Assembly: GCF_017348835.2 (NCBI RefSeq)
Contig: NZ_CP071375.1
Direction: 5' to 3' (one strand)
Length of the DNA stretch: 64,000 bases
DNA from: Escherichia coli
GTDB taxonomy: Bacteria > Pseudomonadota > Gammaproteobacteria > Enterobacterales > Enterobacteriaceae
This document shows, in pieces, positions 1-64,000 of this stretch (the first letter of the stretch is position 1; each line of letters opens with the position of its first letter). A program made the translations under genes and the position numbers. The notes beneath the pieces were generated by a model. That model had not been told where the DNA came from. It saw nothing but the letters and a program-made list of their open reading frames with translations, and made no database searches.

Positions 1-30
1 GGCTTGTTCAGCGGTCAGTACGGCAGACAT
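1..30 (-). CDS. yigI: First 10 codons of yigI-like thioesterase gene, cut by window edge
   Basis: Minus strand reads ATG TCT GCC GTA CTG ACC GCT GAA CAA GCC (MSAVLTAEQA) from position 30 downward; matches remembered YigI N-terminus and K-12 synteny (divergent from pldA). Confidence 0.4.
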   Translation of the reverse strand, partial: MSAVLTAEQA

Positions 31-194
31 ATCATCCTTACACTTCATTGGTTAATGAAATGTTGATTTTATGCTTCTTTGTTGTTGGTTTCTACTTTAG
101 GAAGGGATAACTAACGGCAATGGAGTTAAGTATGTAAAATAGCCCGCAGAAAAACATTCACCTTATCAATAATTCGTTACGGAGAACACGACCG

Positions 195-1064
195 ATGCGG
201 ACTCTGCAGGGCTGGTTGTTGCCGGTGTTTATGTTGCCTATGGCAGTATATGCACAAGAGGCAACGGTGAAAGAGGTGCATGACGCGCCAGCGGTGCGTG
301 GCAGTATTATCGCCAATATGCTGCAGGAGCATGACAATCCGTTCACGCTCTATCCTTATGACACCAACTACCTCATCTACACCCAAACCAGCGATCTGAA
401 CAAAGAAGCGATTGCCAGTTACGACTGGGCGGAAAATGCGCGTAAGGATGAAGTAAAGTTTCAGTTGAGCCTGGCATTTCCACTGTGGCGTGGGATTTTA
501 GGCCCGAACTCGGTGTTGGGTGCGTCTTATACGCAAAAATCCTGGTGGCAACTGTCCAATAGCGAAGAGTCTTCACCGTTTCGTGAAACCAACTACGAAC
601 CGCAATTGTTCCTCGGTTTTGCCACCGATTACCGTTTTGCAGGTTGGACGCTGCGCGATGTGGAGATGGGGTATAACCACGACTCTAACGGGCGTTCAGA
701 CCCGACCTCCCGCAGCTGGAACCGCCTTTATACTCGCCTGATGGCAGAAAACGGTAACTGGCTGGTAGAAGTGAAGCCGTGGTATGTGGTGGGTAATACT
801 GACGATAACCCGGATATCACCAAATATATGGGTTACTACCAGCTTAAAATCGGCTATCACCTCGGTGATGCGGTGCTCAGTGCGAAAGGACAGTACAACT
901 GGAACACCGGCTACGGCGGCGCGGAGTTAGGCTTAAGTTACCCGATCACCAAACATGTGCGCCTTTATACTCAGGTTTACAGCGGCTATGGCGAATCGCT
1001 CATCGACTATAACTTCAACCAGACCCGTGTCGGTGTGGGGGTTATGCTAAACGATTTGTTTTGA
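195..1064 (+). CDS. pldA: Outer membrane phospholipase A (OMPLA)
   Basis: 289-aa ORF with signal peptide; sequence recognised as E. coli PldA; synteny with recQ. Confidence 0.95.
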   Translation: MRTLQGWLLPVFMLPMAVYAQEATVKEVHDAPAVRGSIIANMLQEHDNPFTLYPYDTNYLIYTQTSDLNKEAIASYDWAENARKDEVKFQLSLAFPLWRGILGPNSVLGASYTQKSWWQLSNSEESSPFRETNYEPQLFLGFATDYRFAGWTLRDVEMGYNHDSNGRSDPTSRSWNRLYTRLMAENGNWLVEVKPWYVVGNTDDNPDITKYMGYYQLKIGYHLGDAVLSAKGQYNWNTGYGGAELGLSYPITKHVRLYTQVYSGYGESLIDYNFNQTRVGVGVMLNDLF

Positions 1065-1147
1065 TGAACGGTTGAGTGGTTGGCAAATCTGGAATCCAGC
1101 ATCCAGGATTACCCTCTCAGAGACTAAAAGCATTGCAGTTTCTCGCG

Positions 1148-1178
1148 CAGGCGCTGAAAATAGCGCCTGTTTTTATTT
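1148..1178 (+). terminator. Rho-independent terminator downstream of pldA
   Basis: GC stem CAGGCGCT / AGCGCCTG followed by T-run TTTTTATTT. Confidence 0.55.
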
Positions 1179-1196
1179 CAGGCAATCGGGGTGAAT

Positions 1197-3026
1197 GTGG
1201 CGCAGGCGGAAGTGTTGAATCTGGAGTCCGGAGCTAAACAGGTTTTACAAGAAACCTTTGGCTACCAACAGTTTCGCCCCGGCCAGGAAGAAATTATCGA
1301 CACTGTGCTTTCCGGTCGCGATTGCCTGGTCGTCATGCCCACCGGTGGCGGAAAATCCCTTTGCTATCAAATTCCTGCCTTATTGCTAAACGGCCTTACC
1401 GTGGTTGTTTCACCGCTGATTTCGTTGATGAAAGATCAGGTGGATCAACTGCAAGCCAACGGCGTGGCGGCGGCGTGCCTTAACTCGACGCAAACCCGCG
1501 AACAGCAACTTGAAGTGATGACAGGCTGCCGCACCGGGCAAATTCGTCTGCTTTATATCGCCCCGGAACGCCTGATGCTGGATAACTTTCTTGAGCATCT
1601 GGCGCACTGGAATCCGGTGTTATTAGCCGTTGATGAAGCGCACTGTATCTCCCAATGGGGCCACGATTTCCGCCCGGAATATGCCGCGCTCGGTCAGTTG
1701 CGCCAGCGGTTCCCGACGCTGCCGTTTATGGCGCTGACCGCCACAGCCGACGACACCACGCGCCAGGATATCGTGCGCCTGCTGGGGCTGAACGATCCGC
1801 TGATTCAAATCAGCAGTTTTGACCGTCCGAATATTCGCTACATGCTGATGGAGAAATTCAAACCGCTCGATCAGTTGATGCGCTACGTGCAGGAACAGCG
1901 CGGTAAGTCCGGCATTATCTACTGCAACAGCCGGGCGAAAGTAGAAGACACCGCTGCGCGCCTGCAAAGCAAGGGTATTAGCGCGGCGGCCTATCATGCC
2001 GGGCTGGAAAATAATGTCCGCGCCGACGTGCAGGAGAAATTCCAGCGCGATGACCTGCAAATTGTGGTGGCGACGGTGGCGTTCGGCATGGGCATCAATA
2101 AACCAAACGTTCGCTTCGTGGTCCACTTTGATATTCCGCGCAATATCGAATCCTATTATCAGGAAACCGGTCGCGCCGGGCGTGATGGCCTGCCTGCGGA
2201 AGCGATGCTGTTTTACGATCCGGCTGATATGGCGTGGCTGCGCCGTTGTCTGGAAGAGAAGCCGCAGGGGCAGTTGCAGGATATCGAGCGCCACAAACTC
2301 AATGCGATGGGCGCGTTTGCCGAAGCGCAAACTTGCCGTCGTCTGGTATTGCTGAACTATTTTGGCGAAGGGCGTCAGGAGCCGTGCGGGAACTGCGATA
2401 TCTGCCTCGATCCGCCGAAACAGTACGACGGTTCAACCGATGCTCAGATTGCCCTTTCCACCATTGGTCGTGTGAATCAGCGGTTTGGGATGGGTTATGT
2501 GGTGGAAGTGATTCGTGGTGCTAATAACCAGCGTATCCGCGACTATGGTCATGACAAACTGAAAGTCTATGGCATGGGCCGTGATAAAAGCCATGAACAT
2601 TGGGTGAGCGTGATCCGCCAGCTGATTCACCTCGGCCTGGTGACGCAAAATATTGCCCAGCATTCTGCCCTACAACTGACAGAGGCTGCGCGCCCGGTGC
2701 TGCGCGGCGAATCCTCTTTGCAACTTGCCGTGCCGCGTATCGTGGCGCTCAAACCGAAAGCGATGCAGAAATCGTTCGGCGGCAACTATGATCGCAAACT
2801 GTTCGCCAAATTACGCAAACTGCGTAAATCGATTGCCGATGAAAGTAATGTCCCGCCGTACGTGGTGTTTAACGACGCAACCTTGATTGAGATGGCTGAA
2901 CAGATGCCGATCACCGCCAGCGAAATGCTCAGCGTTAACGGCGTTGGGATGCGCAAGCTGGAACGCTTTGGTAAACCGTTTATGGCGCTGATTCGTGCGC
3001 ATGTCGATGGCGACGACGAAGAGTAG
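1197..3026 (+). CDS. recQ: ATP-dependent DNA helicase RecQ
   Basis: ORF track 1191..3026 (611 aa, GTG); DEAH helicase motifs (PTGGGKS, DEAH), zinc-binding CxxC region, HRDC C-terminus; annotated start likely second GTG at 1197 (MAQAEV..., 609 aa). Confidence 0.95.
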
Positions 3027-3089
3027 TCAGCAGCATAAAAAAGTGCCAGGATGAAGACTCCGTAAACGTTTCCCCCGCGAGTCAAATGT

Positions 3090-3710
3090 ATGTTGATGTT
3101 ATTTCTCACCGTCGCCATGGTGCACATTGTGGCGCTTATGAGTCCCGGTCCCGATTTCTTTTTTGTCTCTCAGACCGCTGTCAGTCGTTCCCGTAAAGAA
3201 GCGATGATGGGCGTGCTGGGTATTACCTGCGGCGTTATGGTTTGGGCAGGGATTGCGTTGCTTGGCCTGCATTTGATTATCGAAAAAATGGCCTGGCTGC
3301 ATACGCTGATTATGGTTGGCGGTGGCCTGTATCTCTGCTGGATGGGTTACCAGATGCTGCGCGGCGCGCTGAAAAAAGAGGCGGTTTCTGCACCTGCGCC
3401 ACAGGTCGAGCTGGCGAAAAGTGGGCGCAGTTTCCTGAAAGGTTTACTGACCAATCTCGCTAATCCGAAAGCGATTATCTACTTTGGCTCGGTATTCTCA
3501 TTGTTTGTCGGTGATAACGTTGGCACTACCGCGCGCTGGGGCATTTTTGCGCTGATCATTGTCGAAACACTGGCGTGGTTTACCGTCGTTGCCAGCCTGT
3601 TTGCCCTGCCGCAAATGCGCCGTGGTTATCAACGTCTGGCGAAGTGGATTGATGGTTTTGCCGGGGCGTTATTTGCCGGATTTGGCATTCATTTGATTAT
3701 TTCGCGGTGA
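3090..3710 (+). CDS. rhtC: Threonine efflux protein RhtC (LysE/RhtB family)
   Basis: 206-aa membrane ORF, recognised as RhtC; synteny recQ-rhtC-rhtB. Confidence 0.92.
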   Translation: MLMLFLTVAMVHIVALMSPGPDFFFVSQTAVSRSRKEAMMGVLGITCGVMVWAGIALLGLHLIIEKMAWLHTLIMVGGGLYLCWMGYQMLRGALKKEAVSAPAPQVELAKSGRSFLKGLLTNLANPKAIIYFGSVFSLFVGDNVGTTARWGIFALIIVETLAWFTVVASLFALPQMRRGYQRLAKWIDGFAGALFAGFGIHLIISR

Positions 3711-3733
3711 TGCCAGACGCGTCTTCAGAGTAA

Positions 3734-3763
3734 GTCGGATAAGGCGTTTACGCCGCATCCGAC
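3734..3763. repeat. REP (repetitive extragenic palindromic) element
   Basis: GTCGGATAAGGCGTTTACGCCGCATCCGAC, canonical E. coli REP palindrome between convergent rhtC and rhtB. Confidence 0.6.
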
Positions 3764-3771
3764 ATTATTTT

Positions 3772-4392
3772 TCACGCATGCCTCGCCGATGCTAACAGCG
3801 CTCCCACCAGCATAAACAACGAGCCGAAAATCTTATTCAGCGCCTTCATCTGCTTTGGTCCTTTAATCCATAGAGCAATCCGTTGAGCAAGGGTGGCGTA
3901 ACCGATCATCACAATAATATCGACCACAATAGTGGTGACACCGAGCACGATATACTGCATCAGTTGCGGCTGTTGCGGCATGATGAATTGCGGAAATAGC
4001 GCCGCCAGAAACACAATACTTTTGGGATTGGTGAGATTCACAAAAACTGCGCGCTGGAACAAATGTCGACGCGATTGAGTAGAGGCCAGCGATTTAAGAT
4101 CAATTGCGCCAGCGGCGCGCCATTGCTGTATTCCCAGCCAAATCAAGTAAGCCGCGCCTGCCCACTTCAACACTTCAAACGCAATCACTGAGCGGGAAAA
4201 TAGCGTCCCCAACCCCACGCCAACCAGCACAATATGAATCGCCAGTCCGGTCTGAAGCCCAGCAATAGACGCCACCGCGCCGCGATAACCGTGGTTGAGC
4301 GAGGTGGTCATAGTGTTGATTGCACCAGAGCCTGGCGACAGGCTTAAAATGATTGATGTCAGTAGGTAGGCAAACCACCATTCTAAGGTCAT
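3772..4392 (-). CDS. rhtB: Homoserine/homoserine-lactone efflux protein RhtB
   Basis: 206-aa membrane ORF, LysE family, recognised as RhtB. Confidence 0.92.
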
Positions 4393-4502
4393 GATGAACT
4401 CCCGGTGTGTCTATTTTTGTGCCACAATACGCTACTGTCGCAGCGTTGTGTCAGGCACGCTAAAAAAAACGATTTTACGTGGTTTAAGAGGCAGATTACC
4501 CG

Positions 4503-5525
4503 ATGTTTCAGCAGCAAAAAGACTGGGAAACAAGAGAAAACGCGTTTGCTGCTTTTACCATGGGACCGCTGACTGATTTCTGGCGTCAGCGTGATGAAGC
4601 AGAGTTTACTGGTGTGGATGACATTCCGGTGCGCTTTGTCCGTTTTCGCGCACAGCACCATGACCGGGTGGTAGTCATCTGCCCGGGGCGTATTGAGAGC
4701 TACGTAAAATATGCGGAACTGGCCTACGATTTGTTCCATTTGGGGTTTGATGTCTTAATCATCGACCATCGCGGGCAGGGACGTTCCGGTCGCCTGTTAG
4801 CCGATCCGCATCTCGGGCATGTTAATCGCTTTAATGATTATGTTGATGATCTGGCGGCATTCTGGCAACAGGAGGTCCAGCCCGGTCCGTGGCGTAAACG
4901 CTATATACTGGCACATTCGATGGGCGGTGCGATCTCCACATTATTTCTGCAACGCCATCCAGGTGTATGTGACGCCATTGCGCTAACTGCGCCAATGTTT
5001 GGGATCGTGATTCGTATGCCGTCATTTATGGCACGGCAGATCCTCAACTGGGCCGAAGCGCATCCACGTTTCCGTGATGGCTATGCAATAGGCACCGGGC
5101 GCTGGCGCGCGTTGCCGTTTGCTATCAACGTACTGACCCACAGCAGACAGCGATATCGACGTAACTTACGCTTCTATGCTGATGACCCAACGATTCGCGT
5201 CGGTGGGCCGACCTACCATTGGGTACGCGAAAGTATTCTGGCTGGCGAACAGGTGTTAGCCGGTGCGGGTGATGACGCCACGCCAACGCTTCTCTTGCAG
5301 GCTGAAGAGGAACGCGTGGTGGATAACCGCATGCATGACCGTTTTTGTGAACTCCGCACCGCCGCGGGCCATCCTGTCGAAGGAGGACGGCCGTTGGTAA
5401 TTAAAGGTGCGTACCATGAGATCCTTTTTGAAAAGGACGCAATGCGCTCAGTCGCGCTCCACGCCATCGTTGATTTTTTCAACAGGCATAACTCACCCAG
5501 CGGAAACCGCTCTACAGAGGTTTAA
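4503..5525 (+). CDS. pldB: Lysophospholipase L2
   Basis: 340-aa ORF with alpha/beta-hydrolase GHSMGG nucleophile elbow; recognised as PldB. Confidence 0.93.
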   Translation: MFQQQKDWETRENAFAAFTMGPLTDFWRQRDEAEFTGVDDIPVRFVRFRAQHHDRVVVICPGRIESYVKYAELAYDLFHLGFDVLIIDHRGQGRSGRLLADPHLGHVNRFNDYVDDLAAFWQQEVQPGPWRKRYILAHSMGGAISTLFLQRHPGVCDAIALTAPMFGIVIRMPSFMARQILNWAEAHPRFRDGYAIGTGRWRALPFAINVLTHSRQRYRRNLRFYADDPTIRVGGPTYHWVRESILAGEQVLAGAGDDATPTLLLQAEEERVVDNRMHDRFCELRTAAGHPVEGGRPLVIKGAYHEILFEKDAMRSVALHAIVDFFNRHNSPSGNRSTEV

Positions 5526-5532
5526 ATTTCTT

Positions 5533-6333
5533 ATGTACCAGGTTGTTGCGTCTGATTTAGATGGCACGTTACTTTCTCCCGACCATACGTTATCCCCTTA
5601 CGCCAAAGAAACTCTGAAGCTGCTCACCGCGCGCGGCATCAACTTTGTGTTTGCGACCGGTCGTCACCACGTTGATGTGGGGCAAATTCGCGATAATCTG
5701 GAGATTAAGTCTTACATGATTACCTCCAATGGTGCGCGCGTTCACGATCTGGATGGTAATCTGATTTTTGCTCATAACCTGGATCGCGACATTGCCAGCG
5801 ATCTGTTTGGCGTAGTCAACGACAATCCGGACATCATTACTAACGTTTATCGCGACGACGAATGGTTTATGAATCGCCATCGCCCGGAAGAGATGCGCTT
5901 TTTTAAAGAAGCGGTGTTCAAATATGCGCTGTATGAGCCTGGATTACTGGAGCCGGAAGGCGTCAGCAAAGTGTTCTTCACCTGCGATTCCCATGAACAA
6001 CTGCTGCCGCTGGAGCAGGCGATTAACGCTCGTTGGGGCGATCGCGTCAACGTCAGTTTCTCTACCTTAACCTGTCTGGAAGTGATGGCGGGCGGCGTTT
6101 CAAAAGGCCATGCGCTGGAAGCGGTGGCGAAGAAACTGGGCTACAGCCTGAAGGATTGTATTGCGTTTGGTGACGGGATGAACGATGCCGAAATGCTGTC
6201 GATGGCGGGGAAAGGCTGCATTATGGGCAGTGCGCACCAGCGTCTGAAAGACCTTCATCCCGAGCTGGAAGTGATTGGTACTAATGCCGACGACGCGGTG
6301 CCGCATTATCTGCGTAAACTCTATTTATCGTAA
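5533..6333 (+). CDS. yigL: HAD-family sugar-phosphate / pyridoxal-phosphate phosphatase YigL
   Basis: ORF track 5407..6333 overlaps pldB; internal Met43 (MYQVVASDLDGTLL, HAD motif I DxDGT) gives 266 aa as in K-12. Confidence 0.9.
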   Translation: MYQVVASDLDGTLLSPDHTLSPYAKETLKLLTARGINFVFATGRHHVDVGQIRDNLEIKSYMITSNGARVHDLDGNLIFAHNLDRDIASDLFGVVNDNPDIITNVYRDDEWFMNRHRPEEMRFFKEAVFKYALYEPGLLEPEGVSKVFFTCDSHEQLLPLEQAINARWGDRVNVSFSTLTCLEVMAGGVSKGHALEAVAKKLGYSLKDCIAFGDGMNDAEMLSMAGKGCIMGSAHQRLKDLHPELEVIGTNADDAVPHYLRKLYLS

Positions 6334-6408
6334 TCGTTCTTTATTTGGTCAGTTGTCAACCTGATACTTCGCTACAATGGATACTCGTTAATCAAAGAGT
6401 TTTCCATT

Positions 6409-7308
6409 GTGGCGCTACTTATCATCACCACGATTCTGTGGGCCTTCTCCTTTAGCTTTTATGGCGAGTACCTTGCGGGGCACGTCGATAGCTATTTTGC
6501 GGTGCTGGTGCGCGTTGGCCTGGCGGCACTCGTTTTTCTGCCGTTTCTGCGTACCCGTGGCAATAGCCTGAAAACAGTCGGCCTGTATATGCTGGTGGGC
6601 GCGATGCAGCTCGGCGTGATGTATATGCTGAGTTTCCGCGCTTATCTCTACCTGACGGTTTCCGAACTGCTGCTGTTCACCGTACTGACGCCGCTCTACA
6701 TCACGCTGATTTATGACATCATGAGTAAGCGCCGTCTGCGCTGGGGATATGCTTTTAGTGCCTTGTTGGCGGTGATTGGTGCCGGGATTATTCGCTATGA
6801 TCAGGTCACCGACCATTTCTGGACTGGCTTGTTGCTGGTGCAACTCTCCAATATCACTTTTGCCATCGGCATGGTGGGTTACAAACGCCTGATGGAAACT
6901 CGCCCGATGCCGCAGCATAACGCCTTTGCGTGGTTCTATCTTGGCGCGTTCCTGGTGGCGGTAATTGCATGGTTCTTGCTGGGAAATGCGCAGAAAATGC
7001 CGCAAACCACGTTGCAATGGGGCATTCTGGTGTTTCTTGGCGTGGTGGCTTCCGGGATTGGCTACTTTATGTGGAACTACGGCGCAACCCAAGTAGACGC
7101 CGGAACGCTGGGCATTATGAATAATATGCACGTTCCGGCAGGGCTGCTGGTTAACCTTGCTATCTGGCACCAACAGCCGCACTGGCCAACGTTTATTACA
7201 GGCGCGCTGGTGATCCTGGCCTCACTGTGGGTGCATCGTAAGTGGGTCGCTCCGCGCTCTTCACAAACGGCAGATGATCGCAGGCGTGATTGCGCGCTGA
7301 GCGAATAA
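6409..7308 (+). CDS. yigM: EamA/DMT-family inner membrane transporter YigM (biotin transporter BioP)
   Basis: 299-aa polytopic ORF, GTG start; recognised as YigM; 3' end overlaps metR convergently. Confidence 0.85.
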
Positions 7309-8149
7309 ATGCTTCTGTAATCGGCTGACGCTGCTCGCCATCGCGCACGGCGGCGTACAGCCGGCTCCACAAGCCTTCGCCCAGGGTTTTGGTCACCACC
7401 AGATCCTGGCGCTCAAAACTCTCTACTACCCAATGTGGTAGCGCGGCAATACCCATCCGCGCGGCAACCATCTGAATCAACAATAAGGTGTTATCGACGC
7501 TTTTCAGTGACGGGCTGACGCCTGCCGGCTGAAGAAAATGCCGCCAGACATCCAGTCGACTACGCTGCACCGGATAAATTAATAGCGTCTCGCAGGCGAG
7601 ATCTTCCGGTGTAATACGCGTTTTTGCCGCCAGTGGATGGTCAGGTGCTAACACCAGGCGTACTTCATAATCGAACATCGGCGAATAATGCAGGCCACTG
7701 CGCGGCAGGATATCGGAGGTCATCACCAGATCCAGCTCGCCCTGTTGCAACGCGGGCTGCGGGTCAAACGTCACGCCCGATTTAAAATCCATCTCTACCT
7801 GCGGCCAGTTCTTATGGAAATTTTCTAACGCGGGTGTCAGCCACTGAATACAGCTATGGCACTCAATGGCAATGCGCAGACGCGTCTGCTGCGGTTCATT
7901 GCAGGCTTGCAGTGCCTGGCTAATTTGTGGCAGCACCTGGTTTGCCAGTTGCAACAGGATTTCTCCCTGCGGTGTAAAGCGAAGCGGCTGGCTCTTACGC
8001 ACAAATAGCCGGAAGCCAAGGCGTTGTTCCAGATCGCTAAACTGGTGAGACAGGGCGGATTGCGTCTGATGCAACGTCGCCGCAGCGGCTGCGAGAGAGC
8101 CGCAGTTCCGCAACGCTTGTAGCGTTTTCAGGTGTTTTACTTCGATCAT
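7196..8149 (-). CDS. metR: LysR-type transcriptional activator MetR
   Basis: 317-aa ORF with N-terminal HTH; recognised as MetR; divergent from metE. Confidence 0.95.
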
Positions 8150-8384
8150 GAAAGTCCTTCACTTCGGCATGAATAATTTGCGCTTGAGGAATATACAGTA
8201 ACCGCCAATTATGGATGTGTAAACATCTGGACGGCTAAAATCCTTCGTCTTTTAAATTTATGGTGCGTTGGCTGCGTTTCTCCACCCCGGTCACTTACTT
8301 CAGTAAGCTCCCGGGGATGAATAAACTTGCCGCCTTCCCTAAATTCAAAATCCATAGGATTTACATATAATTAGAGGAAGAAAA
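8150..8384. promoter_or_regulatory. metR-metE divergent control region (promoters, MetJ met-box repeats, MetR site)
   Basis: Intergenic 235 bp; tandem met-box-like octamers AAACATCT GGACGGCT AAAATCCT TCGTCTTT at about 8221-8252; TATAAT-like hexamer and GAGGA RBS before metE ATG. Confidence 0.5.
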
Positions 8385-10646
8385 ATGACAATATTGAATC
8401 ACACCCTCGGTTTCCCTCGCGTTGGCCTGCGTCGCGAGCTGAAAAAAGCGCAAGAGAGTTATTGGGCGGGGAACTCCACGCGTGAAGAACTGCTGGCGGT
8501 AGGGCGTGAATTGCGTGCTCGTCACTGGGATCAACAAAAGCAAGCGGGTATCGACCTGCTGCCGGTGGGCGATTTTGCCTGGTACGATCATGTACTGACC
8601 ACCAGTCTGCTGCTGGGTAACGTTCCGGCGCGTCATCAGAACAAAGACGGTTCGGTAGATATCGACACCCTGTTCCGTATTGGTCGTGGACGTGCGCCGA
8701 CTGGCGAACCTGCGGCGGCAGCGGAAATGACCAAATGGTTTAACACCAACTATCACTACATGGTGCCGGAATTCGTTAAAGGCCAACAGTTCAAACTGAC
8801 CTGGACGCAGCTGCTGGAGGAAGTGGACGAGGCGCTGGCGCTGGGCCACAACGTTAAGCCTGTGCTGCTGGGGCCGGTTACCTGGCTGTGGCTGGGGAAA
8901 GTGAAAGGTGAACAGTTTGACCGCCTTAGCCTGCTGAACGACATTCTGCCGGTTTATCAGCAAGTGCTGGCAGAACTGGCGAAACGCGGCATCGAGTGGG
9001 TACAGATTGATGAACCCGCGCTGGTACTGGAACTACCACAGGCGTGGCTGGACGCATACAAACCCGCTTACGACGCGCTCCAGGGACAGGTGAAACTGCT
9101 GCTGACCACCTATTTTGAAGGCGTAACGCCAAATCTCGACACGATTACTGCGCTGCCTGTTCAGGGGCTGCATGTGGACCTTGTACATGGTAAAGATGAC
9201 GTTGTTGAACTGCACAAGCGCCTGCCTTCTGACTGGCTGCTGTCTGCGGGTCTGATCAATGGTCGTAACGTCTGGCGCGCCGATCTTACTGAGAAATATG
9301 CGCAAATTAAGGACATTGTCGGCAAACGTGATTTGTGGGTGGCATCTTCCTGCTCGTTGCTGCACAGCCCCATCGACCTGAGCGTGGAAACGCGTCTTGA
9401 TGCAGAAGTGAAAAGCTGGTTTGCCTTCGCCCTGCAAAAATGTCATGAACTGGCACTACTGCGAGATGCGCTGAACAGTGGTGATACGGCAGCTCTGGCA
9501 GAGTGGAGCGCTCCAATTCAGGCGCGTCGTCACTCTACTCGTGTACATAACCCGGCAGTAGAAAAGCGTCTGGCGGCGATCACCGCCCAGGACAGCCAGC
9601 GTGCGAATGTCTATGAAGTGCGTGCCGAAGCCCAGCGTGCGCGTTTTAAACTGCCAGCGTGGCCGACCACCACGATTGGTTCCTTCCCGCAAACCACGGA
9701 AATTCGTACCCTGCGTCTGGATTTCAAAAAGGGTAATCTCGACGCCAACAACTACCGCACGGGCATTGCGGAACATATCAAGCAGGCCATTGTTGAACAG
9801 GAACGTTTAGGTCTGGATGTGCTGGTACATGGCGAGGCCGAGCGTAATGACATGGTGGAATACTTTGGCGAGCACCTCGACGGGTTTGTCTTTACGCAAA
9901 ACGGTTGGGTACAGAGCTACGGTTCCCGCTGCGTGAAGCCACCGATTGTTATTGGTGACGTTAGTCGCCCGGCACCGATTACCGTGGAGTGGGCGAAGTA
10001 TGCGCAATCTCTGACTGATAAACCGGTGAAAGGGATGCTGACTGGCCCGGTGACCATTCTCTGCTGGTCGTTCCCGCGTGAAGATGTCAGCCGTGAAACC
10101 ATCGCCAAACAAATTGCGCTGGCGCTGCGTGATGAAGTGGCGGACCTGGAAGCCGCAGGAATTGGCATCATCCAGATTGATGAACCGGCGCTGCGCGAAG
10201 GTTTACCGCTGCGTCGTAGCGACTGGGATGCATATCTCCAGTGGGGCGTGGAGGCCTTCCGTATCAACGCCGCCGTGGCGAAAGATGACACACAAATCCA
10301 CACTCACATGTGTTATTGCGAGTTCAACGACATCATGGATTCGATTGCGGCACTGGATGCAGACGTCATCACCATCGAAACCTCGCGTTCCGACATGGAG
10401 TTGCTGGAGTCGTTTGAAGAGTTTGATTATCCGAATGAAATCGGTCCAGGCGTCTATGACATTCACTCGCCAAACGTACCGAGCGTAGAATGGATTGAAG
10501 CCTTGCTGAAGAAAGCAGCAAAACGAATTCCGGCAGAGCGCCTGTGGGTTAACCCGGACTGTGGCCTGAAAACGCGCGGCTGGCCAGAAACCCGCGCCGC
10601 GCTGGCGAACATGGTACAGGCGGCGCAGAATTTGCGTCGGGGGTAA
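8385..10646 (+). CDS. metE: Cobalamin-independent methionine synthase
   Basis: 753-aa ORF recognised as MetE; adjacent divergent metR. Confidence 0.97.
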
Positions 10647-10651
10647 AATCC

Positions 10652-10683
10652 AAACCGGGTGGTAATACCACCCGGTCTTTTCT
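10652..10683. terminator. Bidirectional rho-independent terminator between metE and ysgA
   Basis: Perfect stem ACCGGGTGG / CCACCCGGT flanked by A-run upstream and T-run downstream. Confidence 0.65.
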
Positions 10684-10685
10684 CA

Positions 10686-11501
10686 TTACAGCGACTTCTT
10701 CCCACCATACTGCTTAAACCATTCCAGCATACGCTGCCAGCCATCTTCTGCAGATGCGGCATGATAGCTCGGGCGATAATCAGCGTTGAATGCATGCCCG
10801 GCGTCCGGGTACACGATAATCTCTGCTTTCGCATTAGCAGCCCGCAGCGCCTGGCGCATGGTTTCAACGCTCTCCTGCGGAATGCTGTTATCCTGACCAC
10901 CATATAAGCCGAGAACCGGCGCGTTAAGATCGGTTGCGATATCAACAGGTTGTTTCGGTGAATTCAGCGACTTGTCGCCCGTCAGTTTGCCGTACCACGC
11001 CACTGCGGCTTTTAGCTGTGGATTATGCGCGGCATACAGCCAGGTGATACGTCCACCCCAGCAGAATCCGGTGATCATTAAACGATGAACATCGCCGCCG
11101 TTGCGGGAAGCCCAACTGGCGACATGATCGAGATCGGCCAGCACCTGCGAGTCAGGCACTTTTGCTACCAGACCGCTAAGCAACGTGGGGATATCGGCAA
11201 AATCATTCGGATCGCCTTCGCGGAAGTAAAGTTCAGGTGCGATAGCCAGATACCCCTCCAGCGCCAGACGGCGACAAATGTCGCGGATATGTTCATGCAC
11301 GCCAAAAATTTCCTGCACTACAATGACCACTGGCAGTGGGCCATCGCTTTGCTTTGGTCTGGCATGGTAAGCAGGCATGTTATCCCCTTGTGAAGGGATA
11401 GAGGTGAAGCCCGCCACAATCGCGTCGTCCGGGGTCTGAACGATGGTCGAAGCGAGAGGCGATGCAGCAGGTGCAAATCCAGATTGTTGTGTTGTTGCCA
11501 T
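10686..11501 (-). CDS. ysgA: Dienelactone hydrolase family protein
   Basis: ORF track 10686..11567; start chosen at Met23 (MATTQQ, preceded by GGAG RBS) giving 271 aa; alpha/beta hydrolase. Confidence 0.85.
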
Positions 11502-11762
11502 GGTATTCTCCGTACCCTTATAAAAATGTTGCGCAATGTTAACTATAGTCAGCATGCAACAAATCACATTGCCTGAATCGGCTCATCTTTTATGCAGTCC
11601 TGCAGAATGAAGAGTGATTTATGTGATTTGCATCACTTTTGGTGGGTAAATTTATGCAACGCATTTGCGTCATGGTGATGAGTATCACGAAAAAATGTTA
11701 AACCCTTCGGTAAAGTGTCTTTTTGCTTCTTCTGACTAAACCGATTCACAGAGGAGTTGTAT

Positions 11763-12524
11763 ATGTCCAAGTCTGATGTTTTTCATCTCGGCCTCACTAA
11801 AAACGATTTACAAGGGGCTACGCTTGCCATCGTCCCTGGCGACCCGGATCGTGTGGAAAAGATCGCCGCGCTGATGGATAAGCCGGTTAAGCTGGCATCT
11901 CACCGCGAATTCACCACCTGGCGTGCAGAGCTGGATGGTAAACCTGTTATCGTCTGCTCTACCGGTATCGGCGGCCCGTCTACCTCTATTGCTGTTGAAG
12001 AGCTGGCACAGCTGGGCATTCGCACCTTCCTGCGTATCGGTACAACGGGCGCTATTCAGCCGCATATTAATGTGGGTGATGTCTTGGTTACCACGGCGTC
12101 TGTCCGTCTGGATGGCGCGAGCCTGCACTTCGCACCGCTGGAATTCCCGGCTGTCGCTGATTTCGAATGTACGACTGCGCTGGTTGAAGCTGCGAAATCC
12201 ATTGGCGCGACAACTCACGTTGGCGTGACAGCTTCTTCTGATACCTTCTACCCAGGCCAGGAACGTTACGATACTTACTCTGGTCGCGTAGTTCGTCACT
12301 TTAAAGGTTCTATGGAAGAGTGGCAGGCGATGGGCGTAATGAACTATGAAATGGAATCTGCAACCCTGCTGACCATGTGTGCAAGTCAGGGCCTGCGTGC
12401 CGGTATGGTAGCGGGTGTTATCGTTAACCGCACCCAGCAAGAGATCCCGAATGCTGAGACGATGAAACAAACTGAAAGCCAAGCGGTGAAAATCGTGGTG
12501 GAAGCGGCGCGTCGTCTGCTGTAA
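11763..12524 (+). CDS. udp: Uridine phosphorylase
   Basis: ORF track from TTG 11757; ATG at 11763 gives [11 protein letters not shown], 253 aa, recognised as Udp. Confidence 0.95.
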
Positions 12525-12543
12525 TTCTCTTCTCCTGTCTGAA

Positions 12544-12570
12544 GGCCGACGCGTTCGGCCTTTTGTATTT
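12544..12570 (+). terminator. Rho-independent terminator after udp
   Basis: Stem GGCCGACGC / GCGTTCGGCC followed by TTTTGTATTTTTG. Confidence 0.6.
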
Positions 12571-12664
12571 TTGCGTAGCGCCTCGCAGGAAATGCCTTTC
12601 CAACTGGACGTTTGTACAGCACAATTCTATTTTGTGCGGGTAAGTTGTTGCGTCAGGAGGCGTT

Positions 12665-14092
12665 GTGGATTTCTCAATCATGGTTTACGCAGTTATTGCG
12701 TTGGTGGGTGTGGCAATTGGCTGGCTGTTTGCCAGTTATCAACATGCGCAGCAAAAAGCCGAGCAATTAGCTGAACGTGAAGAGATGGTCGCGGAGTTAA
12801 GCGCGGCAAAACAACAAATTACCCAAAGCGAGCACTGGCGTGCAGAGTGCGAGTTACTCAATAACGAAGTGCGCAGCCTGCAAAGTATTAACACCTCTCT
12901 GGAGGCCGATCTGCGTGAAGTAACCACGCGGATGGAAGCCGCACAGCAACATGCTGACGATAAAATTCGCCAGATGATTAACAGCGAGCAGCGCCTCAGT
13001 GAGCAGTTTGAAAACCTCGCCAACCGTATTTTTGAGCACAGCAATCGCCGGGTTGATGAGCAAAACCGTCAGAGTCTGAACAGCCTGTTGTCGCCGCTAC
13101 GTGAACAACTGGACGGTTTCCGCCGTCAGGTTCAGGACAGCTTCGGTAAAGAAGCACAAGAACGCCATACCCTGACCCACGAAATTCGCAATCTCCAGCA
13201 ACTCAACGCGCAAATGGCCCAGGAAGCGATCAACCTGACGCGCGCGCTGAAAGGCGACAATAAAACCCAGGGCAACTGGGGCGAGGTAGTATTGACGCGG
13301 GTGCTGGAGGCTTCCGGTCTGCGTGAAGGGTATGAATATGAAACCCAGGTCAGCATCGAAAATGACGCCCGCTCGCGGATGCAGCCGGATGTCATCGTGC
13401 GGCTGCCGCAGGGAAAAGATGTGGTGATCGACGCCAAAATGACGCTGGTCGCCTATGAACGCTATTTTAACGCCGAAGACGACTACACCCGCGAAAGCGC
13501 GCTACAGGAACATATCGCGTCGGTGCGTAACCATATCCGTTTGCTGGGACGCAAAGATTATCAACAGCTGCCGGGGCTGCGAACTCTGGATTACGTGCTG
13601 ATGTTTATTCCCGTTGAACCCGCTTTTTTACTGGCGCTTGACCGCCAGCCGGAGCTGATCACCGAAGCGTTGAAAAACAATATCATGCTGGTTAGCCCGA
13701 CTACGCTGCTGGTGGCGCTGCGCACTATCGCCAACCTGTGGCGTTATGAGCATCAAAGCCGCAACGCCCAGCAAATCGCCGATCGTGCCAGCAAGCTGTA
13801 CGACAAGATGCGTTTGTTCATCGATGACATGTCCGCGATTGGTCAAAGTCTCGACAAAGCGCAGGATAACTATCGGCAGGCAATGAAAAAACTCTCTTCA
13901 GGGCGCGGAAATGTGCTGGCGCAGGCAGAAGCGTTTCGCGGTTTAGGAGTAGAAATTAAACGCGAGATTAATCCGGATTTGGCTGAACAGGCGGTGAGCC
14001 AGGATGAAGAGTATCGACTTCGGTCGGTTCCGGAGCAGCCGAATGATGAAGCTTATCAACGCGATGATGAATATAATCAGCAGTCGCGCTAG
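12665..14092 (+). CDS. rmuC: DNA recombination protein RmuC
   Basis: 475-aa ORF, N-terminal TM segment plus long coiled-coil, recognised as RmuC. Confidence 0.9.
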   Translation: MDFSIMVYAVIALVGVAIGWLFASYQHAQQKAEQLAEREEMVAELSAAKQQITQSEHWRAECELLNNEVRSLQSINTSLEADLREVTTRMEAAQQHADDKIRQMINSEQRLSEQFENLANRIFEHSNRRVDEQNRQSLNSLLSPLREQLDGFRRQVQDSFGKEAQERHTLTHEIRNLQQLNAQMAQEAINLTRALKGDNKTQGNWGEVVLTRVLEASGLREGYEYETQVSIENDARSRMQPDVIVRLPQGKDVVIDAKMTLVAYERYFNAEDDYTRESALQEHIASVRNHIRLLGRKDYQQLPGLRTLDYVLMFIPVEPAFLLALDRQPELITEALKNNIMLVSPTTLLVALRTIANLWRYEHQSRNAQQIADRASKLYDKMRLFIDDMSAIGQSLDKAQDNYRQAMKKLSSGRGNVLAQAEAFRGLGVEIKREINPDLAEQAVSQDEEYRLRSVPEQPNDEAYQRDDEYNQQSR

Positions 14093-14186
14093 CCCATTGG
14101 GAGTAGTTAAGCCGGGTAGAAATCTAGGGCATCGACGCCCAATCTGTTACACTTCTGGAACAATTTTTTGATGAGCAGGCATTGAG

Positions 14187-14942
14187 ATGGTGGATAAGTC
14201 ACAAGAAACGACGCACTTTGGTTTTCAGACCGTCGCGAAGGAACAAAAAGCGGATATGGTCGCCCACGTTTTCCATTCCGTGGCATCAAAATACGATGTC
14301 ATGAATGATTTGATGTCATTTGGTATTCATCGTTTGTGGAAGCGATTCACGATTGATTGCAGCGGCGTACGCCGTGGGCAGACCGTGCTGGATCTGGCTG
14401 GTGGCACCGGCGACCTGACAGCGAAATTCTCCCGCCTGGTCGGAGAAACTGGCAAAGTGGTCCTTGCTGATATCAATGAATCCATGCTCAAAATGGGCCG
14501 CGAGAAGCTGCGTAATATCGGTGTGATTGGCAACGTTGAGTATGTTCAGGCGAACGCTGAGGCGCTGCCGTTCCCGGATAACACCTTTGATTGCATCACC
14601 ATTTCGTTTGGTCTGCGTAACGTCACCGACAAAGATAAAGCATTGCGTTCAATGTATCGCGTGCTGAAACCCGGCGGCCGCCTGCTGGTGCTTGAGTTCT
14701 CGAAGCCAATTATCGAGCCGCTGAGCAAAGCCTATGATGCATACTCCTTCCATGTGCTGCCGCGTATTGGCTCACTGGTCGCGAACGACGCCGACAGCTA
14801 CCGTTATCTGGCAGAATCCATCCGTATGCATCCCGATCAGGATACCCTGAAAGCCATGATGCAGGATGCCGGATTCGAAAGTGTCGACTACTACAATCTG
14901 ACTGCAGGGGTTGTGGCGCTGCATCGTGGTTATAAGTTCTGA
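14187..14942 (+). CDS. ubiE: Ubiquinone/menaquinone C-methyltransferase UbiE
   Basis: 251-aa ORF with SAM-binding LDLAGGTGD motif. Confidence 0.95.
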
Positions 14943-14955
14943 CAGGAGACCGGAA

Positions 14956-17198
<2,243 letters not shown>

Positions 17199-17276
17199 TT
17201 TTTTCATCGCTCAAGGCGGGCCGTGTAACGTATAATGCGGCCTTGTTTAATCATCATCTACCACAGAGGAACATGT

Positions 17277-17546
17277 ATGGGTGGTATCAGTATTTGGCAG
17301 TTATTGATTATTGCCGTCATCGTTGTACTGCTTTTTGGCACCAAAAAGCTCGGCTCCATCGGTTCCGATCTTGGTGCGTCGATCAAAGGCTTTAAAAAAG
17401 CAATGAGCGATGATGAACCAAAGCAGGATAAAACCAGTCAGGATGCTGATTTTACTGCGAAAACTATCGCCGATAAGCAGGCGGATACGAATCAGGAACA
17501 GGCTAAAACAGAAGACGCGAAGCGCCACGATAAAGAGCAGGTGTAA
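17277..17546 (+). CDS. tatA: Twin-arginine translocase subunit TatA
   Basis: Internal Met15 ([21 protein letters not shown]) with GAGGA RBS gives 89 aa. Confidence 0.95.
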
Positions 17547-17549
17547 TCC

Positions 17550-18065
17550 GTGTTTGATATCGGTTTTAGCGAACTGCTATTGGTGTTCATCATCGGCCTC
17601 GTCGTTCTGGGGCCGCAACGACTGCCTGTGGCGGTAAAAACGGTAGCGGGCTGGATTCGCGCGTTGCGTTCACTGGCGACAACGGTGCAGAACGAACTGA
17701 CCCAGGAGTTAAAACTCCAGGAGTTTCAGGACAGTCTGAAAAAGGTTGAAAAGGCGAGCCTCACTAACCTGACGCCCGAACTGAAAGCGTCGATGGATGA
17801 ACTACGCCAGGCCGCGGAGTCGATGAAGCGTTCCTACGTTGCAAACGATCCTGAAAAGGCGAGCGATGAAGCGCACACCATCCATAACCCGGTGGTGAAA
17901 GATAATGAAGCTGCGCATGAGGGCGTAACGCCTGCCGCTGCACAAACGCAGGCCAGTTCGCCGGAACAGAAGCCAGAAACCACGCCAGAGCCGGTGGTAA
18001 AACCTGCTGCGGACGCTGAACCGAAAACCGCTGCACCTTCCCCTTCGTCGAGTGATAAACCGTAA
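17550..18065 (+). CDS. tatB: Twin-arginine translocase subunit TatB
   Basis: 171-aa ORF, GTG start, N-terminal TM helix then amphipathic helix. Confidence 0.95.
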
Positions 18066-18067
18066 AC

Positions 18068-18844
18068 ATGTCTGTAGAAGATACTCAACCGCTTATCACG
18101 CATCTGATTGAGCTGCGTAAGCGTCTGCTGAACTGCATTATCGCGGTGATCGTGATATTCCTGTGTCTGGTCTATTTCGCCAATGACATCTATCACCTGG
18201 TATCCGCGCCATTGATCAAGCAGTTGCCGCAAGGTTCAACGATGATCGCCACCGACGTGGCCTCGCCGTTCTTTACGCCGATCAAGCTGACCTTTATGGT
18301 GTCGCTGATTCTGTCAGCGCCGGTGATTCTCTATCAGGTGTGGGCATTTATCGCCCCAGCGCTGTATAAGCATGAACGTCGCCTGGTGGTGCCGCTGCTG
18401 GTTTCCAGCTCTCTGCTGTTTTATATCGGCATGGCGTTCGCCTACTTTGTGGTCTTTCCGCTGGCATTTGGCTTCCTTGCCAATACCGCGCCGGAAGGGG
18501 TGCAGGTATCCACCGACATCGCCAGCTATTTAAGCTTCGTTATGGCGCTGTTTATGGCGTTTGGTGTCTCCTTTGAAGTGCCGGTGGCAATTGTGCTGCT
18601 GTGCTGGATGGGGATTACCTCGCCAGAAGACTTACGCAAAAAACGCCCGTATGTGCTGGTTGGTGCATTCGTTGTCGGGATGTTGCTGACGCCGCCGGAT
18701 GTCTTCTCGCAAACGCTGTTGGCGATCCCGATGTACTGTCTGTTTGAAATCGGTGTCTTCTTCTCACGCTTTTACGTTGGTAAAGGGCGAAATCGGGAAG
18801 AGGAAAACGACGCTGAAGCAGAAAGCGAAAAAACTGAAGAATAA
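18068..18844 (+). CDS. tatC: Twin-arginine translocase subunit TatC
   Basis: 258-aa six-TM ORF recognised as TatC. Confidence 0.95.
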
Positions 18845-18885
18845 ATTCAACCGCCCGTCAGGGCGGTTGTCATATGGAGTACAGG

Positions 18886-20198
<1,313 letters not shown>

Positions 20199-20319
20199 TT
20201 ACGCTAAGTTAATTATATTCCCCGGTTTGCGTTATACCGTCAGAGTTCACGCTAATTTAACAAATTTACAGCATCGCAAAGATGAACGCCGTATAATGGG
20301 CGCAGATTAAGAGGCTACA

Positions 20320-21813
20320 ATGGACGCCATGAAATATAACGATTTACGCGACTTCTTGACGCTGCTTGAACAGCAGGGTGAGCTAAAACGTATCACGCTC
20401 CCGGTGGATCCGCATCTGGAAATCACTGAAATTGCTGACCGCACTTTGCGTGCCGGTGGGCCTGCGCTGTTATTCGAAAACCCTAAAGGCTACTCAATGC
20501 CGGTGCTGTGCAATCTGTTCGGTACGCCAAAGCGCGTGGCGATGGGCATGGGGCAGGAAGATGTTTCGGCGCTGCGTGAAGTTGGTAAATTATTGGCGTT
20601 TCTGAAAGAGCCGGAGCCGCCAAAAGGTTTCCGCGACCTGTTTGATAAACTGCCGCAGTTTAAGCAAGTATTGAACATGCCGACAAAGCGGCTGCGCGGT
20701 GCGCCTTGCCAACAAAAAATCGTCTCTGGCGATGACGTCGATCTCAATCGCATTCCCATTATGACCTGCTGGCCGGAAGATGCCGCGCCGCTGATTACCT
20801 GGGGGCTGACCGTAACGCGCGGCCCGCATAAAGAGCGGCAGAATCTGGGCATTTATCGCCAGCAGCTGATTGGTAAAAACAAACTGATTATGCGCTGGCT
20901 GTCGCATCGCGGCGGCGCGCTGGATTATCAGGAGTGGTGTGCGGCGCATCCGGGCGAACGTTTCCCGGTTTCTGTGGCGCTGGGTGCCGATCCCGCCACG
21001 ATTCTCGGTGCAGTCACCCCCGTTCCGGATACGCTTTCAGAGTATGCGTTTGCTGGATTGTTGCGCGGCACCAAGACCGAAGTGGTGAAGTGTATCTCCA
21101 ATGACCTTGAAGTGCCCGCCAGTGCGGAGATTGTGCTGGAAGGGTATATAGAACAAGGCGAAACTGCGCCGGAAGGGCCGTATGGCGACCACACCGGTTA
21201 CTATAACGAAGTCGATAGTTTCCCGGTATTTACCGTGACGCATATTACCCAGCGTGAAGATGCGATTTACCACTCCACCTATACTGGTCGTCCGCCGGAT
21301 GAACCCGCGGTGCTAGGTGTCGCACTGAACGAAGTGTTTGTGCCGATTCTGCAAAAACAGTTCCCGGAAATTGTCGATTTTTACCTGCCGCCGGAAGGCT
21401 GTTCTTATCGTCTGGCGGTAGTGACGATCAAAAAACAGTACGCCGGACACGCGAAGCGCGTCATGATGGGCGTCTGGTCGTTCTTACGCCAGTTTATGTA
21501 CACTAAATTTGTGATCGTTTGCGATGATGACGTCAACGCACGCGACTGGAACGATGTGATTTGGGCGATTACCACCCGTATGGACCCGGCGCGGGATACT
21601 GTTCTGGTAGAAAATACGCCTATTGATTATCTGGATTTTGCCTCGCCTGTCTCCGGGCTGGGTTCAAAAATGGGGCTGGATGCCACGAATAAATGGCCGG
21701 GGGAAACCCAGCGTGAATGGGGACGTCCCATCAAAAAAGATCCAGATGTTGTCGCGCATATTGACGCCATCTGGGATGAACTGGCTATTTTTAACAACGG
21801 TAAAAGCGCCTGA
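20320..21813 (+). CDS. ubiD: 3-octaprenyl-4-hydroxybenzoate decarboxylase UbiD
   Basis: 497-aa ORF recognised as UbiD. Confidence 0.95.
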
Positions 21814-21858
21814 TGCGCGTTTGTTTTGCCCTATTTATCGATCCGACAGAGAAAGCGC

Positions 21859-22560
21859 ATGACAACCTTAAGCTGTAAAGTGACCTCGGTAGAAGCTATC
21901 ACGGATACCGTATATCGTGTCCGCATCGTGCCAGACGCGGCCTTTTCTTTTCGTGCTGGTCAGTATTTGATGGTAGTGATGGATGAGCGCGACAAACGTC
22001 CGTTCTCAATGGCTTCGACGCCGGATGAAAAAGGGTTTATCGAGCTGCATATTGGCGCTTCTGAAATCAACCTTTACGCGAAAGCAGTCATGGACCGCAT
22101 CCTCAAAGATCATCAAATCGTGGTCGATATTCCCCACGGAGAAGCGTGGCTGCGCGATGATGAAGAGCGTCCGATGATTTTGATTGCGGGCGGCACCGGG
22201 TTCTCTTATGCCCGCTCGATTTTGCTGACAGCGTTGGCGCGTAACCCAAACCGTGATATCACCATTTACTGGGGCGGGCGTGAAGAGCAGCATCTGTATG
22301 ATCTCTGCGAGCTTGAGGCGCTTTCGTTGAAGCATCCTGGTCTGCAAGTGGTGCCGGTGGTTGAACAACCGGAAGCGGGCTGGCGTGGGCGTACTGGCAC
22401 CGTGTTAACGGCGGTATTGCAGGATCACGGTACGCTGGCAGAGCATGATATCTATATTGCCGGACGTTTTGAGATGGCGAAAATTGCCCGTGACCTGTTT
22501 TGCAGTGAGCGTAATGCGCGGGAAGATCGCCTGTTTGGCGATGCGTTTGCATTTATCTGA
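21859..22560 (+). CDS. fre: NAD(P)H-flavin reductase Fre
   Basis: ORF track 21826..22560; Met12 ([21 protein letters not shown]) gives 233 aa; ferredoxin-NADP reductase fold. Confidence 0.93.
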
Positions 22561-22563
22561 GAT

Positions 22564-22591
22564 ATAAAAAAACCCGCCCCTGACAGGCGGG
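22564..22591 (-). terminator. Rho-independent terminator oriented for the minus strand (distal end of the fadBA transcript region)
   Basis: Stem CCCGCCCCTGACAGGCGGG with an A-run on the plus strand (T-run when read on minus). Confidence 0.5.
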
Positions 22592-22629
22592 AAGAACGGC
22601 AACTAAAACTTTATTCAGTGGCATTTAGA

Positions 22630-22750
22630 TCTATGTCGCATCCGGCATTCGGCACACGATGCCTGATGCGACGCTGGCGCGTCTTATCAGGCCTACATTG
22701 GTGCCGGATCGGTAGACCGGATAAGGCGTTCACGCCGCATCCGGCAAGTG
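22630..22750. repeat. Cluster of REP/BIME elements
   Basis: Several GCC(G/T)GATGCGACGCTGGCGCGTCTTATCAGGCCTAC and CGGATAAGGCGTTCACGCCGCATCCGGCA palindromic units. Confidence 0.65.
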
Positions 22751-22751
22751 G

Positions 22752-23924
<1,173 letters not shown>

Positions 23925-26114
23925 TTAAGCCGTTTTCAGGTCGCCAACCGGACGGGCTGGCTCAACCGGGGGATAGTACGGTTCATTATGACGCGCTTTA
24001 TTACGCAGACCTTCCGGCACTTCATACAGCGGGCCGAGGTGCTGATATTGCTGTGCCATATCGAGGTATTTTGCGCTACCGAGGGTGTCCAGCCAGCGGA
24101 ACGCGCCGCCGTGGAACGGAGGGAAGCCCAGACCGTAGACCAGCGCCATATCCGCTTCTGCCGGAGTGGCGATAATGCCTTCCTCCAGACAGCGCACCAC
24201 TTCGTTGACCATCGGGATCATCATGCGGGCGATAATCTCTTCTTCGCTGAAATCGCGCTTCGGCTGGCTGACTTCTGCCAGCAGGTCGTCAACAGCGGCG
24301 TCTTCTTCTTTCTTCGGCTTACCTTTGCTGTCTTCTTTATAACGCCAGAAACCGAGGCCGTTCTTCTGACCAAAGCGGTTGGCATCAAACAGCGCGTCGA
24401 TGGCATCGCGATAATCTTTCTGCATCCGCTGCGGGAAGCCTGCTGCCATCACCGCCTGAGCGTGATGCGCGGTGTCAATGCCCACGACATCCAGCAGATA
24501 TGCCGGACCCATCGGCCAGCCAAACTGTTTTTCCATCACTTTGTCGATCTTGCGGAAATCAGCGCCGTCGCGCAGCAACAGGCTGAAACCGGCGAAATAC
24601 GGGAACAGCACGCGGTTGACGAAGAAGCCGGGGCAGTCGTTAACCACAATCGGCGTTTTGCCCATCTTGCTCGCCCAGGCGACGACTTTCGCGATGGTTT
24701 CGTCGGAGCTTTTCTCGCCGCGAATTATTTCTACCAACGGCATTCGGTGGACCGGGTTAAAGAAGTGCATCCCGCAGAAGTTTTCTGGACGTTCCAGCGC
24801 GTTGGCCAGTTCGCTGATAGGAATGGTTGAAGTGTTAGACGCCAGCACGGTATCCGGGCGTACTTTCTGCTCGGTTTCTGCCAGTACGGCTTTTTTCACT
24901 TTCGGGTTTTCAACAACCGCTTCTACCACAATATCCACGCGGTCAAACCCGGCGTAGTCGAGCGTTGGGTGGATTGTAGAGATCACGCCAGCCAGTTTCA
25001 GACCATCGATCTTGCCGCGCTCAAGCTGCTTGTTCAGCAGTTTCGCGGCTTCGGTCATGCCGAGGGTTAACGACTTGTCGTTGATATCTTTCATGACAAC
25101 CGGCACGCCTTTCCACGCAGACTGGTAAGCGATGCCGCCGCCCATAATGCCTGCGCCCAGCACAGCGGCCTGTTTCGGGGTTTCAACGTCTTTGGTGAGT
25201 TTCTTCGCTTTGCCTTTTACATATTGATCGTTAAGGAATATGCCGACCAGTGCGCGAGCTTCATTGGTATGCGCCAGCGGGACAAAACTTTTGTTTTCCA
25301 GGTTTAGGGCTTCTTCACGACCAAAACGGGCCGCAGCTTCAATGGTTTTTACTGCGGTGATGGGGGCCGGATAATGTTTCCCCGCCGTTTGTGCGACCAT
25401 CCCTTTAGCGATGGTGAAGCTCATGGTAGCTTCAATCTTGCTCAGTTTTAGCGGTTCCAGCTTCGGCTGACGTTTCGCTTTCCAGTCGAGGTCGCCGTTA
25501 ATGGCCTGGCGTAAAATCGCCATCGCCCCTTCAATCAGTTTTTCTGCTTTGACTACGCCATCCACCAGACCGATTTTCAGCGCCTGATCCGCGCCGACAT
25601 CTTTACCGGCGGCAATGATTTCCAGCGCACTGTCAGCGCCCAGCATACGTGGCATACGTACAGAACCGCCAAAGCCCGGCATGATGCCCAGTTTGGTTTC
25701 CGGCAGACCGATGCGCAGATCCGGCGTCGCCAGACGGTAATCGGTCGCCAGCACGCATTCGCAGCCACCGCCCAGCGCATAGCCATTGACGGCAGCAATG
25801 GTCGGCACCGGCAGATCTTCCAGGCGATTAAACACGCTATTGGCAAAGTGCAGCCACTGACTTAACTGTTCTTCAGGAACGAGGAACAGGGACAAAAATT
25901 CGGTGATATCAGCACCGACGATAAAGGCTGCTTTGTTCGAACGCAGCAGCAGCCCTTTTAGATCTGATTGCTGTTCCAGCACGCCGATGGCCTCGCCGAG
26001 GCTGGCGACGGTCGCAGTGTCGAGTTTATTAACTGAACCTGGGGCATCAAATACCAGTTCGGCAATGCCATCTTCCAGCCAGTCAAGGTACAGGGTGTCG
26101 CCTTTGTAAAGCAT
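23925..26114 (-). CDS. fadB: Fatty-acid oxidation complex alpha subunit FadB
   Basis: ORF track 23925..26240; start at Met43 ([20 protein letters not shown]) preceded by AGGAG gives 729 aa. Confidence 0.95.
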
Positions 26115-26139
26115 GTCAGTCTCCTGAATCCGCAAGGTG

Positions 26140-26156
26140 ATCTGGTCGTACCAGAT
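26140..26156. promoter_or_regulatory. FadR operator in the fadB promoter
   Basis: 17-bp ATCTGGTCGTACCAGAT (reverse complement ATCTGGTACGACCAGAT) matches FadR consensus, about 25 bp upstream of fadB start. Confidence 0.65.
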
Positions 26157-26303
26157 GCATCGAAGTGTGTATTTTGTGTTAAAAATATGCAAACAAAAGA
26201 TTAAAGAAATGCCGATCTGATCACGCTCGGCAGAAATCACGCTCTGGATGAACGATGTGCTAAGATGCGGAGACTTAAGGTCAAAAAAACAGAAGGGTAA
26301 AAA

Positions 26304-27635
26304 ATGGAATCACTGGCCTCGCTCTATAAAAATCATATAGCTACCTTACAAGAACGGACTCGCGATGCGCTGGCGCGCTTCAAGCTGGATGCGTTACTTA
26401 TTCACTCCGGCGAGCTGTTCAATGTTTTTCTCGACGATCATCCCTATCCGTTTAAAGTGAACCCGCAATTCAAAGCGTGGGTGCCGGTAACTCAGGTGCC
26501 AAACTGCTGGTTGCTGGTGGATGGCGTGAACAAGCCGAAACTGTGGTTTTATCTGCCGGTTGATTACTGGCACAACGTCGAACCGCTGCCGACCTCCTTC
26601 TGGACTGAAGATGTGGAAGTGATCGCGCTGCCGAAAGCCGATGGCATTGGTAGCCTGCTGCCTGCTGCGCGCGGCAATATCGGTTATATCGGTCCGGTGC
26701 CGGAGCGTGCGCTGCAACTGGGTATTGAGGCCAGCAACATCAACCCGAAAGGGGTTATCGACTACCTGCATTACTATCGCTCCTTCAAAACCGAGTACGA
26801 ACTGGCCTGTATGCGTGAAGCGCAGAAAATGGCGGTCAACGGTCATCGTGCGGCAGAAGAAGCGTTCCGTTCTGGCATGAGCGAGTTCGATATCAATATT
26901 GCCTATCTGACCGCGACCGGTCATCGTGATACCGACGTACCTTACAGCAACATTGTGGCGCTCAACGAACATGCTGCGGTGCTGCATTACACCAAACTGG
27001 ACCATCAGGCACCGGAAGAGATGCGCAGCTTCCTGCTGGATGCCGGGGCAGAATATAACGGCTATGCGGCTGACCTGACCCGTACCTGGTCGGCAAAAAG
27101 TGACAACGACTACGCGCAGCTGGTGAAGGACGTTAATGATGAACAACTGGCGCTGATCGCCACCATGAAAGCAGGCGTCAGCTATGTGGATTACCACATC
27201 CAGTTCCATCAGCGCATCGCCAAACTGCTGCGTAAACATCAAATCATCACCGATATGAGTGAAGAAGCGATGGTCGAAAACGATCTCACCGGACCGTTTA
27301 TGCCGCACGGTATCGGCCATCCGCTGGGCCTCCAGGTGCATGACGTCGCCGGTTTTATGCAGGATGATAGCGGTACGCACCTCGCGGCACCGGCAAAATA
27401 TCCGTACCTGCGCTGCACCCGTATTCTCCAGCCGGGCATGGTGTTAACCATCGAACCGGGTATCTACTTCATTGAATCGCTACTGGCACCGTGGCGTGAA
27501 GGGCAGTTCAGCAAGCACTTCAACTGGCAGAAAATTGAAGCACTGAAACCGTTCGGCGGCATTCGTATCGAAGACAACGTGGTGATCCACGAAAACAACG
27601 TGGAAAACATGACCCGGGATCTGAAACTGGCGTGA
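26304..27635 (+). CDS. pepQ: Xaa-Pro dipeptidase (prolidase) PepQ
   Basis: 443-aa ORF, M24 metallopeptidase, recognised as PepQ. Confidence 0.95.
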
Positions 27636-28249
27636 TGGAAAGCTGGTTAATTCCTGCGGCACCGGTCACGGTCGTTGAAGAGATCAAAAAGAGCCGCTTC
27701 ATAACGATGTTGGCGCATACCGATGGCGTTGAGGCGGCGAAAGCGTTTGTTGAATCGGTGCGGGCAGAACACCCCGATGCCCGGCACCATTGCGTGGCGT
27801 GGGTCGCGGGTGCGCCGGATGATTCTCAACAGCTGGGTTTCTCTGACGACGGGGAGCCGGCGGGAACGGCAGGTAAACCGATGCTCGCCCAGCTAATGGG
27901 CAGCGGCGTCGGGGAAATTACCGCTGTGGTAGTGCGTTACTACGGCGGCATATTGCTTGGCACCGGTGGGTTAGTGAAAGCGTATGGCGGCGGCGTGAAT
28001 CAGGCGCTGCGCCAGCTAACGACCCAACGCAAGACGCCATTAACCGAATATACTTTGCAATGTGAATATAGTCAGTTAACCGGCATTGAAGCGTTGCTGG
28101 GGCAGTGTGACGGCAAAATTATCAACAGTGATTATCAGGCATTCGTTCTGCTGCGGGTGGCGCTTCCGGCGGCGAAAGTGGCTGAATTTTCCGCAAAGCT
28201 GGCGGATTTTAGCCGTGGTTCATTGCAATTGTTAGCGATTGAAGAATAA
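27635..28249 (+). CDS. yigZ: IMPACT-family protein YigZ
   Basis: ORF track 27632..28249 (GTG); ATG at 27635 overlaps pepQ TGA (ATGA) giving 204 aa. Confidence 0.88.
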   Translation: MESWLIPAAPVTVVEEIKKSRFITMLAHTDGVEAAKAFVESVRAEHPDARHHCVAWVAGAPDDSQQLGFSDDGEPAGTAGKPMLAQLMGSGVGEITAVVVRYYGGILLGTGGLVKAYGGGVNQALRQLTTQRKTPLTEYTLQCEYSQLTGIEALLGQCDGKIINSDYQAFVLLRVALPAAKVAEFSAKLADFSRGSLQLLAIEE

Positions 28250-28287
28250 TCCCCACTTCGTTTTGCAGAACTAAGGAAGCGGCAGAG

Positions 28288-29739
28288 ATGCATTTTCGCG
28301 CCATTACCCGAATCGTTGGACTACTGGTCATCTTATTTTCAGGGACCATGATTATCCCTGGGCTGGTAGCACTCATCTACCGGGATGGAGCGGGCCGCGC
28401 TTTTACCCAGACCTTTTTTGTCGCCCTCGCCATTGGCTCTATGCTGTGGTGGCCGAACCGCAAAGAGAAGGGCGAACTGAAATCCCGTGAGGGGTTTCTG
28501 ATAGTGGTGCTGTTCTGGACCGTGCTGGGTAGTGTCGGTGCGCTCCCTTTTATCTTCTCGGAAAGCCCGAACCTCACGATTACCGATGCGTTTTTTGAAT
28601 CTTTCTCTGGCCTGACCACCACCGGGGCCACTACGCTGGTGGGGCTGGATTCGCTCCCTCATGCCATCCTCTTTTATCGCCAGATGCTGCAATGGTTTGG
28701 CGGGATGGGGATCATCGTGTTAGCGGTTGCGATACTGCCTATCCTCGGCGTGGGTGGGATGCAGCTCTATCGTGCAGAAATGCCCGGCCCGCTGAAAGAT
28801 AACAAAATGCGCCCGCGAATTGCGGAAACGGCGAAAACCCTGTGGTTGATTTATGTCTTGCTGACCGTCGCCTGTGCGCTGGCGTTGTGGTTTGCCGGAA
28901 TGGATGCCTTTGATGCCATCGGCCATAGCTTTGCGACTATCGCTATTGGCGGCTTCTCGACACATGATGCCAGTATCGGTTATTTCGATAGCCCGACTAT
29001 TAACACTATCATTGCTATCTTCCTGCTGATCTCCGGCTGTAACTACGGTCTGCACTTTTCACTGTTAAGTGGGCGTAGTCTGAAGGTTTATTGGCGCGAT
29101 CCGGAATTTCGCATGTTTATCGGCGTACAGTTTACGCTGGTGGTTATTTGTACCCTCGTACTGTGGTTTCATAATGTCTACAGTTCGGCGCTGATGACAA
29201 TTAACCAGGCGTTTTTCCAGGTGGTGTCGATGGCGACAACCGCCGGGTTTACGACTGACAGCATTGCCCGCTGGCCGCTCTTTTTGCCGGTACTGCTTTT
29301 ATGTTCAGCTTTTATCGGCGGTTGTGCCGGGTCAACGGGCGGTGGCCTGAAAGTGATCCGCATCCTGCTGCTGTTTAAGCAGGGGAACCGTGAACTGAAA
29401 CGACTGGTGCATCCGAACGCCGTCTATAGCATTAAGCTGGGGAATCGCGCACTGCCGGAACGTATCCTCGAAGCCGTTTGGGGATTTTTCTCCGCCTATG
29501 CATTGGTGTTTATTGTCAGTATGCTGGCGATTATCGCCACGGGCGTGGATGACTTTTCTGCCTTTGCCTCGGTTGTTGCGACATTGAATAACCTGGGGCC
29601 AGGGCTTGGCGTGGTTGCTGATAACTTTACCAGTATGAACCCGGTGGCTAAATGGATCCTGATTGCCAACATGCTGTTTGGTCGTCTCGAGGTCTTTACA
29701 TTGCTGGTGCTCTTTACCCCGACTTTCTGGCGTGAATGA
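28288..29739 (+). CDS. trkH: Potassium uptake protein TrkH
   Basis: 483-aa polytopic ORF recognised as TrkH. Confidence 0.95.
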   Translation: MHFRAITRIVGLLVILFSGTMIIPGLVALIYRDGAGRAFTQTFFVALAIGSMLWWPNRKEKGELKSREGFLIVVLFWTVLGSVGALPFIFSESPNLTITDAFFESFSGLTTTGATTLVGLDSLPHAILFYRQMLQWFGGMGIIVLAVAILPILGVGGMQLYRAEMPGPLKDNKMRPRIAETAKTLWLIYVLLTVACALALWFAGMDAFDAIGHSFATIAIGGFSTHDASIGYFDSPTINTIIAIFLLISGCNYGLHFSLLSGRSLKVYWRDPEFRMFIGVQFTLVVICTLVLWFHNVYSSALMTINQAFFQVVSMATTAGFTTDSIARWPLFLPVLLLCSAFIGGCAGSTGGGLKVIRILLLFKQGNRELKRLVHPNAVYSIKLGNRALPERILEAVWGFFSAYALVFIVSMLAIIATGVDDFSAFASVVATLNNLGPGLGVVADNFTSMNPVAKWILIANMLFGRLEVFTLLVLFTPTFWRE

Positions 29740-29750
29740 TGGAGTAATAC

Positions 29751-30296
29751 GTGAAAACATTAATTCTTTTCTCAACAAGGGACGGACAAACGCGCGAGAT
29801 TGCCTCCTACCTGGCTTCGGAACTGAAAGAACTGGGGATCCAGGCGGATGTCGCCAATGTGCACCGCATTGAAGAACCACAATGGGAAAATTATGACCGT
29901 GTGGTCATTGGTGCTTCTATTCGCTATGGTCACTACCACTCTGCGTTCCAGGAATTTGTCAAAAAACATGCGACGCGACTGAATTCGATGCCGAGCGCCT
30001 TTTATTCCGTAAACCTGGTGGCGCGCAAACCGGAGAAGCGTACTCCACAGACCAACAGCTACGCGCGGAAGTTTCTGATGAACTCGCAATGGCGTCCCGA
30101 TCGCTGCGCGGTCATTGCCGGGGCGCTGCGTTACCCACGTTATCGCTGGTACGACCGTTTTATGATCAAGCTGATTATGAAGATGTCAGGCGGTGAAACG
30201 GATACGCGCAAAGAAGTTGTCTATACCGATTGGGAGCAGGTGGCGAATTTCGCCCGAGAAATCGCCCATTTAACCGACAAACCGACGCTGAAATAA
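29751..30296 (+). CDS. hemG: Flavodoxin-like protoporphyrinogen oxidase HemG
   Basis: 181-aa ORF, GTG start, flavodoxin fold, recognised as HemG. Confidence 0.95.
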
Positions 30297-30345
30297 GCAT
30301 AAAGAATAAAAAATGCGCGGTCAGAAAATTATTTTAAATTTCCTC

Positions 30346-30373
30346 TTGTCAGGCCGGAATAACTCCCTATAAT
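30346..30373 (+). promoter_or_regulatory. rrnA P1 promoter (-35 TTGTCA, 16-bp spacer, -10 TATAAT) with AT-rich UP/Fis region upstream
   Basis: TTGTCAGGCCGGAATAACTCCCTATAAT; canonical rrn P1 architecture. Confidence 0.75.
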
Positions 30374-30464
30374 GCGCCACCACTGACACGGAACAACGGC
30401 AAACACGCCGCCGGGTCAGCGGGGTTCTCCTGAGAATTCCGGCAGAGAAAGCAAAAATAAATGC

Positions 30465-30492
30465 TTGACTCTGTAGCGGGAAAGCGTATTAT
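30465..30492 (+). promoter_or_regulatory. rrnA P2 promoter (-35 TTGACT, -10 TATTAT)
   Basis: TTGACTCTGTAGCGGGAAAGCGTATTAT about 120 bp downstream of P1. Confidence 0.7.
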
Positions 30493-30529
30493 GCACACCC
30501 CGAGCCGCTGAGAAAAAGCGAAGCGGCAC

Positions 30530-30542
30530 TGCTCTTTAACAA
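30530..30542 (+). promoter_or_regulatory. rrn leader boxA antitermination element
   Basis: TGCTCTTTAACAA in the leader between P2 and 16S. Confidence 0.7.
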
Positions 30543-30673
30543 TTTATCAGACAATCTGTGTGGGCACTCGAAGATACGGATTCTTAACGTCGCAAGACGA
30601 AAAATGAATACCAAGTCTCAAGAGTGAACACGTAATTCATTACGAAGTTTAATTCTTTGAGCATCAAACTTTT

Positions 30674-32215
<1,542 letters not shown>

Positions 32216-32283
32216 CCTTAAAGAAGCGTTCTTTGTAGTGCTCACACAGATTGTCTGATGAAAATGAGCAGTAAAACCTCTAC

Positions 32284-32360
<77 letters not shown>

Positions 32361-32402
32361 AATTTGCACGGCAAATTTGAAGAGGTTTTAACTACATGTT
32401 AT

Positions 32403-32478
32403 GGGGCTATAGCTCAGCTGGGAGAGCGCCTGCTTTGCACGCAGGAGGTCTGCGGTTCGATCCCGCATAGCTCCACCA
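32403..32478 (+). tRNA. alaT: tRNA-Ala (TGC anticodon)
   Basis: GGGGCTATAGCTCAGCTGGGAGAGCGCCTGCTTTGCACGCAGGAGGTCTGCGGTTCGATCCCGCATAGCTCCACCA. Confidence 0.97.
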
Positions 32479-32652
32479 TCTCTGTAGTGATTAAATAAAA
32501 AATACTTCAGAGTGTACCTGCAAAGGTTCACTGCGAAGTTTTGCTCTTTAAAAATCTGGATCAAGCTGAAAATTGAAACACTGAACAATGAAAGTTGTTC
32601 GTGAGTCTCTCAAATTTTCGCAACTCTGAAGTGAAACATCTTCGGGTTGTGA

Positions 32653-35555
<2,903 letters not shown>

Positions 35556-35648
35556 ACAACGCCGAAGGTGTTTTGGCGGATTGAGAGAAGATTTTCAGCC
35601 TGATACAGATTAAATCAGAACGCAGAAGCGGTCTGATAAAACAGAATT

Positions 35649-35768
35649 TGCCTGGCGGCCGTAGCGCGGTGGTCCCACCTGACCCCATGCCGAACTCAGA
35701 AGTGAAACGCCGTAGCGCCGATGGTAGTGTGGGGTCTCCCCATGCGAGAGTAGGGAACTGCCAGGCAT
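35649..35768 (+). rRNA. rrfA: 5S ribosomal RNA
   Basis: TGCCTGGCGGCCGTAGCGCGGTGGTCCCACCTGACCCCATGCCGAACTCAG...CTGCCAGGCAT, 120 nt. Confidence 0.97.
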
Positions 35769-35779
35769 CAAATTAAGCG

Positions 35780-35808
35780 AAAGGCCATCCGTCAGGATGG
35801 CCTTTTTG
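35780..35808 (+). terminator. rrnA operon rho-independent terminator
   Basis: AAAGGCCATCCGTCAGGATGGCCTTTTTG hairpin plus T-run immediately after 5S. Confidence 0.75.
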
Positions 35809-35826
35809 CATTGGCGCAGAAAAAAA

Positions 35827-35860
35827 TGCCGGATGCGACGCTGGCGCGTCTGCTCCAGCC
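35827..35860. repeat. REP element
   Basis: GCCGGATGCGACGCTGGCGCGTCTGCTCCAGCCTAC-type palindromic unit. Confidence 0.5.
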
Positions 35861-35869
35861 TACTCTTGC

Positions 35870-36397
35870 TTATCCGTCCTGATTTTGCATCCACTCCACC
35901 ACAAAATCAGCCAGCCCCTCAACATCATTAATATCCAGTAATGCGACATCAAGATTAAGCGGCACATCACTGGCTACAGCAATAACATGCCTGTCTATCA
36001 CTAATTCTTCAGGTCGATGTCCGGCTCCATCGCGAAACAGCACAATCTTTGCGATCTCTTCATGCTTAAACTCTTCGACCAGAATCAAATCCAGCTTTGA
36101 GGTATCCATTCGACTTGCGAGAAAATGTAGATCCAGCTCTTCTTCGTCTGGTGTTTCCGTCATCAAGGCCCATCGTTGCTGGCTGGCAACGATGGTTTGT
36201 GCCGCGCCAGCCTTGCGCAGCTCATAGCTATCTTTGCCTGGCTTATCAACATCCATATCATGGTGCGTATGCTTAATCAGCCCTGGACGGATCCCTCTGG
36301 CGCATAATGCCGGGATCAGTTTTTTCAAAAGCGTAGTTTTTCCGGTACCACTCCACGCGGCAAAGGCGAGTAACGGTATCATCGTTTTTCCTGCCAT
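35870..36397 (-). CDS. mobB: Molybdopterin-guanine dinucleotide biosynthesis adapter MobB
   Basis: 175-aa ORF with Walker A GTGKTT; recognised as MobB. Confidence 0.93.
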
Positions 36398-36963
36398 CGG
36401 GCAAGCTCCTCTGGCGTATTCACGTTAACAAATGCATCTTTATGATCGCTGAAATCAACCGCATGACCGCCAGCCAGACGCATAAATGCCATTACCCGGC
36501 GTTCTCCTGCTTGCAGATATTCCAGTAATAAAGGCTCAATAGCGCGGTTTACCAGAGCAATAGTCGGGTGATCGCGTTCACCGTCATGGACCCACACGAC
36601 AGGCGCATCTTTGCGCTGATGATTAAGCCTGGCTGCTAAATCAGGGGGAATGTAAGGCGTATCGCACGGGCAAAACAAAAACCACTCACCAGCTTCCTGC
36701 TGCATTACTGAAAGCATTCCTGCCAGAGGGCCTGGGTAATCCGCCAGTGAATCTTCAATCACTTTCAGACCGCCTGCCTGATAGATTTCCTGATGACGAT
36801 TAGCATTAACCACGACGTGAGAGAGCTGCGTCATAAGCGCGTCAGCGACATGTTGCCACAGCGGTTTGCCATTTAAGTCCAGCAATCCTTTATCTACGCC
36901 GCCCATTCGTCTGGCTTTACCGCCTGCCAGCACAACGCCTGTTATCGTCGTCATCAGATTCAC
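36379..36963 (-). CDS. mobA: Molybdenum cofactor guanylyltransferase MobA
   Basis: 194-aa ORF recognised as MobA; 19-nt overlap with mobB. Confidence 0.93.
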
Positions 36964-37032
36964 CGATATCGCCTCTTTTATTGTGGGATTGACCCTGCTA
37001 ACGTGTCTGTCTCAAGAGTAAGGAGCATCACT

Positions 37033-37302
37033 ATGAAATGTAAACGTCTGAATGAAGTTATTGAACTCCTCCAGCCAGCCTGGCAAAAAGAGCCAGACCT
37101 TAACCTGTTGCAATTTTTGCAGAAACTGGCGAAAGAGTCAGGTTTTGACGGCGAACTGGCGGATTTGACGGATGACATTCTGATCTATCACCTGAAAATG
37201 CGTGATTCCGCGAAAGATGCGGTGATCCCGGGTTTGCAGAAAGATTATGAAGAAGACTTCAAAACGGCGCTGTTACGCGCTCGTGGCGTAATTAAAGAGT
37301 AA
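37033..37302 (+). CDS. yihD: DUF1040 protein YihD
   Basis: ORF track 37003..37302; Met11 ([13 protein letters not shown]) preceded by AGGAG gives 89 aa. Confidence 0.88.
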
Positions 37303-37378
37303 AAGCTTGTAAGCGGCGCCACCAAAATCATCGTGAAATGATATCCTTCATCATTCGTAATGTTTTCCGGATGATGGG

Positions 37379-38365
37379 ATGAACAACAGCGCTTTTACTT
37401 TCCAGACACTACACCCGGATACCATCATGGACGCTCTGTTTGAACAAGGGATCCGGGTGGATTCCGGTCTTACCCCGCTTAACAGCTATGAAAACCGTGT
37501 CTATCAATTTCAGGACGAAGATCGTCGACGTTTTGTCGTCAAATTTTATCGTCCTGAACGTTGGACAGCCGATCAAATCCTCGAAGAACATCAATTTGCG
37601 TTGCAGCTGGTAAATGATGAAGTTCCGGTTGCAGCACCTGTGGCTTTTAACGGTCAGACTTTATTGAATCATCAGGGATTTTATTTCGCTGTTTTTCCCA
37701 GCGTCGGTGGTCGCCAGTTCGAAGCTGATAATATCGATCAGATGGAAGCGGTTGGGCGTTATTTAGGGCGTATGCACCAGACGGGGCGCAAACAGCTTTT
37801 TATCCATCGCCCGACCATCGGTCTGAATGAATATCTCATTGAGCCACGCAAGCTGTTTGAGGACGCTACACTGATACCTTCCGGGTTGAAAGCGGCATTC
37901 CTGAAAGCGACAGATGAGCTGATCGCCGCCGTTACAGCACACTGGCGGGAAGACTTCACCGTTCTGCGGCTACATGGAGACTGCCACGCCGGGAATATTC
38001 TCTGGCGCGATGGTCCAATGTTTGTTGATCTGGATGATGCACGTAATGGTCCAGCTATTCAGGATTTGTGGATGTTGCTCAATGGCGATAAAGCCGAGCA
38101 GCGGATGCAACTGGAAACTATTATTGAAGCTTATGAAGAATTTAGCGAGTTCGACACCGCTGAAATCGGACTGATTGAACCTTTACGCGCCATGCGTTTG
38201 GTTTATTATCTTGCCTGGCTAATGCGGCGTTGGGCTGATCCCGCGTTCCCGAAAAATTTCCCGTGGTTAACCGGGGAAGATTACTGGCTACGACAGACGG
38301 CGACTTTTATAGAACAGGCAAAAGTTCTACAAGAACCCCCTTTGCAATTAACACCTATGTATTAA
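37379..38365 (+). CDS. srkA: Stress response Ser/Thr kinase SrkA (RdoA/YihE)
   Basis: 328-aa ORF, aminoglycoside-phosphotransferase-like kinase fold (HGDCHAGN catalytic loop). Confidence 0.93.
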   Translation: MNNSAFTFQTLHPDTIMDALFEQGIRVDSGLTPLNSYENRVYQFQDEDRRRFVVKFYRPERWTADQILEEHQFALQLVNDEVPVAAPVAFNGQTLLNHQGFYFAVFPSVGGRQFEADNIDQMEAVGRYLGRMHQTGRKQLFIHRPTIGLNEYLIEPRKLFEDATLIPSGLKAAFLKATDELIAAVTAHWREDFTVLRLHGDCHAGNILWRDGPMFVDLDDARNGPAIQDLWMLLNGDKAEQRMQLETIIEAYEEFSEFDTAEIGLIEPLRAMRLVYYLAWLMRRWADPAFPKNFPWLTGEDYWLRQTATFIEQAKVLQEPPLQLTPMY

Positions 38366-38381
38366 TCGGAGAGAGTAGATC

Positions 38382-39008
38382 ATGAAAAAGATTTGGCTGG
38401 CGCTGGCTGGTTTAGTTTTAGCGTTTAGCGCATCGGCGGCGCAGTATGAAGATGGTAAACAGTACACTACCCTGGAAAAACCGGTAGCTGGCGCGCCGCA
38501 AGTGCTGGAGTTTTTCTCTTTCTTCTGCCCGCACTGCTATCAGTTTGAAGAAGTTCTGCATATTTCTGATAATGTGAAGAAAAAACTGCCGGAAGGCGTG
38601 AAGATGACTAAATACCACGTCAACTTCATGGGTGGTGACCTGGGCAAAGATCTGACTCAGGCATGGGCTGTGGCGATGGCGCTGGGCGTGGAAGACAAAG
38701 TGACTGTTCCGCTGTTTGAAGGCGTACAGAAAACCCAGACCATTCGTTCTGCTTCTGATATCCGCGATGTATTTATCAACGCAGGTATTAAAGGTGAAGA
38801 GTACGACGCGGCGTGGAACAGCTTCGTGGTGAAATCTCTGGTCGCTCAGCAGGAAAAAGCTGCAGCTGACGTGCAATTGCGTGGTGTTCCGGCGATGTTT
38901 GTTAACGGTAAATATCAGCTGAATCCGCAGGGTATGGATACCAGCAATATGGATGTTTTTGTTCAGCAGTATGCTGATACAGTGAAATATCTGTCCGAGA
39001 AAAAATAA
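38382..39008 (+). CDS. dsbA: Periplasmic thiol:disulfide oxidoreductase DsbA
   Basis: 208-aa ORF with signal peptide and CPHC active site. Confidence 0.97.
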
Positions 39009-39027
39009 TTCAATGTAAATTACATAA

Positions 39028-39057
39028 AGCCCGTGAATATTCACGGGCTTTTTTTAT
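39028..39057 (+). terminator. Rho-independent terminator after dsbA
   Basis: AGCCCGTGAATATTCACGGGCT hairpin followed by TTTTTTTATT. Confidence 0.75.
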
Positions 39058-39162
39058 TATTTAATAAATATAAATACATTCTGATAATGCATCCTGCCGC
39101 TGGACATTATTTCAGCATAAGTGGATATTCAAAGTTTTGCTGTTTTATCAGGGAATATTTAT

Positions 39163-40593
39163 ATGATACGTAAGTCAGCTACAGGTGTTATTGTTGCGTT
39201 AGCCGTAATCTGGGGTGGTGGCACATGGTACACAGGTACGCAAATTCAGCCTGGTGTCGAAAAATTTATTAAAGATTTTAACGATGCTAAAAAGAAAGGT
39301 GAACATGCCTACGATATGACGTTAAGTTATCAAAATTTTGACAAAGGCTTTTTTAATTCCCGTTTTCAAATGCAAATGACATTCGATAACGGTGCACCTG
39401 ATCTCAATATCAAGCCAGGCCAGAAAGTTGTATTTGATGTGGATGTTGAGCACGGTCCGTTGCCCATCACAATGTTAATGCATGGTAATGTCATCCCAGC
39501 ACTGGCAGCGGCAAAAGTGAACTTAGTGAATAATGAACTGACACAACCGCTATTTATCGCCGCGAAAAATAAATCGCCCGTGGAAGCGACATTGCGATTC
39601 GCGTTTGGTGGCTCATTCTCCACGACATTAGATGTTGCCCCTGCAGAGTATGGAAAATTCTCTTTTGGTGAAGGCCAGTTTACTTTTAATGGTGATGGTA
39701 GTTCATTGTCTAACCTGGATATTGAAGGCAAAGTCGAAGATATTGTTCTGCAATTTTCACCAATGAACAAAGTAACGGCGAAAAGTTTTACCATTGATTC
39801 TCTGGCGCGATTAGAAGAAAAGAAATTTCCGGTTGGTGAAAGCGAGTCGAAATTTAATCAGATTAACATTATCAATCACGGGGAAGACGTTGCCCAAATC
39901 GATGCTTTCGTTGCAAAAACCAGGCTGGAACGCGTTAAAGACAAAGATTATATCAATGTCAATCTGACCTACGAACTTGATAAGTTAACAAAAGGGAATC
40001 AGCAACTCGGTAGTGGTGAGTGGTCATTGATTGCTGAATCTATTGATCCCTCAGCAGTGCGCCAATTTATCATCCAGTATAACATTGCGATGCAGAAGCA
40101 GCTTGCTGCACACCCTGAGTTAGCAAACGATGAAGTTGCTCTGCAAGAAGTGAATGCTGCATTGTTCAAAGAGTATTTACCGTTATTACAACAAAGTGAG
40201 CCGACCATTAAACAACCGGTAAGATGGAAGAACGCACTCGGCGAACTAAATGCCAATCTGGATATCAGTATTGCCGACCCAGCCAAATCTTCATCATCCA
40301 CAAACAAAGATATCAAATCGCTCAATTTTGATGTGAAGTTACCGCTTAATGTCGTCACAGAAACCGCAAAACAGCTTAATTTATCTGAAGGAATGGATGC
40401 GGAAAAAGCGCAAAAGCAGGCTGATAAACAAATCAGCGGGATGATGACATTAGGTCAGATGTTTCAGTTAATCACGATTGACAACAATACCGCCTCGCTG
40501 CAGCTGCGTTATACACCGGGTAAAGTTGTTTTTAACGGACAGGAGATGAGCGAAGAAGAATTTATGTCTCGTGCCGGACGTTTTGTTCATTAA
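39163..40593 (+). CDS. yihF: DUF945 family protein YihF (signal-anchored, secreted/periplasmic)
   Basis: ORF track 39121..40593; Met15 (MIRKSATGVIVALAVIWGGG) gives 476 aa. Confidence 0.85.
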   Translation: MIRKSATGVIVALAVIWGGGTWYTGTQIQPGVEKFIKDFNDAKKKGEHAYDMTLSYQNFDKGFFNSRFQMQMTFDNGAPDLNIKPGQKVVFDVDVEHGPLPITMLMHGNVIPALAAAKVNLVNNELTQPLFIAAKNKSPVEATLRFAFGGSFSTTLDVAPAEYGKFSFGEGQFTFNGDGSSLSNLDIEGKVEDIVLQFSPMNKVTAKSFTIDSLARLEEKKFPVGESESKFNQINIINHGEDVAQIDAFVAKTRLERVKDKDYINVNLTYELDKLTKGNQQLGSGEWSLIAESIDPSAVRQFIIQYNIAMQKQLAAHPELANDEVALQEVNAALFKEYLPLLQQSEPTIKQPVRWKNALGELNANLDISIADPAKSSSSTNKDIKSLNFDVKLPLNVVTETAKQLNLSEGMDAEKAQKQADKQISGMMTLGQMFQLITIDNNTASLQLRYTPGKVVFNGQEMSEEEFMSRAGRFVH

Positions 40594-40598
40594 AATAC

Positions 40599-40630
40599 TC
40601 ACTCGCCTCTGCTCATTCAGAGGCGAGTAA
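40599..40630. terminator. Shared hairpin between convergent yihF and yihG
   Basis: CTCGCCTCTG - loop - AGAGGCGAG stem located between the two stop codons. Confidence 0.5.
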
Positions 40631-40633
40631 AAC

Positions 40634-41566
40634 TTACTTATTCTGACGCTGTGATGACATGAGAGACGTCAGAAGCCGGTCTTTTTCCTGCCACAATGAG
40701 TTCAGCCATTGCTGAAAATGGCGCTTAAAGCTTTTGTCATTGATGTAGTCGCCATGTAACTCATCGGCAATAGGCTGTAAATCCACATGTACGACAATCC
40801 GCGTCAGTTTACCGCTTAACATATCGAAGAACGGCTGACGGTTATTGTCCGGATAACACAACGTAACATTAAGCAGTTTATCGAATTGTTTACCCAGTAC
40901 ATTTAGCGCCATCGCAATGCCTGCCGCCTTTGGTGGCAACAAGTTTTGGAAAGTGGAGTGGGTTTGCTGATGTTTTTCTTGCGTGAAACGGGAGCCTTCA
41001 ACGAAATTGACAATGGTGGTGGGATGCAGGCGAAACTTTTCACAAGAACGCCGAGTGGTTTCAACATCTTTACCACGTCGCTCCGGATGACGTAATAAAT
41101 AAGCGCGGGAATAACGCTTCATAAACGGCATATCCAGCGCCCAGCACGCCAGGCCAAGAAATGGCACCCAGGCCAGCTGTTGCTTGAGGAAATATTTATT
41201 CATCGGAATGTGCTTACGAAACAGCACGCACAGTACGACAATATCTGCCCAACTACGGTGGTTACAAATAAGCAGATACCAGTTCTTCTTACTTAACCCT
41301 TCCAGCCCGTGAACTTCCCATTGCAGGTGTGGGTTCAGATGCAGTAATACCGCCAGACCTTCACACCAGCAATACATCATAAAATCACAAAAACGCGAAA
41401 CCTTTCGCCAAATGACTGGCACAGGTAGCAATAGTTTTACAATCCCGGCAATGATGATCGGGACGGAACAAAAAATAGTGACCAAAATGGTCAATACGAT
41501 ACTCAGCAAAAGGGTTATCGCAGCGAGTATTCTCGTCATAATGAATTTATTCAAAAGGTTAGCCAT
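40634..41566 (-). CDS. yihG: Membrane-bound acyltransferase YihG (PlsC family)
   Basis: ORF track 40634..41590; Met9 ([17 protein letters not shown]) gives 310 aa; [10 protein letters not shown] acyltransferase motif. Confidence 0.85.
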
Positions 41567-41929
41567 AGACAGTGCGCTAAAGAAGCGCAAGGCGCAGATT
41601 TTAGCAGAAAACGACCCAAATAACGGATGATCCTTAAGGAGAAAAATAATTCATATCTATCCACATTAGAAAAAATCCCATTATCTCAATTATTAGGGAT
41701 GGCTTTATTTTTAACTGCATGAAAAACAAAGACAAACATCATGCTGTAAAAAGCATGATAATAAATTAAAAGCGATGTAAATAATTTATGCACAAAGTTA
41801 TCCACATGACGATTTGCGAGCGATCCAGAAGATCTACAAAAGATTTTCACGAAAAGCGGTGAAAAACTCATGTTTTTATCCTGTCTGTGGCATCCTTTAC
41901 CCATAATCTGATAAACAGGCACGGACATT

Positions 41930-44716
41930 ATGGTTCAGATCCCCCAAAATCCACTTATCCTTGTAGATGGTTCATCTTATCTTTATCGCGCATATCACGC
42001 GTTTCCCCCGCTGACTAACAGCGCAGGCGAGCCGACCGGTGCGATGTATGGTGTCCTCAACATGCTGCGCAGTCTGATCATGCAATATAAACCGACGCAT
42101 GCAGCGGTGGTCTTTGACGCCAAGGGAAAAACCTTTCGTGATGAACTGTTTGAACATTACAAATCACATCGCCCGCCAATGCCGGACGATCTGCGAGCAC
42201 AAATCGAACCCTTGCACGCGATGGTTAAAGCGATGGGACTGCCGCTGCTGGCGGTTTCTGGCGTAGAAGCGGACGACGTTATCGGTACTCTGGCGCGCGA
42301 AGCCGAAAAAGCCGGGCGTCCGGTGCTGATCAGCACTGGCGATAAAGATATGGCGCAGCTGGTGACGCCAAATATTACGCTTATCAATACCATGACGAAT
42401 ACCATCCTCGGACCGGAAGAGGTGGTGAATAAGTACGGCGTGCCGCCAGAACTGATCATCGATTTCCTGGCGCTGATGGGTGACTCCTCTGATAACATTC
42501 CTGGCGTACCGGGCGTCGGTGAAAAAACCGCGCAGGCATTGCTGCAAGGTCTTGGCGGGCTGGATACGCTGTATGCCGAGCCAGAAAAAATTGCTGGGTT
42601 GAGCTTCCGTGGCGCGAAAACAATGGCAGCGAAGCTCGAGCAAAACAAAGAAGTTGCTTATCTCTCATACCAGCTGGCGACGATTAAAACCGACGTTGAA
42701 CTGGAGCTGACCTGTGAACAACTGGAAGTGCAGCAACCGGCAGCGGAAGAGTTGTTGGGGCTGTTCAAAAAGTATGAGTTCAAACGCTGGACTGCTGATG
42801 TCGAAGCGGGCAAATGGTTACAGGCCAAAGGGGCAAAACCCGCCGCGAAGCCACAGGAAACCAGTGTTGCAGACGAAGCACCAGAAGTGACGGCAACGGT
42901 GATTTCTTATGGCAACTACGTCACCATCCTTGATGAAGAAACACTGAAAGCGTGGATTGCGAAGCTGGAAAAAGCGCCGGTATTTGCATTTGATACCGAA
43001 ACCGACAGCCTTGATAACATCTCTGCTAACCTGGTCGGGCTTTCTTTTGCTATCGAGCCAGGCGTAGCGGCATATATTCCGGTTGCTCATGATTATCTTG
43101 ATGCGCCCGATCAAATCTCTCGCGAGCGTGCACTCGAGTTGCTAAAACCGCTGCTGGAAGATGAAAAGGCGCTGAAGGTCGGGCAAAACCTGAAATACGA
43201 TCGCGGTATTCTGGCGAATTACGGCATTGAGCTGCGTGGGATTGCGTTTGATACCATGCTGGAGTCCTACATTCTCAATAGCGTTGCTGGCCGTCACGAT
43301 ATGGACAGCCTCGCAGAACGTTGGTTGAAGCACAAAACCATCACTTTTGAAGAGATTGCGGGTAAAGGCAAAAATCAACTGACCTTTAACCAGATTGCCC
43401 TCGAAGAGGCCGGACGTTACGCCGCCGAAGATGCAGATGTCACCTTGCAGTTGCATCTGAAAATGTGGCCGGATCTGCAAAAACACAAAGGGCCGTTGAA
43501 CGTCTTCGAGAATATCGAAATGCCGCTGGTGCCGGTGCTTTCACGCATTGAACGTAACGGTGTGAAGATCGATCCGAAAGTGCTGCACAATCATTCTGAA
43601 GAGCTTACCTTGCGTCTGGCTGAGCTGGAAAAGAAAGCGCATGAAATTGCAGGTGAGGAATTTAACCTTTCTTCCACCAAGCAGTTACAAACCATTCTGT
43701 TTGAAAAACAGGGCATTAAACCGCTGAAGAAAACGCCGGGTGGCGCGCCGTCAACGTCGGAAGAGGTACTGGAAGAACTGGCGCTGGACTATCCGTTGCC
43801 AAAAGTGATTCTGGAGTATCGTGGTCTGGCGAAGCTGAAATCGACCTACACCGACAAGCTGCCGCTGATGATCAACCCGAAAACCGGGCGTGTGCATACC
43901 TCTTATCACCAGGCAGTAACTGCAACGGGACGTTTATCGTCAACCGATCCTAACCTGCAAAACATTCCGGTACGTAACGAAGAAGGTCGCCGTATCCGCC
44001 AGGCGTTTATTGCGCCAGAGGATTATGTGATTGTCTCAGCGGACTACTCGCAGATTGAACTGCGCATTATGGCGCATCTCTCGCGTGACAAAGGCTTGCT
44101 GACCGCATTCGCGGAAGGAAAAGATATCCACCGGGCAACGGCGGCAGAAGTGTTTGGTTTGCCACTGGAAACCGTCACCAGCGAGCAACGCCGTAGCGCG
44201 AAAGCGATCAACTTTGGTCTGATTTATGGCATGAGTGCTTTCGGTCTGGCGCGGCAATTGAACATTCCACGTAAAGAAGCGCAGAAGTACATGGACCTTT
44301 ACTTCGAACGCTACCCTGGCGTGCTGGAGTATATGGAACGCACCCGTGCTCAGGCGAAAGAGCAGGGCTACGTTGAAACGCTGGACGGACGCCGTCTGTA
44401 TCTGCCGGATATCAAATCCAGCAATGGTGCTCGTCGTGCAGCGGCTGAACGTGCAGCCATTAACGCGCCAATGCAGGGAACCGCCGCCGACATTATCAAA
44501 CGGGCGATGATTGCCGTTGATGCGTGGTTACAGGCTGAGCAACCGCGTGTACGTATGATCATGCAGGTACACGATGAACTGGTATTTGAAGTCCATAAAG
44601 ATGATGTCGATGCCGTCGCGAAGCAGATTCATCAACTGATGGAAAACTGTACCCGTCTGGATGTGCCGTTGCTGGTGGAAGTGGGGAGTGGCGAAAACTG
44701 GGATCAGGCGCACTAA
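41930..44716 (+). CDS. polA: DNA polymerase I
   Basis: 928-aa ORF with 5'-3' exonuclease, 3'-5' exonuclease and polymerase domains (motif A DYSQIELR, motif C QVHDEL). Confidence 0.98.
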
Positions 44717-44863
44717 GATTCGCCTGAACATGCCCTTTTTTCGTAAGTAAGCAACATAAGCTGTCACGTTTTGTGATGGCTATTAGAAATTCCTATGCAA
44801 CAACTGAAAAAAAATTACAAAAAGTGCTTTCTGAACTGAACAAAAAAGAGTAAAGTTAGTCGC

Positions 44864-44972
44864 GTAGGGTACAGAGGTAAGATGTTCTATCTTTCAGACC
44901 TTTTACTTCACGTAATCGGATTTGGCTGAATATTTTAGCCGCCCCAGTCAGTAATGACTGGGGCGTTTTTTA
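44864..44972 (+). ncRNA. spf: Spot 42 small regulatory RNA
   Basis: GTAGGGTACAGAGGTAAGATGTTCTATCTTTCAGACCTTTTACTTCACGTAATCGGATTTGGCTGAATATTTTAGCCGCCCCAGTCAGTAATGACTGGGGCGTTTTTTA matches the known Spot 42 sequence with its intrinsic terminator; located just downstream of polA as in K-12. Confidence 0.92.
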
Positions 44973-44990
44973 TTGGGCGAAAGAAAAAAT

Positions 44991-45080
44991 CCGCAATGCC
45001 TGATGCGCCATGTTTATCAGGCCAACGGTAGAATTGTAATCTATTGAATTTACGGGCCGGATACGCCACATCCGGCACAA
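44991..45080. repeat. REP elements
   Basis: CCGCAATGCCTGATGCGCCATGTTTATCAGGCC and GGGCCGGATACGCCACATCCGGCACA palindromic units. Confidence 0.5.
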
Positions 45081-45097
45081 GCATTAAGGCAAGAAAA

Positions 45098-45730
45098 TTA
45101 TTCGCCGTCCTGCGTTTCTTCTACAGGCTGCATCTCGCTAAACCAGGTATCCAGTTTCTGCCGCAGCTTGTCCACGCCTTGTTTCTTCAGCGAAGAAAAC
45201 GTTTCAACCTGCACATCACCGTTAAACGCCAGCACCGCTTCACGCACCATATTCAATTGCGCTTTACGTGCGCCACTTGCCAGTTTGTCCGCTTTGGTCA
45301 GCAGTACCAGCACGGCGATATTGCTGTCTACCGCCCACTCAATCATCTGCTGATCCAAATCTTTCAGCGGATGGCGAATATCCATTAGCACCACCAGACC
45401 TTGCAGGCTCTGACGTTTTTCGAGGTACTCGCCGAGCGCGCGCTGCCATTTGCGCTTCATCTCTTCCGGGACTTCCGCATAACCGTACCCAGGCAAGTCA
45501 ACCAGACGCTTGCCGTCAGCCACTTCAAACAGGTTGATAAGCTGGGTGCGTCCAGGGGTTTTTGAGGTACGAGCCAGGCTTTTCTGGTTAGTCAGCGTGT
45601 TCAGCGCGCTGGATTTACCTGCGTTGGAACGGCCTGCAAAAGCCACTTCAATTCCGGTATCGGAAGGTAGGTGGCGAATATCAGGCGCACTCATCACAAA
45701 ATGCGTCTGTTGATAATTCAAATTAGTCAA
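45098..45730 (-). CDS. engB: Ribosome biogenesis GTP-binding protein EngB (YihA)
   Basis: 210-aa ORF with G1 GRSNAGKSS and G3 DLPGYG motifs. Confidence 0.95.
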
Positions 45731-46000
45731 AGCGGTCGTCTCCGTCAGTCAAAGCTTTGCGGCGATTATACCTGAACCATAATAAAAGGCGGATTTTTCG
45801 GCGTGAGCGTTGTAAGTAAAAGCCATACGCTTTGTGAGACATTGCCGATAGTCTTTATGCGAAATAGCAGAGAAAATTCTGCGATGCATGTCAAATAAGC
45901 TATATAAATCAGTGAATTGCTTTTATATAAAACTCTGAAAATGAGCAAATACTGATGGCGGTTGATTGTTTGTTTAAAGCAAAGGCGTAAAGTAGCACCC

Positions 46001-46245
46001 ATAGAGCGAGGACGCTAACAGGAACAATGACTCAGGATGAGGGTCAGGAGCGCCAGGAGGCGAAGACAGAGGATTGTCAGGAAGACAAACGTCCGGAGAC
46101 GTAATTAAACGGAAATGGAATCAACACGGATTGTTCCGGCTAATGGAAAAACAGGGTGTGTTGGCGGCCTGCAAGGATTGTAAGACCCGTTAAGGGTTAT
46201 GAGTCAGGAAAAAAGGCGACAGAGTAATCTGTCGCCTTTTTTCTT
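46001..46245 (+). ncRNA. csrC: CsrC small RNA (CsrA-sequestering)
   Basis: About 245 nt with many GGA motifs (AGGACG, CAGGAUGA, CAGGAGC, CAGGAGG, CAGAGGA, CAGGAAG, ACGGAAA...), ending in hairpin GGCGACAGAGTAATCTGTCGCC plus TTTTTTCTTTG; sits between engB and yihI as in K-12. Confidence 0.8.
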
Positions 46246-46311
46246 TGCTTGCTTTCTGTTAGATTCCGCCGCAAATCTATACTGAATAAAACGGCTAAAA
46301 GACGAACCATT

Positions 46312-46818
46312 ATGAAACCATCTTCACCATCACGCAGCAAAGGTCATGCAAAAGCGCGTCGCAAAACGCGCGAAGAGCTGAATCAGGAAGCTCGTGACCG
46401 CAAGCGTCAGAAAAAACGTCGTGGTCATGCGCCGGGCAGCCGCGCAGCGGGCGGTAACACCACGTCAGGCAGCAAAGGCCAGAACGCACCAAAAGATCCA
46501 CGTATTGGCAGTAAAACCCCTATTCCATTGGGCGTGACTGAAAAAGTCACCAAACAGCACAAACCGAAGAGTGAGAAACCTATGCTTTCACCGCAGGCGG
46601 AGTTGGAATTACTGGAAACGGATGAGCGTCTGGATGCGCTGCTGGAACGTCTGGAAGCAGGCGAAACCCTGAGCGCCGAAGAGCAATCCTGGGTGGATGC
46701 CAAACTGGATCGTATTGATGAGTTGATGCAGAAGCTCGGCCTCTCTTATGACGATGACGAAGAAGAGGAAGAAGACGAGAAGCAAGAAGACATGATGCGT
46801 CTGCTGCGGGGCAACTAA
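46312..46818 (+). CDS. yihI: Der GTPase-activating protein YihI
   Basis: ORF track 46249..46818 (TTG); Met22 ([23 protein letters not shown]) gives 168 aa; basic N-terminus, acidic C-terminus. Confidence 0.9.
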
Positions 46819-47006
46819 CGGATTGCCGCCGTGGGCCTTCCCGTTCTGCTGATAACCCTTCCGGTTATATGTTATCTGGTGTGGTTATTCGTTAAACTAC
46901 AGCGGTTGTCGCGGCGACAAAAGTGGCTGCGCAACCGGCTGATGACCCGAAACGGGCATCCGCCGGTACGCCGTAGCCGCCAGAGACGCCATCGGAAGGA
47001 GTGAGC

Positions 47007-48380
47007 ATGTCTGTACAGCAAATCGACTGGGATCTGGCCCTGATCCAGAAATATAACTATTCCGGGCCACGATACACCTCGTACCCGACCGCGCTGGAGT
47101 TTTCAGAAGACTTCGGCGAACAGGCGTTTTTACAAGCCGTGGCGCGCTATCCTGAGCGTCCATTATCTCTCTACGTACATATCCCGTTCTGCCATAAGCT
47201 TTGTTACTTCTGCGGTTGCAATAAGATTGTTACTCGCCAGCAGCACAAGGCCGATCAGTATCTGGACGCGCTGGAGCAAGAAATCGTCCATCGTGCACCG
47301 CTGTTCGCCGGGCGTCACGTCAGCCAGCTGCACTGGGGCGGCGGAACGCCGACGTATCTTAATAAAGCGCAAATCAGCCGCCTGATGAAGCTGCTGCGCG
47401 AAAACTTCCAGTTCAATGCCGATGCGGAGATTTCGATCGAAGTCGATCCGCGGGAAATCGAACTGGATGTACTCGATCATTTACGCGCCGAGGGCTTTAA
47501 TCGCCTGAGTATGGGCGTGCAGGACTTCAACAAAGAAGTGCAACGTCTGGTTAACCGCGAGCAGGATGAAGAGTTCATCTTTGCGCTGCTTAACCATGCG
47601 CGTGAGATTGGCTTTACCTCCACCAACATCGACCTGATTTACGGCCTGCCGAAACAGACGCCGGAAAGTTTCGCCTTTACCCTGAAACGCGTGGCGGAGC
47701 TGAACCCTGATCGTCTGAGCGTCTTTAACTATGCGCATCTGCCGACCATTTTTGCTGCTCAGCGCAAAATCAAAGATGCTGACCTGCCGAGTCCGCAGCA
47801 AAAACTCGATATCCTGCAGGAAACCATCGCCTTCCTGACGCAATCGGGCTATCAGTTTATCGGTATGGATCACTTTGCCCGTCCGGATGACGAGCTGGCG
47901 GTGGCCCAGCGTGAAGGCGTGCTGCATCGTAATTTCCAGGGCTACACCACTCAGGGCGATACCGATCTGCTGGGGATGGGCGTTTCCGCCATCAGCATGA
48001 TTGGCGACTGCTACGCGCAGAACCAGAAAGAGTTGAAGCAGTACTATCAGCAAGTGGATGAACAAGGCAATGCGCTGTGGCGTGGTATTGCGCTAACGCG
48101 TGATGACTGTATTCGCCGCGATGTGATTAAGTCGCTCATCTGCAACTTCCGTCTGGATTACGCCCCTATTGAGAAACAGTGGGATTTGCACTTCGCTGAT
48201 TACTTTGCGGAAGATCTCAAGCTGCTCGCCCCGTTAGCAAAAGATGGGCTGGTGGATGTGGATGAGAAGGGAATACAGGTGACGGCGAAAGGTCGCTTGC
48301 TGATCCGCAACATTTGCATGTGCTTTGATACCTATCTGCGCCAGAAAGCGCGGATGCAGCAGTTCTCTCGGGTGATTTAA
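47007..48380 (+). CDS. hemN: Oxygen-independent coproporphyrinogen III oxidase HemN (radical SAM)
   Basis: ORF track 47001..48380; ATG at 47007 gives MSVQQIDWDL, 457 aa; CxxxCxxC radical-SAM motif (CHKLCYFCGC). Confidence 0.95.
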   Translation: MSVQQIDWDLALIQKYNYSGPRYTSYPTALEFSEDFGEQAFLQAVARYPERPLSLYVHIPFCHKLCYFCGCNKIVTRQQHKADQYLDALEQEIVHRAPLFAGRHVSQLHWGGGTPTYLNKAQISRLMKLLRENFQFNADAEISIEVDPREIELDVLDHLRAEGFNRLSMGVQDFNKEVQRLVNREQDEEFIFALLNHAREIGFTSTNIDLIYGLPKQTPESFAFTLKRVAELNPDRLSVFNYAHLPTIFAAQRKIKDADLPSPQQKLDILQETIAFLTQSGYQFIGMDHFARPDDELAVAQREGVLHRNFQGYTTQGDTDLLGMGVSAISMIGDCYAQNQKELKQYYQQVDEQGNALWRGIALTRDDCIRRDVIKSLICNFRLDYAPIEKQWDLHFADYFAEDLKLLAPLAKDGLVDVDEKGIQVTAKGRLLIRNICMCFDTYLRQKARMQQFSRVI

Positions 48381-48445
48381 ATAGTGAATGGCGCTTCGTT
48401 TACAAAGTAGAAAACGAAAGCGCCATCAATGTGCTGAGAACAAGA

Positions 48446-48536
48446 TTGCCTGATGCGCTACGCTTATCAGGCCTACAAAACCTGTTGAAAATATTGCTTT
48501 TGTAGACCGGATAAGGCGTTCACGCCGCATCCGGCA
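48446..48536. repeat. REP/BIME elements
   Basis: GCCTGATGCGCTACGCTTATCAGGCCTAC and CCGGATAAGGCGTTCACGCCGCATCCGGCA units. Confidence 0.55.
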
Positions 48537-48569
48537 TGAACAAAGAGCACTTCATCAGCAATCTGAAAC

Positions 48570-48680
48570 TCAACTAAACAGCCCAATCATCGCGGCACAC
48601 AGCACGGCAGCAACGGCAGTTTGCGGTGTGTGGCTGTCAACTGCGCCACTCGATACCAGATTAATTATTGATTCCAGCAT
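48570..48680 (-). CDS. yshB: Small protein YshB (36 aa)
   Basis: Minus-strand ATG at 48680 preceded by GGGGAGAG RBS; translates MLESIINLVSSGAVDSHTPQTAVAAVLCAAMIGLFS-stop; below ORF-track threshold; position between hemN and glnG matches K-12 yshB. Confidence 0.55.
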   Translation of the reverse strand: MLESIINLVSSGAVDSHTPQTAVAAVLCAAMIGLFS

Positions 48681-48791
48681 AATGACTCTCCCCGTTTTCC
48701 GGGCAAGATCATACTGAACTTATCGGAACAGTAAAGCGCAAAATACCAGCAATTTGCGCTCAATAATCAATCTTTACACACAAGCCGTGAA

Positions 48792-50201
48792 TCACTCCAT
48801 CCCCAGCTCTTTTAACTTACGCGTCAGAGTGTTGCGGCCCCAGCCAAGTAGCCGCGCCGCTTCCTGTTTATGCCCCTGCGTATGTCGCAACGCGGTCGTC
48901 AGTAACGTCCGCTCCAGCTCTGGCTGCGCTTCGGAAAGCAGATTTTGATGACCGGAACGCAGCGCTCTGTCTGCCCACTGCGCTAAAAGTGTCGCCCAAC
49001 TGTCCGGTTGCATTTGCGAAGTACTCTCCGCAACCGTTGATTCAAACAGTTCGCCGGGCAAATCCTGAATCAACACTTCCTGCCCGGCGGCCATCACCGT
49101 TAGCCAGCGGCAGGTGTTTTCCAGCTGGCGCACGTTGCCTGGCCACGCCAGACGCGTCAGAGCAGCTTCGGTTTCCGGATGCAGCAACTTCGCTTCTACG
49201 CCCAGTTCGCGCGCGGCAACCTGTAAAAAATGGCGCGCCAGACGGGGAATATCTTCCCGACGTTCGCGCAGCGGCGGCAGATGAACGCGGATAACGTTCA
49301 GGCGGTGGAACAGATCCTCACGGAACTTACCTTCCTGCACCCGCTGTTCGAGATTCTGGTGAGTGGCAGCGATAATCCGCACATCCACTTTCACCGGCGC
49401 ATAGCCGCCAACGCGGTAAAACTGACCGTCTGCCAGCACGCGCAGCAAACGCGTCTGCACATCCAGCGGCATATCGCCAATTTCATCGAGAAATAATGTA
49501 CCGCCATCAGCCTGTTCAAAACGCCCCTGACGAATGGTATTCGCGCCGGTAAATGCGCCTTTCTCGTGACCAAACAGTTCTGATTCGATCAAATCTTTTG
49601 GGATAGCTGCCATATTCAGCGCGATAAACGGCGCTTTGGCTCGCGGACTGTGGCGATGCAGGGCATGAGCGACCAGTTCTTTACCGGTACCGGATTCGCC
49701 GTTAATCAGCACGCTAATAGAAGAACGCGAAAGCCGACCGATAATACGGAACACGTCCTGCATGGCTGGCGCTTCGCCGATGATATCGGTCGTTGGGCCG
49801 TTAAGCTGAACATTACGCGGCTGCTGCTGTTCCTGGTAATGACTGATGGCGCGCTCAACCAGCGCCACGGCTTCGTCGATATCAAACGGTTTGGGCAGAT
49901 AATCGAACGCCCCTTGTTGATAGGCACTGACGGCAGCATCCAGATCGGAATGTGCGGTCATAATGATGACCGGAAGCATCGGATGGCGCTGTTTAATCTG
50001 CTTGAGCAGCGCCAGCCCGTCCATTCCCGGCATACGGATATCTGAAAGCAGCACATCCGGCGTTTTGCTCGCCAGCGCCTCCAGTACCTCCGCGCCGTTC
50101 TCAAATGTCGTACAGGTTAAACCCGCTCCAGCGAGCGCACGTTCAAGCACCCAACGGATGGAACTATCGTCATCGACTACCCAGACTATCCCTCGTTGCA
50201 T
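48792..50201 (-). CDS. glnG: Nitrogen regulation response regulator NtrC (sigma-54 activator)
   Basis: ORF track 48792..50261; Met21 ([12 protein letters not shown]) gives 469 aa; receiver domain, AAA+ GESGTGKE, C-terminal HTH. Confidence 0.95.
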
Positions 50202-50212
50202 AAACGTCACCT

Positions 50213-51262
50213 TTATTTCCTGATAGGCAGGTAAACCGAGAACTCGGTATGCCCTGGCCAACTGGTAAATTCAATTTTGCCTGAATGCTGATCAATCAAA
50301 TTACGAGCGATGGATAAGCCAAGCCCGGTGCCACCTTCGCGGCCGCTGACCATCGGGTAAAACAGCGTATCCTGCAAATGAGGCGGAATGCCTGGCCCGT
50401 TATCTTCCACATCAATCCGCGCCGCCAGCCGGTAGCGCTCGCCGTGTAAGGTCAGTTGAAACGCGGTGCGGGTACGCAGAATGATTTCACCACCCTCCGG
50501 CCCCAGCGCCTGTAGCGCATTGCGCACAATATTCAGCAAGACCTGTTCAATTTGATCCGGGTCGTGCGCCAGTTCCGGCAGGCTGGGATCGTAATCACGA
50601 ATCAACCGCACGTTGTCCGGCAGTTCCATCGACACCAGCGTTACCACGCGTTCAGCTACTTTGTGAATACTTTCGGTAACGCGCGTACCGGGCAGCTGCG
50701 GCCCCAACAGACGGTCGACCAGATTTCGCAGCCGGTCCGCCTGTTCGATAATCACTTTGGTATATTCGAGTAGTGACGGGTCAGGTAATGCTTTGCTGAG
50801 TAGCTGCGCCGCGCCACGTAAACCGCCAAGCGGATTTTTAATCTCATGTGCCAGGCCGCGCACTAAATCACGGGCAGCAACCTGCTGGGCGTGCTGTAGT
50901 TGTTCCTGACTTAAGCGGCGCTGGTTATCCATCGGTGCCATCTCCAGCAGGATCATGCCGTCCGGCATACGCTGGGCCGTCACAGAAAGGATATGCGAGC
51001 GCCCGTCGATGACCAGCGTCACTTCGTTATCGGTAAAACCTTGCCCCGCCTCCAGACTTTCTTGCATCAGCTCGATATTTAATGAGAAGTAGCTCAACAG
51101 TTCCGGTAACGGTGTACCAAACAATTTGCGGGAGCTTTGGGCGAGCAGTTGTTGCGCGGCGGGGTTGGCGTAATGGATCGCCAGGTTGTCATCGATTAAC
51201 AAAATACTGTTAATCAGCGAGTTGAGGATCTGCCCAGCATCGGGCTGCGTGCCTGTTGCCAT
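50213..51262 (-). CDS. glnL: Nitrogen regulation sensor histidine kinase NtrB
   Basis: 349-aa ORF, PAS plus HisKA (H-box LAHEIKNPL) plus HATPase. Confidence 0.95.
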
Positions 51263-51349
51263 AAAGCAGTCTCCTGAACAGGTTGCACCATTTTAGTGCA
51301 TTATAGCTTTTTACGGATAAAAAGCGCGAAGCATCAGAGAATTGACGGA

Positions 51350-51419
51350 GAAAAAAGCCCATGCAGAGATGGGCTGAAAGTTTCCACGGCAACTAAATCC
51401 CGGCGTTGTTGCGCCGGGT
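51350..51419 (-). terminator. glnA 3' UTR with two hairpins, distal one a rho-independent terminator (region of the 3'UTR-derived sRNA GlnZ)
   Basis: Minus strand: CCCGGCGCAACAACGCCGGG hairpin 17 nt after glnA stop, then AGCCCATCTCTGCATGGGCT followed by TTTTTT. Confidence 0.55.
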
Positions 51420-51435
51420 AGTACAACTTCAACTA

Positions 51436-52845
51436 TTAGACGCTGTAGTACAGCTCAAACTCTACCGGATGCGGAGTCATACGCACGCGGTCATCTTCTT
51501 CGCGACGCAGAGCGATGTACGCATCGATCGCTTCATCCGTGAACACGCCACCGGCTTTCAGGAACTCGCGGTCCAGATCCAGCTCGTTCAGTGCTTCTTC
51601 CAGAGAGCCTGCAACTTGTGGGATCTCTTTCGCTTCTTCTGGCGGCAGGTCATACAGGTTTTTGTCCATGGCTTCGCCCGGATGGATCTTGTTCTTGATA
51701 CCATCAAGACCGGCCATCAGCAGGGCAGCAAAGCACAGGTACGGGTTAGCCGCCGGATCCGGGAAACGTACTTCGATACGACGTGCTTTCGGAGAAGAAA
51801 CCACCGGAATACGGATAGACGCAGAACGGTTGCGTGCAGAGTAAGCCAGCATTACCGGTGCTTCGTAGCCCGGGACCAGACGCTTATAAGAGTTGGTGGT
51901 CGGGTTTGCCAGGGCGTTAATCGCTTTAGCGTGTTTGATTACGCCGCCAATGTAGTACAGCGCCTGCTCAGACAGACCTGCGTATTTGTCGCCCGCGAAC
52001 AGGTTAACGCCGTTTTTAGACAGCGACATGTGGCAGTGCATACCGGAGCCGTTATCACCGAACATCGGTTTTGGCATAAAGGTCGCGGTTTTACCGAAGC
52101 GGTGCGCCACGTTGTGCACAACATATTTGTAGATCTGAATTTCGTCAGCTTTTTTGGTCATGGTATTGAAGCGGGTAGCCACTTCGTTCTGACCAGCAGT
52201 CGCTACTTCGTGGTGATGGGCTTCAACCACCAGACCCATCTGTTCCATCACCAGACACATTTCAGAACGAATATCCTGAGCAGAGTCTACCGGCGGAACC
52301 GGGAAGTAACCGCCTTTCACTGCCGGACGGTGACCTTTGTTGCCACCTTCGTATTGGGTGGAGGAGTTCCATGCGCCTTCAATATCGTCGATGGCAACGT
52401 GAGAACCGGAGATAGATGATCCGAAACGGATGTCATCGAACAGGAAGAATTCAGGTTCTGGCCCGAACAGTACGGTGTCGGCAATGCCAGTGGAACGCAG
52501 GTAATCTTCGGCGCGCTTCGCAATAGAGCGCGGGTCACGGTCATAGCCTTGCAGGGTGCCAGGTTCAAGGATGTCGCAACGGATAATCAGGGTGGAGTCG
52601 GCGAAGAACGGGTCAATCACTGCGGTGGATGCGTCTGGCATCAGCACCATGTCGGATTCGTTAATGCCTTTCCAGCCGCCAATCGAGGAGCCGTCAAACA
52701 TTTTGCCTTCTTCGAAGAATTCAGCATTCACCTGATGAGCAGGGATAGTGACGTGCTGTTCTTTACCTTTAGTATCGGTGAAGCGCAAATCAACAAACTT
52801 CACTTCGTGCTCGTTCAGCATCGTCAGTACGTGTTCAGCGGACAT
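51436..52845 (-). CDS. glnA: Glutamine synthetase
   Basis: 469-aa ORF recognised as GlnA (adenylylation-site region NLYDLP present). Confidence 0.97.
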
Positions 52846-52927
52846 ACTTTAACTCTCCTGGATTGGTCATTGTCGTCGTGGTAACGAAATCTGCAATTAT
52901 TTTGGCCGTGTCGCCGTAAAAAAGATA

Positions 52928-52946
52928 AAGCGAAAACTGTGCCAAC
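52928..52946 (-). promoter_or_regulatory. glnAp2 sigma-54 promoter
   Basis: Minus strand TTGGCACAGTTTTCGCT (-24 GG / -12 GC spacing), about 85 bp upstream of glnA ATG. Confidence 0.7.
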
Positions 52947-52998
52947 TTTTAAATTGCCCCTAAAAGGCGTTATCATGCTTAACATCGTGCAAAAGGGC

Positions 52999-53067
52999 TG
53001 CACCATGATGTGAATGTTGCACCAATATAGTGCTTCAATGGAAACATTAAGCACCATATTGGTGCAA
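52999..53067. promoter_or_regulatory. NtrC enhancer sites upstream of glnAp2
   Basis: TGCACCATGATGTGAATGTTGCACCAA and GCACCATATTGGTGCAA dyads (TGCACC-N5-GGTGCA-like). Confidence 0.7.
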
Positions 53068-53217
53068 TGACCTTTGGATAACCCTTTTTATGCTCCGTGA
53101 AAGCGATCACAAAGGGACTCTGCAATACTTGTTTGCGGAGGATGTTTGTGATCCTGTTTTGTAGTGCGATTAATCCGTGTACAATAACGCGCTATTTCTA
53201 ATGCCTGAGGCAAAGTT

Positions 53218-55041
53218 GTGATCGAAAAATTGCGTAATATCGCCATCATCGCGCACGTAGACCATGGTAAAACCACCCTGGTAGACAAGCTGCTCCAACA
53301 ATCCGGTACGTTCGACTCTCGTGCCGAAACCCAAGAGCGCGTGATGGACTCCAACGATTTGGAGAAAGAGCGTGGGATTACCATCCTCGCGAAAAACACC
53401 GCTATCAAATGGAATGATTACCGTATCAACATCGTTGATACCCCGGGGCACGCCGACTTCGGTGGTGAAGTTGAACGTGTAATGTCCATGGTAGACTCAG
53501 TGCTGCTGGTGGTTGACGCATTTGACGGCCCGATGCCGCAAACGCGCTTCGTAACCAAAAAAGCGTTTGCTTACGGCCTGAAGCCGATTGTTGTTATCAA
53601 CAAAGTTGACCGCCCTGGCGCGCGTCCTGATTGGGTTGTGGATCAGGTATTCGATCTGTTCGTTAACCTCGACGCGACCGACGAGCAGCTGGACTTCCCG
53701 ATCGTTTACGCTTCTGCGCTTAACGGTATCGCGGGTCTGGACCACGAAGATATGGCGGAAGACATGACCCCGCTGTATCAGGCGATTGTTGATCACGTTC
53801 CTGCGCCGGACGTTGACCTTGACGGTCCGTTCCAGATGCAGATTTCTCAGCTCGATTACAACAGCTATGTTGGCGTTATCGGCATTGGCCGCATCAAGCG
53901 CGGTAAAGTGAAGCCGAACCAGCAGGTCACTATCATCGATAGCGAAGGCAAAACCCGCAACGCGAAAGTCGGTAAAGTGCTGGGCCACCTCGGTCTGGAA
54001 CGTATCGAAACCGATCTGGCGGAAGCTGGCGATATCGTGGCGATCACGGGCCTGGGCGAACTGAACATTTCTGACACCGTTTGCGACACGCAAAACGTTG
54101 AAGCGCTGCCGGCACTCTCCGTTGATGAGCCGACCGTTTCTATGTTCTTCTGCGTTAACACCTCGCCGTTCTGCGGTAAAGAAGGTAAGTTCGTAACGTC
54201 TCGTCAGATCCTGGATCGTCTGAACAAAGAACTGGTACACAACGTTGCGCTGCGCGTAGAAGAAACCGAAGACGCCGATGCGTTCCGCGTTTCTGGTCGT
54301 GGCGAACTGCACCTGTCTGTTCTGATCGAAAACATGCGTCGTGAAGGTTTCGAACTGGCGGTATCCCGTCCGAAAGTTATCTTCCGTGAAATCGACGGTC
54401 GTAAACAAGAGCCGTATGAAAACGTGACTCTGGACGTTGAAGAACAGCATCAGGGTTCTGTAATGCAGGCGCTGGGCGAACGTAAAGGCGACCTGAAAAA
54501 CATGAATCCAGACGGTAAAGGCCGCGTACGTCTCGACTACGTGATCCCAAGTCGTGGTCTGATTGGCTTCCGTTCTGAGTTCATGACCATGACTTCCGGT
54601 ACTGGTCTGCTGTACTCCACCTTCAGCCACTACGACGACGTACGTCCGGGCGAAGTGGGTCAGCGTCAGAACGGTGTACTGATCTCTAACGGTCAGGGTA
54701 AAGCGGTCGCGTTCGCGCTGTTCGGTCTGCAGGATCGCGGTAAGCTGTTCCTCGGTCACGGTGCAGAAGTTTACGAAGGTCAAATTATCGGTATTCACAG
54801 CCGCTCTAACGACCTGACTGTAAACTGCCTGACCGGTAAGAAACTGACCAACATGCGTGCTTCCGGTACTGACGAAGCCGTTGTTCTGGTTCCGCCTATC
54901 CGCATGACTCTGGAACAAGCTCTGGAGTTCATCGATGATGACGAACTGGTAGAAGTGACTCCGACCTCTATTCGTATTCGTAAACGTCACCTGACGGAAA
55001 ACGATCGTCGCCGCGCCAACCGCGCACCGAAAGACGATTAA
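53218..55041 (+). CDS. typA: Ribosome-associated translational GTPase BipA/TypA
   Basis: 607-aa ORF, GTG start, EF-G-like GTPase ([14 protein letters not shown]). Confidence 0.95.
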
Positions 55042-55060
55042 TTTCGTTTTTTAGTCATAA

Positions 55061-55090
55061 AAAACCTGCCAGCGATGGCAGGTTTTTTTT
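55061..55090 (+). terminator. Rho-independent terminator after typA
   Basis: AAACCTGCCAGCGATGGCAGGTTT hairpin followed by TTTTTTTTTG. Confidence 0.75.
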
Positions 55091-55257
55091 TGCCTGTCGT
55101 GAGCGCACACCAATGCGAGTATCTCCCTTATAAGTCTGTGATTACGTCAATAGAGAGCTTTGTCACAATTATCTGCAAAGTCATACACCGTTAATTGCTT
55201 TCTTTTTTGGCGTAAGCGTAAGATGCTTCATCTGGTTTAAACCAAAAGGATTAAACA

Positions 55258-55968
55258 ATGGCGGAGAATCAATCCACCGTAGAAAATGCAAAAGAGAAAC
55301 TGGATCGGTGGTTGAAAGATGGCATCACCACGCCGGGTGGAAAACTCCCTTCAGAAAGAGAGCTGGGAGAGCTGCTGGGCATTAAACGTATGACGTTGCG
55401 CCAGGCGTTGTTGAACCTCGAGGCAGAATCCAAAATCTTCCGTAAGGATCGTAAAGGGTGGTTTGTGACCCAGCCGCGATTTAATTACAGTCCGGAGCTG
55501 TCAGCGAGCTTTCAGCGGGCCGCAATTGAGCAAGGGCGGGAACCTTCCTGGGGTTTTACTGAGAAAAGCCGTACCAGCGATATTCCCGAGACTCTCGCGC
55601 CACTGATTGCAGTGACGCCATCAACTGAACTCTATCGCATCACCGGCTGGGGAGCGCTGGAAGGACATAAAGTTTTCTATCACGAAACATATATTAATCC
55701 TGAAGTTGCCCCGGGTTTTATTGAACAACTTGAAAACCACTCATTTTCTGCAGTCTGGGAAAAGAGCTACCAGAAAGAGACGGTAGTAAAAAAATTGATT
55801 TTCAAACCCGTCAGAATGCCAGGCGATATCAGCAAGTATCTTGGCGGTTCTGCGGGTATGCCAGCGATCTTAATTGAAAAGCATCGCGCCGACCAGCAAG
55901 GCAATATTGTCCAGATAGATATTGAATATTGGCGATTTGAGGCCGTAGACCTCATCATTAATCTGTAG
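55258..55968 (+). CDS. yihL: GntR-family transcriptional regulator YihL
   Basis: 236-aa ORF with N-terminal winged HTH and UTRA-like C-terminal domain. Confidence 0.9.
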   Translation: MAENQSTVENAKEKLDRWLKDGITTPGGKLPSERELGELLGIKRMTLRQALLNLEAESKIFRKDRKGWFVTQPRFNYSPELSASFQRAAIEQGREPSWGFTEKSRTSDIPETLAPLIAVTPSTELYRITGWGALEGHKVFYHETYINPEVAPGFIEQLENHSFSAVWEKSYQKETVVKKLIFKPVRMPGDISKYLGGSAGMPAILIEKHRADQQGNIVQIDIEYWRFEAVDLIINL

Positions 55969-55975
55969 GTGTTTT

Positions 55976-56956
55976 ATGGTGACAATAAATAACGCAAGAA
56001 AGATTCTACAACGTGTCGACACTCTTCCTCTTTATTTACATGCTTATGCCTTTCATTTAAATATGCGGCTGGAAAGAGTGTTGCCTGCTGATTTACTTGA
56101 TATCGCAAGTGAAAATAATCTACGTGGCGTCAAAATCCATGTTCTGGATGGCGAGCGTTTTTCTCTTGGTAATATGGACGATAAAGAACTCTCTGCCTTT
56201 GGAGATAAAGCCCGCCGTCTGAACCTTGATATTCATATTGAAACCAGCGCCTCAGATAAGGCATCTATTGACGAAGCCGTCGCCATCGCGTTGAAAACTG
56301 GGGCATCGTCCGTACGTTTTTATCCACGTTATGAAGGTAATTTGCGCGACGTATTATCGATTATCGCTAACGACATTGCCTATGTACGGGAAACGTATCA
56401 GGACAGCGGCCTGACTTTTACGATCGAGCAGCATGAAGATTTAAAAAGTCATGAGTTGGTGTCGCTGGTCAAAGAAAGTGAGATGGAGTCTCTTTCCTTA
56501 CTGTTTGATTTTGCGAACATGATCAATGCAAATGAGCATCCCATAGACGCCTTAAAAACGATGGCACCGCATATTACCCAGGTCCATATCAAAGATGCCT
56601 TGATCGTTAAAGAACAGGGTGGCCTGGGTCATAAAGCCTGTATTTCAGGTCAGGGTGATATGCCGTTCAAAGCGTTATTAACGCACCTTATCTGCCTGGG
56701 TGATGATGAGCCGCAGGTGACGGCATATGGCCTGGAAGAAGAGGTTGATTATTATGCACCGGCGTTCCGCTTTGAAGACGAAGATGATAATCCGTGGATC
56801 CCTTATCGCCAGATGAGTGAAACACCATTGCCAGAAAATCATTTACTGGATGCGCGGTTACGTAAAGAAAAAGAAGATGCAATTAATCAGATAAATCATG
56901 TGCGTAACGTACTACAACAAATCAAACAAGAGGCAAACCATCTTCTGAACCACTAA
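55976..56956 (+). CDS. yihM: Sugar-phosphate isomerase/epimerase (TIM-barrel) family protein YihM
   Basis: 326-aa ORF recognised as YihM. Confidence 0.88.
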   Translation: MVTINNARKILQRVDTLPLYLHAYAFHLNMRLERVLPADLLDIASENNLRGVKIHVLDGERFSLGNMDDKELSAFGDKARRLNLDIHIETSASDKASIDEAVAIALKTGASSVRFYPRYEGNLRDVLSIIANDIAYVRETYQDSGLTFTIEQHEDLKSHELVSLVKESEMESLSLLFDFANMINANEHPIDALKTMAPHITQVHIKDALIVKEQGGLGHKACISGQGDMPFKALLTHLICLGDDEPQVTAYGLEEEVDYYAPAFRFEDEDDNPWIPYRQMSETPLPENHLLDARLRKEKEDAINQINHVRNVLQQIKQEANHLLNH

Positions 56957-57057
56957 TAAGTTTTAACTCATACGCAGTTAACAAAACCATTCCATATGAA
57001 TGGTCGGTATCTTATTGCCTTTAAAACAGTGATTTTAAAAATCGCTTAGGGGATGTT

Positions 57058-58323
57058 ATGCTCACGAAAAAGAAATGGGCGTTATTTAGTCTATTAACAC
57101 TGTGTGGCGGTACAATTTATAAATTACCGTCGCTGAAAGATGCGTTTTATATCCCGATGCAGGAATATTTCCATTTGACCAATGGTCAAATTGGTAATGC
57201 TATGTCGGTAAACTCATTTGTTACCACAGTGGGCTTTTTTCTGTCTATTTATTTTGCCGATAAACTACCGCGCAGATACACCATGTCATTCTCACTCATT
57301 GCGACAGGATTACTGGGTGTTTATTTGACGACAATGCCGGGGTATTGGGGCATCCTCTTTGTCTGAGCGCTATTTGGCGTTACTTGCGACATGATGAACT
57401 GGCCGGTCTTGCTCAAGTCGGTAAGTCGATTGGGCAATAGCGAACAACAAGGTCGGTTGTTTGGCTTCTTCGAAACAGGGCGTGGCATTGTCGATACCGT
57501 GGTGGCATTTTCTGCGTTGGCAGTATTTACCTGGTTTGGCAGTGGCTTATTGGGTTTTAAAGCAGGCATCTGGTTCTATTCCCTTATTGTGATTGCCGTA
57601 GGCATTATTATTTTCTTTGTCCTGAATGACAAAGAAGAGGCACCGTCCGTTGAGGTGAAAAAAGAAGACGGAGCATCGCAAAACACCAGTATGACCTCGG
57701 TGCTGAGAGACAAAACTATCTGGCTTATCGCTTTCAACGTCTTCTTCGTTTACGCGGTTTACTGTGGCCTGACATTCTTCATTCCATTCCTGAAAAACAT
57801 CTATCTATTGCCCGTTGCGCTGGTGGGGGCTTACGGCATCATTAACCAATACTGTCTGAAAATGATTGGTGGACCGATTGGTGGCATGATTTCAGATAAG
57901 ATCCTGAAATCGCCAAGTAAATATCTATGCTACACCTTTATCATCAGTACCGCTGCGCTCGTACTGTTGATTATGCTGCCGCACGAAAGTATGCCGGTCT
58001 ATTTAGGGATGGCATGTACGCTGGGCTTTGGCGCGATAGTCTTTACACAGCGAGCCGTATTTTTTGCACCTATCGGCGAAGCAAAAATTGCTGAGAATAA
58101 AACAGGCGCGGCGATGGCGTTGGGTAGCTTTATTGGTTACGCCCCGGCGATGTTCTGCTTCAGTCTGTATGGCTACATTCTGGATTTAAATCCGGGGATT
58201 ATTGGCTACAAAATCGTGTTTGGCATTATGGCCTGCTTCGCATTCTGTGGTGCGGTGGTTTCCGTAATGCTGGTTAAGCGTATTAGCCAACGTAAGAAAG
58301 AGATGCTGGCGGCTGAAGCTTAA
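57058..58323 (+). pseudogene. yihN: MFS transporter yihN interrupted by an in-frame TGA at 57364-57366
   Basis: Two same-frame ORFs (102 aa ending ...GILFV-stop, then 310 aa from MMNWPVLL) separated by 24 nt that translate in frame (ALFGVTCD); together they reconstruct a 421-codon MFS transporter. Confidence 0.8.
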
Positions 58324-58328
58324 TTAAT

Positions 58329-58406
<78 letters not shown>

Positions 58407-58413
58407 TTTCACA

Positions 58414-59106
58414 TCAGAAGAAATACTTCGTCCCGATACGAATCTGGTTTTGCTCGCGGTGGTACGGTTCCACGTTGCGATCTAACCAGCGCAATTCAAT
58501 ATAGGGCAGCCAGTGCTCGTTAATGCGGTAACGGAAGGTGTTAGTGATTTCCCAGTGATGCTTCGTGCCATTGCTGCTATTGAAATCATTAATGTTATAA
58601 AAATAATGCGGCTCAAAGGTATATGAGAACTTATCGGTAATAATAAAGTTCCAGTAGTTGCCAATCTCGTAGCTGTCATTATTATCCAGATCACCGTTTA
58701 AATCGGTTGAGCTGTAGTTATTATGGTTAAAACGATTGCGCACTGTCAGGTTAAACCACGGAGTAAATTTGTAGTTAACATCCAGATAAACAGCACCACC
58801 GGAACCGGCGCTCTTATCATTAATTAAGCCACCGGGCTGGATGGTTAATTTATCGGTTGGTTTAAATAACGGATACCAGCCTTCAATTTCGTTATATCCA
58901 TGTTTTAGTTCATCTTCTCGCTGAAAGGTGTAGGTATTGGTTAACATAATACCCGCGCCCATATCGAAGTTATAACCCACACGTAGCATAACCTCGCCCT
59001 GATCGGAGGCGAGATTATATGCCTCCCTGTTTTCGACGTATGCGCCAGCGAATACTGAGGCAGAGGTCAGAGAAGATAATAAAATTATTGCATTAATATT
59101 TTTCAT
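58414..59106 (-). CDS. ompL: Outer membrane porin L
   Basis: ORF track 58414..59172; Met23 (MKNINAIILLSSLTSASVFA signal peptide) gives 230 aa; C-terminal aromatic YFF. Confidence 0.9.
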   Translation of the reverse strand: MKNINAIILLSSLTSASVFAGAYVENREAYNLASDQGEVMLRVGYNFDMGAGIMLTNTYTFQREDELKHGYNEIEGWYPLFKPTDKLTIQPGGLINDKSAGSGGAVYLDVNYKFTPWFNLTVRNRFNHNNYSSTDLNGDLDNNDSYEIGNYWNFIITDKFSYTFEPHYFYNINDFNSSNGTKHHWEITNTFRYRINEHWLPYIELRWLDRNVEPYHREQNQIRIGTKYFF

Positions 59107-59172
59107 AATAAGTCCATTTTTAAACGTAGGGAGGCCGCCACCCACCAGGATGGAAATAGCGGCTATTGACAT

Positions 59173-60056
59173 TTATAACGTTACGGAAGCCGTTTTTTCT
59201 TCTGTCGCCATCTCTTTATTTTTGCGTTGGTTGATTTCCTCAATAATCAACGCAAACCGTTTTTCATTGAGTGTGTAAAAGAATCCCATCGTCAATGCAG
59301 CAATAATTGCCAGTGCACAAGGCCAGATAAAAATGAGCTGACGCAAACCCTGTAATGTCGCATCACTTTGCGCGATGTTTGGAACATAACCGATTTGCGT
59401 CAGCATAATCCCTGGCAAGAAGCCAGCAAGTGCGGCAGAAATTTTACGAAAGAAGGTATAACCGGTATAAACAGAACCTTCGGCACGAATACCGGTTTTC
59501 CATTCACCGTAATCTACGGTATCTGGTACCAGTGCCCAGTTCAGGCTGTTTACAAAGGCCGTGCCAAAAAAGGCGACACAAGAGAACATGACGAAAGTGA
59601 AAGAGTTACTTCCCCAGAAATAATTCAGGATATCACCAACCGCCCATAGCACCATGCCAGCTAAATAAACCTGTTTTTTACCAAAACATTTTACAGTTAA
59701 TGGCACCAGTAATACGCCGATGAGGATGCATCCCATACTGAAGAATCCCATCCACGACAATAAATTAATATCATTCAGCACATACTGGGTGTAATAGACC
59801 TGAATCGCCAGTTTGATATTAAATGCCGCCAGGGTACACAAGTTAGCAATGCATAAAACCAGCAATGGCGGATTCCGAAATATCGCGCAAAATGATTTGA
59901 GAATACTGGCTTTATGTCCGGTTGGCGTTGTGTCCACATAATGCTCTTTGACGCCTCTGTAGCACAGCATCATAAAAATAAAGCCGCCAATGGAGAACAT
60001 AAGTGCCGCACAGGCATAACCGACGGTTGAGTCAGAAAAAAGCGACTGCAACGGAA
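59173..60056 (-). pseudogene. yihO: C-terminal ~294 codons of MFS (GPH family) transporter yihO; N-terminal ~170 codons absent, frame runs into IS629 end
   Basis: ORF-track product begins mid-protein (xQSLFSDSTVGYACAALMFSIGG...) with open frame upstream up to the IS inverted repeat at 60057; K-12 YihO is about 467 aa. Confidence 0.8.
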
Positions 60057-60098
60057 TGAACCGCCCCGGGTTTCCTGGAGAGTGTTTTATCTGTGAAC

Positions 60099-60986
60099 TC
60101 AGGCTGCCAGATCATTATTTCCGATGGAAGCATAATAAGCTTTTTCTGCTTCTGCCGGAGGAATATGGCCCAGCCTTTCCAGCAATCGTCGATTGTTATA
60201 CCAGTCCACCCACGTTAGTGTGGCCAGTTCCACTTCTGTCCGGTTTTTCCAGCTCTTACGGTGTATTACCTCCGCTTTGTAAAGACCATTGATGCTCTCA
60301 GCCATCGCGTTGTCATACGAGTCGCCAGTACTCCCTGTTGATGCCAGTAATCCGGCTTCCTTAAGCCGCTGCGTGTAGGCCAGCGATACATACTGAGAAC
60401 CTTTATCACTGTGATGGATTGTGCCGGACGGCCGACGGGCCCACAACGCCTGCTCCAGTGCATCCAGCACGAATGTTGTTTCCATGGATGATGAGACCTG
60501 CCATCCCACGATGTATCCGGCGAACACATCAATGATGAACGCCACATAAACGAAGCCCTGCCATGTGCTTACCCAGGTAAAATCAGCCACCCACAACTGG
60601 TCTGGACGTTCTGCCACGAACTGACGGTTTACGCGGTCGCATGCGGCAACGGCTTTCCGGCTGACGGTAGTGCGGACCTTTTTACCCCGGAGAACACCGG
60701 CAAGTCCCATAACTGCCATGAGACGTGCCACAGTGCATCTGGCCACTCTGATACCTTCCCGTAACAACTGACGCCAGACTTTACGCACACCGTATACCTG
60801 GTGATTTTCATCGTATACGCGCTGTATCTCTTTCTTCAGCCAGTCATCGTGCTGCGCACGGGCACTGCGTTTATCCGGATGATGTCGCTGTTGCTGACAA
60901 TGGTAATACGTTGACGGGGCAATATGCAGTTCGCTGCATACCGGTCCGCCCCCGTACTGCTCACGCAGCTTATCCAGCAGTGGCAT
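60099..60986 (-). CDS. IS629 transposase OrfB (DDE catalytic part)
   Basis: 295-aa ORF in the -1 frame relative to OrfA, overlapping its stop (AAAAAATAATG); DDE integrase-like (…WVADFTW…HSDKGSQY…). Confidence 0.9.
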   Translation of the reverse strand: MPLLDKLREQYGGGPVCSELHIAPSTYYHCQQQRHHPDKRSARAQHDDWLKKEIQRVYDENHQVYGVRKVWRQLLREGIRVARCTVARLMAVMGLAGVLRGKKVRTTVSRKAVAACDRVNRQFVAERPDQLWVADFTWVSTWQGFVYVAFIIDVFAGYIVGWQVSSSMETTFVLDALEQALWARRPSGTIHHSDKGSQYVSLAYTQRLKEAGLLASTGSTGDSYDNAMAESINGLYKAEVIHRKSWKNRTEVELATLTWVDWYNNRRLLERLGHIPPAEAEKAYYASIGNNDLAA

Positions 60987-61312
60987 TATTTTTTCCAGAG
61001 GCGGTCGAACTCCGCCTTCGCAAAATAAGCGGAAGCCTGGCGAAGGATATCGTTACTGCGGCGCAGTTCACGATTTTCACGTTCCAGCTCTTTCAGACGC
61101 TGACGTTCAGCGGTGGTGAGTCCACCATCACCACTCCCGGTATCCCGCTCATGCTGGCGAACCCAGACACGCAGAGTCTCCGGCGTACAGCCAATCTTTG
61201 GGGCAATGGAACAAATTGCCGCCCACTGTGAGTCATATTCATCCTGACTTTCCAGAACCATACGAATCGCCCGCTGACGGACTTCGGGGGAAAAACGAGT
61301 ATTTTTAGTCAT
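60986..61312 (-). CDS. IS629 transposase OrfA (HTH DNA-binding part)
   Basis: 108-aa [26 protein letters not shown]... with leucine-zipper-like C-terminus, typical IS3 OrfA. Confidence 0.9.
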
Positions 61313-61455
61313 CCTGTTTACCTCTTTCTCAGGGAGTTTAGTCTCCAGGATTTCCGGGGCGGTTCACATATCCATACCTGCCAGAGAGTTCATAAATATT
61401 TGACCAATATCATTTGAATCTATGGAGAGAAAAGTACCCTTGTCGGATCTTTAAA

Positions 61456-61535
61456 GAAAGCTCATTTACGCATCATTTTTTATTTTTGCGAGGCGTTTTC
61501 CAGATATGATGTAACAGTTGCAGTTATTATAAGTT
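61456..61535. repeat. Imperfect direct repeat, copy A (about 80 bp)
   Basis: GAAAGCTCATTTACGCATCATTTTTTATTTTTGCGAGGCGTTTTCCAGATATGATGTAACAGTTGCAGTTATTATAAGTT; about 75-80% identical to copy B at 61895. Confidence 0.6.
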
Positions 61536-61609
61536 CAAGTAAAACAGCCTTGTATTAATACCAGAATAAGGGCATCTGTTTTTTTATATTCAAGAATGAA
61601 AAATTTTTG

Positions 61610-61828
61610 TCATTCCTTATGCTCCTTACACTGATCATCAACACCAACTACCTCCCCCTTTTGCCTGCCTCCCTTTGCTTTACGTACCGGAAATTGCTGA
61701 CGTTCCAGATATTGCTCTACCGCTTCGCGTAAAATTGCAGATCGTGAAACCTTACGCCAGCCCCGAAGCTTGTTCAGCCGTTTAATTGCCTCTTCTGATA
61801 AATGAAGAAAAACCGTATTCATCGCCAT
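61610..61828 (-). CDS. Ribbon-helix-helix (CopG/Arc/MetJ-like) small DNA-binding protein, 72 aa; possibly YiiE-like
   Basis: ORF track 61610..61855; start at Met10 (MAMNTVFLHLSEEAIKRLNKLRGWRKVSRSAILREAVEQYLERQ) preceded by AAGGTGG RBS; beta-strand then two helices pattern of RHH fold; basic C-terminal tail. Confidence 0.7.
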   Translation of the reverse strand: MAMNTVFLHLSEEAIKRLNKLRGWRKVSRSAILREAVEQYLERQQFPVRKAKGGRQKGEVVGVDDQCKEHKE

Positions 61829-61894
61829 TACCACCACCTTACATATATTACTCATTAATGTATGTGCGAAAATTACGCCGGAAAATTAATTAAC

Positions 61895-61975
61895 GAAAGC
61901 GGATTTTTGCATGTTGTTTTGTTTTTGCGAGACGTTCTCCAGAAATAATAAGAGCGTTGCAGTTGTTTCATTTGT
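61895..61975. repeat. Imperfect direct repeat, copy B (about 80 bp), upstream of the RHH gene
   Basis: GAAAGCGGATTTTTGCATGTTGTTTTGTTTTTGCGAGACGTTCTCCAGAAATAATAAGAGCGTTGCAGTTGTTTCATTTGTT. Confidence 0.6.
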
Positions 61976-62331
61976 TACTCAAAAATGGTTTAGTTATCGC
62001 CCAGGATGAGTTATGGGTGCTACGAATATATTATATTCAGGGATATTTATTTGCATAATCTGAATGGTGTAGCCGAAAAACGTCAGCATCCTAACAGCAC
62101 CAGGATTTAAGGTGAAATTAATCTTCCATCACAGACCTGTCAGTACTGCCACCAACCGGTCTTTACTTGCTCATCGTTATAATTTTGTTGGTAACAGTTC
62201 GGGAAACAAGGAATTCCTTCCGGCCCCCCCGGTATCATCCGATAGCATTGACGTCAATCATCGGCTCGACGGTGAGTTTTTTTAATCGCATCATAGGGTG
62301 GCAACGTTCAGCACGATACGGGTCATAACAA

Positions 62332-62371
62332 AACTCCTGAGCAGCGGCACTATGCCGCTTTCACAGGAGTT
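62332..62371 (-). terminator. Long stem-loop about 130 bp downstream of the large minus-strand ORF, candidate terminator
   Basis: AACTCCTG-AGCAGCGGCA-cta-TGCCGCT-tt-CACAGGAGTT; on the minus strand followed by TTGT (weak U-tract). Confidence 0.4.
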
Positions 62372-62498
62372 CTGAATGCTGGTGCTTTCTGTATGGCTTC
62401 GCCATGACCCTCGCGGCTAAGTGCCTGCACACTTCTCTCTATATTTGATTTTTGCAATGCATTGGCCGAATTCTGATAATCCTAATGAGTTTTACTCT

Positions 62499-63974
62499 TC
62501 AGACTCCCATCCCTACGGTATACGAGTTAGATTCATGAATGAAATCGACATTTTTAAAAAACGAATCTTGTAAAACATCCGTGTTGATATTACCTTGCAA
62601 CCCAACATTAAATTTGTTAGAGACATGAAGAACTCGAATATCAAAAAGGTCTTTTAACATCATTACTTCTTCGGCTGTTAATGAATCGCAACTAAAATAT
62701 CCCTGTTGATCAAAAAGGTTTTCTATTTCTCCACCATCGGCGAGGCGTTTTTCAAGGAGTGTTTGCAACATCGAGTTGCCAAGGACAATGGATATAGTGC
62801 GATCTTTCGCAGATTTACACCCCATCACAACGGCAACATTCGTATCCCCCTCAGGAGTTTCATTTATCGCTGTCGCTAAAATGGTGGTCAAACACGCAAA
62901 CGGAACTGTATTTCTTTCGTGATTTAATTTATCTACCAGTTCATTCCATTTATCAAAAGCCGGACGATATTTGTTGCGCACAGAAATATCCGACTGGTTA
63001 AACAATTCAGCCATGCGATTTTTTATCATCTCGATATCCGGCGAACCAGAAAGACTTTGCGCATAATACGGTCCTGATGATGTTGCATACATTAAAGCCG
63101 AGCCCACACCTGTCGCCATGATGGGCGCAGCCACGGTTTTGGCAAGGGCGACGCTGCGATGGCTATGCGCTTCACAGGTTAAAGGAACATATTCCACTGA
63201 CTGCGGTAATTCCTTACATGCCTCCCTCATCATTGCGGTATGCTTTACAAACAACGGTTTTTCACTGCCAAAAAAAACCTTCTGCTTAATTGCACTAAGA
63301 AAACGCAAATCAAAAATGATTGTTTTTGGTTTATTATTTTTTGGCACATTTCCTATTATCCCGCTAAGAACCTTCCTTGCTGCATGGAGATTTTTTTGCA
63401 CAGCACATAACACAATTGACGAAGCCTTCTCTACTTCGTCATTGATTTTAATTTTAAAATCTGCATGATATACGTTGACGGGCAGTGCAAGTATATCTGG
63501 CCCTACATCTTTGGCTGAGTATTTATTGGTGATCGACGGCCGTGAATCCACGAGAAAACTTAGCTGCAAATTATGCTCTATATTACCAGCTGTTTTTGTG
63601 GTGTGATTAAACATAGAGATGCCACCTCTCATTCTTTCACACATATCCTCAACTTTTTCACTTCGTTCTTGTGGCAATTTGGCTTTAACGTTAATTTGAT
63701 GATTTTTACCCGTGCATTCCTTAACTACAAGGGGAATGTTATCTAAAGTGCCATACAGGCTAATAACGTCACCAGGATTTTTATCATGTAAGTAAGTTTG
63801 ATTAATACTTGAAGCATTCACAAAGAGGTCAATATTATAACTGTTTATAACTTCACCTACATCAAATGTGTAGTGCTTACTCTGGAGGCTGCCATCCTTA
63901 TTTAATTGTATATCAATCAATATATCCCCGGACTTTGTCACCATATCTTTGCCATAAACCATTTGCATAGCCAT
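62499..63974 (-). CDS. Putative CX5R P-loop phosphatase, phosphoinositide-phosphatase-like (INPP4 / SopB / IpgD-type); N-terminus probably beyond window edge
   Basis: 491-aa ORF with no in-frame stop between first ATG (63974) and window end; exact CKSAKDRT octapeptide at residues 386-393 (minus strand 62819..62796, read directly as TGT AAA TCT GCG AAA GAT CGC ACT); AT-rich composition; next to IS629. Confidence 0.6.
   Translation of the reverse strand: MAMQMVYGKDMVTKSGDILIDIQLNKDGSLQSKHYTFDVGEVINSYNIDLFVNASSINQTYLHDKNPGDVISLYGTLDNIPLVVKECTGKNHQINVKAKLPQERSEKVEDMCERMRGGISMFNHTTKTAGNIEHNLQLSFLVDSRPSITNKYSAKDVGPDILALPVNVYHADFKIKINDEVEKASSIVLCAVQKNLHAARKVLSGIIGNVPKNNKPKTIIFDLRFLSAIKQKVFFGSEKPLFVKHTAMMREACKELPQSVEYVPLTCEAHSHRSVALAKTVAAPIMATGVGSALMYATSSGPYYAQSLSGSPDIEMIKNRMAELFNQSDISVRNKYRPAFDKWNELVDKLNHERNTVPFACLTTILATAINETPEGDTNVAVVMGCKSAKDRTISIVLGNSMLQTLLEKRLADGGEIENLFDQQGYFSCDSLTAEEVMMLKDLFDIRVLHVSNKFNVGLQGNINTDVLQDSFFKNVDFIHESNSYTVGMGV

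Positions 63975-64000: not shown

What the first reader, a model, noticed from the sequence alone, without database searches (positions are those of the whole stretch)
61367..61975. RHH regulator gene bracketed by two ~80-bp direct repeats; a second repeat-plus-gene unit appears decapitated by IS629
Copy B of an ~80-bp imperfect direct repeat (61895-61975) lies 67 bp upstream of the 72-aa RHH gene start (61828). Copy A (61456-61535) lies 63 bp upstream of a second minus-strand ATG at 61393 whose ORF (MNSLAGMDM) runs only 9 codons before hitting the IS629 terminal repeat at 61366. The matching spacing suggests a tandem duplicated promoter/operator plus small-gene unit, of which the distal copy was cut by the IS. 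I vaguely recall tandem CopG-like paralogues yiiE-yiiF in K-12, which would fit, but the orientation and neighbours here differ. Alternatively the repeats could be operator or recombination sites controlling the adjacent phosphatase-like gene.
Basis: partly seen in the sequence, partly recalled or inferred. Interest (0 to 1): 0.55.

Follow-up and report, generated by a model that had tools for sequence, protein, structure and literature searches.

The report
Twin competence-type CRP sites before yiiE/yiiF
The two ~80-bp repeats are the duplicated upstream promoter regions of the tandem antitoxin-like genes yiiE and yiiF of E. coli. [quoted passage not shown]

Summary
Copies at 61451-61528 and 61890-61967 are 59/78 identical, against 36.7±1.4 in shuffles. 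The ATG at 61393 is the yiiF start, and IS629 (60057-61366) cuts the gene after codon 9.

Refinements:
- yiiF is split, not deleted. In strain PE164, which is 100% identical here, a second inverted IS629 carries the rest of yiiF 17.3 kb away. The 3-bp target duplications (ATG, GAA) are swapped between the copies, so two insertions were followed by an inversion.
- YiiF is an orphan VapB antitoxin. Its K. pneumoniae orthologue and the adjacent PIN protein are the solved VapBC complex (PDB 7BY2).
- The repeat is the best-conserved part of the duplicated unit. Its 22-bp core, TGGAA-N6-TCGCA-AAA, is the exact reverse complement of the published asymmetric E. coli CRP-S motif (TGCGA-N6-TTCCA) and closely resembles the validated sxy promoter site. 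It is about 99% conserved in 26 enterobacterial vapB upstream regions and sits at a fixed class-I-type distance from a conserved TANNTT hexamer.

Sigma-54, RNA structure, small ORF and mobile repeat were tested and rejected. Sxy/CRP dependence is inferred, not shown. I could not check whether Sinha et al. 2009 already list these genes.

The parts
61890..61975 (-). Repeat copy B: upstream promoter region of yiiE, about -27 to -112 from the predicted start
61923..61944 (-). CRP-S-type site B (16-mer 61941->61926: TGGAG AACGTC TCGCA, then AAA). 9/10 to the motif here, 10/10 in K-12 and O157. Centre 105.5 nt upstream of the yiiE ATG
   Evidence: motif quoted in PMC6728893
61870..61875 (-). Predicted -10 hexamer TAATTT of the CRP-S-dependent yiiE promoter. 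It starts 58.5 bp after the site centre. Inferred, not mapped
   Evidence: the nearest mapped 5' end in EDL933 is 41 nt upstream of the ATG
61610..61828 (-). yiiE, 72-aa RHH (CopG/VapB-like) protein, intact
61451..61535 (-). Repeat copy A: upstream promoter region of yiiF
61484..61505 (-). CRP-S-type site A (16-mer 61502->61487: TGGAA AACGCC TCGCA, then AAA). 10/10 to the motif and the only perfect match in the 64-kb window. Centre 101.5 nt upstream of the yiiF ATG
61431..61436 (-). Predicted -10 hexamer TACTTT of the yiiF promoter, 58.5 bp after the site centre. Inferred
61395..61411 (-). GATATT-N5-AATATT just before the yiiF start. It is the counterpart of the conserved TGATATAC-N5-GTATATATG of vapB orthologues. 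Putative RHH autoregulatory operator, inferred
61367..61393 (-). First 9 codons of yiiF (MNSLAGMDM). The last ATG (61369-61367) is the 3-bp IS629 target duplication and is also the alternative M9 start used in the MG1655 annotation
60057..61366 (-). IS629 (IS3 family), 1310 bp. orfA/orfB lie on the same strand as yiiF, so the yiiF promoter now points into the transposase genes
59173..60056 (-). 3' fragment of yihO, cut by the same IS629 with target duplication GAA. This is the other partner of the inversion

Best explanation
Each ~80-bp repeat is the upstream half of the promoter of a VapB-type ribbon-helix-helix gene. The unit was duplicated in tandem in Escherichia to give yiiE and yiiF.

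The conserved 22-bp heart of the repeat is a CRP-S site, the asymmetric, low-affinity CRP site that needs the co-activator Sxy (TfoX). It is centred about 70 bp upstream of a weak sigma-70 promoter with a TA(A/C)TTT -10. From there cAMP-CRP plus Sxy would recruit RNA polymerase by a class-I contact. The A-rich stretch and GCTTTC.TTAA that follow the site fill the alpha-CTD and -35 region.

A separate short repeat over the ribosome-binding site is the likely operator for autorepression by the RHH protein itself.

In this strain, IS629 inserted at codon 9 of yiiF. Recombination with a second IS629 in yihO then inverted 17.3 kb. The window therefore keeps the complete yiiF promoter, now aimed into IS629, but not the gene body.

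Shown: the repeat, the gene identities, the IS and inversion history, the motif match, and the conservation and fixed spacing.
Inferred: CRP/Sxy binding, the exact start site, and RHH autoregulation.
For: Identity of the locus and of the IS event:
-.
- The target duplications ATG and GAA are swapped between the two PE164 IS629 copies.
- The IS629/yiiF junction is present in 1 of 5,426 complete genomes.

VapB identity:
- YiiF is PDB 2K5J.
- The K. pneumoniae orthologue plus the downstream PIN protein are PDB 7BY2/7BY3 VapB/VapC.

The repeat is the most conserved part of the unit.

Core motif:
- PMC6728893, quoting Sinha 2009, gives the E. coli CRP-S motif as TGCGA-N6-TTCCA. It is asymmetric, orientation-independent, AR1-dependent and class-I-like.
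- Its reverse complement, TGGAA-N6-TCGCA, is the core: 10/10 in copy A, in both K-12 copies and in Citrobacter, Salmonella and Klebsiella vapB.
- The validated sxy promoter site found in MG1655 is tttt CGGAA AGAGCC TCGCA aatt. It is 16-18/24 identical to the cores and has the same orientation, strong half proximal.
- The strong half plus flank, TTTTGCGA, equals the Cameron & Redfield half-site T1T2T3T4G5C6G7A8. The weak half has G6, as they report for Enterobacteriaceae.

Conservation in 26 distinct non-E. coli sequences:
- half-sites 0.99 and 0.99, AAA flank 0.96, flanking DNA about 0.5;
- three of the six spacer positions are the least conserved columns within the site (70-90% majority; spacer mean 0.87).

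Geometry:
- The site centre lies 57.5-58.5 bp before a conserved TANNTT hexamer in nearly all sequences, although the sequence between is variable. That places the centre near -70.
- Psxy has TAAGTT at +59.5.
- CRP-S sites are reported near -62, -73 and -100.
Against: - No experiment here shows CRP or Sxy binding or Sxy-dependent transcription of yiiE/yiiF.
- A 10-base motif is expected about 9 times per E. coli genome by chance. One-mismatch matches in the window are at chance level. The weight rests on conservation and position.
- Mapped 5' ends, from cultures without Sxy induction, do not coincide with the predicted start.
  - yiiE: 201 and 117 nt in MG1655; 201 and 41 nt in EDL933.
  - yiiF: 189 and 154 nt from M9 in MG1655; 55 nt in EDL933.
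- With the EDL933 starts, the site centres would be at -64.5 (yiiE) and -46.5 (yiiF).
- The MG1655 starts put the core inside some transcripts, so an RNA-level role is not excluded.
- Gene conversion between the two copies occurs, so paralogue identity within E. coli is weak evidence on its own.
- ppdD, hofM and smf upstream regions gave no match of 8/10 or better to the motif in my simple scan. Only low-scoring (7/10) candidates at atypical positions appeared for ppdD and hofM. The consensus is therefore loose.
Confidence: 0.7

Rival explanations
1. The repeats are operators for the RHH proteins themselves: autoregulation of a toxin-antitoxin-type promoter at a distal site, possibly looping to the proximal site.
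For: - Type II antitoxins normally autorepress (established knowledge).
- The region from the core to the start codon is length-conserved.
- YiiF could cross-regulate yiiE through identical cores.
Against: - The core has no direct or inverted sub-repeats of the kind RHH dimers use.
- It is 22/22 identical upstream of yiiE and yiiF in K-12, although their DNA-reading beta-strands differ (NTVFLHL vs GRILLDL).
- A much more typical operator, TGATATAC-N5-GTATATATG, lies over the RBS and differs between the paralogues.
- The core equals the CRP-S motif base for base.
Confidence: 0.1
2. The core acts at the RNA level, as a linear motif in the 5' leader. It could be a target for an sRNA, Hfq or CsrA, given the A-rich ARN-like tract and GGA.
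For: - RegulonDB start sites in MG1655 lie 2 nt upstream of the core for yiiE (117 nt).
- For yiiF the start is about 19 nt upstream of the core (154 nt from M9, which is 130 from M1).
- The core is therefore transcribed in some mRNAs.
Against: - There is no conserved secondary structure: RNAalifold energy 0, and single-sequence z-scores scatter around 0.
- There is no Rfam match.
- Nothing explains the two 5-bp blocks separated by 6 with a free centre, or the fixed distance to a -10-like hexamer.
- EDL933 start sites lie downstream of the core.
Confidence: 0.07
3. The repeats are recombination or cassette-boundary sites that mark insertion points in a hypervariable locus.
For: - Up to three direct core copies occur in some strains, bracketing variable DNA such as higB-like/nadS.
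- The B2-lineage deletion of yiiF ends inside core A.
- An insertion of DUF6708 genes ends at the left edge of repeat A.
Against: - The element is confined to this locus: median 2 places per genome in 5,412 genomes, and none on true plasmids.
- There is no associated recombinase and no hairpin or attC-like symmetry.
- The B2 junction is simple microhomology (CGC...AA).
- Breakpoints fall at different positions of the repeat.
- Single-copy cores are conserved in genera with no cassette variation.
Confidence: 0.04
4. The core is a sigma-54 (-24/-12) promoter: TGG ... GC with the correct 12-nt spacing.
For: - The GG and GC dinucleotides are invariant and correctly spaced.
- Variation is confined to the spacer.
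Against: - A matrix built from 50 ChIP-seq sites scores the cores at -2.65 to 3.7 bits, against a minimum of 7.9 for real sites. Over 300 17-mers in the window score as well.
- There is no sigma-54 ChIP-seq or genomic SELEX peak at yiiE/yiiF in K-12.
Confidence: 0.02
5. The similarity is a neutral relic of the duplication, kept alike by gene conversion, with no function.
For: Conversion tracts are visible: in AREA_R505 the yiiE copy carries yiiF-type sequence.
Against: - The same 22 bp is about 99% conserved upstream of single-copy vapB genes in Citrobacter, Salmonella, Klebsiella, Kluyvera, Lelliottia, Trabulsiella and Franconibacter.
- Neighbouring DNA in those loci is only about 50% conserved.
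Confidence: 0.02

Closest known systems
CRP-S sites of the E. coli Sxy (TfoX) regulon, e.g. the sxy promoter site (Cameron & Redfield 2006, PMC1635313; Sinha et al. 2009 as quoted in PMC6728893)
   Same: - 5-6-5 CRP architecture.
- One TGCGA half-site (C6) with a T-tract flank.
- An asymmetric second half, TTCCA/TTCCG (G6), and never T6.
- Strong half proximal, as at Psxy.
- A class-I-type distance to a weak TANNTT -10.
- Conserved in Enterobacteriaceae.
   Different: - It lies upstream of antitoxin-like RHH genes, not DNA-uptake genes.
- It is present twice in tandem, and three times in some strains.
- Sxy dependence is untested here.
- The window's copy B has TGGAG in the weak half.
K. pneumoniae VapBC (PDB 7BY2/7BY3) and type II toxin-antitoxin modules with RHH antitoxins
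   Same: - YiiF is the orthologue of this VapB (E=3e-29; same position next to fdhE).
- It has an RHH N-terminus and a C-terminal toxin-binding tail.
- A repeat lies over the RBS, typical of autoregulated TA promoters.
   Different: - E. coli has no vapC: yiiF is an orphan.
- yiiE is a second, more diverged orphan paralogue whose C-terminal tail has diverged.
Competence-regulated toxin-antitoxin system of Haemophilus influenzae (PMC6957337; title and abstract only)
   Same: A TA module placed under CRP+Sxy control as part of the competence regulon.
   Different: - The toxin and antitoxin families were not compared, because the paper could not be read.
- Here the inference is from sequence only, and the E. 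coli copies lack the toxin.
IS629/IS3-family mediated inversions in E. coli O157 and relatives
   Same: Two inverted copies, 3-bp target duplications exchanged between copies, and the intervening segment inverted.
   Different: This is a strain-specific event: it is seen only in PE164 among 5,426 complete genomes.

Membership tests
CRP-S (Sxy-dependent CRP) site | Two 5-bp half-sites separated by 6 bp within a 22-bp CRP-type site | tested here: met
   TGGAA-N6-TCGCA at 61502-61487. TGGAG-N6-TCGCA at 61941-61926
CRP-S (Sxy-dependent CRP) site | C at position 6 (TGCGA) in at least one half-site, with a T-rich outer flank (TTTTGCGA), and no T6 in either half | tested here: met
   The proximal half plus flank reads TTTTGCGA on the complementary strand. 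The distal half has G6. Compare
CRP-S (Sxy-dependent CRP) site | E. coli-type asymmetry: the second half is TTCCA/TTCCG | tested here: met
   - 10/10 to TGCGA-N6-TTCCA in copy A, in K-12 yiiE and yiiF, and in 3 other genera.
- 9/10 in window copy B.
- 16-18/24 identical to the validated Psxy site.
CRP-S (Sxy-dependent CRP) site | Class-I position relative to the transcription start (near -62, -73 or -100) | tested here: inconclusive
   - The centre is 57.5-58.5 bp before a conserved TANNTT hexamer, so about -70 by prediction.
- Psxy shows the same geometry, +59.5.
- 5' ends mapped without Sxy induction give -64.5 (yiiE) and -46.5 (yiiF) in EDL933.
CRP-S (Sxy-dependent CRP) site | Transcription requires both cAMP-CRP and Sxy | not testable with these tools
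   - Needs expression or binding experiments.
VapB-type RHH antitoxin (type II TA) | Ribbon-helix-helix DNA-binding domain | tested here: met
   - YiiE: Pfam RHH_1, E=1.6e-11.
- The S. diarizonae YiiF orthologue: RHH_1, E=2.4e-6.
- YiiF is PDB 2K5J.
VapB-type RHH antitoxin (type II TA) | An adjacent, overlapping cognate PIN (VapC) toxin gene | tested here: not met
   - It is absent in E. coli: fdhE follows yiiF.
- It is present in S. diarizonae and K. pneumoniae.
- The E. coli genes are therefore orphan homologues, not a TA module.
IS629 (IS3 family) | About 1.3 kb, terminal inverted repeats, orfA/orfB with programmed frameshift, 3-bp target duplication | tested here: met
   - 1310 bp, with terminal repeats TGAACCGCCCCGG...
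- Annotated IS3-family transposase with frameshift.
- Target duplications GAA and ATG.
Sigma-54 promoter | A match to the -24/-12 matrix and RNAP-sigma54 occupancy | tested here: not met
   Cores score at most 3.7 bits, against at least 7.9 for known sites. No ChIP-seq or gSELEX site
Dispersed repeat or mobile element (REP, MITE, attC) | Many copies per genome, or hairpin symmetry | tested here: not met
   Median 2 places per genome, all at this locus. No internal inverted repeat. No Rfam hit

The most novel reading that the evidence does not exclude
A Sxy/CRP-S ('competence') site is an ancestral, strictly conserved part of the vapBC promoter throughout Enterobacteriaceae. It survives in duplicate upstream of the orphan antitoxin paralogues yiiE and yiiF of E. 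coli. A VapC (tRNA-fMet nuclease-type) toxin-antitoxin module and its orphan descendants would then belong to the competence regulon. This would parallel the competence-regulated TA of H. influenzae, and it may not have been reported for these genes.
Probability: 0.3. Interest if true: 0.55.

Novelty: new member of a known kind. Interest (0 to 1): 0.4.

Why it matters
yiiE and yiiF are among the E. coli regulators still listed as uncharacterised. Placing both behind near-consensus CRP-S sites gives a concrete, testable condition for their expression: cAMP-CRP plus Sxy.

It also links a VapBC-type toxin-antitoxin lineage to the enterobacterial competence regulon, whose physiological role in E. 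coli is still debated.

The two cores match the quoted half-site consensus more closely than the sxy promoter's own site does. They could therefore serve as clean reporters for Sxy activity.

The IS629 part is ordinary. It does show how a strain can uncouple such a promoter from its gene and point it into a transposase.

Tried and rejected
- **Sigma-54 promoter.** The spacing fits, but the matrix score is far below known sites and no ChIP or SELEX peak exists.
- **Conserved RNA structure or known RNA family.** Rfam gave none. RNAalifold found no consensus pairs, single-sequence z-scores scatter around 0, and there is no consistent inverted partner for the core.
- **Small ORF through the core (…FWKAARKSKN…).** In-frame stops lie immediately upstream and start codons are missing in many species.
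- **Dispersed or mobile repeat.** The element is only at this locus and not on plasmids.
- **Viral contigs.** There were 81 pattern hits, consistent with my rough chance estimate and in unrelated contexts. A 33-nt resemblance to the 3' end of a SymE-like gene did not survive a rough correction for multiple families and has no E. coli counterpart.
- **Sigma-70 consensus scan.** It found no promoter on the gene strand.
- **Canonical CRP, marbox, Ada box, IHF, Fis, IclR-type and LacI-type sites.** I compared these by eye from memory. None fitted the invariant positions. They were not tested with tools.
- **Published start-site tables.**
  - Cappable-seq MG1655, ROSE, Rend-seq and Shigella M90T had no yiiE/yiiF entry or no held supplement.
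  - Only the EDL933 paper had data.
- **Sinha et al. 2009.** It could not be read.

Full report
**1. What is there**

The window's last 5 kb, on the minus strand, reads as follows:
- a 3' fragment of yihO (59173-60056);
- IS629 (60057-61366, 1310 bp);
- 27 nt of an ORF, MNSLAGMDM, then the IS-derived TGA;
- a 216-nt spacer;
- the 72-aa RHH gene (61610-61828);
- more non-coding DNA and an unannotatable 491-aa ORF.

The two repeat copies are real. The repeat finder gives 61451-61528 vs 61890-61967 at 76% identity over 78 nt. Shuffled controls reach 36.7±1.4 matches, against 59 observed.

**2. Identity of the genes**

Megablast against 5,426 complete E. coli genomes hits 5,415 of them. The annotation under the match is yiiE followed by yiiF. 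In K-12-like and O157 genomes the yiiF start codon falls exactly at the position of window 61393.
- YiiE carries Pfam RHH_1 (E=1.6e-11).
- YiiE and YiiF are 40% identical.
- YiiF is the protein of PDB 2K5J.

**3. What IS629 did**

Strain PE164 is 100% identical to the window over 61367-62498. It is the only complete genome with this IS629/yiiF junction.
- PE164 has a second IS629, 1308/1310 identical and inverted, 17.3 kb away. It lies between the remaining 72 codons of yiiF and the 5' part of yihO.
- The 3-bp duplications are GAA in yihO and ATG in yiiF. The intact yihO target, CAACGGAA|TAAACG, is seen in EDL933.
- Each IS copy now carries one flank of each pair. This is the signature of two independent insertions followed by recombination between inverted copies.
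- That inversion explains why fabY, dtd, yihY and yihX follow yiiE on the 'wrong' strand here.
- yiiF is therefore split rather than lost.
- The duplicated ATG is the M9 codon, which the MG1655 annotation uses as the yiiF start.

**4. YiiF is an orphan VapB**

A scan of one genome per species found relatives in about 30 Enterobacteriaceae.
- In S. enterica diarizonae and K. pneumoniae, the 82-aa orthologue is followed by an overlapping PIN-domain gene.
- The Klebsiella pair is, residue for residue, the solved VapB/VapC complex 7BY2/7BY3.
- E. coli lacks vapC: fdhE follows directly.

**5. The repeat is under selection**

In K-12 the 79-nt element is 78.5% identical between the two units. The coding DNA is 58% identical and the neighbouring non-coding DNA 34-45%.

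A 22-bp core sits about 110 nt upstream of the start codon in 26 distinct non-E. coli sequences. Majority-base frequencies there are:

| Segment | Majority-base frequency |
|---|---|
| TGGAA | 0.99 |
| TCGCA | 0.99 |
| AAA flank | 0.96 |
| Six-nt spacer | 0.87 |
| 20 nt on either side | about 0.5 |

Within the spacer, three positions are the least conserved columns of the site.

The element is locus-specific. The median is two places per E. coli genome, with none on true plasmids.

**6. What the core is not**

- Sigma-54: rejected by matrix score and by published ChIP-seq and SELEX data.
- Structured RNA: rejected.
- Small ORF: rejected.
- Phage or mobile sequence: rejected.

**7. What the core is**

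PMC6728893 quotes the E. coli CRP-S motif of Sinha et al. 2009 as 5'-TGCGA-N6-TTCCA-3'. According to that paper:
- the motif is asymmetric and works in either orientation;
- it needs both unlike half-sites;
- it acts through CRP AR1 in a class-I-like manner.

Its reverse complement, TGGAA-N6-TCGCA, is the core. Scanning MG1655 gave these sites:

| Promoter | Left flank | Distal half | Spacer | Proximal half | Right flank |
|---|---|---|---|---|---|
| sxy (validated) | tttt | CGGAA | AGAGCC | TCGCA | aatt |
| ybaV | aatc | CTGAA | GCCGCC | TCGCA | aaaa |
| yiiE | tttc | TGGAA | AACGCC | TCGCA | aaaa |
| yiiF | tatc | TGGAA | AACGCC | TCGCA | aaaa |

The sxy halves, TTCCG distal and TGCGA proximal, are exactly as the paper describes. 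All four sites have the same orientation.

The strong half plus flank equals the half-site T1T2T3T4G5C6G7A8. The weak half has G6, which Cameron & Redfield say is the rule in Enterobacteriaceae.

The window's copy A is 10/10. Copy B is 9/10 (TGGAG), a change private to this lineage: O157 and K-12 have TGGAA.

**8. Geometry**

The centre of the site lies 57.5-58.5 bp before a conserved TANNTT hexamer in nearly every sequence, including both E. coli copies. The variants seen are TATGTT, TAAATT, TATTTT, TAGATT, TAATTT and TACTTT. The 35 nt in between are not conserved.
- If that hexamer is the -10, the site is centred near -70.
- The sxy promoter has TAAGTT at +59.5.
- Published CRP-S positions are near -62, -73 and -100.

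The ~80-bp repeat then corresponds to about -112 to -27 of this promoter. That span holds the CRP-S site, an A-rich stretch where alpha-CTD would sit, and the -35 region.

**9. Start-site data**

Table S5 of PMC10469882 lists RegulonDB and Cappable-seq 5' ends. Start-codon conventions were checked.

| Gene | MG1655 (nt upstream) | EDL933 (nt upstream) |
|---|---|---|
| yiiE | 201, 117 | 201, 41 |
| yiiF | 189, 154 (from M9) | 55 |

- None of these cultures expressed Sxy, so the starts need not come from the CRP-S promoter.
- They do show the region is transcriptionally busy.
- Some transcripts include the core. This is why an RNA-level role keeps a small probability.
- yiiE is also reported as H-NS-bound, as SlyA-derepressed, and as a SlyA SELEX target.

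**10. The RHH operator**

A different conserved block, TGATATAC-N5-GTATATATG, covers the Shine-Dalgarno sequence and start codon of vapB orthologues. In E. coli yiiF it reads GATATT-N5-GATATT, and in the window GATATT-N5-AATATT.
- This block differs between yiiE and yiiF, as do their beta-strands.
- The CRP-S core does not differ between them.
- I therefore assign autoregulation to the proximal block. This is inference from the general behaviour of type II antitoxins.

**11. Locus history**

- E. whittamii and E. coli O45-type strains keep an alpha/beta-hydrolase gene upstream, with a LexA-box-like sequence 70-71 bp from a core. Other genera do the same next to vapB.
- In O45/Nissle-type strains a higB-like/nadS module sits between that ancestral core and yiiE. 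This gives three cores in direct orientation.
- B2 strains (Nissle 1917, Z30) have lost yiiF through a microhomology deletion that ends inside core A.
- These events make the locus look cassette-like. They do not require the repeat to be a recombination site.

**12. Verdict**

- The IS event is ordinary and strain-specific.
- The added value is the identification of the repeat core as a CRP-S site conserved upstream of vapB-family genes.
- I could not establish whether the link between Sxy and yiiE/yiiF is already in the literature. The full-text library holds no paper connecting them, but the key 2009 paper was not readable.
- I therefore classify it as a new member of a known kind, of moderate interest.

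Noticed in passing
window 62499-63974 (-): A 491-aa ORF carries a CKSAKDRT (CX5R phosphatase-like) motif but has no Pfam, NCBIfam or PDB match. In O157 the region is annotated as two 'hypothetical' genes, and in PE164 as 'transposase' plus a pseudogene. It sits in a hypervariable island between yiiE and fabY.
   Followed up: partly
window 59173-61393, and L004 17234-19285 (PE164): A 17.3-kb inversion (yihP...yiiE) lies between two inverted IS629 copies, with exchanged 3-bp target duplications (GAA, ATG). The junction is unique to PE164 among 5,426 complete E. coli genomes.
   Followed up: yes
window 61312-61436 (-): The intact yiiF promoter now points into IS629 orfA on the same strand, about 110 nt upstream of its start. 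Sxy/CRP-driven read-through into the transposase genes is conceivable.
   Followed up: no
L010 about 1301-1316, L040 4349-4364 (minus strand), and most Citrobacter/Klebsiella loci: A LexA-box-like sequence, CTGTATGnATnTACAG, lies 70-71 bp upstream of the CRP-S core. It is next to a divergent alpha/beta-hydrolase gene of the hormone-sensitive-lipase type. This suggests joint SOS and Sxy/CRP control of a divergent promoter region.
   Followed up: partly
L042 (Nissle 1917) 2501-2521 and L043 (Z30): B2-type strains lack yiiF. The deletion junction lies inside CRP-S site A, after CTCGC, at a short microhomology. In Nissle-type strains the yiiE-side site also has a mutated weak half (TTTGGATGC).
   Followed up: partly
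L041 (AREA_R505) 420-2500: Two genes, a DUF6708 gene and a hypothetical gene, are inserted between yiiE and repeat A. In this strain the yiiE repeat carries yiiF-type sequence (AACTGCAACTGTTACAT), a sign of gene conversion between the copies.
   Followed up: partly
L040 3550-4152 (O45:H2): A higB/RelE-like toxin gene and a nadS (HTH antitoxin) module are inserted directly downstream of a third, ancestral CRP-S core. The window keeps only about 20 nt of the nadS 3' end (query position about 1066, window about 62410-62432).
   Followed up: partly
window 61367-61393; L126 2752: The yiiF start codon is annotated differently: M1 (80 aa) by PGAP, M9 (72 aa) in MG1655. The IS629 target duplication is the M9 ATG. 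The detached 3' part in PE164 therefore still encodes the full 72-aa version and is annotated as yiiF.
   Followed up: yes
L005, L008, L035: These look like contaminated public assemblies. An E. coli yiiE contig is filed under Bacillus coahuilensis m4-4. One 87% identical (residues 11-72) is filed under an uncultured Robinsoniella MAG. A Citrobacter-like vapB locus is filed under Chryseobacterium sp. 18061.
   Followed up: no
L009-L035, about 22 nt before the vapB start: A conserved TGATATAC-N5-GTATATATG covers the Shine-Dalgarno sequence and start codon. It is a likely VapB/VapBC operator, and could also form an RBS-sequestering hairpin.
   Followed up: partly

Follow-up and report, generated by a model that had tools for sequence, protein, structure and literature searches.

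The spacer of about 670 nt between yiiE and the 3′ end of a minus-strand 604-aa gene, which begins at position 62499, holds a short open reading frame (ORF). Its presence raises the question of whether it encodes a small protein, is left over from a degraded gene or is non-coding. The DNA analysed here (the window) is a stretch of 64,000 nt from Escherichia coli, of which positions 55860–64000 are 99.98% identical to E. coli PE164. The ORF has the structure claimed for it in an earlier note: it opens with GTG at 62112–62114, continues for 57 sense codons and closes with TAA at 62283–62285, and the peptide read from the DNA is identical to the one quoted there. The AGGA said to precede the start codon was also found, at 62102–62105 with a gap of 6 nt, as was the overlap with a palindrome, a perfect one of 12 nt lying inside the ORF. 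Our analysis indicates that this 57-codon frame is very probably an accidental open frame in non-coding DNA, lying over a fossil on the opposite strand. The elements of the locus on which the argument draws are the following.

61610–61828, minus strand: yiiE, the left neighbour, encoding a CopG/ribbon-helix-helix (RHH) regulator (Pfam RHH_1, E = 1.5e-11; RefSeq annotation in PE164).
62102–62105, plus strand: AGGA, a Shine-Dalgarno-like tetramer 6 nt 5′ of the GTG, read from the sequence.
62112–62285, plus strand: the 57-codon ORF, GTG to TAA, judged a chance, non-coding open frame.
62170–62275, minus strand: 3′ remnant of a 92-aa gene (WP_001296612.1 family), comprising its last ~35 codons and former stop position (tblastn, DNA alignment).
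62207–62285: the part of the ORF missing from K-12-type genomes, in which homology stops at 62206.
62224–62230: an indel-polymorphic C7 tract that sets the frame after codon 37 (18-locus alignment).
62247–62258: the perfect palindrome ATTGACGTCAAT, made by two G>A changes.
62274–62275: a deletion junction with a 2-nt GA microhomology (local alignments on either side, BLAST segments).
62276–62326, minus strand: 5′ remnant of a 70-aa gene (phrog_4499), comprising its first 17–18 codons, with the ATG at 62324–62326 (DNA and protein comparison).
62332–62371, minus strand: a G+C-rich hairpin followed by UUUUGUU, a likely intrinsic terminator (folding, minus-strand z = -3.0).
62499–64000, minus strand: the right neighbour, a gene for a putative SopB-like CX5R protein, of which the 3′ 500 of 604 codons are in the window before it runs off the end; convergent with the ORF.

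The length of the ORF is unremarkable, because ORFs of 57 codons or more, running from ATG, GTG or TTG to a stop, arose in 1,517 (76%) of 2,000 sequences obtained by shuffling the 643-nt spacer (61856–62498) with its dinucleotide composition preserved. The longest ORF per shuffle has a median of 67 codons, and the 64-kb window contains 144 ORFs of 57–99 codons. Codon usage in the ORF scores -0.03 bits per codon, against 0.36 ± 0.16 for the real genes of the window, represented by 57-codon segments of its long ORFs; 1.5% of these segments score as low, placing the ORF below 98.5% of them. The AGGA-N6-GTG arrangement is what is expected of a ribosome-binding site, which taken alone is weak evidence. 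A promoter scan found no sigma-70-like plus-strand promoter between yiiE and the GTG.

The spacer was found, in several structural states, in 5,371 of 5,426 complete E. coli genomes, and the island to which it belongs occurs in at least four structural states across the species. Read from the GTG at the corresponding position, the 18 E. coli loci sampled would give products of 57, 72, 72, 72, 72, 40, 44, 16, 44, 17, 44, 48, 17, 35, 35, 19, 19 and 7 aa, that is, ten different products of 7–72 aa from the same start codon. Comparison across these 18 aligned loci and the 5,426 genomes thus shows a frame that is disrupted repeatedly in close homologues, the outcome that the earlier note had named as a refutation.

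Much of this variation lies in the C-tract. The window reads CCGG-C7-GG, the O157-type allele CCGGAACACCCCCGG has two additional nucleotides, the O104-type allele CCGGAACCCCCCGG has one, and the B2-type tract has three, accompanied by other single-base indels. Allele-specific searches of the 5,426 complete genomes recovered the +1 allele in 1,153 genomes and two +2 alleles in 397 and 203, so that frame-shifting +1 or +2 alleles together account for at least 1,753 genomes. The exact allele of the window is found in two of the 5,426, PE164 and F2_81, both pig isolates; this count was taken from full-length identity rather than from allele-specific megablast, whose low-complexity filter would probably mask the 7-C run. 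The other frame-keeping allele (AAC5) occurs in a single genome, bringing the frame-keeping total to three of 5,426. Most other strains have one or two extra bases in the tract and read a different frame; what keeps the frame open to codon 57 here is solely the 7-C allele that this strain carries at an indel-prone site.

Two further groups of genomes lack the frame in other ways. About 1,271 of the 5,426 genomes are of the divergent B2 type, with further indels. About 2,002 are of the K-12 type, with matches to under 80% of the 211-nt query; in these, codon ~22 of the 604-aa gene follows immediately on position 62206.

The minus strand of the same DNA accounts for its origin. In the B2-type strains DS566 and LS4, an annotated minus-strand CDS of 92 aa (WP_001296612.1) overlaps the homologous stretch. 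A tblastn search with this B2 protein aligns residues 59–90 with window minus-strand positions 62179–62271 at 63% identity over 32 aa, interrupted by a single stop in frame and by a gap of one residue (E = 2e-11 for the spacer; 6e-7 among all loci). At the DNA level, window positions 61856–62275 match 1207–1683 of the B2-type locus L014 with 71% identity over 480 columns (E = 3e-72). The remnant also keeps its syntenic position, between the 70-aa gene/nadS terminator and a yiiE-type RHH gene, as in B2 strains, other E. coli and Klebsiella. Two lesions are present in what is left of the gene, an in-frame TGA at 62254–62256 and the loss of its own stop (TAA to GAG at 62170–62172), and codons 1 to ~57 are removed by a 390-nt deletion. 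Judged by these alignments, minus-strand 62170–62275 is a pseudogene stump of the 92-aa family.

The palindrome has its origin in the same decay. At its position B2 strains read ATTGGCGTCGAT, and G>A changes at 62251 and 62256 make the window copy perfect. In the frame of the minus-strand gene, one of these changes is synonymous (CGC>CGT) and the other, CGA>TGA, is the nonsense mutation of the stump.

We also considered the ORF as a classical codon-for-codon "shadow" frame of the 92-aa gene and rejected this candidate. Plus codon position 1 pairs with minus codon position 1, and therefore only an antisense accident is claimed for the ORF.

The right end of the ORF lies over a second fossil. 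A stretch of 390 nt found in B2-type E. coli (L014 1684–2073) is missing from the window; the junction was placed by local alignments on each side, as MAFFT and global pairwise alignment misplace the gap. Beyond the junction, 62274–62429 matches L014 2074–2231 with 88% identity and includes the start of the 70-aa gene, with a 1-nt deletion after codon 3 that shifts the frame and a truncation at the junction itself. Codons 5–18 of this remnant read RAERCHPMMRLKKL; the stretch is short, and for this reason its protein-level E value in the window is only 0.064. The TAA of the ORF (62283–62285) and the adjoining T-run are the complement of the L-K-K codons of the 70-aa gene.

Upstream of this remnant on the minus strand lies the hairpin at 62332–62371, which likely terminates upstream minus-strand genes, nadS elsewhere and the 604-aa gene here. 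In locus L003 copies of it are found downstream of both nadS and the 604-aa gene. The hairpin is part of a direct repeat of ~98 nt (window 62332–62429; L003 3475–3572 and 5291–5388) that lies on either side of a nadS/higB-like/hydrolase module, as seen for instance in strain ZF8-1. The window carries the repeat once and is without the module, an arrangement that fits either recombination between repeats or an insertion in those strains that have the module. Of nadS itself, the final ~20 nt remain at 62410–62429, and the hairpin segment is also present in the Pseudocitrobacter (L039) and Klebsiella (L042) loci.

Both parent genes are intact elsewhere. The 92-aa gene is complete in B2 E. coli and in Klebsiella, with full-length homologues at 66% identity in other E. 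coli and at 59–61% in Klebsiella. Across about a dozen diverged full-length representatives (13 members), the motifs MSTFNTRKDR, GKPKPH, W..RLYTT..RRA.DR.N and G.DPDG..W.PD..P..YYW are invariant. Pairwise dN/dS is 0.12–0.24 at dS of 1.3–2.0, substitutions fall mostly on third positions (for example 18/18/47), and the sense frame is free of stops, which occur in all five other frames. This pattern of substitution marks the 92-aa family as a real protein-coding gene under purifying selection. It has no Pfam, NCBIfam, PHROGs or PADLOC family, and its AlphaFold model (pLDDT 58) is too poor for a fold search. The 70-aa protein is Cys-rich and basic, is 67–74% identical across E. coli, Klebsiella and Pseudocitrobacter, and matches phrog_4499 (E = 8e-14).

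The surrounding gene order is fabY, an alpha/beta hydrolase, a RelE/HigB-like toxin, the NadS HTH antitoxin, the 70-aa gene, the 92-aa gene, a yiiE-type RHH gene and fdhE. This order is constant from fabY to fdhE across B2-type E. coli and Klebsiella, with the 70-aa and 92-aa genes on the yiiE strand. In L014 the two genes occupy 1918–2127 and 1575–1853, respectively, both on the minus strand. The pair is located between HigB/NadS and yiiE in B2 and other E. coli, in Klebsiella and in Pseudocitrobacter.

The following course of events would explain the ORF. The ancestral order would be the one kept in B2-type E. coli and Klebsiella, with fabY, the hydrolase, the HigB/RelE-like toxin, NadS, the 70-aa gene, the 92-aa gene and a yiiE-like RHH gene in succession. 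In the lineage of the window, the 390-nt deletion would have taken the 3′ three-quarters of the 70-aa gene together with the 5′ two-thirds of the 92-aa gene, after which the remaining 3′ stump of the latter would have gained its nonsense mutation and lost its stop codon. The plus-strand reading of this stump and of 58 nt of old intergenic DNA happens to be stop-free, and the Leu-Lys-Lys codons of the 70-aa gene, in complement, supply the TAA at the deletion junction. This account builds on observed homology, synteny, the deletion junction, the disabling mutations, the purifying selection on the intact parents and the unconstrained plus frame; we infer in addition that the intact form is ancestral and that the ORF is without translation. 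Of the three possibilities weighed in the earlier note, the remnant of a degraded gene and the non-coding one hold, with the decayed genes on the minus strand, which makes the plus-strand ORF an antisense accident; the small protein is not supported.

Among the alternatives, the one that survives best is that the stretch functions as DNA or RNA, either as part of the regulatory region of yiiE or through a short transcript, plus-strand or antisense, with its end at the T-run 62276–62282, the ORF being incidental. This is very unlikely. The spacer does lie upstream of yiiE, whose promoter must be in the spacer to its right, and the blocks 62094–62118 and 62151–62166 are nearly identical even in comparison with the 71%-identical B2 type. 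However, 284 nt or more separate the stretch from the start codon of yiiE, and about 2,000 genomes are without its right half and have nothing in its place. A weak terminator-like plus-strand stem followed by T7 (62258–62283) closes the ORF and would fit a short plus-strand transcript, but the number of such sites in the scan, one, equals the 1.0 expected by chance, and this one spans the deletion junction and therefore cannot be ancient. The plus-strand fold is no better than that of shuffles (z = -1.3). An Rfam scan of 61000–63000 at E ≤ 1 found no match at the ORF, its sole match being the ALIL pseudoknot of an IS3 element at 61000–61031.

A second alternative is a young strain- or lineage-specific small protein that arose de novo, with a kept N-terminus of ~37 residues and a tail that varies among strains. 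We regard this as very unlikely, and the N-terminal part is where the evidence for it is concentrated. All 18 aligned loci keep the AGGA, its 6-nt spacing and the GTG; among non-B2 E. coli, identity over the first ~37 codons is 95–99%, and the segment from AGGA-GTG through these codons is common to roughly 4,100 non-B2 genomes. Window-type and K-12-type strains have the N-terminal 31–40 codons in common. With a start signal and ~37 near-identical codons, these strains could in principle make a short peptide whose tail varies.

The changes within this same segment argue against selection on the peptide. Its 16 polymorphic sites, a small sample, fall 3/7/6 on codon positions 1/2/3 and comprise 10 missense, 1 nonsense and 5 synonymous changes; in this small sample there is no third-position bias that would indicate purifying selection on the plus frame. 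The nonsense allele (TTA>TAA in L009 and L010) and a 20-nt deletion (L013) both lie inside the seemingly conserved part, and in B2-type strains the frame is broken after 19 codons. The codon usage of the ORF resembles that of non-coding DNA, and no promoter-like plus-strand site precedes it.

Annotation and database searches likewise speak against a small protein. The 57-aa peptide has no match in Pfam, NCBIfam, PHROGs or PADLOC. A protein database search with it returned only E. coli "hypothetical" calls that have the first ~40 residues in common and continue into C-terminal tails in three frames (VSSDSIDV.., RHHPIALTS.. and GIIR*), the K-12-type version ending KLFF*; no plus-frame homologue outside E. 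coli was found in this search. Automated gene callers thus predict the ORF occasionally, which counts in favour of a protein, but among the 24 listed genomes that match the whole 211-nt query there is no RefSeq plus-strand annotation at the ORF, and PGAP never annotates it. A YiiE-anchored scan with one genome per species found the ORF region beside yiiE only in E. coli-type sequences (L020), and nothing points to deeper conservation of the plus frame; E. whittamii has only the first 88 nt upstream of yiiE in common. A literature search on yiiE and yiiF returned nothing relevant.

The three tail frames also allow a variant of this idea, a phase-variable proto-gene, in which a de novo micro-peptide antisense to a dead gene would have its tail switched among the frames by slippage at the C-tract. 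We give it the same slight chance as the de novo protein.

The earlier note had further suggested that small proteins beside effector genes can be chaperones or immunity factors, which directs attention to the right neighbour. The effector label is reasonable: it is fair because the 604-aa protein has a CX5R motif (GCKSAKDR), invariant in homologues of only 35% identity, and because Salmonella SopB is the best structural match of its model. The AlphaFold model is of low confidence (pLDDT 54, pTM 0.59); in a Foldseek search of the PDB its top match is SopB (8jzl, E = 4.7e-5), followed by Sac1 and Fig4. The protein has no Pfam, NCBIfam, PADLOC or PDB-sequence match. The gene would thus appear to be of a SopB-like, phosphoinositide-phosphatase type that has gone unrecognised in E. 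coli and Shigella. The copy in PE164 (L001 6640–8454) is an intact ORF, although the RefSeq annotation there divides it between a "transposase" and a fragment labelled as a pseudogene. In O157:H7 the gene has a nonsense codon, and K-12-type strains retain its first 22 codons only.

A role of the ORF product as chaperone or immunity partner of this plausibly effector-type phosphoinositide phosphatase, from whose 3′ end the ORF is 213 nt away, is the least probable reading and hardly credible: the ORF faces the 604-aa gene from the other strand, in convergent orientation, and therefore shares no operon with it; the spacer has a shifted frame beside intact 604-aa genes (L005, L011–L013) and is also found where nadS replaces the 604-aa gene as neighbour (L006–L010), so that the ORF shows no co-variation with the effector gene; and the product would be a basic peptide of 57 aa (pI 8.33) without a Pfam, NCBIfam or PADLOC family match.

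Several other features of the locus were observed. An IS3-family element at 60099–61312, with two ORFs, the ALIL frameshift pseudoknot and flanks spanning 59173–61855, separates yiiE from a yihO-type symporter gene truncated at its 5′ end. In comparison with the K-12 order, the block from yiiE to csqR is flipped with respect to yihN and ompL, which suggests an IS-mediated inversion. In the window yiiF and fdhE are not adjacent to yiiE. A paralogue of the segment 61890–61967 in front of yiiE, ~75% identical to it, precedes yiiF in other strains, so the tandem duplication that gave yiiE and yiiF took in the promoter region. The MFS transporter gene yihN is annotated in PE164 as a pseudogene with an internal stop (L001 1199–2464), and its open frame in the window, 57391–58323, is only 310 aa long. 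YiiE-type proteins are also encoded on contigs of assemblies labelled Bacillus coahuilensis m4-4 (L019, 100% identity), an uncultured Robinsoniella sp. MAG (L021, 87%) and Chryseobacterium sp. 18061 (L041, 53%); the first two loci are essentially E. coli sequence and probably reflect contamination or mis-binning in public genomes.

The result for the ORF itself is mainly negative. It is an ordinary false positive over decayed DNA, not a real gene, and it does not merit being kept as a candidate for a chaperone, immunity or small-protein gene. The DNA separating yiiE from the putative SopB-like gene is a degraded segment of a variable island that comprises the HigB/NadS pair, the hydrolase and two unannotated small genes. 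Two by-products of the analysis may be worth more than the ORF. One is the 604-aa CX5R protein with its predicted likeness to SopB, which RefSeq labels as a "transposase". The other is the conserved pair of 92-aa and 70-aa genes, apparently under purifying selection and in no curated family.

These readings can be set against three known systems. Chaperone genes such as those of the SigE–SopB (SigD) and IpgE–IpgD pairs of Salmonella and Shigella are conserved, co-oriented and co-transcribed with their effector gene, and secretion chaperones such as SigE are acidic proteins of about 110–170 aa. As in these pairs, a small ORF here adjoins a gene of putative SopB-like CX5R phosphatase type. In contrast to these chaperones, which are about twice as long, acidic and conserved, the ORF of the window is convergent with its neighbour, and its 57-aa product would be basic and non-conserved.

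The WP_001296612.1 family is the parent of the fossil on the other strand. The window segment 62170–62275 is homologous to the last ~35 codons of these genes and occupies the same syntenic place, but compared with them it is without the first ~57 codons, has a TGA in frame, has lost its stop and is read in the direction opposite to the ORF.

The ORF itself compares best with spurious or "shadow" ORFs over intergenic DNA and pseudogene remnants, which are well known as false positives of gene prediction. Like them, it has a length expected by chance and is antisense to a former coding region, its frame breaks in relatives, its substitutions have no synonymous bias, its codon usage is of a non-coding kind, and it is called sporadically by automated annotation. 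It differs from that class in nothing essential, its particular length hanging on a rare in-frame allele of the C-tract and on a stop codon supplied by the deletion junction.
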